A stretch of DNA of 64,000 nt from Candidatus Latescibacterota bacterium (GCA_965205485.1 OZ242180.1:1024001-1088000), one strand, 5' to 3'. Positions 1 through 64,000 are shown, counted from the stretch's first letter. Notes: a model not told the origin generated them from the sequence alone. Numbers and translations: made by a program.

Positions 1-879
1 GCCAACCACAATCAGCCTGTCCTTCCACCTGGCGCCCGTTCCTCCCGGAATGCGCTCGTCCGATCCGGGCAGATATCCGAAGACATTGGCCGACTTCACC
101 GTCTGCCACTCCATGCGGGCGGTGAGATGCACGTTGACATCTCCGCGTTCGACGTCCTTCAGAAGGCGATGCGCATCCTCCCGGCTCACCCAGAACCGGG
201 GCACGTTCACGGGCACCTCCAGAAACTTGTCCTCCGCCTCCCCGCGGGTCACGTTTCCGTCGTCGAAGAACAGAATGGCCTTCGCGCCGAGGGTCATCGC
301 GTTCAGGTAATTCTGTCCACAGCCGAAGTCCATCAGCACGACGCTTCCGTCCACGACCGACCCGTTGAAATCCGAGAAATCCCCGCGCCGTCCGTAGATC
401 AAATGCCCCTCGACGCCTCCGGCCGGGAGCGACGGCGTCCGGACGTCATTCGGCCAGAGGCCATAGATGGGTATCTCCTCGCCCGTGGCAGTCACCTTCA
501 GAACGCCGCCCCGGTCCACCGGCACGGTCACGTCGAAAGCCTCCGTGGTGACCCGCTCCAGACCCAGCGCCTCGAACTGCGATCTGATGTATTCCCGCGC
601 CTGCCGTTCGCCGTCGTATCCCACCACGCGCGACGGCATCCGGGTCAGGGCCGCCACGTGGGTACGGACGTCGTCTTCCGCAATCTCATCCACAATTCGC
701 CGTACCGCCCGGTCCGCGGCCGAAAGGTCTCCCCGGACCTGTTCGGGCGGCGGCAACTGCCTGATTTCGAACGTATCCCTGATCACGTCGGACACATTCT
801 CGGGGTCGAATACCACCACGAGTGCGAGGACGCCAAGCGTCAACAGAACGAGCAGTGCCCTTTTTATTCCGTTGATCAT
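1..879 (-). CDS. N-terminal part of a large membrane-anchored M28-peptidase-like protein (probably the M28/FtsX-permease type found beside DUF6785 genes); runs off the window edge
   Basis: Not in the ORF track because it has no stop in the window. My translation from ATG 879 gives MINGIKRALLVLLTLGVLALVVVF (TM/signal), then HVAALTRMPSRVVGYDGERQAREYIRSQFEALG (M28-like N-terminus) and LWPNDVRTPSLP..EGHLIYGRRG..FNG (PA-like domain). It lies 19 bp downstream of the DUF6785 gene. Confidence 0.65.
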   Translation of the reverse strand, partial: MINGIKRALLVLLTLGVLALVVVFDPENVSDVIRDTFEIRQLPPPEQVRGDLSAADRAVRRIVDEIAEDDVRTHVAALTRMPSRVVGYDGERQAREYIRSQFEALGLERVTTEAFDVTVPVDRGGVLKVTATGEEIPIYGLWPNDVRTPSLPAGGVEGHLIYGRRGDFSDFNGSVVDGSVVLMDFGCGQNYLNAMTLGAKAILFFDDGNVTRGEAEDKFLEVPVNVPRFWVSREDAHRLLKDVERGDVNVHLTARMEWQTVKSANVFGYLPGSDERIPGGTGARWKDRLIVVG

Positions 880-898
880 CGTTCACCCTTACACAGGA

Positions 899-2887
899 CT
901 ATTCGATCCACGGGTGGATGCTGTGTCCGGCTCCGGGGAACATGAACATATCCACGAGGAACGCCCCCGTTATGCCCAGAACGTGCCCCACGAGCAGGCC
1001 CAGGAAGAACGGCTGCGCCTGCCGAAACAGCGAATTCCCGCCAACCCGCAGGATAACCGTCTTGCACGACCAGGCCAGAAACAGCGTCAGCGCAAAATTC
1101 CGTACCAGGTCCGTGCCCATGATGGCGAACCCCACCGGGTGGATCGGCCACCACGGAAACCGGTAGCGGAGGAACGTGAGGACGACCATAACAGCGGCGC
1201 CGATACCAAAGAACATGATCCGGTTCCAGTCGACATCGAACGGCTCCTTGATCTTGCTCACCGTATCCGGAAAGTTGTGAACCCCCCCGCAGATGAAGCC
1301 GTGTCCGAAATTCTCGGCGCCGCGCGTGTAGCCGAGATATAGCGTCCCGATGATCACAACCAGGGTCGTCGCCAGGAAAGACAGGCCCACGGCCCAGAAC
1401 AGGCGCCTTCCGCGGTCCCGGACCTGTTCTCCCACCTTGGCCACGTGGGACATCTGCGAGGTCGAATTCGCGTGGATCGGATACGAAAACAGGAGCGTGG
1501 TGAGGCTGGACGGCGACACGGCTTTGGCACCCAGCAGATAGACCGAAAAGCTCTGCGCCGTCATAGGACCCTGCACGTACAGGAGGCCCGATTCGGCAAT
1601 AATCCGCGCAACGCCGATGTAGAGGATAAACAACATCGCCACCAGCGGAATGGCCATCTGCAGGTCCATGCCCGCCCGGTTCAGCCAAACGACCGTGAAC
1701 ACGAATCCCACAAGAATGCCGACGACCGCCGTGCGGTACGACAACATCTCACGCGAATCGTCCACGGAATGGTCCGACCGCCAGGCCTTCATCACCACGT
1801 CTTTCAGGTGGCGCCTGGCCATCCACAGACCGAACAACACGAAGACGCAAAACGCGCCAAGGCCCTGCCAGCTCGATGCGGCGTCATAGGAACCGTACCG
1901 GTCGCCGCGCCCGCCGATACTGTAGCCCAGCCTGTTGAAGATGCCGAATTCCAGCACGAACACCGCGAAGAAGAACCACACGCTGAACAGAACGTCCAGA
2001 TTCGCGAAATAGGAAAACGCGAACGTAAACGGATCGATATAGCTGAACATCGGCGGCATATCCCGGCCGAAGAAGGCGTACACCCGCCCCCGGACCGGCA
2101 TCTCGGGGAAGGCGGGGGAGATCCAGGGCAGCGCGTTCCAGAAAATAAAGACGAACGCGAACCCCGCCCCGAACCAGAACAGCTTTCCGCGGGCGAATCT
2201 CGGCCACAAACCGCCGGTTTCGGAACCGGAGGCCATTTCCACGATCGGTTCCAGGACCGGGTACCGCAGCCGCTCGTGTTCCACCCATTGTTTCCGGAGG
2301 ATCACCGAAAGCGAAGCCGCGGCGAAAGCCAGCACGCAGAACAGAAGCACCCACCAGAACATGGGAACGACCCACGCCCCCCATGGAATCGCGCCCTGCC
2401 CGCCGGGCAGGCCGTTGAACAGAAGCGTAACGGCGCCGTCCACGTCAAGGGGCGCGACCCACGAAGGCAGGTGCGGGTGAAGAAGGGCGCCCCACTGGTT
2501 TTCCGGAGTGGCCAGGTAGTACGGAATGGTTATAAAGGCATACAGTGCCGCGATGGGGGCGCCGCCCATCAGCCCCATCGCGAATATCGTCAGGATCTCC
2601 GCGAGGCTCAGCCCGGCGGACCGGACGACCCGCCTCAGGAAGGGATTCAGGACGAACAAGACGAGAAGAATCGCGATAAACAGGGCAGGCGAAAGAAATC
2701 CGGCCGTCACGCCGGACGACCGGATCACCCGGCTGGAAAAAATACCCCAGCCCTGTATGAACAGAGCGACGCCGAGCCCGATGGCAACCGCCCGCACAGT
2801 TACGCCGCGTCGTTCCAGGCCTGACGCCGCTTCAGGAATCGAATCCGGTTGCGCTTGCTGCATATCCTGCTCCAGGTCTAAGGACAA
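899..2887 (-). CDS. DUF6785/DUF6784 family multi-pass membrane protein (OPT-like putative transporter)
   Basis: 662 aa with many hydrophobic segments. Motifs LRKQWVEHERLRYP, LDVLFSVWFF, ARIIAESG and C-terminal FPWWPIHPVGF...PFFLGLLVG are typical of this family. Confidence 0.75.
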   Translation of the reverse strand: MSLDLEQDMQQAQPDSIPEAASGLERRGVTVRAVAIGLGVALFIQGWGIFSSRVIRSSGVTAGFLSPALFIAILLVLFVLNPFLRRVVRSAGLSLAEILTIFAMGLMGGAPIAALYAFITIPYYLATPENQWGALLHPHLPSWVAPLDVDGAVTLLFNGLPGGQGAIPWGAWVVPMFWWVLLFCVLAFAAASLSVILRKQWVEHERLRYPVLEPIVEMASGSETGGLWPRFARGKLFWFGAGFAFVFIFWNALPWISPAFPEMPVRGRVYAFFGRDMPPMFSYIDPFTFAFSYFANLDVLFSVWFFFAVFVLEFGIFNRLGYSIGGRGDRYGSYDAASSWQGLGAFCVFVLFGLWMARRHLKDVVMKAWRSDHSVDDSREMLSYRTAVVGILVGFVFTVVWLNRAGMDLQMAIPLVAMLFILYIGVARIIAESGLLYVQGPMTAQSFSVYLLGAKAVSPSSLTTLLFSYPIHANSTSQMSHVAKVGEQVRDRGRRLFWAVGLSFLATTLVVIIGTLYLGYTRGAENFGHGFICGGVHNFPDTVSKIKEPFDVDWNRIMFFGIGAAVMVVLTFLRYRFPWWPIHPVGFAIMGTDLVRNFALTLFLAWSCKTVILRVGGNSLFRQAQPFFLGLLVGHVLGITGAFLVDMFMFPGAGHSIHPWIE

Positions 2888-2973
2888 CGAAATTGGATTG
2901 GCTGGTCACACGTCCCGGCTGCCGCACGGCCTGCCGTCCCACCTGCTACAGAAGACGTGCAACCACGACGCGC

Positions 2974-3001
2974 ATAATATGGAAATATCTTGATTTTTCA
3001 A
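2974..3001 (-). promoter_or_regulatory. Putative sigma70 promoter for the DUF6785 operon
   Basis: The minus strand reads TTGAAA-N16-TATTAT in an AT-rich patch. A CTTGA-N4-TCAAG palindrome overlaps the -35. Confidence 0.45.
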
Positions 3002-3083
3002 GGAAAAAGACCTCTACATTCGAACTCTGGGCCGTGTCATCGAGCCCCGAGGCGGCATTCTCCCATCCGGTATTGAACGGTCT

Positions 3084-6000
3084 TCAGCCTCGTCGCGTCA
3101 GGCATTCGCTCCCGGAATTCGGAATCGAAATCCGATCGCCGGGTTTGAAGTCCAGGACTTCGAACCGGCTGCCCGGCCGCAGCCCTGCAACCGATTCCAG
3201 CCGCATCTTCTTGAATGCAAGCAGTTCGACGATCCGCGATGCGAAGCCGCCGTCCTCCGTCCGCAGCAGCTTTCCGCTGTATTCGCCCTTGTCCCCGCTG
3301 TTGTTGAAACCCCAGGCAAAGGCGAGCGGCACGTCGCAGACCAGAACGTCCGGTGCCTCGACCGAGACAACCGTCCCCCGCGCCAGCCGGGGATCGCCCT
3401 GCTGCAGGAGGAGGCGAGCTTTATTCCCTTCCTTTGCGGCGGCAACCCGATATGCGGATCTGTGAGAATACGGTGTTTCCGCTTCGCCAGATTCCACCCG
3501 GCACAGGCGTCCCTCCAGCGGCATCCCGTCCGGGAGACACCGGTCGATCGTCACGGATTCTCCGTCGGCATCCAGTCCCACGATCCGGGCGTCGAAACCT
3601 TTCCGCGAGAGCCGCGTTTCGGTGTCGCCATACCGCAGTCCCGTTCCTTCCACAAGGTGAAGCATCACCTTTCCATTCCGTTCGCGAACGACGCCGAACC
3701 GACCTTCGAGCGCGATCGGTACCCCATCGCCATCCCGGATTTCCATTCTGCCGCGCCTCGAAAACAGATGCGTGTCCCTCCGGCCGTCCGCCAGTTCGAC
3801 CCGCACGGCGGCGTTACCTGTTTCTTCCTCGCGCGCAAGCACCCTAACGCCCGTCACGTTGCTCGAACCGGAAAACGCTTCAAATACACTGACGAAAAGG
3901 CTCTTCAGATCTTCGCCTTCCCTCCGGACGATCAGTCGATGGATCTGCTGGTCACCTCGCAGATCGGGACCTTTCGCCGCCACCAGCGTCGCCGACGGAT
4001 CTGCGGGAAACCAGACGCCGAACCGGGTGTCCCGCGCGTCTCCGAACCGCCAATGAGCGTACGCGTCCCGATCCAGCGGGGCGGTTTTGACGTCGTGGAT
4101 GAACGCGTACCCGTTCCCCGGAGGCGGCAGCCATCCGTAGGGCAACGGGCTTCCGTCCGGTGCGGCCACGCCCTGAATGCGATCGTTCGGGCCGATCCGT
4201 TCCCCCCAGCTTTTGCCAGGCGCGTTCGCCTCTTCGGAACCGTCCGCGGTCCCCAGCGCCGCCAGTGTCCAGACCCCGGGGCGCGCCTCCGGCGACACGC
4301 CCTCCAGCGAATAAGACCCGGAGTCCTCTTCGAAAAACCTGGGCCCGTTCATCGCGTAGTCGTGAATCCGGCCTCCGGCCACAATAAAGAGGTCAAGCGT
4401 GTAGGACGTGTCCTTGTCGATATCGCAGAAGATCAGCGCGCGGCGGTACTCGGTTGCGCCCTGGTGGATCCGTGACAATGGCGCGGAATATTCCGCGACC
4501 TTGACATCGCCCAGGTCCTCGAAGGCGACCAGGTCCGCGCTCGGCACGAATTCGTAGCCCTGAGACGTGGGAATGTCCTCGTCCACGGTCACCATCGCGT
4601 GGGAGATCGCCCGCATGCCCCATCCCTTGTGCACGTGTGAGCCGGCCAGTGCGTATCCCACGTCTTCGATGACTGTCCTGCCCTTATCGTACAGAAAAAC
4701 CGCCAGTTGGTCGTCCTGCGAAAGCAGATTCGCGCCCCCGCGCACAATCAGCGCGCGGGACCGGTCGCCTGTCCCGCTTCGCAGGACCACCACGCCCTTG
4801 TGTCCTGCGAAGGAAGAGGCGGATTGTGGCTCGGCCCGATCTTCTCCGGCTGGTCCGGGTTCCGAATTGAACAGCGCCCACGTGCCATTGCGGACGTTTT
4901 CCGCAGCGCCATCCGACAGATCCAGCATCAGTTCCCTCGCCCTCAACCTTGTTTGCGCGTCGTCGCTCCTGACGTAGAGTCGCTCCAGCAGAGACCAGTG
5001 CGTGGGCATCACCTGCCGTTCCGAAGCCGGTCGATAACCGGGGAGCGCGTTCGTATTTCCATAGGAGGGGATGCGCCCGCACGCCCGGGTCAGCTCCGGG
5101 TAATCCAGGCACAGCCGGACGAGGCGAGGGTGATCGAAGGCGTTTTTCATCCCCACCAGCGCATCGGCCTCAGGGAAATCTTCACCTGAGGGGTACTTGA
5201 CGGGAGCGTAGTGGTACAGCAATTCCGCTACGTCCTGCATCAGCGTACCGGAGAAATACGCGTACATTTCGGAGTTTTCGTAGTACCCCCCGTCCCTGCC
5301 GACCACATTATCCATAAAGGCGCGGGACGCGCCGCCCGCCCAGGTGATGAAATCGGGTCTGTCCGTGGCCAGTCCAATCGATAGCAGCGCCCGGAATCCG
5401 TCCAGTTCGTGATTCTGAAAATGCGTCAGATTTCCCCCGCGCAGATTGTACCCGCCGCCTTCGGTCATCACGTAATCTTCCAGCATGCCCTCGGCGATAT
5501 TCTCGCGGATGCTGACGTTGTCATTCCCCCGCGTGGGCGAAACCTCGTCCATTTCCGGAAGACCGGAGATCAGATCGTACGCCTGCATGTCCACGAAACG
5601 CTGCCGGTTGACGTGACAGGTCTCCGCGTGCATGCGACCCATCTCCCGCTCCTGACCCTCCGGAATGTCCAGCGGACCGATCGTTGTGGGCGCCAGCGTG
5701 GCCAGCGCATCGTAGATCAACAGCGCCTTTTCGCCGAACCGGGTCTCGCCGGTGACCGCATATGCAAGGGCCAGATTCAGAAGCGCGTTGTCCGTGGGGC
5801 CGCCCGACCCGTAGGAATAAGTGCTGAGCATACTGACAATAAAGCTGTTCCACACGGGCACCGGCGCGAACCATTTCCCCTCGTAATAGAAACCGTGCCC
5901 TTCGTCTCGAAACGGAGATCCCTTGCGGTTCTCGGGATACGCTCGCCCGCACGCCTCGCAATAAGCCTTTTCGGGCTGCGACACGTCGCACCGCCAGGCC

Positions 6001-6254
6001 GCCTTGCAGCAGGGACTCCCGTTGCGCCCGCTGCAGAAAATCGCCCCCCGGTCCGGAACCAGCGCGTGAATCTCCTCATCGGATACCCGCACCCACTTCT
6101 CCGCCACCGCGCTGATCCGCGCCCACTCTCTCTCGGCCCACGCCTGGGTACGGATGTTTTCCCTCGCACGGCGAATCGCATCCACGGTGTACCAGATGGA
6201 CCGTCCCGGCCGAGGGACGGGCGCCTTCGGATCGATAGACAACATAGGCGTCAC
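3084..6254 (-). CDS. Heparinase II/III-like polysaccharide lyase homologue with N-terminal Cys cluster
   Basis: 1056 aa. Cys cluster CCKAAWRC...CEACGRAYP, helical region with QNHE and DGGYYENSEMY, then VVLRSG...DVGY...SHAMVTVDE...YRRAL..DLFIVAGGRIHDY (Hepar_II_III beta-sandwich pattern). Confidence 0.7.
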   Translation of the reverse strand: MTPMLSIDPKAPVPRPGRSIWYTVDAIRRARENIRTQAWAEREWARISAVAEKWVRVSDEEIHALVPDRGAIFCSGRNGSPCCKAAWRCDVSQPEKAYCEACGRAYPENRKGSPFRDEGHGFYYEGKWFAPVPVWNSFIVSMLSTYSYGSGGPTDNALLNLALAYAVTGETRFGEKALLIYDALATLAPTTIGPLDIPEGQEREMGRMHAETCHVNRQRFVDMQAYDLISGLPEMDEVSPTRGNDNVSIRENIAEGMLEDYVMTEGGGYNLRGGNLTHFQNHELDGFRALLSIGLATDRPDFITWAGGASRAFMDNVVGRDGGYYENSEMYAYFSGTLMQDVAELLYHYAPVKYPSGEDFPEADALVGMKNAFDHPRLVRLCLDYPELTRACGRIPSYGNTNALPGYRPASERQVMPTHWSLLERLYVRSDDAQTRLRARELMLDLSDGAAENVRNGTWALFNSEPGPAGEDRAEPQSASSFAGHKGVVVLRSGTGDRSRALIVRGGANLLSQDDQLAVFLYDKGRTVIEDVGYALAGSHVHKGWGMRAISHAMVTVDEDIPTSQGYEFVPSADLVAFEDLGDVKVAEYSAPLSRIHQGATEYRRALIFCDIDKDTSYTLDLFIVAGGRIHDYAMNGPRFFEEDSGSYSLEGVSPEARPGVWTLAALGTADGSEEANAPGKSWGERIGPNDRIQGVAAPDGSPLPYGWLPPPGNGYAFIHDVKTAPLDRDAYAHWRFGDARDTRFGVWFPADPSATLVAAKGPDLRGDQQIHRLIVRREGEDLKSLFVSVFEAFSGSSNVTGVRVLAREEETGNAAVRVELADGRRDTHLFSRRGRMEIRDGDGVPIALEGRFGVVRERNGKVMLHLVEGTGLRYGDTETRLSRKGFDARIVGLDADGESVTIDRCLPDGMPLEGRLCRVESGEAETPYSHRSAYRVAAAKEGNKARLLLQQGDPRLARGTVVSVEAPDVLVCDVPLAFAWGFNNSGDKGEYSGKLLRTEDGGFASRIVELLAFKKMRLESVAGLRPGSRFEVLDFKPGDRISIPNSGSECLTRRG

Positions 6255-6289
6255 CTCCGAGCGTATTTCCCCAATGTCTCGAGGATTAC

Positions 6290-7336
6290 TTACGCGTCCT
6301 GAATGGGTATTGCCCTGCCGGTTTCGGCCGCTTCTCTTGCCGCAAGCGCGATTCTCATGGCCAGTCTGCCGTCATCGCCCGTTGTCAGCGGCGTTCTTCC
6401 CTCTCGCACGCACCCGATGAAATGCTCGACTTCGGCAAGCAGCGTCCCCTGGATTCCGCGTTCCCCCATCGGCCAGGTCACGGAATCGGCCACCTGGTAA
6501 CCGGAATCCGTAAACACCTTCAGCGGCTGGGACATGAAGTCCACGTGAAGCACCCCGCGGTCTCCCAGAATCTCGATATTCCGGTCGACGCCATGGGGAT
6601 AGGTCCCTGGGTATGCGAAGGTCTCGTAGAGCGTCGCGATGGACCCGTTGGGGAACCTGAACGTCATCACCGCGCAATCCGTGAAGTCCTGGTCTTTCAG
6701 GATGAGCTGCCCCATCTCGGCGTAAACGCGCTCTGGAGGTCCGCCCATCAGCCAGCAGACCAGGTCGATATTGTGCGGCCCGGCATAGTTCAGGACGCCG
6801 CCGGTCTCTACGTCATTCACCCACTTCCGGCCTCTCAGCACGGAGAGCGGATGACATCTCCTGGCCAGCATCATCCTGGGCGTGCCGATCTCTCCGGCAT
6901 CGATCCGTCTTTTGGCTTCCATACACGGGTGGCTGTACCGCTCGGTGAACCCGACCATCAATATCACGCTGTTCTCCCGTGCTTCCCGGATCATCAGGTC
7001 GGCCTCTTCCGGAGACCGGCACATCGGCTTCTCGCACAGCACGTGTTTTTTCGTCCGGGCGGCCAGGACGGTATGCTCGCAGTGGAATTCATCCGGCGTG
7101 GCCACGATTACCGCCTGGATATCCGGGTCCCGTAACATCGCGGCATAGTCGGCGGTCCACGCTGAAACCCCGCAGGATTCCGCGGCCGACCGGGCCGAGT
7201 CCTCGTTACGCGTGCAGAACATCCGCACTTCGGCGCCCGCGCACGACCGGATGGCCAGGGCGAAGTTCCGCCCCGCCTTTCCCCCGCCGATGATTCCGAT
7301 GCCTACGTCGTCATCCGGGATTTCAACCACCTCCAT
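6290..7336 (-). CDS. Gfo/Idh/MocA family oxidoreductase
   Basis: GIIGGGKAG Rossmann motif, VIVATPDEFH, HVLCEKP, GGVLNYAGPHNID. Confidence 0.9.
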   Translation of the reverse strand: MEVVEIPDDDVGIGIIGGGKAGRNFALAIRSCAGAEVRMFCTRNEDSARSAAESCGVSAWTADYAAMLRDPDIQAVIVATPDEFHCEHTVLAARTKKHVLCEKPMCRSPEEADLMIREARENSVILMVGFTERYSHPCMEAKRRIDAGEIGTPRMMLARRCHPLSVLRGRKWVNDVETGGVLNYAGPHNIDLVCWLMGGPPERVYAEMGQLILKDQDFTDCAVMTFRFPNGSIATLYETFAYPGTYPHGVDRNIEILGDRGVLHVDFMSQPLKVFTDSGYQVADSVTWPMGERGIQGTLLAEVEHFIGCVREGRTPLTTGDDGRLAMRIALAAREAAETGRAIPIQDA

Positions 7337-7340
7337 CTCA

Positions 7341-9308
7341 CTACTGCGTCGGCGCGACGACCTTTACGAGCGTGCTCTCCAGGCCCCGCAGGACCAGATC
7401 CACTTCCTTCCGGACCGAGGTGGACGGCCGCGGGCCTCGACCCGGGCCGGGCGGGACCCCCGGACCTCCAGGCGGTGCAAAGGGCATATCGAACGTCAGC
7501 AAGGCTTCTATCACGACGTTGTCATCCTCGCTATTGACGTCGTTAAAGACTTCCTCGAGTGTCTGCTCGACAGGGAAACGGCCGAATCCGGGTCCGCCAC
7601 CCGCCCCCAGTTCCGCGGCCGAACCCAGGGCGAGACTGTAGACACCCGGCGGAAACGATTCGGGAACGCCGAGCCTCAGATCGATGTCCCGATCAATCCG
7701 GCGCCCCACCCGCAACAGTGCGGTAACGTCCAGCGTGTCCCCGGGGCTGGCGACCGTGTCCGCGTTCACTTCGACGATCCTGGCATAACGGGGCTCTGCG
7801 ATCAACTCAACGTCAACGCTGGCTTCCGTCACCTTTAAAGCGTAATCGTCTCTCTCCGTCAGCAGGGCCAGTGAGAAGGTCAGGTGGGAGGTCGCATTTC
7901 TGATCAGGGAAAGGAGCCGGCCTTCCGGCGAAGCGTACAGACGGGTTCGCGCGAGCGTGGAATCGGTAACGTCGAAGGCAATTTCCGCCGTAACGCGGAT
8001 GCTGTGGTCCGGATCGTTCTCAACCCTGCCCAGAAGCGGTCTGAATAACGCGCCGGCGACCAGATCGACAGACATGTCCGGGCTCACGCCAACCGTGGGC
8101 ATCCTATGCAGGAGTTCCTCTTCTGCGCCCGAAGGAAACGTATACACGCTTCTGATCGGAACCAGTTCCGGCCCTTCGCCCAGTATTCCCCTCACCGCGG
8201 GAATGCGGTCTTCGGTGAGCGTGCCGCGTACCGTCGGGTTCAGCGTCGCGAATTTGTACGGTGCAGACAGATTGGAGATTTCTCCCAGCACCACCGCCTC
8301 GATGATAGGCAGCGAAACCGGGCCGGCGTCATCCATGGAATGTCCGAATCCATAGACCCGGTCGCCATCGACGAAGGAGATGGTCCCGATGGCGCCGAGT
8401 GTCAGTTCGCCAAGCAGTACACCAACCGCCAGCGGCCGGCCCGGCGCGAAGCTGGTCTGGCGCTGCGTGGTCAGACCGGCGGCAACCGCGTTGTCCAGAA
8501 TCGATGGACGCCCTTCCGGGGTCAGCAGGCCACGATTGAGACCTGTACTAACGAGCGGAACGTCCAGAGGCACGATGCTGTTCTCACCCCACGTGGCCGC
8601 GCGTTTGGCCAGTGGAACCGTTCCCCGTTCGCCGATAACCCATTCCATGGGCGTGGCGAAAAAATAGTAAGGCGGGTTGTCCTGGGCTGTAAAACCGAAC
8701 GCGATCGCGCCCCAGGCGCCCTCGGGTGAAAAAATAGGGGAACCGCTCATGCCCTTGGCAATGCCCCCCAGGGCCACCAGTACGGAATCTGAGGCTTCCA
8801 CCATGTAGACCGGCATGGGCGGCAGGAAATCGTCGACCACCTGGATGAACGTCATCTCCAGGTCGACGAGCCGACCCTTGTCGAATTCGGTCCGCATGAA
8901 GACACGCGTGCCTGCGGGCGTGGATCGGACCGATTCGATCGGCACGATCGTCGAAAGGTCCCAGGGCAGGAGCATCCCGTAAGAAAAGTCCTTCCCGAAA
9001 TTTTCTGAAAAGGAAACAAAGTCGGAAAACCCGATTTCCCCGTCTCCATTCAGGTCGAACCGGGCCTCATATTCGTCATCGCCTTCGCTTTGTCCGAATT
9101 TTGCCGCGAACTGCGAAAAATCGTTAAAATCGACCGTCCCGTCGCCGTCGAAGTCCGGCAGGAATGTCGAGTCCCCCTCGTAGGAATTGACGGTGTGCCC
9201 TTGCAACGTCGTCTGATCGGCATGCGCGTCCGAACCTGCGGCGATGAACGAAACGAATACCAGCGACGTTACAATGCAAGCAAAGGAGACGTTTTCTCTT
9301 GATGTCAT
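7341..9308 (-). CDS. Secreted SpoIVB/peptidase S55-like protein with N-terminal double EF-hand (dockerin-like) module
   Basis: Signal peptide. DFDGDGTVDFNDF...FDLNGDGEIGFSDF. S55 signature GGIAKGMSGSPI..GAIAFG and AIGTISFVDGDRVYGFGHSM. Confidence 0.75.
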   Translation of the reverse strand: MTSRENVSFACIVTSLVFVSFIAAGSDAHADQTTLQGHTVNSYEGDSTFLPDFDGDGTVDFNDFSQFAAKFGQSEGDDEYEARFDLNGDGEIGFSDFVSFSENFGKDFSYGMLLPWDLSTIVPIESVRSTPAGTRVFMRTEFDKGRLVDLEMTFIQVVDDFLPPMPVYMVEASDSVLVALGGIAKGMSGSPIFSPEGAWGAIAFGFTAQDNPPYYFFATPMEWVIGERGTVPLAKRAATWGENSIVPLDVPLVSTGLNRGLLTPEGRPSILDNAVAAGLTTQRQTSFAPGRPLAVGVLLGELTLGAIGTISFVDGDRVYGFGHSMDDAGPVSLPIIEAVVLGEISNLSAPYKFATLNPTVRGTLTEDRIPAVRGILGEGPELVPIRSVYTFPSGAEEELLHRMPTVGVSPDMSVDLVAGALFRPLLGRVENDPDHSIRVTAEIAFDVTDSTLARTRLYASPEGRLLSLIRNATSHLTFSLALLTERDDYALKVTEASVDVELIAEPRYARIVEVNADTVASPGDTLDVTALLRVGRRIDRDIDLRLGVPESFPPGVYSLALGSAAELGAGGGPGFGRFPVEQTLEEVFNDVNSEDDNVVIEALLTFDMPFAPPGGPGVPPGPGRGPRPSTSVRKEVDLVLRGLESTLVKVVAPTQ

Positions 9309-9487
9309 AAAGCGGTCCTTACCCCGGCAGGTTAGTGTGAATGCGGATAAACGGCGTCGTGTCGTAAGCCTGATGTCGAAACGCCATCCCGATTGCGGCT
9401 CAGAGTGCCTGTCTTGAATTGCTGCAGGAAATGGTGTCAGTGGGTCATTGTACCTCCTTTGCTTCTCTTCGCGTCAGATTACAATGC

Positions 9488-10732
9488 TCAGGGCTTCCGC
9501 AGCAGGACGATCCGATTCGTGTTCGTTCCCTTTTTCAGGTTATCCACGCCCCAGCAGTTCGACGTCTTTGTGAAGACCTGGTCGTTTACAAGTACCATGA
9601 GCGGTTCTAGCCCCGCTTCCGCCGCGGCCGGGACTACAAGCGTTTCGAGGAGAATTTTCCCGCCGCGGACTTCCCCTACCTCGAAAGCGACATAGCCCCC
9701 GGGTTTGAGAACTCTCTTTAATTCAACAAACACGCTCTTCATGGCCGCCTGCCATTCCAGCGGCTTCTTAAAGTGCCATATGTCGACGGTCCGCGGGTCG
9801 ATGCCGTTGAACCAGCACCGCAGCCAGTTGTCCGCTTGGTAATCCACCACGTCCAGAAACGGCGGCGACGTCACGACGAGGCTGACCGAATCGCTATCGA
9901 TTCCCGGCGTGTTGTCGGACGATCCGGTGTTGAGCAATGCGTTTTTCGACGCCCCGTGAAGTCGTTCGAATTCAAAAACTTCAAGTTTGCTCAGGAGCGA
10001 TCCGGACTTCTTCAGAATCGACACCCGAACGTCCCGATGAGGAGGCGTCTGACTTCGACTGCTATTGATACCCCGCTGCCGCTCTACGGTGACCGCCTGG
10101 TTCGGAGGCAGCGTATAGACGGAAAAGAATCCGGGGGAATGTCCCGTCAGCCGGTTGGTCGCCACCATCCGGATCCACCGGTCGACCGCATCCAGACCGC
10201 CGTCTTCCTGTTTCCCGATCAGGAAGTTCCGAAGGTTGGTAATCTGACGCAGCGTGTTCGGATGATAGAACGTAAGCAGGTCGTCCCGCGTCTCGCAGTC
10301 GCCTTCGAGAGGCAGTTCCCTCAGTCGTCCCGAAACGGCCGCAAGGGGCGGGGGATCCAGCCGCGGCGCCACGAGTATCTCGCTCAGCGGATTGACGTCC
10401 GTCCCAATCGGGGTACGCCCCAGCAAAACCGCCTCGATAGCGGTCGTCCCGCGGCCCAGAAACGGATCGTAGACGGCGTCGCCCGGGCTGGTCAGCCGCT
10501 CAATGAAAAAACGTGGCAACTGGGGCTTGAAGCAGGCGCGGTACGAAATTTCGTGGAGCGAGTGCGCCGCTCTTTGTCGCGATGTCCAGAACTCATTCAC
10601 ATAGACCGGAATATTGAAATCCGGAACCGGGAATTCCAGGATTGCCGTTTCCTTGTGAAAATCGTCGAAACACACGATATCGCCGAGGAATTCCTCATAC
10701 GACAGGGGTCGCATTGACGTATCGATGCGCAT
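9488..10732 (-). CDS. Orphan amino-DNA methyltransferase (N4-C/N6-A, motif I before motif IV)
   Basis: VYDPFLGRGTT (motif I), LVVTSPPF (motif IV), RVLKPGG. Start placed at ATG 10732, just after the upstream stop; the ORF track extends it to 10807. Confidence 0.85.
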   Translation of the reverse strand: MRIDTSMRPLSYEEFLGDIVCFDDFHKETAILEFPVPDFNIPVYVNEFWTSRQRAAHSLHEISYRACFKPQLPRFFIERLTSPGDAVYDPFLGRGTTAIEAVLLGRTPIGTDVNPLSEILVAPRLDPPPLAAVSGRLRELPLEGDCETRDDLLTFYHPNTLRQITNLRNFLIGKQEDGGLDAVDRWIRMVATNRLTGHSPGFFSVYTLPPNQAVTVERQRGINSSRSQTPPHRDVRVSILKKSGSLLSKLEVFEFERLHGASKNALLNTGSSDNTPGIDSDSVSLVVTSPPFLDVVDYQADNWLRCWFNGIDPRTVDIWHFKKPLEWQAAMKSVFVELKRVLKPGGYVAFEVGEVRGGKILLETLVVPAAAEAGLEPLMVLVNDQVFTKTSNCWGVDNLKKGTNTNRIVLLRKP

Positions 10733-10733
10733 A

Positions 10734-11768
10734 CTACTCCCCTTCGGATACCAGCCGGCGGCGGCGGCGGGCCAGCTCCCGCATGTCCGTGACCGTATCG
10801 GACTCATCCACGATCTCCCGGCCCAGGATCTCTTCCAGCACGTCTTCCAGCGTCAGGACTCCGGCCAGTCCGCCGTATTCGTCGATGACCGCAAAGAGAT
10901 GTTGCCGCATTTCGAGGAACATCTGCAGAACGCGGTCCAGCGCCACTGTCTCCGCAACGAAGTGAACCGGATGCATCAATTCAGATATGGGTCTCTGCCC
11001 GTGACCCTCCGCCAGCGCGTTCAGCACGTCGCGGCGCATCACGACGCCAATGACGTCCTCGAAGCCCTCCTCATAGACGGGAACCCTGCTGTGCTGCCAG
11101 GTACCGGCTTCCTTCTGCGCCTGCTCCACGGTCAGACCCGCGCTCAGCGCGAATACGACCGTCCGCGGCGTCATCACGTCTTTCGCCGTCTTGCGTTTGA
11201 GCGAGAGAATATTCTGCATCACGCGGGCCTCGTGCGGCTCGATCGCGCCTGCTTCTCTCCCCATCCGCGCCATTGAGGAGATTTCTTCTTCGGAAACCTC
11301 GTCGGACGTCCGACCCTTCGAGAACGCCCTGGTCACAAGCCGGCATGTCTCGACAAACGGGTACATTGCCAGGACAAGAAATCGAAGCGGTATCGCGATC
11401 AGACTCGCCAGGGACCGGCTGTAGACCACGCCGACGGTCTTGGGAATAACCTCCGACAGGAGCAGGACCGAAAGTGTGATGAATATCGTAAAATAGTGTT
11501 CCCACTGCGCGCCGTAGACCTTTATGAACGCCGCGCCTGCCAGGAACGCGCCGCCGGTATTGGCAATCGTATTCAGGGAGAGGATGGCCGAGATGGGACG
11601 GTCGACGTTGCGCATCCGCAGGTCCTTCAGGATACGGCCAGAGACTGTTCCTTTCTGCGAAAGGCTTTCGACGTAGCTTACCGGAACGGCGTAGAGAACG
11701 GCTTCAGCGAGAGAGCACGTCGCGGAAACGAATATAACGGCGCATACGAATATTATGAGCTCGACCAC
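10734..11768 (-). CDS. CNNM/DUF21 + CBS-pair protein (hemolysin/TlyC/CorB-like Mg2+ transporter family)
   Basis: SATCSLAEAVL, ILSLNTIAN, LSEVIPKT, DVMTPRT, HSRVPVY, VIDEYGGLAGVLTLEDVLEEILGREIVDESD. Confidence 0.9.
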   Translation of the reverse strand: MVELIIFVCAVIFVSATCSLAEAVLYAVPVSYVESLSQKGTVSGRILKDLRMRNVDRPISAILSLNTIANTGGAFLAGAAFIKVYGAQWEHYFTIFITLSVLLLSEVIPKTVGVVYSRSLASLIAIPLRFLVLAMYPFVETCRLVTRAFSKGRTSDEVSEEEISSMARMGREAGAIEPHEARVMQNILSLKRKTAKDVMTPRTVVFALSAGLTVEQAQKEAGTWQHSRVPVYEEGFEDVIGVVMRRDVLNALAEGHGQRPISELMHPVHFVAETVALDRVLQMFLEMRQHLFAVIDEYGGLAGVLTLEDVLEEILGREIVDESDTVTDMRELARRRRRLVSEGE

Positions 11769-11877
11769 GTTGGTTTACCTCCAGTACACGAAAGAGATTC
11801 GCGAATGAATTTAAGATGACCGGCTGGCGTATTTCGGGCACCGGGTCCCAGGAATCGCGGGGCCGCCGGATCCAAAA

Positions 11878-14616
11878 TCAATTCCCGGTAATTCGCCCGC
11901 CAAATTGCGCCGCAAGGATCAGGAAATCCCCGAACCCGACTTCGCCGTCGCCGTTCAGGTCGAACCTGACGTCCCAGCCCGTCGTTCCCGCGCGGGACCC
12001 GAACGCATGTGCAAGCGCCAGGAAGTCGCTGAAACCCACCATACCGTTCCCGTCAAAGTCGGCGCTCAATACAACGGGCGTCTCGTCGAACGCCGGCAGC
12101 CAGACGCCGTTCGACAGGACGAATTCACCCTCACCGTCCGGGAAGTCGCGCAACCGGCCGGACCCGTCGCGGTACCGGAGCATGTCCAGCACCCTGGCCC
12201 TGCGTCCCCCGGCTCCATCACGGGTGATCACCATGGCGCGCCCGTCGGTCTCGAGCCCATCCACGGCCACCACCTCCGCCGTTCGATTGAGTCCCACCCG
12301 GGTACTATCCGAAAACGTAACGAGCAGGACGCGAGGTGTGATTTCCAGCGCCGGGCGCGTCCCCGAGGGGTCGAGGCCCAGTACGGCCACAATCGGCGTG
12401 GCACTTACCGGCCCGGTGGTCAGCTGCAGCCGGCCGATCCTAGGGTGATAGTCGGGACGCGCGATATTGTTCCACGTTGGCTCATAGCGGTCGATATGCG
12501 ATGCCATGCCGTTTGGAGTCAGAATATCGATCTGCAGCGAGGCGGCCCCGTAAGCGACTGCAAACCGCCCCTCGCCCGCCGACACCACGTCTGCCTCTTC
12601 GTCGAAATGAAGCAGCCAGGTGAAACGCCGGGGCCGGTCGGCCTCGAGATGATCTGCGACAATTACGCGATTGCCGTCCAGCAACAACATCTGGCGTGTG
12701 AAGCGCTTTAGACCCAGTTCGGGAGGGTACGCGGATGCGGCCTCCCCACGCACATACGGAAACTCGGTGGAGGCGTACCCGATGTATGACCACCCGGGAT
12801 ACCAGCGCGGCCACCGCTCTCCGTCGCCGTACTGGCCCTGCCCGTCCACCAGGACCGTGTTGTGGTTCGCCGTCAGCTTTTTCAACGTATAGCCTGGATC
12901 GATCAACAGCTCCTTGCCGCTGCCGTACAGCACAAAGCTGTTCTGCGCGGGGTGGTTGTGCCCTACGCCGCCGATCCAGGGATACGCCTCGATCAGACGA
13001 GCCAGGGTATGCCCCCCCAGGGGGCGCGACCCAATTGCGAACATCGTAGCGTCCGTGTGCCACGATGTCCGAGCAAAATACGCTTCCACGTCTGGGTAAT
13101 ATGCCAGCTTCGGCATCAGTTCGTCCAGCGTTCCCGCTGTCGAACCGATATCTCCGGCCAGCGCCCTCAGGGTCCACCAGTGAGTACTCCGCTTCCCTTC
13201 GTGAATCAACTCGGCGATTCTGAACAGCCGCGGGTCCCGGTTGCGCGCGGCCAGCCAGAGCAGCGTCTCCAGCGCGGGTACAACCCCGGGACGAAACGTA
13301 TCTTCGATTGCAGCGCCCGAACGCAGATCGGGATACACGTAATGAATCGGGAAATAGCCGGTCTTCCTCAGCCACGTGTCCGCATACGCGATGGTCTGCC
13401 CGGTGGTGTGTTCATACAGGTCGATCCATCGAAAAAGCGACCCCATTGAGAAGTTCCAGTACGCAGGCCCCTCGTGGAACCCCCCGTCCTGTGCGAAGGT
13501 CTTCAGCGTCCCCTGGAGGCGGTCCCAGCTCCAGGCCATCCACACCTCGGCTTCGGGTACCTCGCCGTAAAGCGCGGCGCCGGCCGCGCCGATGGCGTAA
13601 TTGTCGAACCAGTAGTGGTTCTGCTGCACCGTGCGCGCCCAGTACATACGCTCCATAAAGGACGCCTCGAACATGAGCCGCGCCTGATACGCCAGCTTCT
13701 CCCTGATGATCCGCCGTTCCTCCTCCGTGAACCAGTTGTAGAGCCAGTCGTAGGCGACGGCGGTCCCGTGGAGCATATAAGCCGCGTCCAGGTCCAGATC
13801 CGGTGTGCTGTGCGACCATCCGTCAGGGAGCCACTTATCGTATGTACAGATCGTGAGAACGTGACGCCGGATGGCCTCGAAGCGTTCGGCAGCATCGGGG
13901 GAATTGGCGAGAAGGCAGGAGATTGCCTCATTTTCCATGCGCCACGACCACCCCGCGCGCTTCGGCGGACCCGAGGCCGGGGGCGGCGTTCCTCGCAAAA
14001 CCCCCCGCGGTCGATAGAGCCGTTGGCCGGCGTCACTCCGCTGTGCCGCGCGTAAACGCTCGATGTCCCACCGCGTCACAAACAGGCGGGGACGCTCCCG
14101 GGTCAGGTCGGGGCGGATAACCGACCCGGCATCGAAATGAACCGTGAGACGCGTCAGCTTCAGGCGGGCAACGCTCACGCCGGGCCGTTCCCGCAGCACA
14201 AGGCGAATGGACGTTTCACCCGACACGTCCAGTCGAAAACCCCGATGCACCTCCGCGTACCCGCCCTTGGGCAGCACGATCGCTTGCGGCTGCCGCTCTC
14301 CGTTCACCTCCAGCCAGAAGGAATCGGTTGACGTCGTCGGGGCCAGGCAGAGAACGCTCAGCCGGTAGATCCCCGGCGTCAGGTCCCGATCCAGCGTCAG
14401 CGCGAAATCCGTCCCCAGGGTGCGAACCACTGTCCCCGGCTCGCGACGGACCAGATCGAACCTCCCGGAAGCGACCTGGTTGAGCGCTTCACCCGCCGCC
14501 GAAAAGAGCACGTCTTCCCTAATTAGATCGCTCCTGGAAGGATCGTCAGGAACGGCAGTGGCAGGGGTTTCCATCCAAAAGGCCAGGAACAGGACCAAAG
14601 AGAAATATCGCCGCAT
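11878..14616 (-). CDS. Secreted DUF4962/heparinase II/III-like lyase with C-terminal double EF-hand (dockerin-like) module
   Basis: Signal peptide MRRYFSLVLFLAFWMETPATA. Motifs RPRLF, QNHYW, DGGFHEGPAYW, GHNHPAQNSF, DPGY..HNTVLVDGQGQ. C-terminal DFDGNGMVGFSDF...FDLNGDGEVGFGDF. Confidence 0.8.
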   Translation of the reverse strand: MRRYFSLVLFLAFWMETPATAVPDDPSRSDLIREDVLFSAAGEALNQVASGRFDLVRREPGTVVRTLGTDFALTLDRDLTPGIYRLSVLCLAPTTSTDSFWLEVNGERQPQAIVLPKGGYAEVHRGFRLDVSGETSIRLVLRERPGVSVARLKLTRLTVHFDAGSVIRPDLTRERPRLFVTRWDIERLRAAQRSDAGQRLYRPRGVLRGTPPPASGPPKRAGWSWRMENEAISCLLANSPDAAERFEAIRRHVLTICTYDKWLPDGWSHSTPDLDLDAAYMLHGTAVAYDWLYNWFTEEERRIIREKLAYQARLMFEASFMERMYWARTVQQNHYWFDNYAIGAAGAALYGEVPEAEVWMAWSWDRLQGTLKTFAQDGGFHEGPAYWNFSMGSLFRWIDLYEHTTGQTIAYADTWLRKTGYFPIHYVYPDLRSGAAIEDTFRPGVVPALETLLWLAARNRDPRLFRIAELIHEGKRSTHWWTLRALAGDIGSTAGTLDELMPKLAYYPDVEAYFARTSWHTDATMFAIGSRPLGGHTLARLIEAYPWIGGVGHNHPAQNSFVLYGSGKELLIDPGYTLKKLTANHNTVLVDGQGQYGDGERWPRWYPGWSYIGYASTEFPYVRGEAASAYPPELGLKRFTRQMLLLDGNRVIVADHLEADRPRRFTWLLHFDEEADVVSAGEGRFAVAYGAASLQIDILTPNGMASHIDRYEPTWNNIARPDYHPRIGRLQLTTGPVSATPIVAVLGLDPSGTRPALEITPRVLLVTFSDSTRVGLNRTAEVVAVDGLETDGRAMVITRDGAGGRRARVLDMLRYRDGSGRLRDFPDGEGEFVLSNGVWLPAFDETPVVLSADFDGNGMVGFSDFLALAHAFGSRAGTTGWDVRFDLNGDGEVGFGDFLILAAQFGGRITGN

Positions 14617-14721
14617 GTTTCCGGCTCCCTCGACTCCCCGAAAGAATCCGCAGCCGGACGTAGCCACTCTCCGGTCGGCCATCGTTGTCACATCGTGGAA
14701 AACGCGACGATCGAGCCGTCC

Positions 14722-17700
14722 TCACACGCCCAGCAGCGACAGCGTCCCGTCCGAACATCCGATCAGCAGACGGCTTTCTCCATGCGCCGTCAGGGTGTGT
14801 ATCTCAGACTCTGCACGGTGAAGGCCGAGGGGCCGTCCGTCCCCGTCCAGCACCCACACGGATCCGTCCTCACACCCCGCGGCGATCTTCGCGTCACCGT
14901 CCAGTCCGGCCACCATCACCTGTTGTACGGGCGCACCAAGGTTACGCCGCCATCGTTCCTTTCCGTTTTCGTCCAACAGGTATATATAGAAACAGTCCGA
15001 CCCGACCAGGACCTCCGGTCTGCTGTCTCCGTCCACGTCCGCGGCGCAGACCGAGTTGACTTCCTCTCCCACCCGCTGCTTCCAGATCGTCTCCAGTCGA
15101 TTGCCGTCCAGTTTCAACCCGAAAACATGCGACCGGTTCGTCCCGCACGCGATGAGGTGCTCGTCCCCCCGTACCCAGACGTCACACGCGGGCATCATCG
15201 ACGCCCACCCGTCCAGCCCGTTGCTCGCGACCTCCGCGCCGTCGGCATCCAGCACATAACAGGTCCCCCCGCATGTAATGCGGCCCGGACCGCCGATCAC
15301 CTCCAGCCTTCCGTCCCCGTTAATATCCGCTACGCGAAGCGGCGCGAATATCCCGTAGATCATAAAACTCCACCGCTCGTTTCCGCTCGCGTCGAAACAG
15401 TGGAGCTGCCGGTCCGAGACCGCCGCCAGAATGTCCATCCCACCGTCACCGCGCAGGTCCGCCGCCGTCACGAACTCCACCGCGGAGTTTCGCGCGTACC
15501 GGTCCCACGTCCCCCTGAATATCTCAAACGCGCGAGACCACCGTACCTCTCCGCCTTCCTCCAGCAGATAGAGACGCCGGTCGTCGGCGCCCGCGATTAC
15601 ACAGCGGCGGCCATCAAGGTCCGCCGGGCACACCGAGAGTACGGGACCCTGTGCCTGGAAGGACCATGCCCGCTTTCCGTAATCGTCCAGCGCCAGGACC
15701 CGTCCGTCTTCCGTCCCCAGGACCACCCCGTCCGCGTTCGCGGCGGCACAGCGTACGCCGGAACCGGCGTCGTACGTCCAGACCCTGTGCAGCCCGGGTG
15801 CGGACGCCGCCGGTGCGGGCGCTCGAAAATCCGCCTCGTACGCGTGCAGGTCTGCAGTCCCGCCCATCGAAAATACATCTGCTCCGGGCCTATGCGCTTT
15901 TACCGTCTGCCGCCCGGCCGCAACGTGTAGACGCTCTCCGTTCAGCGTGATCTCGCCGGGCCGAGGCGCGACAACCACGCCTTCGCCCGCGTCCGGATCG
16001 AACTCTACTGAAACCGGGTGTTCGCTCTCAAAATTCACGCGTTCCGAACACAGCGACGTGCCGTTGCACAGCGCAAACCACCCGTCGCCGGCCGCATAGA
16101 TTTCGGCGCGGCCGGATAACGGCCCGACTTCGAACGCGCCCGTCCCGCCTCCGGTCCCCACCAGCATGCGGCCTTGCGACCCCTCGACCGCCACCGCCGA
16201 TTCCCCGACGCGGCGCATCCGGTCGTCCACGGGCTTGTGTGGGTTGGAGGCATAGAACAGGTTGATAAACGTGTGCCGGTCTCCCGCCGCCATCTCCCGG
16301 TTGGCCGACTCGCGCAGAATATTCACATAGTCATCCGCATAGGGATATGCGTCCCACCAGTGGCCGAAGTTCTCCCAGTCCCGCTCCAGCGACATCCGGC
16401 CCCCGCCCACGCTCTGCAGAACAAACCGGTCTTCGCGCCCGGTCTCGGAGTCCTGCTGCACCACCTCGAGCGTTCCGTCCTTCAATGCCGGCGTCCCCAA
16501 TGTGCGCCAGTGACACTGCAGCGCGAACGCGCCCGGCTTCGTCGCTTCGACCTCGTCCACCACCACGAAAAACCGGCCCCTGCGCCACACGACGTTCCGG
16601 ATCCACAGGGCGCCCCAATCGCCAGCGACTGACGTCCGGCTCATTCCCAGACGGCCCAGGTCCGCCACGCCATCCAGCCGGCAAAGCGCCGGAACGTCCC
16701 ACGCCTCCCCATCCCGTACCGCCGTCACGCCGTTGTGGTGCTTCAGCGTCGGACCCTCCGTATACGACGCGTCCACCAGGAAAATCCGGTCGTTGGCGGA
16801 AAATTCCGGTATGGTATTCCCGTCTTCGTGGCTGTGATTGCCGTAATAGATCCCGTGAAGCATCAGGTACTGGTCGTCCCGGCCGAAACCCTCCCGGAAA
16901 CAGACCGTATCGAACGCCTCTTCTTTCGGCAGGTTCAACGGCTTCACTTCGCGTGGCCTCGCCCTGGGGTCTTCGGCGAGATCGTAGAAACCGCCGGCGA
17001 CCTCGAGAACCTGCACCCCGGCCATCCCTTCCGGGACCTCGGGAGGCAGCCCGTCGCAGAAGTACTTCTCGAAACTCATCACGAGCAACGGATCTCTCAC
17101 CGCCTCGTACCGCTCGCCCGGCGGCTGGGGCCGAAAATAGTCCGAGGGCCGGTCAAACCGTTTGCCCAACAGAAACACCGCACGCCCGTCCTGCAGCACG
17201 TGCCCCGCCTTGGCCAGGAAATTCGTTGGGTATCCGTCCATCGGCGCGCCCGTATCTCCGAACGCGGGCAGGGCTCCCCGGTTGTTGCAATACAGCACCG
17301 CCTGGTCCAGAGACCCTTTGCAGTTTCCGTTCTCGATATAGGTCGTGTCCCCACTCGCCAGCGTATAGGTCAATGTGTGGTCCAGCGTCATCCACTGGTA
17401 GGCATTGGCATCCTCGACCGGTTTGAACGACTCCGCCTGACCCTTGAACACGTCGGCAGACGCGGCCATCCACTCCTTGCCCTCTTCAAGTCCGTAGTGG
17501 GTTGAAAAATACCTTCCTCCGAACCACGCCGCCAGCGCCACCAGCGTCTGGTGGTTCTGCCGGACCATCCGGTGCCCGACGCCTTCGCGGAAGAACCGGG
17601 TATACGCACCCTCCTCCGAATCCATGATCCACAGAAGGTATTGCGTGATCTTCAGCCGGTCCTCATCGGAAAACACCGGGCTCTCCTCGATCAGGTCCCA

Positions 17701-18465
17701 TACCGCTGCCAGCCACCAGACGTGGAAGTGCGCCATCACCCCGTACTCGCCCATCCTCAGGTGGGCCTTCGCGATTTCCAGAACGGCGGATGCGTACGCC
17801 TCGTGCCCGGTCCGGTGATACATCAGGCCGTACGCGCCCGCCTCCGAAATCAGCTGGAAACCGGCGCCCGCCTCGGAAGCGTGCGGCGCCGTCGCACGCG
17901 CGTTAAAGTCCTCCCGCCGTTCCTGCAGCCATCCCTCCGGCGGACGGGAAAATGCGTCGAACTCGGGACCCAGCCGGATTTCCATCGTCCACCCCACGCT
18001 GAACGTCTTTTCATCCGCTACAAGCCCCACAAACCGCGAAGTCACCCGTTCCAGCCCCGCGTCATCGCTGGCCCCCAGCAGCACCACGTTGTTCCCGTTC
18101 CCAAGAGGGTTGTGCAGCGTCCGCAGCGCGTACCCGCCCCTTCCGGGATAGCAGCGGTCTTCCACCGCCCACCACTGGTAATAAAGCCACCGGATGAAGG
18201 CGTTGTCGGCCATATTCCCCAGCGCCACCACGTGACCCTCCAGCAGCGCCCCGGCCGCCGCGTCTGCTGCCCGGACCACCTCCAACCGCGCCCCGGCTGC
18301 CGCCTCGACCCGCTCGACGATTCTGGCTGCCTGCCGTGCGTGCGTCCCGTCCCCGCCGATGACGACCCTCGCGTCTGGTTTGCCGTTGACAACCAGCGCC
18401 GTCTCCGGGCACATGTCCTTCAACACATCCACCTTCAGGCCCGTCGGTCCGTTATTCACGCTCAT
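14722..18465 (-). CDS. Large heparinase II/III-like protein with C-terminal PQQ/FG-GAP-type beta-propeller
   Basis: 1247 aa. QNHQ, EDANAYQW, PAFGD, GNHSHEDGN, HNGV. The C-terminal third has repeats ADLDG/ADINGDG/ADVDGD with W-x-F blades. ATGA overlap with the upstream gene. Confidence 0.7.
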   Translation of the reverse strand: MSVNNGPTGLKVDVLKDMCPETALVVNGKPDARVVIGGDGTHARQAARIVERVEAAAGARLEVVRAADAAAGALLEGHVVALGNMADNAFIRWLYYQWWAVEDRCYPGRGGYALRTLHNPLGNGNNVVLLGASDDAGLERVTSRFVGLVADEKTFSVGWTMEIRLGPEFDAFSRPPEGWLQERREDFNARATAPHASEAGAGFQLISEAGAYGLMYHRTGHEAYASAVLEIAKAHLRMGEYGVMAHFHVWWLAAVWDLIEESPVFSDEDRLKITQYLLWIMDSEEGAYTRFFREGVGHRMVRQNHQTLVALAAWFGGRYFSTHYGLEEGKEWMAASADVFKGQAESFKPVEDANAYQWMTLDHTLTYTLASGDTTYIENGNCKGSLDQAVLYCNNRGALPAFGDTGAPMDGYPTNFLAKAGHVLQDGRAVFLLGKRFDRPSDYFRPQPPGERYEAVRDPLLVMSFEKYFCDGLPPEVPEGMAGVQVLEVAGGFYDLAEDPRARPREVKPLNLPKEEAFDTVCFREGFGRDDQYLMLHGIYYGNHSHEDGNTIPEFSANDRIFLVDASYTEGPTLKHHNGVTAVRDGEAWDVPALCRLDGVADLGRLGMSRTSVAGDWGALWIRNVVWRRGRFFVVVDEVEATKPGAFALQCHWRTLGTPALKDGTLEVVQQDSETGREDRFVLQSVGGGRMSLERDWENFGHWWDAYPYADDYVNILRESANREMAAGDRHTFINLFYASNPHKPVDDRMRRVGESAVAVEGSQGRMLVGTGGGTGAFEVGPLSGRAEIYAAGDGWFALCNGTSLCSERVNFESEHPVSVEFDPDAGEGVVVAPRPGEITLNGERLHVAAGRQTVKAHRPGADVFSMGGTADLHAYEADFRAPAPAASAPGLHRVWTYDAGSGVRCAAANADGVVLGTEDGRVLALDDYGKRAWSFQAQGPVLSVCPADLDGRRCVIAGADDRRLYLLEEGGEVRWSRAFEIFRGTWDRYARNSAVEFVTAADLRGDGGMDILAAVSDRQLHCFDASGNERWSFMIYGIFAPLRVADINGDGRLEVIGGPGRITCGGTCYVLDADGAEVASNGLDGWASMMPACDVWVRGDEHLIACGTNRSHVFGLKLDGNRLETIWKQRVGEEVNSVCAADVDGDSRPEVLVGSDCFYIYLLDENGKERWRRNLGAPVQQVMVAGLDGDAKIAAGCEDGSVWVLDGDGRPLGLHRAESEIHTLTAHGESRLLIGCSDGTLSLLGV

Positions 18466-20804
18466 CTCCTCGTTGCGACGCCCTCATCCCCAAGTTCATA
18501 CTCATGGCCCTGAACGACCACCAATGCAAGCCCTCCAGAGCTGCGGCTGCCGTATGCCACGCCGTCCCGACTGCCGACAAGCACCAGGTCGTCCCCGATC
18601 CGGGCCACTTCCGTATTGCCCGACCGCTCGGTCTGTACTCCGGGCCGATCCAGCGATGCGTGTCCCGGACACAGCACGACCCCCAGGTTGCGCCTGTCGA
18701 CCAGGCCGGAGGTGGTAAACCGCAGGTGGTATTGCTGGCCCCACTGCGATTCGTCCCTGCCGGTCCGCATCGGCGGTGGGTCCCATCCCTCGCTCAGGGA
18801 GAAGAACGCGTTGTTGTGGTACATGAAATGCCCTTCGAGGGAACTCCCTTCACGTTCCAGCAGGAAGGTCCTGCTCTCTTCGTCAACCGAAAAACGGTTC
18901 CAGGAGTGGATATTCCACTGCAGCGCCGAATCGATGCCCGGAGCCGCGACAAATTCGTCGATCATCGCGAAACAGCTCTGCGCCTTCAGGAAGAAAACGT
19001 GCCGCCGGCACCGTTCCGCGCGGTCGCTGTAGCTGGCGTCCGCGTTGCCTGCGAAGTAGACGATCCGCTCGTCCTCGTACGCATTTTCGATTTTCCCGAG
19101 GGAATCGTGCGACCGCATGATCTGGGAGGCATCCGAAAGCGTGACGCAGTTGTGCGACTTGGTGTGCCACACCCAGTGCGTGTGATGATCCGAACCGTAC
19201 CCGATGTAGTAGCCGCTGGGCATCGCCATCACCTTGCCGCCTGCGTGCAGAATGAAATCGTTGTTGTTCGCGTGGGAATGGCTGATGGCGCCCAGCGGAG
19301 AAGAACGAAAGATCAGCGCAACGTCCCGTGCGGCATCGTTCAGGTCCGTCCGGACCGCGGCCCATCCTGCGGCAGGGAACACGCGAAATATCGATTCCGT
19401 CGCGCCGGTCTCCGGACGCGCTTTTTCGGGTTGCGCCAGGAAGAGTTGCGACATCACGCCCGAGCTTCGCCGCTCCTCCGGCGTCTGCATCTGCTCTGCC
19501 TCTGCGCGGAAGGCTTCCACGTATTCCGCGAACTCGTCGGTATCCGTCTCGCGCCCGATCAGATCCACCAGGTCCGCGTTGGACCTCCAGGAGCCTGCCC
19601 ACCGCTCGGTATGGTCGCCGAATCCCATCCACTCCGCGTAGGGCGGCAGACAGTATTGGCGCCAACGGGCGTGGTTCTTCCAGAAGGGTCTCCGGTACAG
19701 GTCCACGCCGACACCCCGCTTCATCGCCGAGGCGAACATGGTCATGATCGTGACATATGCCAGACCATAAGAGGGTCCTTCCGCCCATGCCCCGTCGTCG
19801 CCAGACCAGATCGGCCAGATGCCGCACAGCACCGGCCTGAGCCACTCCAGCCACGACTGCGCTTCGGGAATGTGATCGTGAAACACAAGCGCGATGTGCG
19901 CCAGGAACACGATCTCGCGGCCGGCATGCGAGTCGAACCGCGTCACCCCGTACGACCCCCTGTTGTGCATATAGTCGAACGTAATCCGCCCCCGCTGCCG
20001 GAACTGCGCCACGACGGCATCGCGTTCCTCGTCCGTAAAACGGTCCCACACCCAGTCGCACGCGTTCGAGCCGTTCCAGATGACGGACATGTGGGCCTCG
20101 TCGTTGTGTGCGAGGTGACTCGATCCCTCAGGGTCCCAGCGCGATATGGACGCCATCCGTTGGCAGGCGGCGCGGGCGAACCGGTCCTCCCTGCCCACCA
20201 GATACGCCAGCGCCAGGGTCTCCGCGCCCTTGACGAATCGCCGGGACTCCCACATGATCGGCGCCCACGTCTCATGATATTCCTGATAGTTTTCGCTACG
20301 GTCAGGGAGAAAGGGCGGCTCTTCGATCTCGTGCGGTTCGGCCAACACGGCCTCGGCGCTGCTTCGCAAACCCTCCCACGCCTGTGATGCATCGCCGACG
20401 GAGGCGGCCCGAAGCGCCGGCACCTCCTCCGGCGACACATAGATCCGCGGGTGTTCAGAAGGAAACCGCTTCAGCCACTCGCTTGCCGGGGGCACCTCCA
20501 CAACTGTGGCCTCAGGCCGGATCTCAAACGAAAAATCCTCCGACGTCGCACCATGGTCCGCAGACCACCGCCAGAAATACTCCCCGGGCTCAAACGCCCG
20601 TTCAGGCAGGTACACCGGTTCCTGCAGGTCGCCTCTGTCCAGGCAGATGTTCTCAAAACCCGGGTCACGCGCCACCAGCAAGCGATAGCGCGAGGCGGAA
20701 TCCATCGGAAGCCAGGCGAAGACAGGGGGGTTGGTCTGCGGACGGACCCCGTCCCTGGGCTGTCTCGGATCCTTGTGCGGATGCGGATGTCTGTGTTCCT
20801 TCAT
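18462..20804 (-). CDS. DUF4962 + heparinase II/III family protein (oligo-alginate-lyase/PL15-like)
   Basis: TNPPVFAW..PGEYFWRW (DUF4962 N-terminus), HPRIY, DSHAG, DGAWAEGPSY, GFGD, SHSHANNNDF, SGYY..YGSDHH..W..TKSHN. Confidence 0.85.
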   Translation of the reverse strand: MKEHRHPHPHKDPRQPRDGVRPQTNPPVFAWLPMDSASRYRLLVARDPGFENICLDRGDLQEPVYLPERAFEPGEYFWRWSADHGATSEDFSFEIRPEATVVEVPPASEWLKRFPSEHPRIYVSPEEVPALRAASVGDASQAWEGLRSSAEAVLAEPHEIEEPPFLPDRSENYQEYHETWAPIMWESRRFVKGAETLALAYLVGREDRFARAACQRMASISRWDPEGSSHLAHNDEAHMSVIWNGSNACDWVWDRFTDEERDAVVAQFRQRGRITFDYMHNRGSYGVTRFDSHAGREIVFLAHIALVFHDHIPEAQSWLEWLRPVLCGIWPIWSGDDGAWAEGPSYGLAYVTIMTMFASAMKRGVGVDLYRRPFWKNHARWRQYCLPPYAEWMGFGDHTERWAGSWRSNADLVDLIGRETDTDEFAEYVEAFRAEAEQMQTPEERRSSGVMSQLFLAQPEKARPETGATESIFRVFPAAGWAAVRTDLNDAARDVALIFRSSPLGAISHSHANNNDFILHAGGKVMAMPSGYYIGYGSDHHTHWVWHTKSHNCVTLSDASQIMRSHDSLGKIENAYEDERIVYFAGNADASYSDRAERCRRHVFFLKAQSCFAMIDEFVAAPGIDSALQWNIHSWNRFSVDEESRTFLLEREGSSLEGHFMYHNNAFFSLSEGWDPPPMRTGRDESQWGQQYHLRFTTSGLVDRRNLGVVLCPGHASLDRPGVQTERSGNTEVARIGDDLVLVGSRDGVAYGSRSSGGLALVVVQGHEYELGDEGVATRR

Positions 20805-20865
20805 GGCATGACCTCACGATTGTGTCAGTGATGCTGTTTAGAGAACCATGTATTATGTGCCCGCC

Positions 20866-21846
20866 TCAGGCCCGTGCAAGCGACGCAACCCGCTCCGGGT
20901 TGCCGCTTTCGATGCTCCGACCCGCCTGGATCATCATCAGCGTGGCCATCAGCCCGTCCACGTGGTCCGCGGCCATGGGCGCGCCGGTCCTCAGCGCCTC
21001 GACAAACAGCCGGTTCTCCTCGACGAATCCACCCTCTTCGCCGCGGTAGACCGCCGGCTCCTTCCCGGTCTCCGTATACGTCAGCGTGCAGAACCGGTCC
21101 GTAAGCAGCGCGGATCGGTTTTCCGAAAAAATCTCCATGAAGAGCTTGCTTGTCATCGCCGGCTGATTGGCGTCTCCCTGGATCCAGCAGCCTGCCGCGC
21201 CGTTTTCAAACCTGAACGTGGCGGTCAGATTGTCCAGTCTGCCGTTTGGCTGATAGTAGTTCCCGCCCGCCGCGTAGACTTCCTGCGGATCCGAACCTGC
21301 CACGTACCTGAGGAGATCGCACGAGTGGCATCCCTGGCTATACACGTTGCCTCCCCCCAGGACGGGATCGTTGGCCCAGGTATCCCCCCATCGGTTGTCC
21401 ATCATCTGCATCACCACCATCAACGGATCGGGGATCAGTTCGCGGGCTTTCTGTACCATCGGATAGTACCGCATTTTGAAGGCCGTAAAGAGCTGAATCC
21501 CCTCCCGCTCGACCGCGTCCCCGATCCTCCGGCAGTCTTCAACGGTCAGCGCGAGGGGTTTTTCCACGAGAATATGCTTCCCCGCTTCGGCCGCCCGGAT
21601 ACAGTAATCCGCATGGGTGTCGTGGTGTGTGCAGATGTAGACCGTGTCCAGCGAGTGATCCGCGAGGACGCGGCCGGCGTCGTCGGTGGCATAATCGCCT
21701 CCGTAGCGAGTACACAAGTCGCGCGCCTTCTGCTCAACCACGTCGCAGAACGCCGCCATGCGTATGCCGTCCAGCCCCGCCACTGCTTCGCTATGCACGC
21801 CGCCGATCGCTCCGCATCCGATCAGTCCCGCGCGAAGTCCAGACAT
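20866..21846 (-). CDS. Gfo/Idh/MocA family oxidoreductase
   Basis: GLIGCGAIG, YICTHHDTH, HILVEKPLA, GGGNVYSQGCHSCD. Start at ATG 21846 with a GGAGGAG RBS. Confidence 0.9.
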   Translation of the reverse strand: MSGLRAGLIGCGAIGGVHSEAVAGLDGIRMAAFCDVVEQKARDLCTRYGGDYATDDAGRVLADHSLDTVYICTHHDTHADYCIRAAEAGKHILVEKPLALTVEDCRRIGDAVEREGIQLFTAFKMRYYPMVQKARELIPDPLMVVMQMMDNRWGDTWANDPVLGGGNVYSQGCHSCDLLRYVAGSDPQEVYAAGGNYYQPNGRLDNLTATFRFENGAAGCWIQGDANQPAMTSKLFMEIFSENRSALLTDRFCTLTYTETGKEPAVYRGEEGGFVEENRLFVEALRTGAPMAADHVDGLMATLMMIQAGRSIESGNPERVASLARA

Positions 21847-21891
21847 TTTCGTTCTCCTCCCGCCAGAATCGATTCCAAATGGCCCACAGAT

Positions 21892-21925
21892 GCAAGCAGG
21901 GCGCAGCGTACTGCGCCCTGCTTGC
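21892..21925. terminator. Perfect 15-bp hairpin between the GWxTD and Gfo/Idh/MocA genes (terminator, stabiliser or REP-like)
   Basis: GCAAGCAGGGCGCAG-cgta-CTGCGCCCTGCTTGC; no clear U-tract. Confidence 0.5.
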
Positions 21926-21962
21926 GTCCACGCCGCGATGGGCGTTGGCAGCGGCGTGCAAG

Positions 21963-24434
21963 TCAAATCCCGTAGCGGAACTGAATCTCGCGGGTGTCGC
22001 TTTTGCCGCTGACCCGGTCCTTGATCTTCACCTCCAGAACCTGTACGCCCGGTTTCGATTTCTCCAGGTCGATTTCAAAGTACTGTTGTTCTGTAGTCGC
22101 CGTTCCGGAGTGTTCGTACGATACCGACACCTGTGTCTTCCTACGCTTGAAAAGGGAAGTGATGGCGCCCACCACGCCTTCCGACCGCCCCACGACCGTA
22201 CGGACCAGGTATTCCACCTCGTAGTCGGTCTGTCCGAACCGGTTCTTCTTCAGGTTGTAGATCTCGTAATACGCATATACCTTCTGCGCCTCTCTGTAAT
22301 TCCTGGTGGGCATCGGCACGACCCGGATATCGCCCTTTCTGAATTTTCCCGCCGAATTCGCGTCGGAGATTTCCGAAGCCAGAAGGATGTCGCTGATCTT
22401 GAGCTTTTCAACACCGTAATCGGGCACTTCGACCGCCTGCTTGTAGAGTCCGGTATGTCCGGAAGCCAGATCCTTGATCTGGACCTGGAGTTCGTATTTG
22501 CCCGGCGGCACCGGGGTCTTGAGCATTTCCGGAAGAAACGCCCCTCTGACCCTGTCGAAGTCCGCCCGTCCCTCGTAGTGGAACTCCCGGGTATCGCGAT
22601 AGATCGTCGTGTGCGCGGCGTCGGCCAGGGCCATGGCGCACTGCACGCTGACCTGCGCCGAATCCGCCTGCTCGGCAATCCGGACCTGTTCGGGTGGAAT
22701 GCCATAGTAGACTTCAACGTTGGTCTGGCCGTCGGATCCCTGGAAGTTGGCCAGGTCATAATAGAAATTGAGCGCCGGTCCCTGGATTCCCGGCCGGTAG
22801 TAGTCGGGGGTCTCGTGCGCGGCGTTCTGGTAGATGATCTCGGGTGCGTATTTGACCAGGCGGGTAATGTTGACAAGCTGGTTATTCAGAGCGGTCACCG
22901 GGGGAATCGGGGCAAAATTGAACTGCCCGCTCTTGTTTTCGTCGGTAAACACGATCTCGATTCCCCCCTGGATCTGCGTGTAGATCCAGGTCTCCCAGGG
23001 AACGGTGGCCATATCGGTGTGGATCGTTACGGGTATATAGTCCCCGAATTTATTCCGAGCGATCTGATTTCCGAATTCTTCGAACCTGGCGCCGTCCTGG
23101 TCGTCATAGTCGCTTCGCGTGAGCGGCGTTGGCAGTGGGGTTCCGTCCAGGTCGCGTTCCTGGAACTCCTCTTCATCCGCGGCATCGGTGTTGGAAGTAA
23201 ATCCGTCTTCCAGAAAACTGGCGTCGCGCTGATCGGCCGAACCGAATCCGTGGAGTGCGTCCTGGGTACGCTGGGTAATGGGATGACGAAACGCCCGGAT
23301 CGGGAACACCGGTCCTGTAAACGTCATAAAGGAAGCCTCTGCCCCATAGAGACTGGCGGCCATTCGCATGCGGACCGCCTCCACGTCCGGTGTGAGAGTC
23401 AGGTCGCGTTGATAGGACCGCGACCGGTAGTCCGGCTTTCCATAGCGGATATAGACTTCCCCCCGCTTGTCCCAGGGCGAAACCTTATCAGCAAAGAAGG
23501 TACGCGCATACCAGACCCGCCGGTAGTGCTCGACCATACGTTCGTTGACGCGGGTCATCATATCGGGGTCGCGCCGCAGCCAGAACCGCTCCTGGTATGC
23601 CTTCCGCTGAGTCGTGTCCGGCAACGCCTGATATTCCCGAAGTTCCTCTACGGAAGCCACGTACGCAATATCCGTGTACAATTCGCGCTCGCCCGGCCCG
23701 ACAGTGTCCAGGAAGCGTTCGAAATTGTCCAGCGCCTTGTTGTATTCTTCCTCGTAGAAATGGCCCTGCGCTGCGATGGGAAGCAACCGGGTCTCCCCGT
23801 CAAGCGCCGCCATATGTGGAGCAATGTGTTTGGAGATCCTTTCGTAGGTTTCGGCCTGTATACATGCCAGGCCGAAATAGTAAAGGCCGTCCGGATCGTC
23901 CGGCTCCATCCCAAGATAGGTGTCGAAATAGCCAAGGGCCTTCTCGTGGTCCTCCTTGAAACGCTCGTGCGCCTCTCCCAGCGCACGATAGGCATCAGCC
24001 TGTTCGGGATCCAGTTCGATGGCCTTCTTTGCCGCGCCAACCGCCCGGCGGAAGTTGTGAAAGGCGCTTATCCCCTTTGCCGGCATCTCAGCGTACACAA
24101 GTGCCAGGCCGGCGTGCGCCGCTGCATAATCTTCATCCAGTTTCAGCGCCGCCTCGAAGGACTTCGTTGCCGCCTTGAAGTCTTCAGCCTTCAACTGTAC
24201 GCGGCCCAGACGGGTCAGTATATGCGCGTCGTCCGGAAACGCTTCGGCAAGCCGGGAAAATGTGTCCAGGGCCGCGTCGAGTTGGCGGCCGTCCAGCTGC
24301 CGTTCGCCGACGGCTTGAATGGAATCCCGTATCGAAGCCGTCCCCGCTGTCGACGATACGCTCAGTCCCAGCATCATAACGACGATACAGTATCGCTGAA
24401 GGTGGACCGGCTGAAATCGACGTCCGATGTCCAT
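21963..24434 (-). CDS. GWxTD-domain protein with N-terminal TPR repeats
   Basis: Signal peptide and TPR helices. FWLRRDPDMMTRVNERMVEHYRRVWYARTFF...PWDKRGEVYIRYGKPD, WETWIY..IVFTD, and C-terminal Ig-like domains (PGKYELQVQIKD). Confidence 0.85.
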   Translation of the reverse strand: MDIGRRFQPVHLQRYCIVVMMLGLSVSSTAGTASIRDSIQAVGERQLDGRQLDAALDTFSRLAEAFPDDAHILTRLGRVQLKAEDFKAATKSFEAALKLDEDYAAAHAGLALVYAEMPAKGISAFHNFRRAVGAAKKAIELDPEQADAYRALGEAHERFKEDHEKALGYFDTYLGMEPDDPDGLYYFGLACIQAETYERISKHIAPHMAALDGETRLLPIAAQGHFYEEEYNKALDNFERFLDTVGPGERELYTDIAYVASVEELREYQALPDTTQRKAYQERFWLRRDPDMMTRVNERMVEHYRRVWYARTFFADKVSPWDKRGEVYIRYGKPDYRSRSYQRDLTLTPDVEAVRMRMAASLYGAEASFMTFTGPVFPIRAFRHPITQRTQDALHGFGSADQRDASFLEDGFTSNTDAADEEEFQERDLDGTPLPTPLTRSDYDDQDGARFEEFGNQIARNKFGDYIPVTIHTDMATVPWETWIYTQIQGGIEIVFTDENKSGQFNFAPIPPVTALNNQLVNITRLVKYAPEIIYQNAAHETPDYYRPGIQGPALNFYYDLANFQGSDGQTNVEVYYGIPPEQVRIAEQADSAQVSVQCAMALADAAHTTIYRDTREFHYEGRADFDRVRGAFLPEMLKTPVPPGKYELQVQIKDLASGHTGLYKQAVEVPDYGVEKLKISDILLASEISDANSAGKFRKGDIRVVPMPTRNYREAQKVYAYYEIYNLKKNRFGQTDYEVEYLVRTVVGRSEGVVGAITSLFKRRKTQVSVSYEHSGTATTEQQYFEIDLEKSKPGVQVLEVKIKDRVSGKSDTREIQFRYGI

Positions 24435-24450
24435 GGTGTGCCCCCTTGTC

Positions 24451-26181
24451 TCAATCCGCCGCCGGATTGTTTCTCAGCGGCGTTCCGGCAACAACTCCCC
24501 GTCCCTCCCGAACGGTCACGGTCTGCCCGGCAGCAACGTTGCTGATCCGTTCAATCCGGCCCGATGGCCAGGCCACCTCAACCGAATCGACCGTCCCGGC
24601 CCCTGCCAGACCGAATGTCAATGCCTGCTCACTCTGCGAACAATAGCTTGATCCCGACCTCACGTAGCGCGTTTGCACCACGTCCGCCGACCGCACGCGC
24701 ACGGTCGCGCCAATTCCGTCCCGGTTGGACCAGCGCGGCTCTCCGTCCGGCTGGCGGACGTCCTCGCCGGCGGTCGCAATGCCTCCAATCAGTTTCACCC
24801 TCAGACAGCGGTTCCGGTTCCCGCCTTCGTTGCGATAGAGCGCGGGACGACCGTTGTTGGCGGCGACCAGCACGTCCAGGTCGCCGTCGCCGTCATAGTC
24901 CGCGTACGCCGCGCCGCGCCCGACCAGGCGACCGACGAGACCGCTTGCCGCACCCATCTCCTCGAAGCTGCCATCGCCCCGGTTTTTGTAGAGTAACGGG
25001 CGCTGAGCGTAGCTGAGGTGGGATTTGACCCGGCGGATCCGGCTGTCCACGTGTCCGTTTGCCGCGAACAGGTCCAGGTGCCCGTCCAGATCGAAATCGA
25101 AAAAGAAAACTCCGAAGGTGACGAACGGCGCACTCGGGTGCCCCACGCCGGAAGGCAGGGTCCGGTCCGTGAAGTATGCCCCGTCCCGGTTCTCAAACAG
25201 GGAAATCATCTCGTAGGCGAAGTTCCCGATGGCCACGTCCTCCCTGCCGGCGTTGCGGACGTCTCCGGCGCCGACTCCCATCCCCGACTTCGCCTCGCCG
25301 GCGGCGCTGTACGCCACGCCCGCCAAAAGGCCATCCTCGGTAAACGTGCCGTCCCCGTTGTTGCGGAACAGGTAATCCGGCATGGTATCGTTGGACATCA
25401 GGATGTCGGGCCATCCGTCGCCATTGTAATCGAGGGAGACGGCGGACATGCCCTTGCCCGGCTTTCCGCCGATGCCCGACGCTTCCGTAACGTCCGAAAA
25501 CCGGTCTCCGTCATTCCTGTACAGCCGTGAGTAAACCGGATCGTACAGCTGTGGCGCATACGAACGCGCCCCCGAACGCGCTGACAGCCAGTTATCCCGT
25601 TCCGCCGACCATCGCAGGTAGTTGCCCACAAACAGGTCCAGGTCTCCGTCCCGGTCGTAATCCAGCCAGACCGCGCACACGCTCCACGTGGAGTCACCCA
25701 CCCCCGCCTGCGTCGTCACGTCCTCAAACCGTCCGTCGCCCCGATTTCGAAAGAGCCGGTTCGCGCCCAGGCCAGCCACGTACAGGTCGCTGTCCCCGTC
25801 GTTATCGTAGTCTCCGGCCGCGCAGCCCATCCCGAATATGGGCTGATCGAGTCCCGCCTGCTCGGTCACGTCGGAGAAACGACTGTTTCCGTCGTTCCGG
25901 TAGAGCGCCATCGTGGATAGCGGCTCGGGCCCGCGCTCGTGCATCGTAGCGCAACTGATCAGGAGAATATCCGAATCCCCGTCGCCGTCAAAGTCCCAGA
26001 ACGCGCATCCGGACCCCATCGATTCCGGCATCAGCTCGCTGCCGGAGCCCCCGTTGTCGTGCCTGAACCGGATCCCTGCGGAACGGGTTACATCCTTGAA
26101 GATCACTCCCTGCGCAAGGCCGTTTCCCTCCATGCACATTGAGAACGCGAGAACCGCGAATATGGTCCTTGTGCGTTTCAC
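24451..26181 (-). CDS. CRTAC1 family protein (FG-GAP/VCBS propeller + ASPIC/UnbV domain)
   Basis: FKDVTRSAGI, ESMGSGCAFWDFDGDG, repeated DYDNDGDxDL..N.L.RN.G.G.F.DVT, SNRDGIGA..SGSSYCSQS..FGL..VAWPSG. The GTG start overlaps the TPR stop. Confidence 0.9.
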   Translation of the reverse strand: MKRTRTIFAVLAFSMCMEGNGLAQGVIFKDVTRSAGIRFRHDNGGSGSELMPESMGSGCAFWDFDGDGDSDILLISCATMHERGPEPLSTMALYRNDGNSRFSDVTEQAGLDQPIFGMGCAAGDYDNDGDSDLYVAGLGANRLFRNRGDGRFEDVTTQAGVGDSTWSVCAVWLDYDRDGDLDLFVGNYLRWSAERDNWLSARSGARSYAPQLYDPVYSRLYRNDGDRFSDVTEASGIGGKPGKGMSAVSLDYNGDGWPDILMSNDTMPDYLFRNNGDGTFTEDGLLAGVAYSAAGEAKSGMGVGAGDVRNAGREDVAIGNFAYEMISLFENRDGAYFTDRTLPSGVGHPSAPFVTFGVFFFDFDLDGHLDLFAANGHVDSRIRRVKSHLSYAQRPLLYKNRGDGSFEEMGAASGLVGRLVGRGAAYADYDGDGDLDVLVAANNGRPALYRNEGGNRNRCLRVKLIGGIATAGEDVRQPDGEPRWSNRDGIGATVRVRSADVVQTRYVRSGSSYCSQSEQALTFGLAGAGTVDSVEVAWPSGRIERISNVAAGQTVTVREGRGVVAGTPLRNNPAAD

Positions 26182-27308
26182 TCTTTTCGAGACGCTTCCA
26201 GCCGGGCAAGCCTGGTCCTGGCGTCCGCGACCCACGCCTTCTGTGCGGAATCCCGCCGGGCCAGCCTCAGATAAGCCCGCCAGTGATAGATGGCGCGCTC
26301 AACGCCGCCCGTCCGTTCGTGAATGATGCCCAGATTGTAATGTCCGTCGGCAAAATCCGGCGCGAGGCCGACGGCGCGCGTATAGGACTCAATCGCCGCC
26401 GTGTGGTCGCCGAGATTGAAATACGCGTTGGCCAGGCCCGCGTAACGCATCGCGTGCTGGTGTCCGGCCACCGACCGCGTGTACGCACCCTGATTCGCAT
26501 CCACCATCGACACGACCGAATCCGGCGGCGCGCTCTCCGGTTTCAGCCGGATGGCCTCCCTGTACGAGGCCACCGCCTCCCCGTACCGTCCCTGCCGGGA
26601 ATATACATTGCCCAGATTGTAGTGCGCCTCGGCGAGAACCGGCATCAGCCGGATGGCCTCCACCTGCCGGGAAACGGCCCCGTCCAGGTCTCCGCTGAGC
26701 ATATGGACAAGGCCCAGATTCGCCTGCGCCTCGGCGTAGTCCGGCATCAGCGCAACAGCCCGTCGATACGCAATACCCGCATCCTCCACTCTACCGCGGT
26801 CCAGAAACTGGGTGCCCCTCGCAACCTGCTGCGCGGCGGCCTGGCAACGGGAGACCGACCCCAGGAAGAGCGCCTTCATCGGATCGCCGGAAAAGGGCAG
26901 CCCCGCAAGGGCGGCCCGGCGATAGGCTGCCAGCGCGTCCCCGTACCTTCGCTGGCGCGCTTCCATCAGGCCCAGCAGGTAGTGCGCCGCGGCGAAATCC
27001 GGAGCGGCGGCCAGGGCCTCGCGCAGGCGCGCAACCGTGAAACCGATCTCCGACCGGGTGAGGCTCCAGCCCGGCTCACTCCCGGTCCGGTTCCCGGCCA
27101 CGAGTCTGGCGGCTTCCGCGAAATGTGGATATGCGCCGTTCGTACATCCCGCCCCGAATCCCGTCGCCGCCCGAGAGGCCAGACCGGTTGCTTCGTGCAA
27201 ACGGTCGGCCACGCTATCCGCCAGCGCGAGCCCTGCTTCGCTCGCCACCAGAGGTTGCGCCGACGAAACGCAGACCACCAGCATTCCCTGCCGAAGCGCG
27301 CGACGCAC
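26178..27308 (-). CDS. Tetratricopeptide repeat protein (probably exported)
   Basis: Repeats PDFAAAHYLLG, PDYAEAQANLG, AEAHYNLGNVY, PDFADGHYNLG. Start uncertain (GTG 27308; ORF track 27347). Confidence 0.85.
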   Translation of the reverse strand: MRRALRQGMLVVCVSSAQPLVASEAGLALADSVADRLHEATGLASRAATGFGAGCTNGAYPHFAEAARLVAGNRTGSEPGWSLTRSEIGFTVARLREALAAAPDFAAAHYLLGLMEARQRRYGDALAAYRRAALAGLPFSGDPMKALFLGSVSRCQAAAQQVARGTQFLDRGRVEDAGIAYRRAVALMPDYAEAQANLGLVHMLSGDLDGAVSRQVEAIRLMPVLAEAHYNLGNVYSRQGRYGEAVASYREAIRLKPESAPPDSVVSMVDANQGAYTRSVAGHQHAMRYAGLANAYFNLGDHTAAIESYTRAVGLAPDFADGHYNLGIIHERTGGVERAIYHWRAYLRLARRDSAQKAWVADARTRLARLEASRKE

Positions 27309-27324
27309 CGTGCCGGCGCGCAGG

Positions 27325-28182
27325 CTATTGACGTACGTCCCGAGCACAGCGAAATCCGATGAAATTGCCCTTCTGGTCGGGATAGAATCTGAACCGGGCG
27401 GATGTTTTAAGGTAATGGGGAAGATGGTGCCAGGAACTGCCTCTCACAACGCGAAACGTCCCGTCCGCGGGACCAGCTGGATCCTCCCCTGGACTTCGAC
27501 CATAGTAGGTGTCGTCGTACCAGTCGTTGCACCACTCCCACGCGTTGCCCGCCATGTCCAGCAACCCGTAAGGGCTCGCGCCCCTGGGCCTGGAACCCAC
27601 CGGCAGGGTATGACAGAACTCCCCCGGCACGGGGCCGGCGGAAGGATTCGCCCAGTTGGTGCGGCCGCACGTGCCGCCCAGATCCATGATTGCGTAGTCC
27701 GCGCCGGGCGCCTGTTCACCCCACGGGTAGGTCCGTCCGTCTGTTCCGCGCGCCGCCTTTTCCCACTGCGCTTCCGTGGGCAGGCGTCCGCCCCGCCACC
27801 TGCAGTAAGCGTCCGCCTCCGTCCACGTCACGCCCACGACAGGCTGGCGGTCATTCGAAAATAACGGATTTCCGGTCTCAGCCGGCAATGACGCCCCGGT
27901 CGCGCGCGCGTACGCACTGAACTGAGCATTCGTCACTTCGTATTTGTCTATATAAAACGCGCTGAGATAGACGACATGCGCAGGGCCTTCGGGGTCGAAA
28001 CCCTGATTCGTACCCATCAGGAAGTCGCCCGCATTTACGACCAGCATCGTGTCCACGGTACCCGCCGGCGTACGGTCCAGGAAGACCCCTTCAGGCAGTT
28101 CGTCCAGGAGGGACTCTCCGCTGCACCCGGCGCACACCAGGAGACCGTACCGGGCAACTCGCCACCACTTGCGCCGGCACAT
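27325..28182 (-). CDS. FGE-sulfatase (SUMF1-fold) domain lipoprotein
   Basis: Lipobox LLVCAGC. AGDFLMG..EGPAHVVYLSAFYIDKYEVTN, RLPTEAQWEKAARG, YGLLDMAGNAWEWC, IGFRCAR. Confidence 0.85.
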   Translation of the reverse strand: MCRRKWWRVARYGLLVCAGCSGESLLDELPEGVFLDRTPAGTVDTMLVVNAGDFLMGTNQGFDPEGPAHVVYLSAFYIDKYEVTNAQFSAYARATGASLPAETGNPLFSNDRQPVVGVTWTEADAYCRWRGGRLPTEAQWEKAARGTDGRTYPWGEQAPGADYAIMDLGGTCGRTNWANPSAGPVPGEFCHTLPVGSRPRGASPYGLLDMAGNAWEWCNDWYDDTYYGRSPGEDPAGPADGTFRVVRGSSWHHLPHYLKTSARFRFYPDQKGNFIGFRCARDVRQ

Positions 28183-28184
28183 GG

Positions 28185-29072
28185 TCAGTTTACGTCCCTC
28201 GCGCAGCGGACGCCCCATCCGTCCGTGGCTCCCGTGGGATCGGACCAGCTGCGATAGGTGATGCTGAGCTTGTTCGGATCCTGTCCCGCCGCGGTCCGCC
28301 AGGAACCGCCCCGAAGTATTCGAAATCTGCCCTGCTCCGGTCCCGTGGGTCCGATGGTTGCGCTCACCTTGTAATATTCGGCGTCGTAGTAGTCCGCGCA
28401 CCACTCCCACACGTTTCCGACCAGGTCCATCGCTCCGTAGAAACTGACGCCCTCGGGGTAGTTTCCCACCGGCGCCAGGGTATTGTCGTACCCGTCGTCG
28501 CCGTCCCTGTAATTCGCCCGTGAACCGTTCAAACCCTTGTTCCAGGGGTAGGGCTCCCTCGCCTCGTCACCGCGCGCGGTCTTCTCCCATTCCGCTTCGG
28601 TAGGCAACCTGGCCGCGCGCCAGGCGCAGTAGGCGGCCGCATCGAACCAGTTGATCCCCACGACCGGAAAATTCGGACTGGTTTCCGCCCGGTCCGGCCA
28701 GTCACCAATGCCGTTCGTGGACCCATGGCTGGCCGGCGTATGCCGTTCGCGGTTGCCGCCGTCCGGAGCGGCCCAGAATTGGAAATACCGGGCATTGGTC
28801 ACTTCATACCGGTCTATATAGAACGCGCTCAGATACACCTCCCGCGCGGGTTGCTGGTCCGCCGGTCCGCGTTCCATACCCATGGTGAAGTGACCCGCCG
28901 GGACCCGGACCATTTCCACGCCGTCGAAGAGCCGCACCAGACCCACCGGAAGGGGTCGATCCTTGTTCGGATCGAACTCCTCCACGGCACCCGTGGGCGG
29001 TTCGTCCGCGCCGCCGCAAGCCAGGACGCCGCAGCAGATCAGACAAGCACGGAAAAACCCGATGGCACGCAT
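28185..29072 (-). CDS. FGE-sulfatase (SUMF1-fold) domain lipoprotein
   Basis: Lipobox GVLAC. PAGHFTMG..FYIDRYEVTN, RLPTEAEWEKTARG, DLVGNVWEWC, RGGSW, WGVRCAR. Confidence 0.85.
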   Translation of the reverse strand: MRAIGFFRACLICCGVLACGGADEPPTGAVEEFDPNKDRPLPVGLVRLFDGVEMVRVPAGHFTMGMERGPADQQPAREVYLSAFYIDRYEVTNARYFQFWAAPDGGNRERHTPASHGSTNGIGDWPDRAETSPNFPVVGINWFDAAAYCAWRAARLPTEAEWEKTARGDEAREPYPWNKGLNGSRANYRDGDDGYDNTLAPVGNYPEGVSFYGAMDLVGNVWEWCADYYDAEYYKVSATIGPTGPEQGRFRILRGGSWRTAAGQDPNKLSITYRSWSDPTGATDGWGVRCARDVN

Positions 29073-29156
29073 AGACCACCTCGCACCAGGGACCCCTCCC
29101 CGACCGCGTTCTGCTGATCTTGGATTTGTTCCCTTATCAATCCGTGTACCGATAAC

Positions 29157-29215
29157 AAAACGGCGGCCAATGCCCCTTCCCGCCGACCCGGCCGGAGACA
29201 CATTGCGCCGCCGTT
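29157..29215 (-). terminator. Probable intrinsic terminator/attenuator after the PorV-like gene
   Basis: AACGGCGGCCAATG...CATTGCGCCGCCGTT stem followed by a TTTTGTT tail on the minus strand. Confidence 0.4.
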
Positions 29216-29273
29216 AGCGCTGTTTCTGTTTACATTAGAGCGGCCCCGCTACGGACCGCCACGTCATCTGATA

Positions 29274-30254
29274 CTAAAATGCGCCGCCGATACTGAACCG
29301 AATCGGTGCGTCCAGCAACTCGCCGACGTTGGTATAGCCGACGTCCACCAGCACCGTCCGGTCGCCCCAGTCGCCCTTGAATCCCGCGCCGAAGCTGTAA
29401 GTCTCCAGGTCGTGGTTGAACTTGTAACCGGCGCGCAGGGCCACCGCCCCCGACAACCACAATTCGCAACCCATCTGCCACCGCTGCTCGTAGTCCACCT
29501 GGTAGGAACTCTCGAAAGAGACCGTCAGGTAATTCGGCTCGTCCATCTGACCGAAGAGCTCCATGGCCACGCCGATATCGAAATTCATCGGCATCAGGAA
29601 TTTCTGGTCTTCCGCCAGCACCTTGGTGTCCGGCCCGAAATTCCGCATGGCCAGGGCAATTCGGGAACTCCGGAAACCCGTGTAGAAGTGGGTGCCGGCG
29701 TCCAGAACGAGGGAGGTCATGTTGTCCACGTGCAGGGTCTCGGAGATATACACCACCCGGACGCCCAGGCCCAGCTTGTCGGTTGCATGAAACGCATAGG
29801 CCAGGCCGACGGAAGTTCCGCCGCCCTTGATCATTTCCCCCGTGCCCTCGGGGTTGAATATGGTGCGTACCGGCATATCGCCCACGTCGTAATTCAACAC
29901 GCTGGCGCCCAGAACCCCCCAGCCCGTCCGATAGGCGAACGCGCCGCTGTAGAACCCCGTGTCGACCAGCCACCGGGTGTGGGAAAGCTGGTACCCGAAA
30001 CGCTCCAGGTGAACCAGACCGGCCGGGTTGAAATAGATCGCGTTGATGTCGTTCGAAACGGCCGTAAACGCATCTCCCATGGCCGCCGCGCGCGGGGACT
30101 GGGTCACCTTCATCCACGGAAACGACGCCAGTCCCAGTTTCCGGAAATCCTCGGACTTGAGGATTTCGGGCACGTCCCGCGCTTCCACTGGCGAGTTCCC
30201 GAATGCGCCGGCCACGAGAACGATCATCAGTGTCATGCAAAGTATCCGCTTCAT
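29274..30254 (-). CDS. PorV/PorQ family outer-membrane beta-barrel (FadL-like)
   Basis: Signal peptide. SPRAAAMGDAFTAVSNDINAIYFNPAGL (PorV-family N-terminal signature), alternating beta strands, ALRAGY..SFGAG, terminal Phe. Confidence 0.8.
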   Translation of the reverse strand: MKRILCMTLMIVLVAGAFGNSPVEARDVPEILKSEDFRKLGLASFPWMKVTQSPRAAAMGDAFTAVSNDINAIYFNPAGLVHLERFGYQLSHTRWLVDTGFYSGAFAYRTGWGVLGASVLNYDVGDMPVRTIFNPEGTGEMIKGGGTSVGLAYAFHATDKLGLGVRVVYISETLHVDNMTSLVLDAGTHFYTGFRSSRIALAMRNFGPDTKVLAEDQKFLMPMNFDIGVAMELFGQMDEPNYLTVSFESSYQVDYEQRWQMGCELWLSGAVALRAGYKFNHDLETYSFGAGFKGDWGDRTVLVDVGYTNVGELLDAPIRFSIGGAF

Positions 30255-30291
30255 AAGCTTATCGCTCCTTCCCGGGATTGCCTCACGCCGG

Positions 30292-32727
30292 CTATCGGAT
30301 GACCATGAACTTTCCTATCCGTTTTTTCCCCATACTCTCGGATACGAGAGATTCCACCACGAAGAAGTAGACGCCCGCGGAGATCGACCCCGTGCCCAGC
30401 GACATCGCCAACTGGTCCCACTGGGCTTCGCCCAGCCAGACGTTCGGATCGTCGGGCGCATCCGTGCGGTCGTCGTGCAGGATCTTTCCGACCATGTCGC
30501 CCGCGCTGTTGAACACGTAGATCCAGGCCTTGCTCGGCACATTCACGAACCGGATCTGCGGTTTGCCCGGGTACTGCAGATTCGCGTCGCCAACCCGGAA
30601 GGGATTGGGTACCACGAAGACCTCTCTGCCCAATGCCTCGGTCTCGCCAACCGCGGGCTGCTTCGGACTGAAGAACGGCGGCTTGCGCTGCGACCTGGCC
30701 CACTGGCCGCCTTCCAGGCCGGCCTTCACCTGCGCCTGCACAAGGGCGGGCAGGGTGGCCATGGTGCCCACGCGGCCCATCCAGTCCTCGTGGCCGTTGG
30801 CAAACGGCCTTACCGAATACCAGTAGTTGAAGCCGGCTACCGACTCGACGTCCGTAAACGTATGCGTCCCTGCAGCGACTTCGCCGATCCTTGTCCAGGG
30901 CCCGTCCGGGTTCCACTCGGAGCGGTAGATGCGGTAACCCGCCACGTCCTGCGCCTCCGCGCCGATATAGTCCGGGTTCATCGCGCCATCGGCCGAGTTC
31001 CAGGTGAGCAGGTTCTGCGCGTCCGGGCTGTTCGTCACCGCCACGTACACGTCCGGCGGCGAATCGGGGACGTCGTATTCATTATCATAAGCCCACTTCG
31101 CGCGCTTGAAGAACTCGACCATCCATTCCTCGCCCTTCTTCAGGCCGTCGAAGTCGTACAGATGCGAACGGGTCCAGGTGTAGAGGTCGCTCTCTCCGGC
31201 GCCCGATCCGCCCACCCAGGCCACCACCAGCTTGGCCTTGTCGCCGGGGCCAAGCGAATACGGCCCGAAGGTCTGGGCGCTGTAAAACACGCCGATCTCG
31301 CCGGGATTCGCCTGAAAGCCGGCATCCGCGATCATATTGAACATGGTCTCCCGGTCGTGCGCGCCGGGCCGCGGGTCTTCGGACACCGTGGTACTTTCGA
31401 TCCGCCAGAAGCGCACGGCGTGGGGCTGGTCGCCCTGGGGCTGGATATACTTGCCCGCGTCCCTGGTATTGAATCCCCAGTCCCCGCCGTCCTCATACGC
31501 CAGAGGACCGAAGCCCATATACTGATAGGAGGTGAATTCGCCATCCTTGCGGCCCGTATCGCAGGAGGGCGAAATAATCAGCTTGTTGACGGGATCACCG
31601 GTATCGTCCCACGGGAACTCCGGACTGTCGCCGTCCCAGTCAACGATCATCTTCAGACCTTTGGCCGGGCCAGAGTAACCGGCATTTTCGGTATAGACGA
31701 TCCAGTCGTCGAGACCGCCCACGTTGTACCAGTGCCAACTGTCCGACCGGTTGTAGTGGGAAAGCCCCGAATCAGAGATCATCCAGGCGCCGATGATGGG
31801 AACGAAAACGTCGTCCAGCCTTACCGCAGGCAGGTCCCTCTCGCCGTCTCCGTCGCTGTCGCCCGTGTTTTCGAATTCGATCTCGGTAATAATGAAGTCA
31901 TCCCACGCCGGATAGCTCCAGGCCATCGTGCGCCGCGTAAAGGTAACGCCGGCAAGCGTGGTCCACTTTGTCACGATGATCTCTTCCGGCCACTCGTCGG
32001 AACGGGATGACGGCGCGGCCGGAGGCCCGGGGGTCGCGTATTCTCCCCACGACCAGTTGCTGATCCTCACGGGGGACCTGTTCAACGGCGCATTCTCCAG
32101 AATCTGCGCGAGATTCTCGCTCCACGTTGGCGCGTAGTACCACGGTGCGCCTTTGCGCCAGTCCTGGCCCGGATTCTCGGCGGAGGAGGGCTGCGTCCTG
32201 ATCTCCCCTCCCAGGTACCGCAGTTCCTCATCCATGGCCGGGTCGCCTACCATGGGCACGATCTCGTCGAGCATGTCCGACCGCGGGCCGGTCAATACCA
32301 CGTAGAACCCGTTCTTGGAAAAATTATCGTAGGCTCTCGAGCCCTGGAAACTGGATGGAAGGCGCAAGGCCAGGCCAATGCCCTCCCCGTGCGACGTGCT
32401 CTCGATCCGCCCTTCGCTGTTGCAGTCGACGCGGAAGAAGGGCAACTGGCTCGCCCAGCCCTGGCCCGTGATGATGTCCCCGCCCACCGTGGCCGGGTAC
32501 ACCATGCTGGAAGCCCGTGAGAGCGCCGCGCCGATGGAGCCTCCCTGCGTGCCCAGAGTGGTCACGGAGGTGTACAGCATCCCGCGCTCCAGGGCGGCCC
32601 TGCCGGCGGATCCCGGGTGATTCGCCTGGCCCCAGACCTGCCCGGACCAGCATATCGCCAGGACTGCTGCGAACGCCCATCCACCGCACCCTTTCAGGAC
32701 GGTGTTCATACGGTTCGGACGCATCAT
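30292..32727 (-). CDS. Secreted protein with FN3-like domain and T9SS type-A-like C-terminal sorting domain
   Basis: Signal peptide. LTWNS...AGYRIYRS...TFTDVESVAGFNYWYSVRPF (FN3-like). VFVVPNPF..IRFVNVP..IYVFNSAGDMV..WD..ISAGVYFFVVE..KFMVIR (CTD-like). Confidence 0.7.
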   Translation of the reverse strand: MMRPNRMNTVLKGCGGWAFAAVLAICWSGQVWGQANHPGSAGRAALERGMLYTSVTTLGTQGGSIGAALSRASSMVYPATVGGDIITGQGWASQLPFFRVDCNSEGRIESTSHGEGIGLALRLPSSFQGSRAYDNFSKNGFYVVLTGPRSDMLDEIVPMVGDPAMDEELRYLGGEIRTQPSSAENPGQDWRKGAPWYYAPTWSENLAQILENAPLNRSPVRISNWSWGEYATPGPPAAPSSRSDEWPEEIIVTKWTTLAGVTFTRRTMAWSYPAWDDFIITEIEFENTGDSDGDGERDLPAVRLDDVFVPIIGAWMISDSGLSHYNRSDSWHWYNVGGLDDWIVYTENAGYSGPAKGLKMIVDWDGDSPEFPWDDTGDPVNKLIISPSCDTGRKDGEFTSYQYMGFGPLAYEDGGDWGFNTRDAGKYIQPQGDQPHAVRFWRIESTTVSEDPRPGAHDRETMFNMIADAGFQANPGEIGVFYSAQTFGPYSLGPGDKAKLVVAWVGGSGAGESDLYTWTRSHLYDFDGLKKGEEWMVEFFKRAKWAYDNEYDVPDSPPDVYVAVTNSPDAQNLLTWNSADGAMNPDYIGAEAQDVAGYRIYRSEWNPDGPWTRIGEVAAGTHTFTDVESVAGFNYWYSVRPFANGHEDWMGRVGTMATLPALVQAQVKAGLEGGQWARSQRKPPFFSPKQPAVGETEALGREVFVVPNPFRVGDANLQYPGKPQIRFVNVPSKAWIYVFNSAGDMVGKILHDDRTDAPDDPNVWLGEAQWDQLAMSLGTGSISAGVYFFVVESLVSESMGKKRIGKFMVIR

Positions 32728-32772
32728 TTCCTCCTTAGCGTGTATAGATCGTCAATGAAGGAATCGCGTGGC

Positions 32773-32807
32773 GGCGGGAACCCGGGCAACCCTCCGGGTT
32801 CCCCGCC
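32773..32807. terminator. Intra-operon hairpin downstream of the TonB-dependent receptor gene
   Basis: GGCGGGAACCCGG-gcaaccct-CCGGGTTCCCCGCC. Confidence 0.45.
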
Positions 32808-32834
32808 TATTCGAAGACTCAATTCCGGAATGGA

Positions 32835-35800
32835 TCAGAACTGTATTCTCAGACCCATTTCCGTGCGCCGGGGATGGCTGTAGAAGTTCCGGTCGCGCGT
32901 ATCCCCGTACTGGATGAATTCGGAGTTGTCCGGCCTGGCCGTATGCAGACCCCAGTTGGTCCAGTCGTTGGTGTTGTACGAACTGTCGTCCTTCTGGTTG
33001 AACAGGTTCCGCACCTCCAGGAAGAGGCTGACGTCGCCGCGCCCCAGACCGAACGGAAAGCGTTTCTCAACGGCGAAGTCGGTCCAGGTGCGGATGGGAC
33101 GCAGCCGCCGTTCGCGGCCGGAATTCGGCGGCGTGTACCAGAACGAACCCGTGTTCTGCATGCGCCAGAGCAGGTTGACCCGCCAGTTGGCAAGGAACTT
33201 GCTTCCGAACACCTTGAAATCGGGTCCGTAGTCCCCCGGCGTGAGATAGAGGAACTGCACGCTGCCCTGGTTGCGGATGTTGCCGCCGTCGGCGTTCAGG
33301 CCGGTCTGATAACCCCTGGCCCAGACGTGGATGTGGTCCAGTTCGAAGTCGTCCAGACCGATGAGCCCGTACTCCCGGGCAGTCATCCGGGTCTGCTCGT
33401 ATCCCCTGCCTCCCGGATTGCCGTCCCGCCGCGCGTTATTCCGGATGACTCTGTTCGCGGTGGCGCCGATCTCCCGGATCTGTTCCACCGTGAGGGGCAC
33501 CGGCACCTCAACCCCGTTCTCCACCCTGTATTCGTACCAATATCGCCCGCTGGCGACGTAGAGGGAGTCCGGATACAGGAAGTTGAACCAGGCGTCGAAG
33601 TTGCCCCATCCGGCCTGGGCCCACGTCATGTTGTACGCAAGGTTGATGGCGAAGTTGTGGCTGAGCGGCTTCCGCAGGGAGAATTCCAGCCCCCGCTGTT
33701 CTTCGAACCCGTTATTGTGCAGGATCCGTGCATAGGGATGCACCCAGCCCGGCCTGTGCGGGGCGTAAAAGCGCACGTCGGAATGGTAGTGGTACTGGTC
33801 CTTCGCGCTCTTGTAGTACAGAGCGATCGCGCCGGTGTAGTCCTGTACGAAGTTCCAGTCGGCCCCCACCTCCATCGACACGGTCTTTTCGGGTCGGATT
33901 TCGGTCGTGCCCTGTCCGCTGCGAATGGGGTAGGACGGCCGCATGGCGTTGTAGCGCTCACCCGGGTCGATCGCGCCGTTCCCGTTCCAGTCCTGGTCCG
34001 GACCCGACGTCCGCCAGTCCCCGTTGAACAGATAGTAGATATCGGGATAGGCCAGGAAAAGACCCGCGAAATAGTGCATGGACGATCGGGCCGTGATCGG
34101 ATGCGACACACCCACCCGCGGGCTCAGGTTCTTGAACACGACCGGTTCGCGGTGGGGCGCATTCTGGAATCTCAGCGGCGAATTGTACATGGGCGAGAAC
34201 GCGTAAGCGCCCGAAGCCGGGAACTTCGACACCGGATCAAACAGGTCCAGACGCAGGCCGGCATTGATGACCATGCCTTCGAACTCCATCTTGTCCTGCG
34301 CGTAGATGGCAAGGTGCTGAGGCTTGACGGGTGCTCCGACCACGCCCTGCTCGCCCGCGAACTCCAGCCGCCTGGCCTGTGCGCTCTCTCCCGTGTAGCG
34401 GGTGAGATACATGCTGTACTTGATGAACTCGAAACCGGCCTTCACGAAATGCCCCTTCGTGATCTGGCTGGCCAGATCCAGCTTGACCTGGTACCGCTTC
34501 CGGTCCGCAACCTGGTAGTGGCGGACATCCCGGTCCACGGCGAACCATCCGTCCGCATCCGTACGCACGTCCGACGTTCTCGCCGCGATATCGCTGGTGT
34601 CATCAACGGTTGAATAGCGCGATATCCGCAGGTCGTAGAACGTCCTGGGCGAGAGAGAATGGGTGATTGCCAGGTATTGCATATTGTGGGTCGTGCTCAT
34701 CTTGCCCGCCGCGCTCCAGTCAACCGGCAGGAATATGTTCTTGCCTGAGCCGCGGATGACGCCGCTGGAGGTACCCGCGGACCGCTCGTTCCGCCATGAA
34801 TCCCGGTCGGTTCCGATAAACTTCTTGTTGTACTCTAACAGACCGCCGATCTTCATCTTTACGTTTTCGGATGCACGTACGGTGACGCTGTACGATCCCT
34901 GATAATTATTCAAAGAAGGAACGAACCGCCCGATGTCGTCATAGTAGCCCCGCTCCGTCCCCGAAGGATAGACGGGCGCCTTCCGTGCCGTCTTGCCCGA
35001 AACGATGAACGAAGCGCTCTTGGAAAGCGGCCCCGAGACATTCCCCTCCACCTCATGGCCGGTGATTTCATCGTAGTCCGAGCGCTGGTGGACGAGTCGA
35101 CCCGTCTCCGGGTCCCGCTCGTTCTGCCACTCGCCCTCGCCCCATTTCATTTTGTCGAGATGCGACGGGCTATCGTAGACGTTTGCGCCCCAGTGTTTCT
35201 GCCCCGGCGGCGTCCGCCGGTACTCGCCCCATCCGTGGAAGTTCTGGCTTCCGTCTTTCGTGATAATGCTGACAACGCCGGCCTGGGCGTTGCCGTACTC
35301 GGCGTTCATCCCGCCCGTAACCACGGAAATCTCCTGGACGGTGGACCGGTTGATGGCCTTCCAGTTGTGGGACCCGGCGCCGTCGCTGTTCACGATTTTC
35401 ACGCCGTCCACGTAATAGGCCACGTCTCCGCCCGTGCGGCTCCGCCATTCCCCGGGCCGGTTGCTACCCCGCATGCGGTCGGAGCCGTCGAGATGCACGC
35501 CCGGCTGCAGCGTGATCATCTCGCTGGTGGTGCGCACGATGGGAAGCTGCTCGATCTCATCGGCGCCGACGATGTACTTGCTGAAGGTCTTGTCGACCTC
35601 CACCGGAGGACGTTCCGCCTTTACAACCATCTCACCGAGTTCAAGCGTCGCCTCCTGCAGCGTAAAATCTACCTCCGTGGTCACGTCGGCCTGCACGCGC
35701 ACGTCCGTCAGTGACTCGGTCTGGTATCCGATCAGGGACGCCTTGAGCGTATACAGCCCCGGATCGGCGCGGAGAATCACGTAGAACCCCTCCGCATCGG

Positions 35801-35975
35801 CCGTCGATCCGATGTTGAGTCCCTCGACGACCACGTTGGAGCCAGGCAGCGGTTCTCCCTGGTTGTCAAGAACCTTTCCAACAATCTTTCCGGTCGTTCC
35901 GGCCCAGACGCTACCGCTGAACGCCAGTGCCGTGCAGAGGGAAAGAATCCCGAAAAACAAAACACACCTCTTCAT
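32835..35975 (-). CDS. TonB-dependent receptor with N-terminal CarboxypepD_reg-like domain
   Basis: MKRCVLFF signal with a GGAGG RBS. TTGKIVGKVLD..GEPLPGSNVVVEG. Plug LQPGV..YYVDGV..EISVVTGGMNAEYGNAQAGVVSIITK. YAQDKMEFEGMVINAGLRLD, SPRVGVSHPIT, NLFN, C-terminal GLRIQF. Confidence 0.92.
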   Translation of the reverse strand: MKRCVLFFGILSLCTALAFSGSVWAGTTGKIVGKVLDNQGEPLPGSNVVVEGLNIGSTADAEGFYVILRADPGLYTLKASLIGYQTESLTDVRVQADVTTEVDFTLQEATLELGEMVVKAERPPVEVDKTFSKYIVGADEIEQLPIVRTTSEMITLQPGVHLDGSDRMRGSNRPGEWRSRTGGDVAYYVDGVKIVNSDGAGSHNWKAINRSTVQEISVVTGGMNAEYGNAQAGVVSIITKDGSQNFHGWGEYRRTPPGQKHWGANVYDSPSHLDKMKWGEGEWQNERDPETGRLVHQRSDYDEITGHEVEGNVSGPLSKSASFIVSGKTARKAPVYPSGTERGYYDDIGRFVPSLNNYQGSYSVTVRASENVKMKIGGLLEYNKKFIGTDRDSWRNERSAGTSSGVIRGSGKNIFLPVDWSAAGKMSTTHNMQYLAITHSLSPRTFYDLRISRYSTVDDTSDIAARTSDVRTDADGWFAVDRDVRHYQVADRKRYQVKLDLASQITKGHFVKAGFEFIKYSMYLTRYTGESAQARRLEFAGEQGVVGAPVKPQHLAIYAQDKMEFEGMVINAGLRLDLFDPVSKFPASGAYAFSPMYNSPLRFQNAPHREPVVFKNLSPRVGVSHPITARSSMHYFAGLFLAYPDIYYLFNGDWRTSGPDQDWNGNGAIDPGERYNAMRPSYPIRSGQGTTEIRPEKTVSMEVGADWNFVQDYTGAIALYYKSAKDQYHYHSDVRFYAPHRPGWVHPYARILHNNGFEEQRGLEFSLRKPLSHNFAINLAYNMTWAQAGWGNFDAWFNFLYPDSLYVASGRYWYEYRVENGVEVPVPLTVEQIREIGATANRVIRNNARRDGNPGGRGYEQTRMTAREYGLIGLDDFELDHIHVWARGYQTGLNADGGNIRNQGSVQFLYLTPGDYGPDFKVFGSKFLANWRVNLLWRMQNTGSFWYTPPNSGRERRLRPIRTWTDFAVEKRFPFGLGRGDVSLFLEVRNLFNQKDDSSYNTNDWTNWGLHTARPDNSEFIQYGDTRDRNFYSHPRRTEMGLRIQF

Positions 35976-36071
35976 TGCCGAACCTCCGTTTGTATGGTTT
36001 AACAGATTCTCTTCCGCCATCCGCGCCCGATTCGGATTACAGCTCCTCCTTTCCCGGGCGCCACAGGCGCG

Positions 36072-36818
36072 TTAATCTCTTCCCGATTCGTAAAATTTGA
36101 CGGCGACTTCCAGATCCAGCGTCTGCAGCAGCGGCATCACACCCTTGATGCCCCAGGCTTCCCGAGGACCGAGCGTACCGACCAGGAAATTGTGCTGAAC
36201 CCGGAAATCCAGTGAAAAATTGTTCGACATGAACCGTTCGACGCCGAACCCGAAATGGGCCCCGAGCGCCCACCGGCTCTCCTCCACCGGTTCGAGAACC
36301 ACGCTTGGGTCCAGCATATTCTCTTCCGAGCCCTCGACAGGGATGCCTTTCTGCCCGGGATAAATCAGACCGCTCACACGATTGCTGTAACTGTGAAAAC
36401 CTCCGCCGGCGACCACGTAAGGTGACGTTCCCTGGTTATAGAAAAGGCGTGATTTGTCGCCGAGTCGGAAGATCATGTTGCAAAGCACGCTGTTCATCCG
36501 CATGCTGGCTTCGGAGTCCGGGCTCGCGTAATCCTTCGAATCTTCGTTCCAGGTGAACGTCTGGTTCTCAATCTTGCCGTCTTTGTATTCGAGCCGGTGA
36601 TATTCGAACTCGAGCGCGTTGTTGATATTCCGGTTGTAAACAACGCTGCCGCCCCATCGTACGGCCTGCGTATACCAGTTGGTCCGCAACCCCATAACGG
36701 GCAGGTTGTATCCCAACAACATCCGCCCTCCTATCCGGTCGAACTCCCGCGCGCCGGTATCCGGTGCGAGAAGAGCCACCAGAAGCCCGGCAACAGCCGC
36801 AACCCTCCATGTGCCCAT
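36072..36818 (-). CDS. Outer-membrane beta-barrel protein (small OmpA/OmpW-like), first gene of the operon
   Basis: Signal peptide. PYVVAGGG, LGAHFGFGVERF, SLDFRVQH, LDLEVAVKFY strands. AAGGAGG RBS. Confidence 0.65.
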   Translation of the reverse strand: MGTWRVAAVAGLLVALLAPDTGAREFDRIGGRMLLGYNLPVMGLRTNWYTQAVRWGGSVVYNRNINNALEFEYHRLEYKDGKIENQTFTWNEDSKDYASPDSEASMRMNSVLCNMIFRLGDKSRLFYNQGTSPYVVAGGGFHSYSNRVSGLIYPGQKGIPVEGSEENMLDPSVVLEPVEESRWALGAHFGFGVERFMSNNFSLDFRVQHNFLVGTLGPREAWGIKGVMPLLQTLDLEVAVKFYESGRD

Positions 36819-37106
36819 AGACTGCCCTCCTTATAATGATGGATCAGGCCGAAAGCGTGCCGCCGGTAATCCTTTCAGGACCTGGTCCGTTTGCAGTACT
36901 CTGGCTCAACCTGTCACCAATTCCCCCGGCAACGTACCCGTCGTGACTTCGGTTGCCCGTTGGGCGGCATCCGGAACGGGCGTCCCCAAATACCGGAGGA
37001 GGGCCGAAAATTGCAGATACGGCAATACGGTGCCCCTCCCACAGAGAAAGCCCTCGCGATGCCGTTTCGATACCCGCATAACGGCGCGGATACGCTACTA
37101 AAACAT

Positions 37107-37146
37107 ATTATATGGCATGATAAACCCGGTCGGCATATCTTGTCAA
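37107..37146 (-). promoter_or_regulatory. Putative sigma70 promoter of the leftward outer-membrane operon
   Basis: The minus strand reads TTGACA-N18-TATCAT, followed by a perfect TATAAT 4 nt further downstream. Confidence 0.55.
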
Positions 37147-37225
37147 GAGAAAAAAACGGTGATTTTTTTCAATTCGCCACACCGGCCGTACTAACCGGCG
37201 CGGCGGGGTCGTGCGTGTACAGCGC

Positions 37226-37250
37226 GGGCGCCCACAAGGGACGCCCCTAC
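37226..37250 (-). repeat. GTAG-type REP element (single copy)
   Basis: The minus strand reads GTAG-GGGCGTCC-CTTGT-GGGCGCCC: a GTAG tetranucleotide followed by a GC hairpin. Confidence 0.65.
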
Positions 37251-37311
37251 AACCTCAACGCGGCCGCGAGATCCGGTAACGCGAATTGGCAATTCGTGGT
37301 ACCCGCAGAGG

Positions 37312-37349
37312 TGTCGCAAAATGCGTCGCTACTGTCGCATTTCGCGACA
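37312..37349. promoter_or_regulatory. Tandem 17-bp palindromic operator-like boxes (TGTCGC-N5-GCGACA)
   Basis: TGTCGCaaaatGCGtCg at 37312-37328 and TGTCGCatttcGCGACA at 37333-37349, 21 bp apart. Confidence 0.55.
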
Positions 37350-37509
37350 ATCGGAGGGCCGATTTACGCTTCTTGGCCAATCGCGCCGCCATCCACTCCA
37401 CGGTCAAAGGGGCTTGCAATCCCTTCCGGTATGGTTTAGACTTGGGATGAAGGGTTTTGCGAAGCCGGACCGTTCGATTTCATGTCCGATACGGGAATGG
37501 ATTCCTCCG

Positions 37510-39618
37510 ATGGTCGATCCCGGGGCGCCGCGGTTGATTCTGTCTGACTGCGAACTGGATGAGTTGCGCAATCGCAGCGCTTCGTCACACGCCCGGTTCT
37601 TCCGCGCAATGGTCGATGACCTGAACGGCCGGTTGCCTGTCGATCCGCCCGACACGCTATGGGACCTTGAGGAGCCCGCGTACAGCGATCTCCTCGAGAT
37701 CTGTTTTTCTCTGGTGGTGAACTGTGGCATTGCCTGGCAGGTCACCGGCGACGGGCGGTGGAGCGGACTGGCCGAACGCTGGCTGGCGCGATGGGTCGAG
37801 GTGGACAGCGCGGGCGACGAGCAGGTCAGGTCCTCATATCTGGTGGCCTTTCACGTGATGGCGCTTGCCTATGGCGTGGACCTTTTCGGGCGTGTCCTGC
37901 CGGAACCGCTGGTACAGCGCGCGGTCGAGGTGTTGCGGGTCGAGACCGGCCGGATGGTCCGGTGCATGGATTCCGGCGAGGCAGGCTGGAGCCGGCGATA
38001 CCACTACCACGACTGCTGGGTGCCGGTCTTCGGCGCCGGCGTCGGCTGTCTGGCCCTGTTGCCCTACGCGCCCGAAGCCGGGTCGTGGTTGACCACAGTT
38101 GAAAGAGAGGTCGAGTGGATCGTTTCCATTCAAGGTGAGGACGGGGCCTGGAACGAAGGCGTGGCGCCTCTGAACTATGCGTTGGGGCCGATGCTGTTCT
38201 ACCTGGAGGGCAAGAAGAGGGTCTTCGGGGAGAATGCGTTTGACATTCCATGGCTGACGGCGCTGTCCCGCTGGCGCGCGTACCACCTGCTTCCGGACGG
38301 AAGCTATGTATTCCTTGACGACTCGACGCCCAGCGGCCGGTACCACGGGGAGACCGGCGGGGTTGTGGCTTTTCAGCTGTACAAACTCGCGGCCGAGTTC
38401 AACGACGGCCTTGCGCAGTGGCAGGCGGAGCGGGAGTCCGCCCGCCCGTTCCTGAAAGACTACCACGACTACGGCTGGAGCTTCCTGTGGTACGACCCCG
38501 GCGTTGAAGCGAAACCTCCGGACGGATTGCCGGCGGCCGCCGCATTCCCTTCGATGGGTCAGTTTTTCTCCCGCACGGGATCTGACGAGGGCGCATCCGT
38601 CCTCAGCTTCGAGTGTACCGTACCCGGTGGGCCCCTGGCACAGTCCCGGCTGGACGAAGGACTTCCGATACAGACCGTAACGCAGAACAAGCACGCCCAC
38701 TATAAGGACCGTGCGGCTTTTACGTACTTTATAAACGGTCACTATTTCTTCCGGCCTTCAGGATATTTCCGGTTCGACACGGCGTTCAAGAATACGCTCA
38801 CCTTCGACGGCCGGGGACAGTCGGTCGAACCCGATACCGGCGGTGAGATGTCGGGCGTTTATCCCGGCGATGAGGACGTGTATTCGGCCGCGCGTTGCCA
38901 GGCGGCGGGCGCGTACCCCGAAGTGCCGGGTCTGTCCGCCTTCGAGCGGACCGTGTTGCACGCGAGGGACAGCCACGCCGTATTCGTGCTGGATCGCGTC
39001 CGGTTCTCCGGCCACGAGTCGCGCTCCGTGGAAGCCCACTTTCACGTCGGACATGACGTCGATACCCGGATAGACGCGAACGGATCGCTCCGGCTGGAGA
39101 CGCCATCCGGTCAGGCCTGCCGGCTCTTTCAGGCGTCGTCGCGGGCAGCGGCATTCGAACGGGTACCGCAACCGGTCGACCCCTTTTGGAAAGAGTACCT
39201 GTCCGGCTACGACATCCCGCCGGAAGACCTGGAGGCGATGGATCAGGTGGACCTTCGCTTCCGGTTCAAGATGGCCGGCGAGACGTCGCTCGACGTCCTG
39301 TGGGCGATTCTGCCTTTCAGCTCGGACTACGTTGCGGGACAACGGGCCGGAGGTTCGATGATCTCCTTCTGGTACAAAGTTCCGGGCCGAGCGCCTCTGC
39401 TGGTTCTGGCGCCACCCGTGGAGGAAGCCCCCGGTCCGATCCGCGGACCGTTGCTTCCGAAGCGTCCTGAAAGCATCTACATCCTGGGCGGCCCGCCCGG
39501 AGGCGGAATCAGGCTTTTACTGGAGCACCATGACCGCGAAAGATGGGGAACGGTGCTCGGCGAGGGCCCGGCATATACGCTCACCGAGGCCGGAACGGCC
39601 ATAATCAAGCGCGACTGA
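37510..39618 (+). CDS. DUF4962/heparinase II/III-like protein (divergent active site)
   Basis: PRLIL, DGAWNEGVAPLNY, LWYDPGVEAKPP..FPSMG..FSRTG, KHAH, KNTLTFDGRGQ, AAGAYP..FERTVL..LDRV. Start uncertain (ORF track 37321). Confidence 0.7.
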   Translation: MVDPGAPRLILSDCELDELRNRSASSHARFFRAMVDDLNGRLPVDPPDTLWDLEEPAYSDLLEICFSLVVNCGIAWQVTGDGRWSGLAERWLARWVEVDSAGDEQVRSSYLVAFHVMALAYGVDLFGRVLPEPLVQRAVEVLRVETGRMVRCMDSGEAGWSRRYHYHDCWVPVFGAGVGCLALLPYAPEAGSWLTTVEREVEWIVSIQGEDGAWNEGVAPLNYALGPMLFYLEGKKRVFGENAFDIPWLTALSRWRAYHLLPDGSYVFLDDSTPSGRYHGETGGVVAFQLYKLAAEFNDGLAQWQAERESARPFLKDYHDYGWSFLWYDPGVEAKPPDGLPAAAAFPSMGQFFSRTGSDEGASVLSFECTVPGGPLAQSRLDEGLPIQTVTQNKHAHYKDRAAFTYFINGHYFFRPSGYFRFDTAFKNTLTFDGRGQSVEPDTGGEMSGVYPGDEDVYSAARCQAAGAYPEVPGLSAFERTVLHARDSHAVFVLDRVRFSGHESRSVEAHFHVGHDVDTRIDANGSLRLETPSGQACRLFQASSRAAAFERVPQPVDPFWKEYLSGYDIPPEDLEAMDQVDLRFRFKMAGETSLDVLWAILPFSSDYVAGQRAGGSMISFWYKVPGRAPLLVLAPPVEEAPGPIRGPLLPKRPESIYILGGPPGGGIRLLLEHHDRERWGTVLGEGPAYTLTEAGTAIIKRD

Positions 39619-39667
39619 GCGCAGCGCGGGGGTTGGCCCCCGACAATGCGACACGGAGGCAGGGGCT

Positions 39668-40258
39668 GTGAGAATCGAAGCGATCTGGGAAAAGAAGCAG
39701 GAATACATTCCGGTGGTAATGGTCAGGGAAGACCTCACGGACCTCCCTGTGTATCCGCTTCCCGAGGGGTACCGCCTCCGCTACTACCGGGCTGGAGAAG
39801 ACCACCTCTGGGCGGAAATCGAAGTCGCCGTGGCGTCGTTCGATACGATGGACGGGGCGCTTGCCGGCTTCGAACGCGAGTTCGGCCATGGCAGGGACCG
39901 GATGGAGGAACGGTGCCTGTATCTGGAAGCCCCGGACGGGAAGGTGATCGGCACAAGCACGGCGTGGTACAACGATGCATTCAACGGAAGGGACTACGGC
40001 CGCATCCACTGGATCGCCATCCGTCCGGAGTATCAGGGCAGGGGACTCGCCAGGCCGCTTCTGTCGGCCTCGCTTCGGCGGATCGTGGACTTCCACGAGC
40101 GCGCGTACCTGACCACCCAGACCACCAGTGCACGCGCGATCAACCTGTACCTGGACTTCGACTTCATCCCGTTTGAGACGTACAGTCGATGCAAAGAGGG
40201 ATGGACGTGGCTCGCGTCCTTCCTGGATCATCCGTCTCTCGCCGGGTACCGCGGCTGA
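39668..40258 (+). CDS. GNAT family N-acetyltransferase
   Basis: IHWIAIRPEYQGRGLA acetyl-CoA motif; AINLYLDFDF. Confidence 0.88.
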   Translation: MRIEAIWEKKQEYIPVVMVREDLTDLPVYPLPEGYRLRYYRAGEDHLWAEIEVAVASFDTMDGALAGFEREFGHGRDRMEERCLYLEAPDGKVIGTSTAWYNDAFNGRDYGRIHWIAIRPEYQGRGLARPLLSASLRRIVDFHERAYLTTQTTSARAINLYLDFDFIPFETYSRCKEGWTWLASFLDHPSLAGYRG

Positions 40259-40332
40259 CCGGAAGAGGGGCGCGGCGGCGACCGCCTCTGATATTCGTAC
40301 AAACATCGCCTGTTTTAAGGGAGACTCCCCAG

Positions 40333-41208
40333 ATGGCAAAGAAACCCTGGTCACCGGAAGGAAAGACCGTCGTCAGGAAAAGCGACATCATCGAAGGGCT
40401 TCGAAACCTGGGTGTGAATCCCGGCGACGCCGTGTTTTTCCACAATTCCCTGAGCAGTATGGGTTACGTGGAGGGCGGCGCGGAAACTGTGATCGATGCG
40501 TTTCTCGAGGCGGTAGGGCCCCGGGGCACGATCGCGGTGCATACGTGTCATTTCAACGGATGGCACTGTGAATATGTACTTAACAGCGGAAGTCCGGCAT
40601 TCGACGTTCGACGCTCGCCCTCGAGGATGGGCCGCATCACTGAAGTCTTCCGGCATCATCCGGATGCCGTGCGATGCCTGGACTCCAGCAATCCGATGTG
40701 TGCGATCGGGCGCCAGGCCGAGCACCTCGCGGAAGGCGCGGTCCGCTGTTTAACCCCGTGCGGACGGGATACGGCCTGGGGCAAGCTGGGCGAAATCGAC
40801 GCGCATTACATGTTCCTGGGAACGGGATGGACCAGCTGCACCATGATGCACGCCTGTGAGGAATACGGGCACGCGCCCTATGCGCTGATGGACGAGCCCT
40901 CCCGGCTGGAGGTGGCGGACGAGCGGGGCCGGATCCACGTCCACGTTCAGAAGGTGCATACGCCGAACGTGCCCAGGGACTACTTTCTGATGGAGCCCGA
41001 GATGCAGAAGTTGGGCCTCGTTCAGTACGGATCGATCGGCGATGCGAGAGTGACGTTGATGAACGCCCGGGAACTGATTGACGCCGGCACCCGGTGTATC
41101 GTGGAAGACCCCGGATTCCTGTTGAGGGACCGCAGTTTCCTGGAGCACTGCAGGGACCATCAAAGAGGACTCATTCCTCCTGGATATACGGGCGTTTCCG
41201 ACGTTTAG
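40333..41208 (+). CDS. AAC(3)/YokD family N-acetyltransferase
   Basis: LRNLGVNPGDAVFFHNSLSSMGYVEGGAETVIDA, SRMGRITEVFR, FLG..SCTMMHACEE (TxxHxxE). Confidence 0.85.
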   Translation: MAKKPWSPEGKTVVRKSDIIEGLRNLGVNPGDAVFFHNSLSSMGYVEGGAETVIDAFLEAVGPRGTIAVHTCHFNGWHCEYVLNSGSPAFDVRRSPSRMGRITEVFRHHPDAVRCLDSSNPMCAIGRQAEHLAEGAVRCLTPCGRDTAWGKLGEIDAHYMFLGTGWTSCTMMHACEEYGHAPYALMDEPSRLEVADERGRIHVHVQKVHTPNVPRDYFLMEPEMQKLGLVQYGSIGDARVTLMNARELIDAGTRCIVEDPGFLLRDRSFLEHCRDHQRGLIPPGYTGVSDV

Positions 41209-41209
41209 A

Positions 41210-41929
41210 GTGACAGAGCCGACGGAGGTAGGAATGCAAATCTTGCCTAACATCTATCTCGCCGACGGGTTCGCTTACGCCCAACACCCGAATTTCTACG
41301 TGCTGCACAGCCGGGAAGGCACGATCATGGTCGACTCGGGGTCGGTTCCCGGCGACCTGGACCGGGCCGAATCGCAGCTGGCCTTGTGGGGAATCTCGCT
41401 GGAAAAAGTGGATTACCTGTTGCTGACCCACAGCCACTACGACCACATCGGCAACGCGGCGGCGATCCGTGAACGCGGCGCCTTCGTCATCGCCGGGCCC
41501 GGCGACGCCGAGGGGGTCGAGAACTCGGACGCCCGCACGATTCCGTACGCCGCCGGGTTCCGCCTGCCGGCCTGCAAGGTGGACCGGGTGGTCGAGGACG
41601 GCGACGTCATCGACGCCTGCGGATTCCGGTTCGAGGTCATCCACGCCCCCGGACACACCAACGGGTGTGTCATCTACCGGTTCGAACACGCCGGAAAGAC
41701 CATCTGGCTGGCCGGCGACGTGTTGTTCTGCGGAAACACGAACTACCAGCCGGAACTGGGCTGGCAGGGAGGCGAAGAGTTCGACAAACCCACGTATATT
41801 CGGACCCTGAAAAGGCTTTCCACGCTGCACGTGGACTGTATCCTGTCAGGGCATCATATGCCGTATCTGCGAGACGGGTTCAGACTGGTTGGGCGCGCGT
41901 ACGCGAAGGCGCTGATCGAATGGCGATAG
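41210..41929 (+). CDS. MBL-fold metallo-hydrolase
   Basis: VDSG, LTHSHYDHIG (HxHxDH), APGHTNG, AGDVLF, SGHH. Confidence 0.9.
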   Translation: MTEPTEVGMQILPNIYLADGFAYAQHPNFYVLHSREGTIMVDSGSVPGDLDRAESQLALWGISLEKVDYLLLTHSHYDHIGNAAAIRERGAFVIAGPGDAEGVENSDARTIPYAAGFRLPACKVDRVVEDGDVIDACGFRFEVIHAPGHTNGCVIYRFEHAGKTIWLAGDVLFCGNTNYQPELGWQGGEEFDKPTYIRTLKRLSTLHVDCILSGHHMPYLRDGFRLVGRAYAKALIEWR

Positions 41930-42026
41930 GTACAGGGCCGCAAAAAGGCAATTGCCACAAAGGGCACAAAAACACAAGAGGGCCTGGCAGTCCAAAGTCG
42001 TCGTTTTCGAAACGTCCAGGACAGCA

Positions 42027-43586
42027 ATGATGTTGACGCAACGCGAAATCGAAGACGGGTTGTTGGCGCTCGGTTTGAAGACCGGCGCGATTGTGGTGGT
42101 CCATTCGTCCCTGAGCAGCCTGGGACCCGTATCGGGCGGCGCGAACGCGGTGATCGACGCGCTTATCCAAGCAGTGGGTCCGGGCGGAACCGTGATGATG
42201 CCCACCCATCCGGCCCGCGACGGACGCACGTTCGATCCGGACACGATTCCTTCCGATATGGGCGTCATCAGCGAGACGTTCCGGTTGCGGCCGGGCGTGC
42301 TTCGCAGCCGGCATCCGTATCATCCGGTGGCGGGGTACGGTGCGAGGGCGGAGGAGATCCTCTCCGATCACGAAGAAAGCGCTGTGCCGGACGGGCCGGA
42401 GACGCCCTATGGCCGCCTGATCACCCTCGGCGGAAAGGTGCTGCACATTGGATGCGACCTGGATACGATGACGCTGCTGCACACGGTGGAGGCGGAGCTG
42501 GACCTGCCCTATCTCCGTGAATTGGAGATGAAATATGTGGCCGAAGACGGCGAGGTCCGCGCGATGACGATTCGCCGCTGTCCTGGAGGGCATCGCGGGG
42601 GCGTGTTGAAGTTCGATCGGCTGTTCAGGGCGGAGGGCGCCATGGCGGTGGATACGATCGGGCCGGCGGTTTGCCGTCTGATCGACGCTCCCCGGGCCGC
42701 GGCCATCATGAGGCGCGAGATGTCGCGCGACCCCGGCTTTGCGCTGGACGAGAATCCGTATTGTGCGGACTGCGTGGGATATAGAGCGAAGATCGCGAAA
42801 TCCTCCTCCGGCCGTCCGGCGATCCGGCGCGATGAGTCAGCCCCTCCCGCGGAATCGCTCACGTCCATGCTGAAAGATGAGGATTTCACCCTGAGCGTGC
42901 CGCTGTTGGCCGTGGATGCCGATCCCGAAAAGGCGCTGGATCTGGTCGCTGAAGTGGGGATTTCATCGGTCGAACTGCATACGAATCACCTGGTCGATAT
43001 CGATGTCCTTTCTGGTTGCCTGGGAGATCGGGACCTCGAGTTCGTGGTTTTGCGCACGCCATTCGCGTCTGCAGAGAAGCTGGCGGAGGCGTGTACAATT
43101 GCAGCCGGTCTCGATGCAGAGTACCTTCATGTGCGGCTGCCTGACGGATTGGAGCCGGCGGACCTGAACGATTTGCTTGAACGGCTCGCCCGGGTCGTCG
43201 ATGACAATGGGATGGACGTACTTGTGGGAAATCCCGCGGGCGTGAACCCGTCGGATATCGCCGGAGGGTTGAGAGAGGTTGGGTCGGCCAGACTGAACAT
43301 GACATACGATCCGGCCGCCGTCGCGACCTCGGGCGGAAGCCCGTTCTATATGGGACTCTACAAGGGACCGATCCGGCGGTCCGTCAGGCACGTCGACTTC
43401 AGGGACATCGTCTCGTCGAGCGGTAGCCCGACGGCGCCCGGCCAAGGCAACGCGGAACTCGTGGAGATTCTTTCGAATCTCCGATGTCGAAGTTTCGACG
43501 GGACCTTCTGCCTCTGGCCGCTGCCGGGTGCTTCGGGATTCCGGGATGCCGTCAACGGACTTCGTGGTATATTGATGCGTATTTAG
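42027..43586 (+). CDS. AAC(3)/YokD family acetyltransferase fused to a xylose-isomerase-like TIM barrel
   Basis: N-half: VHSSLSSLG..GGANAVIDAL..GTVMMPT, MGVISETFR, RSRHP, MTLLHTVE. C-half: GISSVEL, TYDPAA, HVDFRD, PGQG, FDG. Confidence 0.75.
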   Translation: MMLTQREIEDGLLALGLKTGAIVVVHSSLSSLGPVSGGANAVIDALIQAVGPGGTVMMPTHPARDGRTFDPDTIPSDMGVISETFRLRPGVLRSRHPYHPVAGYGARAEEILSDHEESAVPDGPETPYGRLITLGGKVLHIGCDLDTMTLLHTVEAELDLPYLRELEMKYVAEDGEVRAMTIRRCPGGHRGGVLKFDRLFRAEGAMAVDTIGPAVCRLIDAPRAAAIMRREMSRDPGFALDENPYCADCVGYRAKIAKSSSGRPAIRRDESAPPAESLTSMLKDEDFTLSVPLLAVDADPEKALDLVAEVGISSVELHTNHLVDIDVLSGCLGDRDLEFVVLRTPFASAEKLAEACTIAAGLDAEYLHVRLPDGLEPADLNDLLERLARVVDDNGMDVLVGNPAGVNPSDIAGGLREVGSARLNMTYDPAAVATSGGSPFYMGLYKGPIRRSVRHVDFRDIVSSSGSPTAPGQGNAELVEILSNLRCRSFDGTFCLWPLPGASGFRDAVNGLRGILMRI

Positions 43587-43666
43587 TGTCGCGTCCCGGA
43601 GAGATGTCACCATTCATCCGCCGATTCAACCTGTCTCACAGCGTTCACATCGTCAGCCAAAGCGTG

Positions 43667-43803
43667 GTCATTGAGCATGCCTGCATTGAGCTTGTCGAAA
43701 TGTCGAAATGCCCGCGTTAGGTTACTCGTCCGGTGCTGTTCACTGCCCTTCGCCGACCCTTCGACACCCTTCTACAGGCTCAGGGCAAGTGCTCAGGGAG
43801 CGG
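43667..43803. repeat. Inverted pair of REP-like palindromes (TGAGCnTGTCGAA family), each containing a nested second copy
   Basis: Left: CATTGAGCA[TGCCTGCATTGAGCTTGTCGAAA]TGTCGAAATG. Right: CCCTTCGACA[CCCTTCTACAGGCTCAGGGCAAG]TGCTCAGGG. Confidence 0.7.
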
Positions 43804-44001
43804 CAAAGGGCACAGGCGCCGGTTCGTGAGCGTTGCTGTGAGCTCTACAAAGGGATGCCAGCCCGGCGGCTCGACGGCCGATTGCGGACAACCGATTTCC
43901 TGGAAAGAACACGTGCGGTCCGATGGCTGCCTGCGAAACAAGGACAAATGCATGATTCGGAATGCTGACGCTGTAGACTTCCTGCAACCGGAACTGGTAG
44001 G

Positions 44002-45702
44002 ATGACCGAAAAAGAACACTCGGCCGAAATCGTCGTGGAGAAGGACGTCCCCGTGCCGATGTCCGACGGCGTGGTGCTGCGCGCAAATGTGTTCAGACCG
44101 GCGGGATCCGGGCGGTATCCGGGATTGTTGATGCGAACTCCTTATGGAAAGCCGAGCGGAGGATTCCAACGGGTCGTGCGGTCCGGATATGCCGTGGTCA
44201 CCCAGGATTCACGCGGTCGATATGCTTCTGAAGGGACGTATATCCCGTATACGGTTGAAGGCGGCACGCCCGATGCCCAGGACGGGTACGAGAGCGTCGA
44301 GTGGCTGGCGCGGCAGCGGTATTGCAACGGGAAGATCGGCACGTTCGGCGGATCCTACAACGCCTGGATGCAGTGGATGCTGGCGAAGCTGCGGCCGCCG
44401 CACCTTGTCGCGATGTGCGCCTGGTCGATTCCCCTGGAGAATACGGACGTGGACTGGTGGGGGTCCTTTCGTCCCGCCCGGCGCGTCAAGTGGTGGATGG
44501 GGAGCATGGCGCCGGATATCCGGAAGAGGGAGGGCGCTCCGGGGCCCCACCACAGGGACGACGCGGTGGAAATCTGGGAAGACGTTGAGCGTATGCGATG
44601 GCTGTATTTCATGCCGTGGCTGGACCTGCCGCGCTACCTGCCCGAGGGACTCGCCGGTTACGTCGAGGACTGGTTGCGGCACCCGAACCGCAGGTGCTGG
44701 AAATTCGACGAAGTGCACCGAGAAGTCGAGGTTCCGAACCTGGATTTCAGCGGCTGGTACGACCATTGCGGGGGCACGATGGCCCACCTCGGGCTGATGC
44801 AGACGCACGGACGGACGGAAAACGCAAGAACGCAGACCCGGCTCGTGATCGGCCCCTGGAACCACAACAACCTGGGCAGCCGGAGACAGGGCCCGTTCGA
44901 CTTCGGGCCGGCGGCCAAATTCAACCTGCAGGATGCAATGATCCGCTGGTTCGACCGCAGGCTGAAGGGCGATGACAACGGGGTGGACCGGGAGCCGGCC
45001 GTGCGGTACTTCGTGATGGGGTCCGGCGCCTGGAAGTCCGCGTCGACCTGGCCGCCGGAGGGGACGACGCGGGCGGTCTACTATATGGACAGCGACGGCG
45101 ACGCGCACCTGCCCGCGGGGTCCGGCCGTCTGCTTGACGCCCCCGCCCCCGGCGAAAGCCCTGACACGTACGTTTACGATCCCAATGACCCGGTTCCCAC
45201 GCTTTGGTCGACCGCGCTGTATACGGAGCCCTCGGACCGAAGGCGGCTCGATTATCGCCCGGATATCCTGATTTTCCGCACGCCGCCCCTGGAGACCGAC
45301 GTGGAGACCGTGGGCTGTCCCGAGGCCGTTCTCTTCGCGGCGACTTCGGCGGCGGATACCGATTTTTTCGTCCGTCTCGTGGATGAAGATCCCGGCGGTC
45401 CGGCAATGGACGTCGCATACGGAATGGTCCGCGCCCGCCACCGCCATTCGCTGGACGAGGAGGACTTCATCACGCCGGAAGCGGTGACCGAATACCGCAT
45501 CCGCATGACGCCGACGGCCTGCAGGTTTCTCGCGGGACACAGGATACGCGTCGAAATCACCAGCAGCGATTTTCCGAACCACGACAGGAATCACAACACG
45601 GGCGGGAACGACCTGGCGGAGACGGAACTCGTGGCGGCGATTCAGGAGGTCCATCACTCCAGCCAGTATCCTTCACGGCTGATCCTGCCGGTTCTTCCAT
45701 GA
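44002..45702 (+). CDS. CocE/NonD family hydrolase (peptidase S15, alpha/beta fold)
   Basis: VPMSDGVVLRANVFRP, RTPYGK, QDSRGRYASEG, GGSYNA nucleophile motif, GWYD, IGPWNH, ITSSDFP..RN.NTG. Confidence 0.92.
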   Translation: MTEKEHSAEIVVEKDVPVPMSDGVVLRANVFRPAGSGRYPGLLMRTPYGKPSGGFQRVVRSGYAVVTQDSRGRYASEGTYIPYTVEGGTPDAQDGYESVEWLARQRYCNGKIGTFGGSYNAWMQWMLAKLRPPHLVAMCAWSIPLENTDVDWWGSFRPARRVKWWMGSMAPDIRKREGAPGPHHRDDAVEIWEDVERMRWLYFMPWLDLPRYLPEGLAGYVEDWLRHPNRRCWKFDEVHREVEVPNLDFSGWYDHCGGTMAHLGLMQTHGRTENARTQTRLVIGPWNHNNLGSRRQGPFDFGPAAKFNLQDAMIRWFDRRLKGDDNGVDREPAVRYFVMGSGAWKSASTWPPEGTTRAVYYMDSDGDAHLPAGSGRLLDAPAPGESPDTYVYDPNDPVPTLWSTALYTEPSDRRRLDYRPDILIFRTPPLETDVETVGCPEAVLFAATSAADTDFFVRLVDEDPGGPAMDVAYGMVRARHRHSLDEEDFITPEAVTEYRIRMTPTACRFLAGHRIRVEITSSDFPNHDRNHNTGGNDLAETELVAAIQEVHHSSQYPSRLILPVLP

Positions 45703-45957
45703 AGGTGCGTCAGCCCTGATTCGCGATTGTTTTTGGAACTGAATGTCGAATATATACAGAAGAACAAAGGCGAATCGACTTCAAAGATCCCGGATACTTG
45801 AGGTCGCTGGACGTGAAGGGTATTTCCATCCATTTTAACGACCTCCATACCCGGTATTCGAACCGACACCTTCTGTGCTTTTTGTGGTAAATTTACCGAC
45901 TGTCGTTTTTCGAAATGATGCGAGGTAGCGAAACGGAAAAGGCTGTACGATATTCAT

Positions 45958-47175
45958 ATGATTTCCGAATTCAACTGGCGCCTGTGCCATCCCGACCTCA
46001 ATTCCCCTGGTGGTGACGTGCCCTGCGCCAGAGAAGCGCCGGGCGCGCTGCTGCCCTACCGGGGACGCCTCTATATGTTCGGCGGCGGAACCCTCAGATA
46101 CGGCGCCTCCACCGGACAGGGTAACAAGTCCACGCTGGGCGCATTGAACGACCTGTGGGAGTACGATCCGGCTGTTGAGGAATGGAACCTGTTGGAAGCA
46201 AACAACGGCGCGGCCGGGTTCGACGCCTCGGCGGATCGTCCTTGTGCGCGCATGCTGCCCGCGTGGGTTGAATTAGACGACCGGTTCTATCTGTTCGGCG
46301 GGTTGTCGATCCTGAGCGCGGGCTGGAAGTTCACGCTGCTGAACGACCTCTGGATGTACGATCCCGCGGATGCGCGTTGGACGCTGCTGGAGCCGGATGA
46401 CGGCGTATTGCTCGAGCATCCCGATTTTGCCGGACGAGGCCGGCCGGCGACGATAGGCGGATTCGGCACGGCCGTTATCGGGAGCAGGATCTATCTCTTT
46501 GGCGGTTGGGGCCACCGGGCGCCGCTTCCCCCGTCGGTCGAAACCGCGGTGCTTAGCAGGCAACTATGGATCTATGACACCCGGACCGGAAACTGGGACC
46601 GGATCGAACCGGCGGAGGGCGCGGCTGTCCCACCGAAACGGTACGTCATGTCGATGGCGGCCTGGGAGGAACGGATCTATGTCTGGGCGGGGCGGGACAC
46701 GCAGGAACGGGATCCGCAATTCTATAACGATCTCTGGTGCTTCGATCCGGCCACGCGCGGATGGACCTGTCTCGCGGAAAATGATTTTGGGGCGGCAAAC
46801 CGGCCTTCCGCCAGGTACGGCCAGGGTTCGGCAAGGATCGGGGACCAGTGGTATGTTTTCGGCGGGTTCGGTCCGCGGGGGACGTTCATGCCGGAAGAAG
46901 TGAACGGGCCGCAATTAAACGATCTTTGGCGCCTGCATCTGAGTACCGGAGAGTGGACCTGCCTGCAGGCGCACGACGGTTCGAAGGATTATTCGGAGTC
47001 CGCGGCGTATCCGGGCGTCCGGCGCGTTCCGGGCATGACAGCTCTGGATGACTCGGTGTACCTGTTCGGCGGTCTGGACCTTGCCAGCGGCCCGAACGAC
47101 GACGGTCCCGTGACGGGTTTCAATGACCTCTGGGTCGGGCGCGAATCATTGACTCACGAACCGAAGATCGTGTAA
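45958..47175 (+). CDS. Kelch-repeat beta-propeller protein
   Basis: About six repeats of (L/I)Y(L/M)FGG...NDLW.YDP...W. Confidence 0.85.
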   Translation: MISEFNWRLCHPDLNSPGGDVPCAREAPGALLPYRGRLYMFGGGTLRYGASTGQGNKSTLGALNDLWEYDPAVEEWNLLEANNGAAGFDASADRPCARMLPAWVELDDRFYLFGGLSILSAGWKFTLLNDLWMYDPADARWTLLEPDDGVLLEHPDFAGRGRPATIGGFGTAVIGSRIYLFGGWGHRAPLPPSVETAVLSRQLWIYDTRTGNWDRIEPAEGAAVPPKRYVMSMAAWEERIYVWAGRDTQERDPQFYNDLWCFDPATRGWTCLAENDFGAANRPSARYGQGSARIGDQWYVFGGFGPRGTFMPEEVNGPQLNDLWRLHLSTGEWTCLQAHDGSKDYSESAAYPGVRRVPGMTALDDSVYLFGGLDLASGPNDDGPVTGFNDLWVGRESLTHEPKIV

Positions 47176-47191
47176 TGACGGGAGATGGACG

Positions 47192-48013
47192 ATGAAACTG
47201 ATGATTATGACGGACCTGGAAGGCGTGGCCGGCATTCTGAATTTCGATGACTGGTGCGTGCCGGACGCGATGTATTACGATAAGGCGAAGAGGCTGCTGA
47301 CGCTGGAAGTCAACGCCGCGGTGGACGGGTTCAGCGAAGGCGGCGCGGAAGAGATCCTGGTGGTCGACGGGCACGGACACGGCGCCATGGATCCGGAACT
47401 CCTGGACGAGCGCGCGCAACTGATGCGAGGCCACGCGGCCCCGATCTGGCCCTGGAGCCTGGACGGGTCTTATCAGGGGGTGGCATACGTGGGGCAGCAC
47501 GCGAAGGCGGGAACGCCATGGTCGCATCTGACCCATACAGGGAGTTTCGCTTGCGTGGACTATGCGATCAACGGGATTTCCATTGGAGAATACGGGCAGC
47601 TGGTGCTGTGCGCGATGGAACTCGGGGTGCCGGCGATTTTCGCGGCGGGCGAGGAAGCGTTCGCGGCTGAGGCCGAGGCGCTGACCCCCGGCGTGGTGGC
47701 CGTGGGCGTGAAACGCGGGCTGCTTCCCGACGGGCTGGAACACCTGGACGCCGACGCCTACGGCCGCGCCAAGCTGAGCGCGGTCAACCTCGCGCCGGCC
47801 CGGTCCCGCGCGCTCATCCGCGAGGGCGCCAGGGAGGCGATCGAAAAGCTGAAAGGAAATCCTTCGTCTTTCCGATATCCGGAAATGACCCCGCCGTACG
47901 TTCGCACCGCGAGCTACCGCAAACGCGGCGATTCGCCGGGTTTCAGCACCCGCGACGAGCACCCCGACAGCATCATCGGACTGATGAATATGCCGCAGAC
48001 GAGGGTGGCGTAA
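47192..48013 (+). CDS. dppA: M55 family metallopeptidase (D-aminopeptidase DppA-like)
   Basis: MTDLEGVAG, EVNAAVDG, VDGHG, VGQHAKAG...LTHT, INGISIGE. Confidence 0.85.
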   Translation: MKLMIMTDLEGVAGILNFDDWCVPDAMYYDKAKRLLTLEVNAAVDGFSEGGAEEILVVDGHGHGAMDPELLDERAQLMRGHAAPIWPWSLDGSYQGVAYVGQHAKAGTPWSHLTHTGSFACVDYAINGISIGEYGQLVLCAMELGVPAIFAAGEEAFAAEAEALTPGVVAVGVKRGLLPDGLEHLDADAYGRAKLSAVNLAPARSRALIREGAREAIEKLKGNPSSFRYPEMTPPYVRTASYRKRGDSPGFSTRDEHPDSIIGLMNMPQTRVA

Positions 48014-48067
48014 CCCGGCCGGCATCCGGTTGAAATCGCGGTAACCCGTGTATTTGGGAGCATTCGA

Positions 48068-48700
48068 ATGATTGAAATCACGCACGAATTCGACGCGCCG
48101 GGCCCGCAGCCGAACGGCATGCAGGCCACGGCGGACGGATTCTGGTTTCTGGACCAGAAAACAAACCAGGCGGCTCTGGTTTCATTCACCGGCGAAACCC
48201 TCAAAACACTTGATACGGCATCGGACCGGGGGAGCGGAATTACGGACGCCGGTTCGGCATTGTGGCTGGCCTCCACGTATGACCGGAAGATCCTGCGCGT
48301 GGATCGCGAAACGGGCGAGACCGTGGACCGGTTCGATACACCCGGCGCGGAGGCAACGGGCGCCCACGGCCTGGAGTTGCGCGATGGATACCTCTGGATG
48401 GCGGTGCCCCCGTCGGCGACGATATACCAGGTGGATCTGAAGAACGGCTTCGAAATGGTACACTCGATCCCGGCGCCCGGGGACCGTCCGCACGGGATCG
48501 CCTGGGAGGCCGGCGACCTCTGGTGCGTCGAGACCAATCACCGCGCAGTCTACCGCCTGAACTCGGCGGACGGAGCGATTCTGGATAAGATCGAGATTCC
48601 TGCGGAGTATCCCGAACCGCATGGGATGACGATGTGGGATGGGACAATCTGGTACTGCGACGCCGGGTCCCGGGCGGTATGCCGGGTGACGAGGCAATAA
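48068..48700 (+). CDS. Small beta-propeller protein (glutaminyl-cyclase/Vgb-like repeats)
   Basis: Repeats PGPQPNGM, PGAEATGAHGL, PGDRPHGIAW, PEPHGMTMW, each followed by LW. Confidence 0.65.
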   Translation: MIEITHEFDAPGPQPNGMQATADGFWFLDQKTNQAALVSFTGETLKTLDTASDRGSGITDAGSALWLASTYDRKILRVDRETGETVDRFDTPGAEATGAHGLELRDGYLWMAVPPSATIYQVDLKNGFEMVHSIPAPGDRPHGIAWEAGDLWCVETNHRAVYRLNSADGAILDKIEIPAEYPEPHGMTMWDGTIWYCDAGSRAVCRVTRQ

Positions 48701-48778
48701 GGTCGCCAATTTCGCCGTAGAACCCGCGGGCGCCGGCGGGCGGGGACCGTTTTCTCTGCGCGGACCGATTGACAGGTC

Positions 48779-49681
48779 ATGAGCGAAAACGAAAGAGATA
48801 CGGCGCGCATCTTCGCGCTGTCGGACGTCCACGTGGACTCCGCGCTGAATCTGGCCTGGATGAGTTCGCTGTCCGAGTCCGACTTCCAGCGGGACGTGCT
48901 GATTCTGGCCGGCGACGTGAGCGACCGGATGGACCGGCTGGAGAGGACGCTGGCCGGCGTGCGCTCCAGGTTCGCAGACGTGTTTTTCGTGCCGGGAAAC
49001 CATGAGTTGTGGGTACGGAGAGCGGGGCTGCCGCGCGGCTCTCTGGGCAAATTCGACCAGGTGCTTTCCCTTTGCGATCGACTCGACGTCAGGACGCGTC
49101 CCGGCAGGGTCGGAAACCGGACGGGCGCATGGATTGTCCCGCTCTTTTCGTGGTATCTGAAACCCGAGGAGGGTCCCGACAGCCTGTTTACGCCCAAAGC
49201 GGGCGAGGACGAGACCCTGTCAATGTGGAGCGATGACCATTTCGTCAGGTGGCCCGAGAGCGCGCGGCCGCCCGCGGAGTTTTTCCTCAGCGCGAATGAG
49301 AGGAACATATCAGGGACGTACGAAGCGCCGGTGATCTCGTTCAGCCACTTCCTGCCGAGACGGGAGTTGATATTCGGCATACCGGCGCCGCGGCGGTGGG
49401 GCGGATCGCCCGGAGACCCGCATCCCGCGTTCAACTTCAGCCGCGTGGCGGGATGCCGGGGCCTGGATGCGCAGATTCGCCGACTCGGGTCCACCATTCA
49501 CGTCTACGGCCATCAGCATCGCAATCGGCTTCGCGAAATTGACGGCGTAACCTATGTTTCTCATTGTCTGGGGTACCCGCGGGAAAGGGAGAACGGGCAT
49601 ATTCGAGGGCTTGACAGGGGCCCTCGCCTGATCTGGGATGCAGGCGGCCCGGAGAAAAGTCGAGGAGAGAGTGGAGAGTAG
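48779..49681 (+). CDS. Calcineurin-like metallophosphoesterase
   Basis: SDVHVD, AGDVSD, PGNHEL, SHFLPR, YGHQH motifs. Confidence 0.88.
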   Translation: MSENERDTARIFALSDVHVDSALNLAWMSSLSESDFQRDVLILAGDVSDRMDRLERTLAGVRSRFADVFFVPGNHELWVRRAGLPRGSLGKFDQVLSLCDRLDVRTRPGRVGNRTGAWIVPLFSWYLKPEEGPDSLFTPKAGEDETLSMWSDDHFVRWPESARPPAEFFLSANERNISGTYEAPVISFSHFLPRRELIFGIPAPRRWGGSPGDPHPAFNFSRVAGCRGLDAQIRRLGSTIHVYGHQHRNRLREIDGVTYVSHCLGYPRERENGHIRGLDRGPRLIWDAGGPEKSRGESGE

Positions 49682-49782
49682 TGAGAAAAGAGAGAAAACG
49701 CGTCATAGGCCTCTCACTACTCTTTCCTTTCGCGTTTCCCGATCTGCTTTTTGTCGTTACTCACTCCTCTTTCCTCTCTCCT
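49663..49782. repeat. Purine/pyrimidine heptamer-like inverted repeat tract
   Basis: AGAGTAGTGAGA (49675-49686) pairs perfectly with TCTCACTACTCT (49712-49723). A second degenerate pyrimidine copy lies at 49758-49782. Confidence 0.5.
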
Positions 49783-49802
49783 GGTTTTGGGGGCGTTAGC
49801 GT

Positions 49803-50297
49803 ATGAAGCGGCTATATGTGATTCGGCACGCGAAGTCCAGCTGGAGCGATCCGGCGCTTGGCGATTTCGAGCGCCCGTTGAACAAGCGCGGCAAACGGGA
49901 CGCGCCCTTTATGGGCAAGCGTCTGAAAGAAGGCGGTGCGAAGCCGGACATGATCGTCACCAGTCCCGCGAAACGCGCGGTCAAGACGGCCCGCGAAATC
50001 GCGAAGGCGTTGGGATTTCCCGCCAGGAAGATCGTCGAGGAAATGGCGGTCTACGAAGCGAGCCTGTACGACTTGCTTGCCGTCGTGCGGAAAATCCCGG
50101 ACACGTACGGCGAAGTGATCATGGTGGGCCACAATCCAGGCTTCTCGGACCTGGCCGGCTACCTTGTTTCGGATTCAAACGTCTATATGCCAACCTGCGC
50201 CGTCTTTCGCGTGGATCTGGATATCCATTCCTGGGTGCGCGTAACGGCGGGTCTCGGGCGGATGGTCTCGTACGACTATCCCAAAAAACACGCATAG
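49803..50297 (+). CDS. sixA: SixA-like phosphohistidine phosphatase
   Basis: IRHAKSSW..DFERPLNKRG, TSPAKRAVKTA, VGHNPG, MPTC. Confidence 0.88.
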   Translation: MKRLYVIRHAKSSWSDPALGDFERPLNKRGKRDAPFMGKRLKEGGAKPDMIVTSPAKRAVKTAREIAKALGFPARKIVEEMAVYEASLYDLLAVVRKIPDTYGEVIMVGHNPGFSDLAGYLVSDSNVYMPTCAVFRVDLDIHSWVRVTAGLGRMVSYDYPKKHA

Positions 50298-50364
50298 ACC
50301 GGCGTGATTCAACCGCAATTTAAAAGTGCACAAACGTTATAATGGCCACAAAGTGCCTGAATGC

Positions 50365-50392
50365 GGGTAGAGGGTAGAGGGAAGACGGTAGA
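50365..50392 (+). repeat. Short heptamer tandem repeat
   Basis: GGGTAGA GGGTAGA GGGAAGA CGGTAGA. Confidence 0.5.
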
Positions 50393-50478
50393 AGAAATGC
50401 GGAATCTGACGGGTCGGTGTGATGTTGTGTGGTAGGTCTTTATCCTGTCCATCCATGTAAATCCCGGTCTTACGTTAA

Positions 50479-51231
50479 ATGATCGATCTGACGATTGAAG
50501 ACGGAATTGCGTGGCTGACGTTGAACCGGCCCGAGGTGCTGAATGCGATGGATCTCGAAAGCGTGCGCGCGTTTGGTGGCCACCTTGACGAGATTCGCGG
50601 TAATGAAGACGTGCGGGCTGTGGTCACCTGTGGCGCGGGCCGGGCGTTTTGCGCCGGCAGCGATCTGAAAGAGCTGGCGCCGTTGACCGCGGAGGGGGCC
50701 GCGGATGTGGAACGCGCGCATGCTGATGCCTTCGCTCTGCTCGACGACATCCCCCAACCCACGGTCGCGATGCTGCACGGCCACGTTCTGGGTGGCGGTG
50801 TTGGGCTCGCTTTGTATCACGACTTCCGGATCGCATCGGAATCGGCGAGGTTGGGGATGCCGGAAGTGGAACTGGGATGGACACCGCCCTGGGGGCTGGG
50901 CCGGCTTGTCGACGCGGTTGGCGGCGCGGCCGCGAGGTGGATCGTGATGGGCTGCGAAACGGTGACCGGCGGCGAAGCGAAGGCAATCGGCCTGGTGCAC
51001 GAGTGTGTCGCCGACGACGCGTTGAAAGACCGGGTCAGGACATTCGCGCTGCGTCTTGCATCGTATCCTCCTGCGGCATTGAGAGAGACCAAGAAGCTGC
51101 TGAACCGGATATCCTCCGCTCGCGACGCCAGGTGGGACGCCGCGGCTTCCGAAGCGTTCGAGGCCTGTATCGGAAGGGACGAGGCTCGCGCGAACCTGGA
51201 GGCGTTCATTGCGCGGAAGAAGGACCGATGA
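50479..51231 (+). CDS. Enoyl-CoA hydratase/isomerase family protein
   Basis: LTLNRPEVLNAM, AFCAGSDLKE, HGHVLGGG, MPEVELG. Confidence 0.92.
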   Translation: MIDLTIEDGIAWLTLNRPEVLNAMDLESVRAFGGHLDEIRGNEDVRAVVTCGAGRAFCAGSDLKELAPLTAEGAADVERAHADAFALLDDIPQPTVAMLHGHVLGGGVGLALYHDFRIASESARLGMPEVELGWTPPWGLGRLVDAVGGAAARWIVMGCETVTGGEAKAIGLVHECVADDALKDRVRTFALRLASYPPAALRETKKLLNRISSARDARWDAAASEAFEACIGRDEARANLEAFIARKKDR

Positions 51232-52802
51232 TCGACGTTTCGGGGAACCGGACGCTCTACGGCGATTTCTCGGGTTTCGCCTGGAAGCAGCCGGACCGGG
51301 AGTGGATGGTGTACGAACGGGGAGACGGGCAGGTCTTCCGGTGGACCCGCGCCTCGTTTCTGAAGAGCGTCCATCAAGCGGTCAATCTCTTGCGGGAACT
51401 GGGAATCCGCCCGGGAGACGTCTTCAATCTCCACCTGTCCAACCATCCGGCCTACGCACAGCTGATCCTTGCCGCATCGTACCTCGGGGCCGTGGTGATG
51501 CCCACGAATCCGGCCTCGACGACGGATGAACTGGCGTACCTGGTCGCCCATTCGGAAAGCAAGGCGATTTTTACGGAAGCGGGATGCCTGGATGTGACAG
51601 ACGGGGTTGCGGCGGATTCGGAAATCCGTACGGTGTTATGCGATACGGGAGAAGCGTTGCCGGGCGGATACCCGGTCTATGAAGAATGGATGTCGGCGCA
51701 GAGCGCCGAACCCGTCGACGGGCATGGCGGGGCGGAGCGCGTGGTGCAACTCCTCTATACGTCCGGTACCACCTCACGGCCCAAGGGCGTGATGCTGACC
51801 AATGCCTGTTTCGTCTATGGCGCGGAAGTGTTCGCCGCGGGATCGGGTCTGCGGCGGGAGGACCGGCACCTGGTGGTGCTTCCCCTGTTTCACGCCGGGG
51901 CGCAATGCCACGCGCTGTGGCCGTGCCTGGTAACCGGCGCGAGTGTGGCCGTGATGGCCCGTTTCAGCGCAAGCCGGTTCTTCGAGCAGGCCATTGAATA
52001 CGGGTGTACCATGGGCGCGATGTTCGGGGCCTTGCTGCGGATGCTGCTTAACCAGCCGGAGCGTGAAGCCGACGCGGCGCACAGGATCCGCAACATCACC
52101 TTCGCGCAGAATCTGACCGCGGCCCAGTACGCGACCTGGCATCGGAGGTTCGGAGCGCCTCTGCAGCAGTTGTGGGGAATGACCGAAACATGCGGGCTCC
52201 CCGTAATGAGTCCGTTGACGGGCGAACGCAACCTCGCGGCAATGGGAAAGCCCGTGCGCGGTTACGAGGTGAAGGTGGTGGACGAGAAAGGCGGGGACGC
52301 GGCGGCCGGCACGCCGGGTGAGGTGATCGTAAAGGGGATCCCTGGACGGACGATCATGCAGGGGTACCTGAGGAATCCCTGGGCAACGGCCGAAACCCTG
52401 CGAAACCATCCGGACGGGACCTGGCTGTATTCAGGTGATACAGTACGCGCGGACGAAGACGGTTTTCTCTATTTTCTGGATCGGGGAAAGGACCTGATCA
52501 GGCGGTCCGGTGAGAATATCTCGAGTATCGAAGTGGAGGGCGTGATCCAGGAATGCGAAGGCGTCGCGGATGTCTGCGTGGTGGGCGTGCCCGATGAGAT
52601 TCGGGACGAACGGGTCGTCGCGGCGGTCGTGCCGAAAGCCGGTGCTGATCTGAGCGAGGAAGGGATACGGACCTATTGCGCCGGACGGCTCGTGGCGTTC
52701 AAGGTCCCGGACAGGATCGTGTTCGTGGACGCGTTGCCCAGGACGTCGGTCGGCAAAATCCGGAAGCAGGTCGTACGGGACCGGCTGGCAACCGCGTCGT
52801 GA
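51228..52802 (+). CDS. Acyl-CoA ligase (AMP-binding), crotonobetaine/carnitine-CoA ligase-like
   Basis: YTSGTTSRPKGV, PLFHAGAQ, WGMTE, YSGD, DRGKDLIRRSGENISS, LPRTSVGKI. ATGA overlap with the hydratase gene. Confidence 0.9.
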   Translation: MIDVSGNRTLYGDFSGFAWKQPDREWMVYERGDGQVFRWTRASFLKSVHQAVNLLRELGIRPGDVFNLHLSNHPAYAQLILAASYLGAVVMPTNPASTTDELAYLVAHSESKAIFTEAGCLDVTDGVAADSEIRTVLCDTGEALPGGYPVYEEWMSAQSAEPVDGHGGAERVVQLLYTSGTTSRPKGVMLTNACFVYGAEVFAAGSGLRREDRHLVVLPLFHAGAQCHALWPCLVTGASVAVMARFSASRFFEQAIEYGCTMGAMFGALLRMLLNQPEREADAAHRIRNITFAQNLTAAQYATWHRRFGAPLQQLWGMTETCGLPVMSPLTGERNLAAMGKPVRGYEVKVVDEKGGDAAAGTPGEVIVKGIPGRTIMQGYLRNPWATAETLRNHPDGTWLYSGDTVRADEDGFLYFLDRGKDLIRRSGENISSIEVEGVIQECEGVADVCVVGVPDEIRDERVVAAVVPKAGADLSEEGIRTYCAGRLVAFKVPDRIVFVDALPRTSVGKIRKQVVRDRLATAS

Positions 52803-52873
52803 GTTCGATAATCCACGTCGAGTCGGTTGCGGGGACGCGATCGTTTATTCAGTTCACACCGGGGGATACCTTT

Positions 52874-53674
52874 ATGCAGCAGACCATCACACAGGACCAG
52901 TGGAGCGATTACCACCGGGACGGTTTCGTTAAAATCGGGAGTCAGTGCAGCAGCGGGGAACTGGAGGGGCTGCAGCGGCGGATCGACGAGATCATGCTGG
53001 GCCGGGCGCCGCTGGATTACAACCGGCTGACGATGCAGCTGGATTCGAACACCGACCGGTATGACCAGGTGAAGGGCGGCGGTATCGGCCATCAGGGCGC
53101 GAGTCTGGGGTATCGGAAGATCCAGGGACTGGAGTACGATGCACTGTTTCTGGAGTATATGAAGAAGCCGGTTTTCAGGGAGATCTGCGCGTATGTCTAT
53201 GGCGCCCACGCCTCGATCGCCTGTTTCCGGGCCATGTTCATGAACAAACCGGCGCAGCAGGGCTCCGACCTGCCCTGGCACCAGGACGGCGGGAGTTCGT
53301 GGTACGTGGACCGGGATCCGCTGGTCACGGTCTGGACGGCGCTGGACCCGGCCACGACTGAGAACGGATGCGTACAGGTGGTGCCGGGTTCCCATCAACT
53401 GGGGATTCTGAGCGAGCAGGGACATACCATTACGGACGAGCAGGAACGAGTGTTCTGTCCCGAAGACAGGATTTTCGACCTGACGATGGAACCGGGCGAG
53501 GTCGTGATCCTGCACAACTGGCTGCTGCACCGGTCGGGGGTGAACCGGATGGACATTCCCAGGCGGGCGTTCAGCGCGTGTTATATAGACGCGCGAACCC
53601 GTTCCAGTCGAAAGTCTTCATTCTCGATGATCTTCGGCGATGGCGCTTTGATGCCCGACCAGGTCGCCGCATAG
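52874..53674 (+). CDS. Phytanoyl-CoA dioxygenase (PhyH) family Fe(II)/2OG enzyme
   Basis: PWHQD, WTALDPAT.ENGC..VVPGSH, LLHRSG.N...RRA. Confidence 0.9.
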   Translation: MQQTITQDQWSDYHRDGFVKIGSQCSSGELEGLQRRIDEIMLGRAPLDYNRLTMQLDSNTDRYDQVKGGGIGHQGASLGYRKIQGLEYDALFLEYMKKPVFREICAYVYGAHASIACFRAMFMNKPAQQGSDLPWHQDGGSSWYVDRDPLVTVWTALDPATTENGCVQVVPGSHQLGILSEQGHTITDEQERVFCPEDRIFDLTMEPGEVVILHNWLLHRSGVNRMDIPRRAFSACYIDARTRSSRKSSFSMIFGDGALMPDQVAA

Positions 53675-53690
53675 GCAGAGGAGCGTTTCG

Positions 53691-54827
53691 ATGATATTTG
53701 ATTCCCACGCCTATTGTTTCGAGCCGGGGGACGATCCGGCCGGGTTCGAAGACAGCGAGGAGCACATGAAGTGGGTCCAGGAGGCCCAGGGCCTGCACCA
53801 TCAGCCGGCCTGGCGCGTGCGGGACCGGGCGCCGGCGACTTCGGACGGGTTGATCCCGACGGATTACGAGTCCTGGAGCGATCTGCCCGACGTGAACTTT
53901 CGGGTGGACGGTCGGAAGGGGCGGGTGGTCTGGACGATCGACGGGGAGGATTATACGAAACAGTTCTATCCGCCCAATTTGAGGGACCTGGAGTTCACGC
54001 CGCACAGCCTGATCGCGGAGATGGATTACGCGGGCGTGGACATGGCGCTCATCCACACGAACCCGATGCTGACCCGCAACAGCGAATTCCTTGCCGGCTG
54101 CGTGCGTCAGTACCCGGACCGGCTCCGGTCCATGGCGCCCGTGGACGAGTGGCGCATCCGGACCGAGACCGATGCGGTGATTGAGGAACTCCGGACAGCC
54201 ATTCAGGACCATGGACTCCACGCGATCAAGTTCAATGCCCGGCCGGCCTATTTCGGAACCACCGAACCGTGGGACGCGGCGTCCTGCCGGCCGTTCTGGG
54301 ATGCGGCGACCTCGCTTGGCGTGCCGGTTTTCTTTACGCTCGGGTCCGGACCGGGTGACGTGACGCGCCGGATGACGCCGGACGGCGCCCGTCAGGGCTA
54401 CCTGGACGAGCAGAAGGTCCTGGTCCGCTGGATGGAACGCTATCCCGAATCGGTTGTGAATCTGACGCACGGTTTCCCATGGCGCGCATTCGTCTCGGAC
54501 GATCAATTCCAGCCGATGCCGCGGGAGATCTGGCTCCCGTTCGAGAACCCGAACTGCAATCTCGAGGTCTGCTTCCCTGTCCGAATCGGAGACTGGTTCG
54601 ACTTCCCGTACCGGGAGGCGCGGCCGGTGCTGGAGGCCATGGTCGCCAATGTGGGCGCGGACCACCTGAACTGGGGAACGGATATGCCGTTCCAGAACCG
54701 GTTCTGTACGTACCGGCAGTCGAGGCGATGGATCGAGAATTACTGTGCGTTTTTGTGCGCGGACGAGTTGCGAATGATCATGGGGGGAACAACGGCAAGG
54801 ATTCTGGGCGTGGAACCCATAATTTGA
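53691..54827 (+). CDS. Amidohydrolase_2 family protein
   Basis: IFDSHAY, EMDYAGVDMAL, YPDRL, LTHG, VGADHLNWGTDMP, IMGGTTARIL. Confidence 0.82.
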   Translation: MIFDSHAYCFEPGDDPAGFEDSEEHMKWVQEAQGLHHQPAWRVRDRAPATSDGLIPTDYESWSDLPDVNFRVDGRKGRVVWTIDGEDYTKQFYPPNLRDLEFTPHSLIAEMDYAGVDMALIHTNPMLTRNSEFLAGCVRQYPDRLRSMAPVDEWRIRTETDAVIEELRTAIQDHGLHAIKFNARPAYFGTTEPWDAASCRPFWDAATSLGVPVFFTLGSGPGDVTRRMTPDGARQGYLDEQKVLVRWMERYPESVVNLTHGFPWRAFVSDDQFQPMPREIWLPFENPNCNLEVCFPVRIGDWFDFPYREARPVLEAMVANVGADHLNWGTDMPFQNRFCTYRQSRRWIENYCAFLCADELRMIMGGTTARILGVEPII

Positions 54828-54838
54828 GGAATCATCGT

Positions 54839-56695
54839 ATGGTTGAGACTCCACCGGAAGCGGGGATGAACTGGGACCTGTCGAGCTATTTCCCGGCGTT
54901 CAACGGGCCGGAGATGGCGAAGTTCAAGAACGCCCTGGAGAAGGATACGCGGGATTTGCTGGAGTTGGCGAGGGCTCTGGCGCCGCTGGACGAGGGTAAT
55001 GTTGAGACCTGGGAGGATATACTCCTCCGCAGCGAGGACCTGTTCACGCGGCTGCGTCACGTGGCCTCCTACGTGGGATGCTTGACGGCCGCTGACGCGC
55101 GAAACGAGGCCTATCTGAAGGAAGAGGCCGCGTTGACGCTGCAATACGCAGAGGCGACCAAGCTTCAGACGGAACTGCTGCGGGGATTGAAGACGGCGTC
55201 CGACGGCAGCTTCGAGGCGCTCACGCGCCGGGAGTCGCTTTCGGACGCCGGCTATCTGCTGGGGCGCATGCGCCGCGAGGCCCGCTATACCATGGACTCG
55301 GCGCGCGAGGCGCTGGCGGCCGACCTGAGGGTGGACGGTATCTCGGCGTGGGGCCGGCTTTACGATACCCTGTCCGGGAAGCTGGAATTCGAAATGCGGT
55401 TCCCCGACGGCCGGGAGGAAAAGGTGCCCATCTCCCAGCGGCGGTCGTTGATGGAAAATCCGGACCGGCAGGTCCGGCGGGCCGCGTTCGAGGGGGGGAA
55501 CGCCGCCTGGGAAAGCGTTGAAGACGTAGCGGCGGCAGCACTGAACGCGATATCCGGCACGCGGCTTACGATGAATCGCTACCGCGAGGTCCCGCATTTT
55601 CTCGAGGTGGCCCTGTTCCAGTCCGCGATTTCGCGGAAGACGCTGGACGCGATGTTCGACGCGATATTCTCCGAAATCGAGGTGGGGCGCCGCATCCAGC
55701 GGTTCAGGGCGAAGACAATGGGCCAGGAAATGGTGGCCTGGTACGATCTTGGCGCCCCGCTGCCCTTTCCCGATGTGTCGCCCATGGATTGGGATGAGGG
55801 GAAGTCCCTGGTACAGGGTGCGTTCGCCACGGCATATCCTGCGCTGGGAAGCTTTACCCAGGATATGTACGACAGGCGATGGATCGACTATGAGCCGCGT
55901 GCGGGAAAACGACCCGGCGGCTTTTGCACGGGATCCCCGATGATCTCCGAGTCACGGATATTCATGACGTACAACCGCACCATGGGCGACGCTTTGACGC
56001 TCGCGCACGAGGCGGGCCACGCGTTTCACAGCCACGTGATGCGCGATCTGCGGCCGTTTGCGAGACATTACCCGATGACGCTGGCGGAGTCCGCCTCGAC
56101 GTTCGCCGAGATGATCCTGGCCGACGGGGTCCTTTCGAACCCGGACGTGGACGACCTGCAGAGAGCGGTTGTCCTCGATTCGGAGGTGGGCCACGGGGGT
56201 ACCTATCTTCTGGATATTCCGGTCCGGTTCGAGTTCGAGAAGGCGCTTTACGAGGAGCGCGGCAACGGTGAGTTGAGCGTTTCTCAGTTGAAGGCGCTGA
56301 TGACGGAGAAGCAGCGCGAAGTACTCGGCGACGTGCTTCAGGAGGGGGAAGAGGACCCCTGGTTCTGGGCATCCAAGCTGCATTTCTACATAACGGGAGT
56401 CACGTTTTACAATTTCCCGTACACGTTCGGCTATCTGTTGAGTCGGGGGCTCTATGCCATGTTCCGGAAGGAGGGGCCGGACTTCCTGCCCCGGTATGAA
56501 AGCTTCCTTCGGTTGACCGGCAGTGACACTGCCGAGAACGTGGCGAGGCGCAGCCTCGGCAGCGACCTCGAAAAATCCGACTTCTGGGTGCAGGCGATCC
56601 GCAGCCTGGAGGAGCCGCTTTCGCGGCTCGAGGCGCTGTCGCCCCGCGTGTTGACCGTGGGGGATGACCAAACATCCTGCGGCGCCGGCGCGTAG
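54839..56695 (+). CDS. pepF: M3 family oligoendopeptidase (PepF-like)
   Basis: WDLSSYFP, GKRPGGFC, TLAHEAGHAFH (HExxH), AESASTFAE, WASKLHFY..FYNFPYTFGYL. Start 54839 or 54867. Confidence 0.92.
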   Translation: MVETPPEAGMNWDLSSYFPAFNGPEMAKFKNALEKDTRDLLELARALAPLDEGNVETWEDILLRSEDLFTRLRHVASYVGCLTAADARNEAYLKEEAALTLQYAEATKLQTELLRGLKTASDGSFEALTRRESLSDAGYLLGRMRREARYTMDSAREALAADLRVDGISAWGRLYDTLSGKLEFEMRFPDGREEKVPISQRRSLMENPDRQVRRAAFEGGNAAWESVEDVAAAALNAISGTRLTMNRYREVPHFLEVALFQSAISRKTLDAMFDAIFSEIEVGRRIQRFRAKTMGQEMVAWYDLGAPLPFPDVSPMDWDEGKSLVQGAFATAYPALGSFTQDMYDRRWIDYEPRAGKRPGGFCTGSPMISESRIFMTYNRTMGDALTLAHEAGHAFHSHVMRDLRPFARHYPMTLAESASTFAEMILADGVLSNPDVDDLQRAVVLDSEVGHGGTYLLDIPVRFEFEKALYEERGNGELSVSQLKALMTEKQREVLGDVLQEGEEDPWFWASKLHFYITGVTFYNFPYTFGYLLSRGLYAMFRKEGPDFLPRYESFLRLTGSDTAENVARRSLGSDLEKSDFWVQAIRSLEEPLSRLEALSPRVLTVGDDQTSCGAGA

Positions 56696-56767
56696 TCGGC
56701 GCCGTCGTTCCGCCGGGACAGATCGCAGGGGAGCGCTGGATATGGGAATAACAGGGAGGAAAAGGAG

Positions 56768-57754
56768 ATGGGCGAGAGCATCCGATGGGGTATCCTGAGC
56801 ACGGGGGCCATTGCGCGGTCTTTCGTGAAAGGCCTGAATGCGGTTCCGGACGCGGAACCGATCGCCGTGGGGTCACGGACCCAGCAGGCTGCCGATGCAT
56901 TCGGGGACGAATTCGGCATTCCTCGACGGCACCCCAGCTACGAGGCCCTGGCGAACGATCCGGACGTGGACGTCATCTACGTTGCAACGCCGCACTCGCT
57001 CCACAGAGAGAACAGTATCCTCTGTCTGCGCGCGGGCAAACCGGTACTGTGCGAGAAGCCGTTTTCGATCAATCGTCCTGAAGCCGCGGAAATCGTCGCG
57101 GCTGCCCGCGAGGAAGGGCTCTTTCTGATGGAGGCCATGTGGACGCGGTTCCTGCCGATCATGTATCAGGTGAGGCAATGGCTTGGCGACGGCGCCATCG
57201 GCGACGTCCGCATGGTTTCCGCGGACTTCGGGTTCGGGTCCCGTCCCGGCACGACGAAGTCCCGCCTTTATGATCCCGCCCTGGGCGGCGGGGCGCTCAT
57301 GGACGTGGGCATCTATTCGCTCTCGTTCGCCTCCATGGTTTACCGCCGCGTTCCGTCGAGGGTGATGAGTATGGGGCATATCGGCGAGCTGGAGGTGGAC
57401 GAACAGGCAGGGATGATGCTCGGATACGACGGGGGAGAGATGGCCATGCTGTTCACGTCCATTCAGTGCGGCACGTCTCACTGGGCGCACATTATGGGTA
57501 CTGAAGGGATCATCCGCATTCATCCGCCGTACTGGCGCGGAACGACCGCGACCCTGGTGCGAGACGGCAAGGAGGAGACCGTCGAACGCACGTATGATGG
57601 AAACGGGTACAACTGCCAGGCGGAAGCGGTCGGCCGTTACCTGCGCGAAGGGAAACTGGAAAGCCAGGAGATCCCGCTGGATGAGACCGTTGACATCATG
57701 GGGACGATGGATACGATCCGCGACCGGATCGGGCTGAAATTCCCGATGGAATGA
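56768..57754 (+). CDS. Gfo/Idh/MocA family oxidoreductase
   Basis: WGILSTGAIA, YVATPHSLH, VLCEKPF, LMEAMWTRF, GGGALMDVGIY. Confidence 0.92.
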   Translation: MGESIRWGILSTGAIARSFVKGLNAVPDAEPIAVGSRTQQAADAFGDEFGIPRRHPSYEALANDPDVDVIYVATPHSLHRENSILCLRAGKPVLCEKPFSINRPEAAEIVAAAREEGLFLMEAMWTRFLPIMYQVRQWLGDGAIGDVRMVSADFGFGSRPGTTKSRLYDPALGGGALMDVGIYSLSFASMVYRRVPSRVMSMGHIGELEVDEQAGMMLGYDGGEMAMLFTSIQCGTSHWAHIMGTEGIIRIHPPYWRGTTATLVRDGKEETVERTYDGNGYNCQAEAVGRYLREGKLESQEIPLDETVDIMGTMDTIRDRIGLKFPME

Positions 57755-57815
57755 TCCCGGGAAGATATTTGGGGACGGCACAGACAAGGATAGAATTCTA
57801 CCCACCCCCAAACGT

Positions 57816-58333
57816 CCCCTATTCCCTTGCCCTTTTTCTTGAAATCGCCCAAGAAAAAGGGCGAAAAAGAAGGGCGCCGCTCGGCGCGGGGCCGGTTTTT
57901 CCGTGAATCACTGCAGGGGCCCTTTCGTCGACCAGGTGACCTTCGCGCACCTGTAGAGTACCAGTATGACAGTGCGAAACGGGTTAACACGGAAAAACCC
58001 CCATCTCCACCACCGGACGGTCCTGAGGTGGAACCTTAACGATCGTCGCTCGGTTCTATCATTTGTACCGTCATTACCTGTCCGCTGATAACTCGCCCTC
58101 AAATGGGCACTCGATTGTCTAACGCGATGCCATTCCAGAGCACTTCCAGAGCAGGGCGCGTTGTTCCGTCCCGCTCGAATTTACGGTATCCTCCAGGGTT
58201 GGCAGGCCAGAGGATCCTGTGCATCCTGAAGGGTGATTCGCGCCATGCATATGGCAGGCCCCGCGCCCAGCGGCGACTTTTGGTTCCTTTTGGTCGCTTC
58301 AAAAGGAACACGCCGTAGGCAGGGAATTTGGGG
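57816..58333. other. Non-coding, highly self-complementary element (MITE-like non-autonomous element or structured RNA)
   Basis: Imperfect terminal inverted repeats, subterminal perfect hairpins (13 bp and 10 bp), an 18/19-bp long-range inverted repeat and several nested internal stems. No credible ORF. Confidence 0.6.
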
Positions 58334-58365
58334 AGATGTGGATTTTGAATTTGGTTCTGATCTTT

Positions 58366-58390
58366 GCTGATGGCTGACGGCTGATAGCTG
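58366..58390 (+). repeat. Short heptamer tandem repeat
   Basis: GCTGATG GCTGACG GCTGATA GCTG. Confidence 0.5.
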
Positions 58391-58448
58391 CTTTCTAACA
58401 TTGCGAAACATACTAATTATAGTATATCATTTTTAATATGGAGCCCCT

Positions 58449-59420
58449 ATGAAATACGGCCGCGTCGAAGGAATCGACAAACCGGTCTCGCGGCTGGTTC
58501 AGGGCACGTTGACGGTCTCGACGGACGATCTCGAGGCGAGCATCGGTCTTCTCGACGGGATTCGGGCGCTGGGCTGCAACAGTTTCGATACCGCACCGGT
58601 ATACGGTAACGGCAAAGCGGAGCGGGCGCTTGGCGCGTGGATGGAACGGCGAGGCAATCGAAGCGATGTATTCATCCTCAGCAAGGGCGGCCATCCCAAC
58701 GCGGACCGGGACCGCCGGGTGACCGTGTTCGACGTCGCCTCCGACCTGTTCGACTCTCTGGCCCGGCTCAGGACGGATTACATCGACCTCTACCTGCTTC
58801 ACCGGGACGATCCCGCGGTGCCGGTCGGGCCCCTCGTCGAGGCGCTCAACGAGCATATGTCCGAAGGACGCATTCACGCCTTTGGAGGGTCCAACTGGTC
58901 GGTGAATCGAATCCGTGAAGCGAACCGGTATGCGAGGAACCACGGCCTGATGCCGTTTGTGGCCAGCAGCCCGAATTTCAGCCTGGCCGTGCGCGTAAAG
59001 GAGGTCTGGGAGGGCTGTCTGAGCATTTCTGGTCCGCGAGGCGCCGGGGAAAGAGCGTGGTACCGGGAGTCGCAGATGCCCGTGTTTTCCTGGTCCAGCC
59101 TGGCACAGGGTTTTTTCTCCGGTCTCCTGACGCGCGAAAACATTGCCGGGATGGCGAAGGAAACGACGCACGGTTGTGTGCAGGTCTATGGGTACGAGGA
59201 GAACTTCACACGGCTGGAACGCGCGACCGAACTCGCCGGCGAGCGCGGAAAGACCGTGGCGCAGATCGCGCTGGCGTATCTCTTCAACCAGCCCCTGAAC
59301 GTCTTTACGGTGTCGGGCTGCAGGTCGGTCGAAGAAGGCCGCCTGAACCGGGAGGCGATGGATATCCGGCTGACGCCGGATGAACTGGATTGGCTGGACC
59401 TGCGGCAGGGGAGCCGGTGA
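58449..59420 (+). CDS. Aldo/keto reductase
   Basis: FDTAPVYG (catalytic D/Y), ILSKG, SLARLRTDYIDLYLLHRDD, GGSNW, WSSLAQG, AQIALAY. Confidence 0.93.
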   Translation: MKYGRVEGIDKPVSRLVQGTLTVSTDDLEASIGLLDGIRALGCNSFDTAPVYGNGKAERALGAWMERRGNRSDVFILSKGGHPNADRDRRVTVFDVASDLFDSLARLRTDYIDLYLLHRDDPAVPVGPLVEALNEHMSEGRIHAFGGSNWSVNRIREANRYARNHGLMPFVASSPNFSLAVRVKEVWEGCLSISGPRGAGERAWYRESQMPVFSWSSLAQGFFSGLLTRENIAGMAKETTHGCVQVYGYEENFTRLERATELAGERGKTVAQIALAYLFNQPLNVFTVSGCRSVEEGRLNREAMDIRLTPDELDWLDLRQGSR

Positions 59421-59574
59421 CGGATAACCTGCAACCGGAAACCGGTTTATTCGTCTAAACCCCCGGGATCGTTTTCGTGACGAAAGGCCGGCGGGGCGAT
59501 GGAGTATCCCTGCCTGTCTCACCGGGCGATACCGTGGCGATTCGCATAAACGCGTCTCATTCAACGCTTTGGGC

Positions 59575-59603
59575 TTGACTCGAATGCGCATTAGGACTAA
59601 ATA
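59575..59603 (+). promoter_or_regulatory. Possible sigma70 promoter for the REC-GDH/kinase operon
   Basis: TTGACT-N17-TAAATA, about 55 bp upstream of the ATG. Confidence 0.3.
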
Positions 59604-59656
59604 TCCGATGTACGCCCTCGCTCCTTGGAATCGCGCCATGCGCGGACGATATAACT

Positions 59657-61306
59657 ATGCCAGGCACAAACCTGAAAACGTTGTTGATTGAGGACAATCC
59701 GCTTCACAGCCGACTGATTCAGGAACTGCTTGCGGAATCCGAAGGCCCGGAATTCGAGGTGGATTCGGCGGGTACGCTCGCGGAAGGGCTGAACCGGCTG
59801 GCAGCGGACGGGTACGAATTGCTGCTGCTGGACCTGGTACTGCCGGACAGCGAGGACCTGGAGACATATCTTCGCGTGCGGGCCGCCTATCCGGAACTGA
59901 CCGTTGTGATCCTCTCCGGAATGGAGGACATCAAACTGGCGGCGCGGGCGGTTGAGGCGGGAGCGCAGGACTATCTGGTGAAAGCCCAATTGGACGGCCC
60001 ACTCCTGGTGAGGTCGATCCGTTACGCCGTGGAACGCAGCCGGGCGCAGCACGCCGAGTGGGAGTCGCCGATGTTCCGCCTGGCGCAGCAGCAGTTCCTG
60101 AAGGCTGCGCACCTGATGGAACTGGACGACAATATCCGGCAGCGTCTTCTGTTTCCGCAGAGAACTCACGTGGTCACCTTTCCGTTCCGGCGGGACGAGC
60201 ACGAATACGTGGAGACGGTTGCCGGCTACCGGATTCAACATCTGCTGACGATGGGGCCCACGAAGGGCGGCGTGCGCTACCATCACGACGTGAACCTTGG
60301 TGAAGTAACCGCCCTGGCCATGTGGATGACCTGGAAGTGCGCCCTGATGAACCTCCCGTTCGGCGGCGCTAAGGGCGGCGTTCGTATCGATCCAACCGTC
60401 CTCTCGCGCCGCGAACTCCAGCGCCTGACGCGCCGGTATACGTCGGAAATCATAGACGTTATCGGACCGCAGAAGGACATCCCGGCGCCGGACATGGGCA
60501 CGGACGAAAACGTGATGGCGTGGATGATGGACACCTACAGCCATCAGATGGGACATACCGTGCCTGCGGTCGTAACCGGCAAGCCGGTGGTGCTTGGGGG
60601 CTCCGAGGGACGCCGTGAAGCGACCGGACGGGGACTGGTGTATCTGGTCGAAGAGGCGGCCAGACACATTGGGATGGACTTGAACGGCGCGACCGCCGTC
60701 GTTCAGGGGTTCGGAAACGTGGGAAGCAGCGCGGCGAGATTCCTCGAGGCCTGTGGGGTCAGGGTGGTTGGCGTAAGCGACGTGACCACCGGCATTTACA
60801 ATCCCGACGGTCTGAACGTGGACTCGCTGTCGCGTCACGTGGACGAGAGCCGGGTCCTAGAAGGTTACGAAGGCGGGGACGCCGTGACCAACCGGGAGTT
60901 GCTGGAAATTCCCTGCGACGTCCTCGTTCCCGCGGCAATACAGAATCAGATCAACGCCGACAATGCAGATCGGATCTCGTGCAGAATCCTGGCCGAGGGC
61001 GCCAATGGGCCGACAACGCTTGAAGCGGATGAGATCCTGCAGGACAAAGAGGTGTTTATTCTGCCTGATGTACTCGGCAATGCCGGAGGGGTTACGGTTT
61101 CCTATTTCGAGTGGGTTCAGGACACGCAGAACTATGTGTGGACCCTCGAGGAGATCAATGATCGCCTCAGGCAGATTCTGCTCAACGCGTTCCTTAGAAC
61201 CATTCAACGGTCCGAACGCGATGGACTGGATATACGCACGGCAGCGCTGATCGAAGGAATTCACCGCGTAACTCAGGCGAAACTCCTGAGGGGCTTGTTT
61301 CCATAG
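59657..61306 (+). CDS. gdhA: Response-regulator receiver domain fused to glutamate dehydrogenase (Glu/Leu/Phe/Val DH family)
   Basis: aa 1-~128 REC: LIEDN, LLLDLVLPD, VILSG, GAQDYLVK. Remainder: GYRIQH..GPTKGGVRY, MTWKCAL..LPFGGAKGG, DIPAPDMGT, VTGKP..GGS.GR.EATGRG, QGFGNVG, EGANGP, NAGGVTVSYFEWVQ. Confidence 0.92.
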   Translation: MPGTNLKTLLIEDNPLHSRLIQELLAESEGPEFEVDSAGTLAEGLNRLAADGYELLLLDLVLPDSEDLETYLRVRAAYPELTVVILSGMEDIKLAARAVEAGAQDYLVKAQLDGPLLVRSIRYAVERSRAQHAEWESPMFRLAQQQFLKAAHLMELDDNIRQRLLFPQRTHVVTFPFRRDEHEYVETVAGYRIQHLLTMGPTKGGVRYHHDVNLGEVTALAMWMTWKCALMNLPFGGAKGGVRIDPTVLSRRELQRLTRRYTSEIIDVIGPQKDIPAPDMGTDENVMAWMMDTYSHQMGHTVPAVVTGKPVVLGGSEGRREATGRGLVYLVEEAARHIGMDLNGATAVVQGFGNVGSSAARFLEACGVRVVGVSDVTTGIYNPDGLNVDSLSRHVDESRVLEGYEGGDAVTNRELLEIPCDVLVPAAIQNQINADNADRISCRILAEGANGPTTLEADEILQDKEVFILPDVLGNAGGVTVSYFEWVQDTQNYVWTLEEINDRLRQILLNAFLRTIQRSERDGLDIRTAALIEGIHRVTQAKLLRGLFP

Positions 61307-61318
61307 GGTGCAATTGAA

Positions 61319-64000
61319 ATGGACGATTACGCAGACCCGCGTCTGGTGCGGATCGCCGCGATGGCCGCGCAAACGGCGAACCTGATCGTGGTCATGCTGT
61401 CTATTGTGGTATTTGCGGGATGGCTGGTCAGCGCACCCGTGGCCGAATGGATGTCTTTGTTGACGGCGGGCATGTTCGTGCTTACCGGCGTGGCGCTGTG
61501 GCTGCTGCGCAGCGGCAGGTCATCCGCGCGCAGGCAGTTCCTGGGGAAGGCAATCGGCGCGGTCGTCGTGGTCTTCGCGATCCTGGAACTCCTGGGCGCG
61601 GGACCCGTGTTTATCGGTTTCGGCGCGGGCGCCGGGCACATGCTGCGGAATGAAGCGTGTAACTTCGCGCTGATCGGCCTGGCGCTGCTTCTCTGGCATT
61701 TCAGGGTGCGGGGCGTCGCCTGGCCGGCGCAGACGTGTCTGTCTATCGCCTCGATCGTATCGTGCGGATATGCGGTCGGTCATTTCTACCTCACGCTGTC
61801 ACCGCGAGAAGTGACGTGGGACCTTCAAATGAGCGCCGTGACAACGCTCACCTTCGGGCTGTTGTGCATTGGCGTGTTTCTGTCCCGGCCGGACCTTGAA
61901 CCGACGACCACCATTGTCAGTTCGACGGCCGGCGGCTCGATGGCGCGCCGGCTGCTGCCGGCCGCTTTCCTGATTCCGCTCGCGCTGGGCTGGCTCTGGC
62001 CTCACGGGGAAGTGATACTGGGGTTCGAGTCCGGGATGTCGCTGTTCTCTCTGGGTGTAATCGTCGCGCTGAATATCCTGATCTGGTGGTACGCCCGGTC
62101 TCTCGCGTTTCTGGACTCCGAACGGCAGCGTTCGGAAACGGCGCTGCGTGAGAGTGAGGCCCGCCTCAAACTGGCTATGGAAGCCGCCCATATGGGGAGC
62201 TGGGACTCCAATTTACTGACCGGGGAACTGGTGTGGTCGGATCTGGTGGCGCCGCTGTTCGGCCTGAAACCCGAAGAATTCGCAGGCACGCGCGAGGCGT
62301 TCTATGAGCTCGTGCATCCCGAAGACCGGGAGATGGTCCGAAGCTCTGTGCGGCGCACGATTAAGGAAGGGGTGGGCTTTGAAGTCGAGCATCGGGTGGT
62401 CTGGCCGGACGGGAAGATACGATGGCTCGGCAACAAGGGTCGCATTTTCGGCGACAGGGCGGGGCAGTCCGTACATATGATTGGCACGGTACGGGACATC
62501 ACCCTGCGCAAGCGCGCTGAGATACAGCTTCAGGAAAAGAACCGGCAACTCGAAAACACGGCAGCCGCCGAACGTGAAGCGAACGAAGCGCTGAAGAAGA
62601 GCACCGTCGCACTGGAGCGTTCGGGCGCGGAACTGCAGAAAGCAAAAGACACCGCGGAAAAGGCGAATCGCGCAAAGAGCGAGTTTCTCGCCAATATGAG
62701 CCACGAGATCCGCACGCCGATGAACGGCATCATGGGCATGACGGAGTTGCTGGGCAACACGGAGCTGACGCCCCAACAGCGGGAGTATCTCAAGTTGAGC
62801 AGGCAGTCATCCGAAGCGCTGCTGGCGCTCCTAAACGATATCCTCGACTTTTCCAAGCTGGAAGTGAACAGGCTGGACCTGGAAGCCATCGGCTTCGACC
62901 TCCGGGATACGCTGGGGGATACCGTGCAGACCCTCGCGGTCAAGGCCACGCAGAAGGGGCTGGAGCTGGCGTGCCATATCGCTCCTGACGTTCCGGACCG
63001 GCTGGTTGGCGATCCCGGCCGTCTGAGGCAGATCGTGATCAATCTTGTGGACAATGCCATCAAGTTCACGGCGAAGGGCGACGTACTTGTTGACGTGAAA
63101 GTGGACGCCAGGGAGGAAGACACCTTACGTCTGAGGTTCTTTGTACGGGACACGGGAATCGGCATCGCACCCGAAGATCAGCAACCGATATTCGACTCCT
63201 TCAGCCAGGTCGACTCCTCCACTTCGAGGAGGTTCGGCGGCACGGGGCTGGGCCTGGCGATTTCATCTCAACTCGCCGCGATGATGGGCGGACGGATGTG
63301 GGTGGAAAGCGAACTGAGCAAGGGTAGTACGTTCTGTTTCACCGCGGTATTCGAAGCGCAGCCCCCGTTGGCGAAGCGGTCGGCGGCCGACCTGCAGACC
63401 CTCGTGGGTCTTCGCGCGCTGGTGGTGGACAACAACCGAACAAACCGGTTCATATTCGAGGAGATGCTGGGAACCTGGGGCATGGAGATTGATGTTGCGG
63501 ACTCGGGCCCGGCCGCGCTCGATGCGCTTCGGAAGGCCGGCGAAGCGGATAAGCCGTTCAACCTGTTTCTGCTGGATGCGGTGATGCCGGATATGGACGG
63601 GTTCGCGCTGGCGGAGCGCCTCAGGGAGGACCCCTCGGCGACGGCCGTGCCGATACTGATTCTCTCGTCGGCGGGAAGAACGCACGACGCCGTGCGATGC
63701 GACGCATTGGGGCTTGCCCGGTGTCTGACGAAGCCGGTCAAGCAGTCCGACCTGCTCGATGCCACGCTGGAAGCCCTGCAGGTGAGTGTTGTCCAAACCG
63801 TGGACGTTCCCGGAATACTGGAACCTGTACCGCCTGCCAACCGGCGTCGCGTCCTGTTGGCGGAGGACGGCCTCGTCAACCGGAAAGTAATCGTGGACCT
63901 GCTAGAGCCGCGCGGCCACCAGGTTACATCCGTCAACAATGGCAAGGAAGTGCTGGCGGCGCTGGAGAACGACGCATTCGATCTGATTCTCATGGACGTC
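61319..64000 (+). CDS. Membrane-bound hybrid sensor histidine kinase (multi-TM, PAS/PAC, HisKA, HATPase, REC, second REC); runs off the window edge
   Basis: Not in the ORF track because it has no stop in the window. My translation from ATG 61319 gives several TM helices, [31 protein letters not shown] (PAS), [60 protein letters not shown] ([14 protein letters not shown]) and a second REC (LLAEDG..DLILMDV). Confidence 0.93.

Follow-up and report, generated by a model that had tools for sequence, protein, structure and literature searches.

Glutamate dehydrogenase (GDH) acts at the carbon/nitrogen branch point, and the locus described here raises the question of whether such an enzyme can serve as the direct output of a two-component pathway. 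The window, which is the whole stretch of 64,000 nucleotides analysed, carried on its plus strand a gene (59657..61306) in which a phospho-receiver (REC) domain was joined to a GDH. In the following, G-numbers refer to genomes (G000 being the source genome), L-numbers to loci, P-numbers to proteins, and X-numbers to sequencing runs. The REC-GDH gene was a single open reading frame (ORF) of 549 amino acids, and its product was the sole ELFV-family GDH found in G000. Pfam placed Response_reg at residues 9-110 (E 2.4e-15), ELFV_dehydrog_N at residues 167-296, and ELFV_dehydrog at residues 314-546. The ORF call and the domain matches thus bore out the earlier note, which had described one continuous frame joining a receiver to a full GDH.

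The receiver (59681..59986, +) contained the acidic pocket E12/D13 in IEDN (residues 11-14), the phosphoacceptor D59 (codon 59831-59833) in LLDL (57-60), S87 in ILSG (85-88), and K109 in YLVK (106-109). The PF00072 score was above the cut-off, and all REC phosphorylation residues were present together with the alpha/beta topology in the model, as in response regulators; databases also label some family members 'response regulator'. The receiver was followed by an extended alpha5 plus linker (residues 114-137; 59996..60067, +), a predicted helix that breaks at E134-S137 and whose last part, residues 125-137, reads VERSRAQHAEWES. The N-terminal helices and first strands of the GDH (residues 138-199; 60068..60253, +) overlapped domain I (ELFV_dehydrog_N; 60155..60544, +), which held K203, K227, K239, and D279. 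The coenzyme domain (60596..61294, +) contained GFGNVG (351-356), SDV (374-376), and S482. The GDH motifs GPTKGG, MTWK, GGAKGG, PAPD, GFGNVG, and GGVTVS began at residues 200, 224, 236, 276, 351, and 477, respectively, so every receiver and GDH motif named in the earlier note was located in the translation. K239 and D279 corresponded by motif to Lys102 and Asp142 of AtGDH1. K203, K227, and S482, which we take to be the glutamate-specificity residues of the pocket, were common to REC-GDH and the Thermotoga maritima GDH. The NCBIfam GDH equivalogs all scored below their curated cut-offs: GdhB_Halo at 497.8 (cut-off 620), GdhA_Arch at 478.7 (750), and PRK09414 at 271 (536). An antisense ORF of 413 aa was observed opposite the GDH (59597-60838, −); such shadow frames, also seen in relatives, are probably an effect of codon bias.

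The junction between the two halves was compared with contigs from four sequencing runs and was bridged by those of two. A contig of run X4 covered 59400-60339 with no differences, and a contig of run X5, a sponge metagenome from another study, covered 59454-62000 with 96 substitutions and no gaps. The pieces listed for X1 and X6 fell short of the junction. Moreover, a search of 14 further congeneric genomes gave an open match of 549 codons in every one. Misassembly or a frameshift at the junction, for which a check of the reads had been proposed, was therefore ruled out by independent contigs and congeneric genomes. The fusion is confirmed as real.

An AlphaFold2 model was built from a 70-row alignment (mean pLDDT 91.2, pTM 0.79). 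It contained an alpha5/linker helix at residues 114-133, a break at 134-137, and the first GDH helix at 138-153, so the short helical linker claimed earlier was reproduced as a predicted helix; the pLDDT of the linker was 74-82. The GDH half shared about 52% identity with T. maritima GDH 1b26, with a TM-score of 0.93 over about 410 residues (E 1.5e-137). The catalytic Lys/Asp motifs were the same as those of hexameric GDHs of about 45 kDa, namely 1b26, Thermus thermophilus GdhB (3aog), Bacillus subtilis GudB/RocG, and Arabidopsis GDH1 (AtGDH1; 6yeh/6yei). No structure covering both receiver and GDH was found among the best 60 PDB sequence matches or the best 50 Foldseek matches.

The coenzyme motifs of REC-GDH were GFGNVG and SDV, and Ser at position 376 was found in none of the 119 filled rows of relatives. 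AtGDH1, an NAD-specific enzyme, has GFGNVG and SDI, and NADP enzymes have SDS (PMC7326016). REC-GDH shares the NAD-type fingerprint with AtGDH1, and is likely NAD-dependent and hence likely catabolic as judged from these motifs. The coenzyme fingerprints of GDHs have many exceptions (PMC12364357), so the NAD preference is a prediction. As for the metabolic setting, a tblastn search of G000 (97% complete) with the GDH half matched only REC-GDH itself, and no large NAD-GDH (PF05088) was found in that genome. Each of the 15 genomes of the genus gave a single match at E 1e-30, namely REC-GDH. Glutamine synthetase (GS) and GltB were present in G000. Since the window copy was the only GDH found in its genome, its catalysis is probably needed.

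The gene after REC-GDH encoded an unorthodox hybrid kinase of 1,090 aa, which started 12 bases after the GDH stop (61319..64000, +) and ran past the window to G000 1088591. Its layout was a membrane domain, PAS, HisKA (H462), HATPase, REC1 (D753), REC2 (D893), and Hpt (H1030), the last lying beyond the window edge. The motifs SHEIRTP, FLLD, ILMD, and AHTLKG were present, as expected of an unorthodox (tripartite) sensor kinase. The best NCBIfam matches were TorS, BarA, and ArcB, none of which reached its cut-off. These three kinases have the same HisKA-HATPase-REC-Hpt core, whereas the partner kinase has two tandem receivers and its terminal regulator is likely an enzyme instead of a transcription factor. 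The membrane sensor domain (61373..62086, +) was multi-pass, with at least five hydrophobic segments by hydropathy. It had no Pfam match, and its nearest ESM Atlas cluster was unnamed (score 0.96). The same membrane domain was observed in partner kinases of the own phylum and of the phylum of G044. The partner kinase was the sole PF01627 (Hpt) match in G000, and in G044 the only Hpt likewise lay in the partner kinase of that genome. About four receiver proteins without a nearby kinase were also found in G000, and these orphan regulators could be further targets of the Hpt.

The pairing of fusion and kinase was conserved. The kinase start followed REC-GDH in 15/15 genomes of the genus. In 39 of the 48 loci examined, the fusion had a same-strand kinase or Hpt gene as its neighbour, which lay downstream in 36 cases and upstream in 3. 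At L010, an adjacent CHASE sensor was cut by the contig end, which brings the partner count to 40/48. L003 and L082 were cut short by the ends of their contigs, and in six further loci (L004, L006, L007, L012, L186, and L187) no kinase was found in the sequence examined. For the class of G043, a partner was present in 15 of 19 fused loci; the other four ended at contig edges, one of them duplicating L010. The sensors of the 16 kinases scanned varied (CHASE, GAF/PAS, Cache/HAMP/PAS, REC-REC, or an unnamed membrane domain) around a constant HK-REC-REC-Hpt core. With the sensor domains swapped in this way, the signal differs by lineage. All listed kinase cores had the SHEIRTP H-box, and 36/37 had the Hpt H..KG motif, L179 being unmatched. 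Over 21 loci, among which kin are not independent, the pairwise identity of the fusion was correlated with that of the kinase core (r of 0.91 for the receiver and 0.84 for the GDH), as co-inheritance would give. L177 was left out of this correlation as a long branch, which raised r for the GDH from 0.51 to 0.84.

No third gene of the cassette was conserved across lineages, the widely shared clusters being antisense shadow frames, and no other regulator was conserved in the cassette across loci. The upstream genes at 53691-59420 (+), encoding an amidohydrolase, oligopeptidase F (M3), a Gfo/Idh/MocA oxidoreductase, and an aldo-keto reductase, were kept next to the cassette in the own family only. 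A scan of 59380-59700 for promoters and terminators found nothing. Some variant partners were also observed. The partner was REC-Hpt only at L188:9678-10487 and Hpt only at L259:1769-2233, and in both the kinase core was not adjacent. In L011 and in several loci of the G043 class, the kinase was followed by a frame of its own for the Hpt.

The earlier note had called for an architecture search to obtain the distribution, and the fusion was found in many other genomes of several phyla. It was present in 15/15 genomes of the own genus, 3/7 other genomes of the family, and 0/19 of the order's other family. At the phylum level, it occurred in 22/153 genomes of the own phylum, 31/32 of the phylum of G044, and 3/301 of that of G041 (planctomycete). 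Furthermore, it was found in 11/201 genomes of the family of G042 (Halomonas stenophila) and 2/401 of its order. In the class of G043 (Lujinxingia), 22/113 genomes gave matches, of which 18 were full receiver-to-GDH matches and 4 weaker; the one weaker match checked was a REC-kinase. Nine plasmid records of Sinorhizobium/Ensifer also carried REC-GDH. The distribution across phyla was patchy.

To place the fusion, a tree of 59 GDH halves (33 fused and 26 unfused, subsampled from 130) was calculated with IQ-TREE. All fused GDH halves formed one clade with support of 100/99, within which the receiver-less L008 and L017 were nested. The unfused GDHs of two genomes of the same family grouped with a named Candidatus Latescibacterota GDH (100/100), so the host likely belongs to that phylum, which is a lead and falls short of a classification. 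The simplest reading of this tree and distribution would be one fusion event, followed by sideways spread and later losses. No independent REC-GDH fusions were found among the best 150 representatives, and eight longer GDHs of that list were without a receiver. A search for longer fusions, in which residues 60-240 were compared with proteins of 962-2,745 aa, gave one match among 591 candidates, without a receiver, which is weak evidence of absence. In one representative (P0209), the GDH was fused to a piece of the cytidylyltransferase family (PF01148), which may be an artefact. At L192:6545-8192 (G570), the receiver was split over two frames, by an assembly error or a recent break.

Conservation within the family was examined in the best 120 of 7,989 matches to residues 1-260, a query whose ranking favours fused forms by design. 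In this set, receiver and GDH-N annotations were present in 120/120 and the coenzyme domain as well in 119/120. As for the phospho-site, E12, D13, and K109 were conserved in 120/120 relatives, and D59 and T/S87 each in 119/120. In the catalytic site, K203, K227, K239, and D279 were each present in 120/120, and S482 in 115 of 116 filled rows. The span from K109 to Q146 was 38 residues in 121/121 sequences. It was also 38 in 48 of the 49 rows of the locus alignment, the window copy included; L169 had 39.

In the genus, based on 15 sequences and 105 non-independent pairs, dN/dS was 0.12 for the receiver and 0.032 for GDH domain I, and the alpha5-linker and GDH domain II both had 0.096. Receiver and linker are under purifying selection, as is the GDH coenzyme domain. 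Moreover, 29 positions were conserved in fused GDHs and not in 37 unfused ones, and 15 of these 29 lay within residues 135-199. The segment 138-199, which holds most of the fused-clade-specific residues, is a candidate receiver-coupling surface, and the clade-specific positions of 135-199 could instead be shared by descent.

Copies that had lost one half of the arrangement were also compared. In L006, L007, and L012, which form one planctomycete clade and are kinase-less, D13 and T87 were lost and alpha5 had diverged, and the GDH was intact. In G045, the receiver-decayed copy was the only ELFV protein found. Two receiver-less GDHs of the fused clade (L008:7959-9257 and L017:7896-9254) still began with the linker tail, and no receiver or kinase match was found at these loci. 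That the receiver decays or disappears where the kinase is missing would be expected if it is kept for phosphorylation by this kinase. These events were few in number; the decay belongs to one clade, and the two deletions may be one event. In addition, the orphans L004, L186, and L187 had an intact receiver and no kinase in the sequence examined, which indicates that the link between receiver and kinase is not absolute.

The opposite decay was found as well. When the family was clustered at 50%, the live family formed one cluster, and six more clusters combined an intact receiver with decay of the GDH active site. These six were small, and five of them were single-member 90% clusters. On a receiver-plus-linker tree of 40 rows, the decay needed five changes, at least four of which were forced by well-supported branches. 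The decayed copies kept the receiver residues E-D-D-T-K and the 38-aa spacing. They were full length and in frame, and their linker and N-terminal helices were better kept than the active-site domain. Those of L177-179, L243, L247, and L253 still adjoined a kinase; L249 and L255 lacked only the catalytic D279, and L186 and L187 lacked K239 and had no kinase nearby. In one genome, G722, a live cassette and a decayed one were both present, and a separate kinase accompanied each. P0198, P0210, P0230, P0287, and P0320 were further REC-pseudo-GDHs, again with the receiver intact and the active site decayed. The decayed form of Halomonas (H. salifodinae type, P0122) had 15 members, and its GDH dN/dS of about 0.14-0.21 (3 sequences) indicates that it is still constrained. 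The Halomonas copies had no close active paralogue in their own genomes, only GDHs about 32% identical. The idea that decayed copies join a close unfused paralogue in a heterohexamer was rejected, since no such paralogue was found in the five genomes searched; in G722, the live copy is a fused one. The constraint and the adjacent kinase suggest that the relay persists without catalysis in these copies. As decayed copies keep the receiver, and many also the kinase, catalysis may not be the only output.

An intact receiver on a GDH, placed beside a multi-step kinase in several phyla, makes direct phospho-switching of the enzyme likely, as far as can be read from gene content. REC-GDH would likely be the terminal output of the His-Asp-His-Asp relay of the adjacent kinase. 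The full reading, in which a likely NAD-dependent catabolic GDH, the only one of its genome, is switched by this relay, seems to us fairly probable; the observed fusion, intact residues, adjacent kinase, joint conservation, and single origin are its foundation. In such a scheme, the kinase would autophosphorylate at H462, and the phosphate would pass to one of its receivers, to H1030 of the Hpt, and finally to D59. The enzyme would be a hexamer that prefers NAD+ and runs towards 2-oxoglutarate and ammonium, the ammonium being assimilated by GS/GOGAT. As a putative coupling route, alpha5 would run at fixed length almost directly into the GDH N-terminal helix. In AtGDH1, the N-terminal helix bends between open and closed subunits (PMC7326016). 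Phosphorylation of D59 in REC-GDH would accordingly be predicted to shift domain closure or subunit packing. As to the direction, we narrowly prefer phosphorylation turning the enzyme on by relief of inhibition. Activation is tentatively favoured because a catabolic GDH that was on by default would cycle futilely against GS/GOGAT, and because alpha5 decays in copies that cannot be phosphorylated. The earlier claim that the GDH acts as a two-component output switched by Asp phosphorylation thus gained strong comparative support from the adjacent kinase, the selection on the receiver, and the decay or loss of the receiver where the kinase is missing, but catalysis may not be its only output.

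The pseudo-enzymes could mean that the GDH hexamer is a metabolite-sensing, scaffolding, or trigger module, with the flow of information partly reversed or the output non-catalytic. Glutamate, 2-oxoglutarate, and NAD(H) would then set the phosphate drain of the receiver, or a partner protein would be bound, and enzyme activity would be incidental. At least four independent catalytic losses with the receiver intact and, in L177-179, L243, L247, and L253, the kinase adjacent agree with this explanation, as do the full-length, in-frame copies whose linker and N-terminal helices are better kept than the active-site domain, the Halomonas copies without a close active paralogue, and the two cassettes of G722. 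However, live copies dominate, with catalytic residues in 120/120 of the best matches and decayed clusters small, the cassette has no further conserved regulator, and the window copy, as the only GDH found in its genome, probably has to catalyse; for these reasons we regard the explanation as rather unlikely. A two-way junction, also rather unlikely, would combine both, in that the relay would switch glutamate catabolism and the hexamer would report glutamate, 2-oxoglutarate, or NAD(H) back through the receiver. It would explain the repeated pseudo-enzymes with receiver, linker, and kinase kept and, if true, would define a new class of GDH-fold signalling domain.

Two further explanations leave the enzyme outside phospho-control. 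The receiver might be phosphorylated and yet be a mere phosphate sink or tether, such as a localisation or proteolysis tag, so that the GDH is unregulated and the fusion only ensures co-expression. GDH homologues do work without a receiver, the receiver-less descendants L008 and L017 exist, and the pTM of 0.79 and the linker pLDDT of 74-82 leave the inter-domain geometry unfixed, but the invariant 38-residue spacing and the clade-specific residues in the GDH N-terminal part exceed the needs of a tether and make this improbable. It is highly improbable that the receiver fold serves in allostery or oligomerisation and is not phosphorylated, given that the five phosphorylation residues are near-invariant, that a kinase with Hpt is adjacent, and that these residues decay in one kinase-less lineage. 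Lysine and arginine decarboxylases, with their CheY-like wing domain, provide a precedent for such a role. The P2CS 2009 table places those decarboxylases beside GDH (PMC2716373).

Response regulators with an enzyme as output are a known class, which includes CheB, PleD/WspR, RssB/RsbU-type proteins, REC-thioredoxin reductase, and REC-glycosyltransferase. These proteins have the same plan of an N-terminal phosphorylatable receiver and an enzyme, whereas the output of REC-GDH is a predicted hexameric dehydrogenase of central metabolism, fed by a conserved adjacent unorthodox four-step kinase. Bacterial GDHs are controlled by GarA/PknG, KidO-GdhZ, the GudB-GltAB counter-enzyme complex (7mfm), and the Thermus GdhA/GdhB heterohexamer (3aoe), all of them likewise post-translational. 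To our knowledge, the post-translational controls of bacterial GDH use partner proteins or ligands. In contrast, the control of REC-GDH would be in cis and by Asp phosphorylation from a sensor kinase, instead of by a partner, Thr phosphorylation, or a ligand. The catalytically decayed REC-GDH copies recall a regulatory GDH subunit.

The bare architecture had been noticed before. Many bacterial receivers are attached to standard metabolic enzymes (PMC5847659), and Table 1 of P2CS 2009 gives the occurrence of glutamate dehydrogenase (EC 1.4.1.3) in two-component proteins as 'probable' (PMC2716373). The novelty suggested earlier therefore stood in part: no characterisation was found in the literature searched, but the combination was already listed in that table. 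The literature search found no study of the REC-GDH fusion, its kinase partner, or the decayed forms, and Galperin's 2006, 2007, and 2010 papers may list the architecture. Nor did it find a publication on the conserved cassette with an unorthodox kinase, on the single origin, or on the recurrent pseudo-enzymes.

If the preferred reading of a phospho-switched GDH is true, an outside signal could act directly on glutamate flux through a two-gene cassette with exchangeable sensors that moved among several phyla, and REC-GDH would reveal the way in which a hexameric enzyme is controlled by a receiver. Copies with a decayed receiver, without a receiver, or with a decayed catalytic site are natural controls within the family. 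The reading is testable now, as cultured and partly tractable hosts carry the cassette; the cultured carriers included Sinorhizobium fredii NGR234 (REC-GDH accession ACP22908.1) and HH103, Ensifer adhaerens, Halomonas, Zobellella, Ruegeria, Leisingera, and Gimesia maris. A partner kinase was present in both of the rhizobial plasmid regions examined. On the plasmid of S. fredii NXT3 (L215:9796-12643), the partner kinase was annotated as two CDS, a PAS part and a kinase part. Methylaspartate genes lay beside the cassette only at L214 among the loci examined, and none were found in G000. At this locus (L214:1-7275; Ensifer adhaerens plasmid NZ_CP118612.1), the cassette directly followed a glutamate-catabolism cluster of methylaspartate mutase E, methylaspartate ammonia-lyase, CoA-transferase, CoA ester lyase, LysR, and fumarate hydratase.
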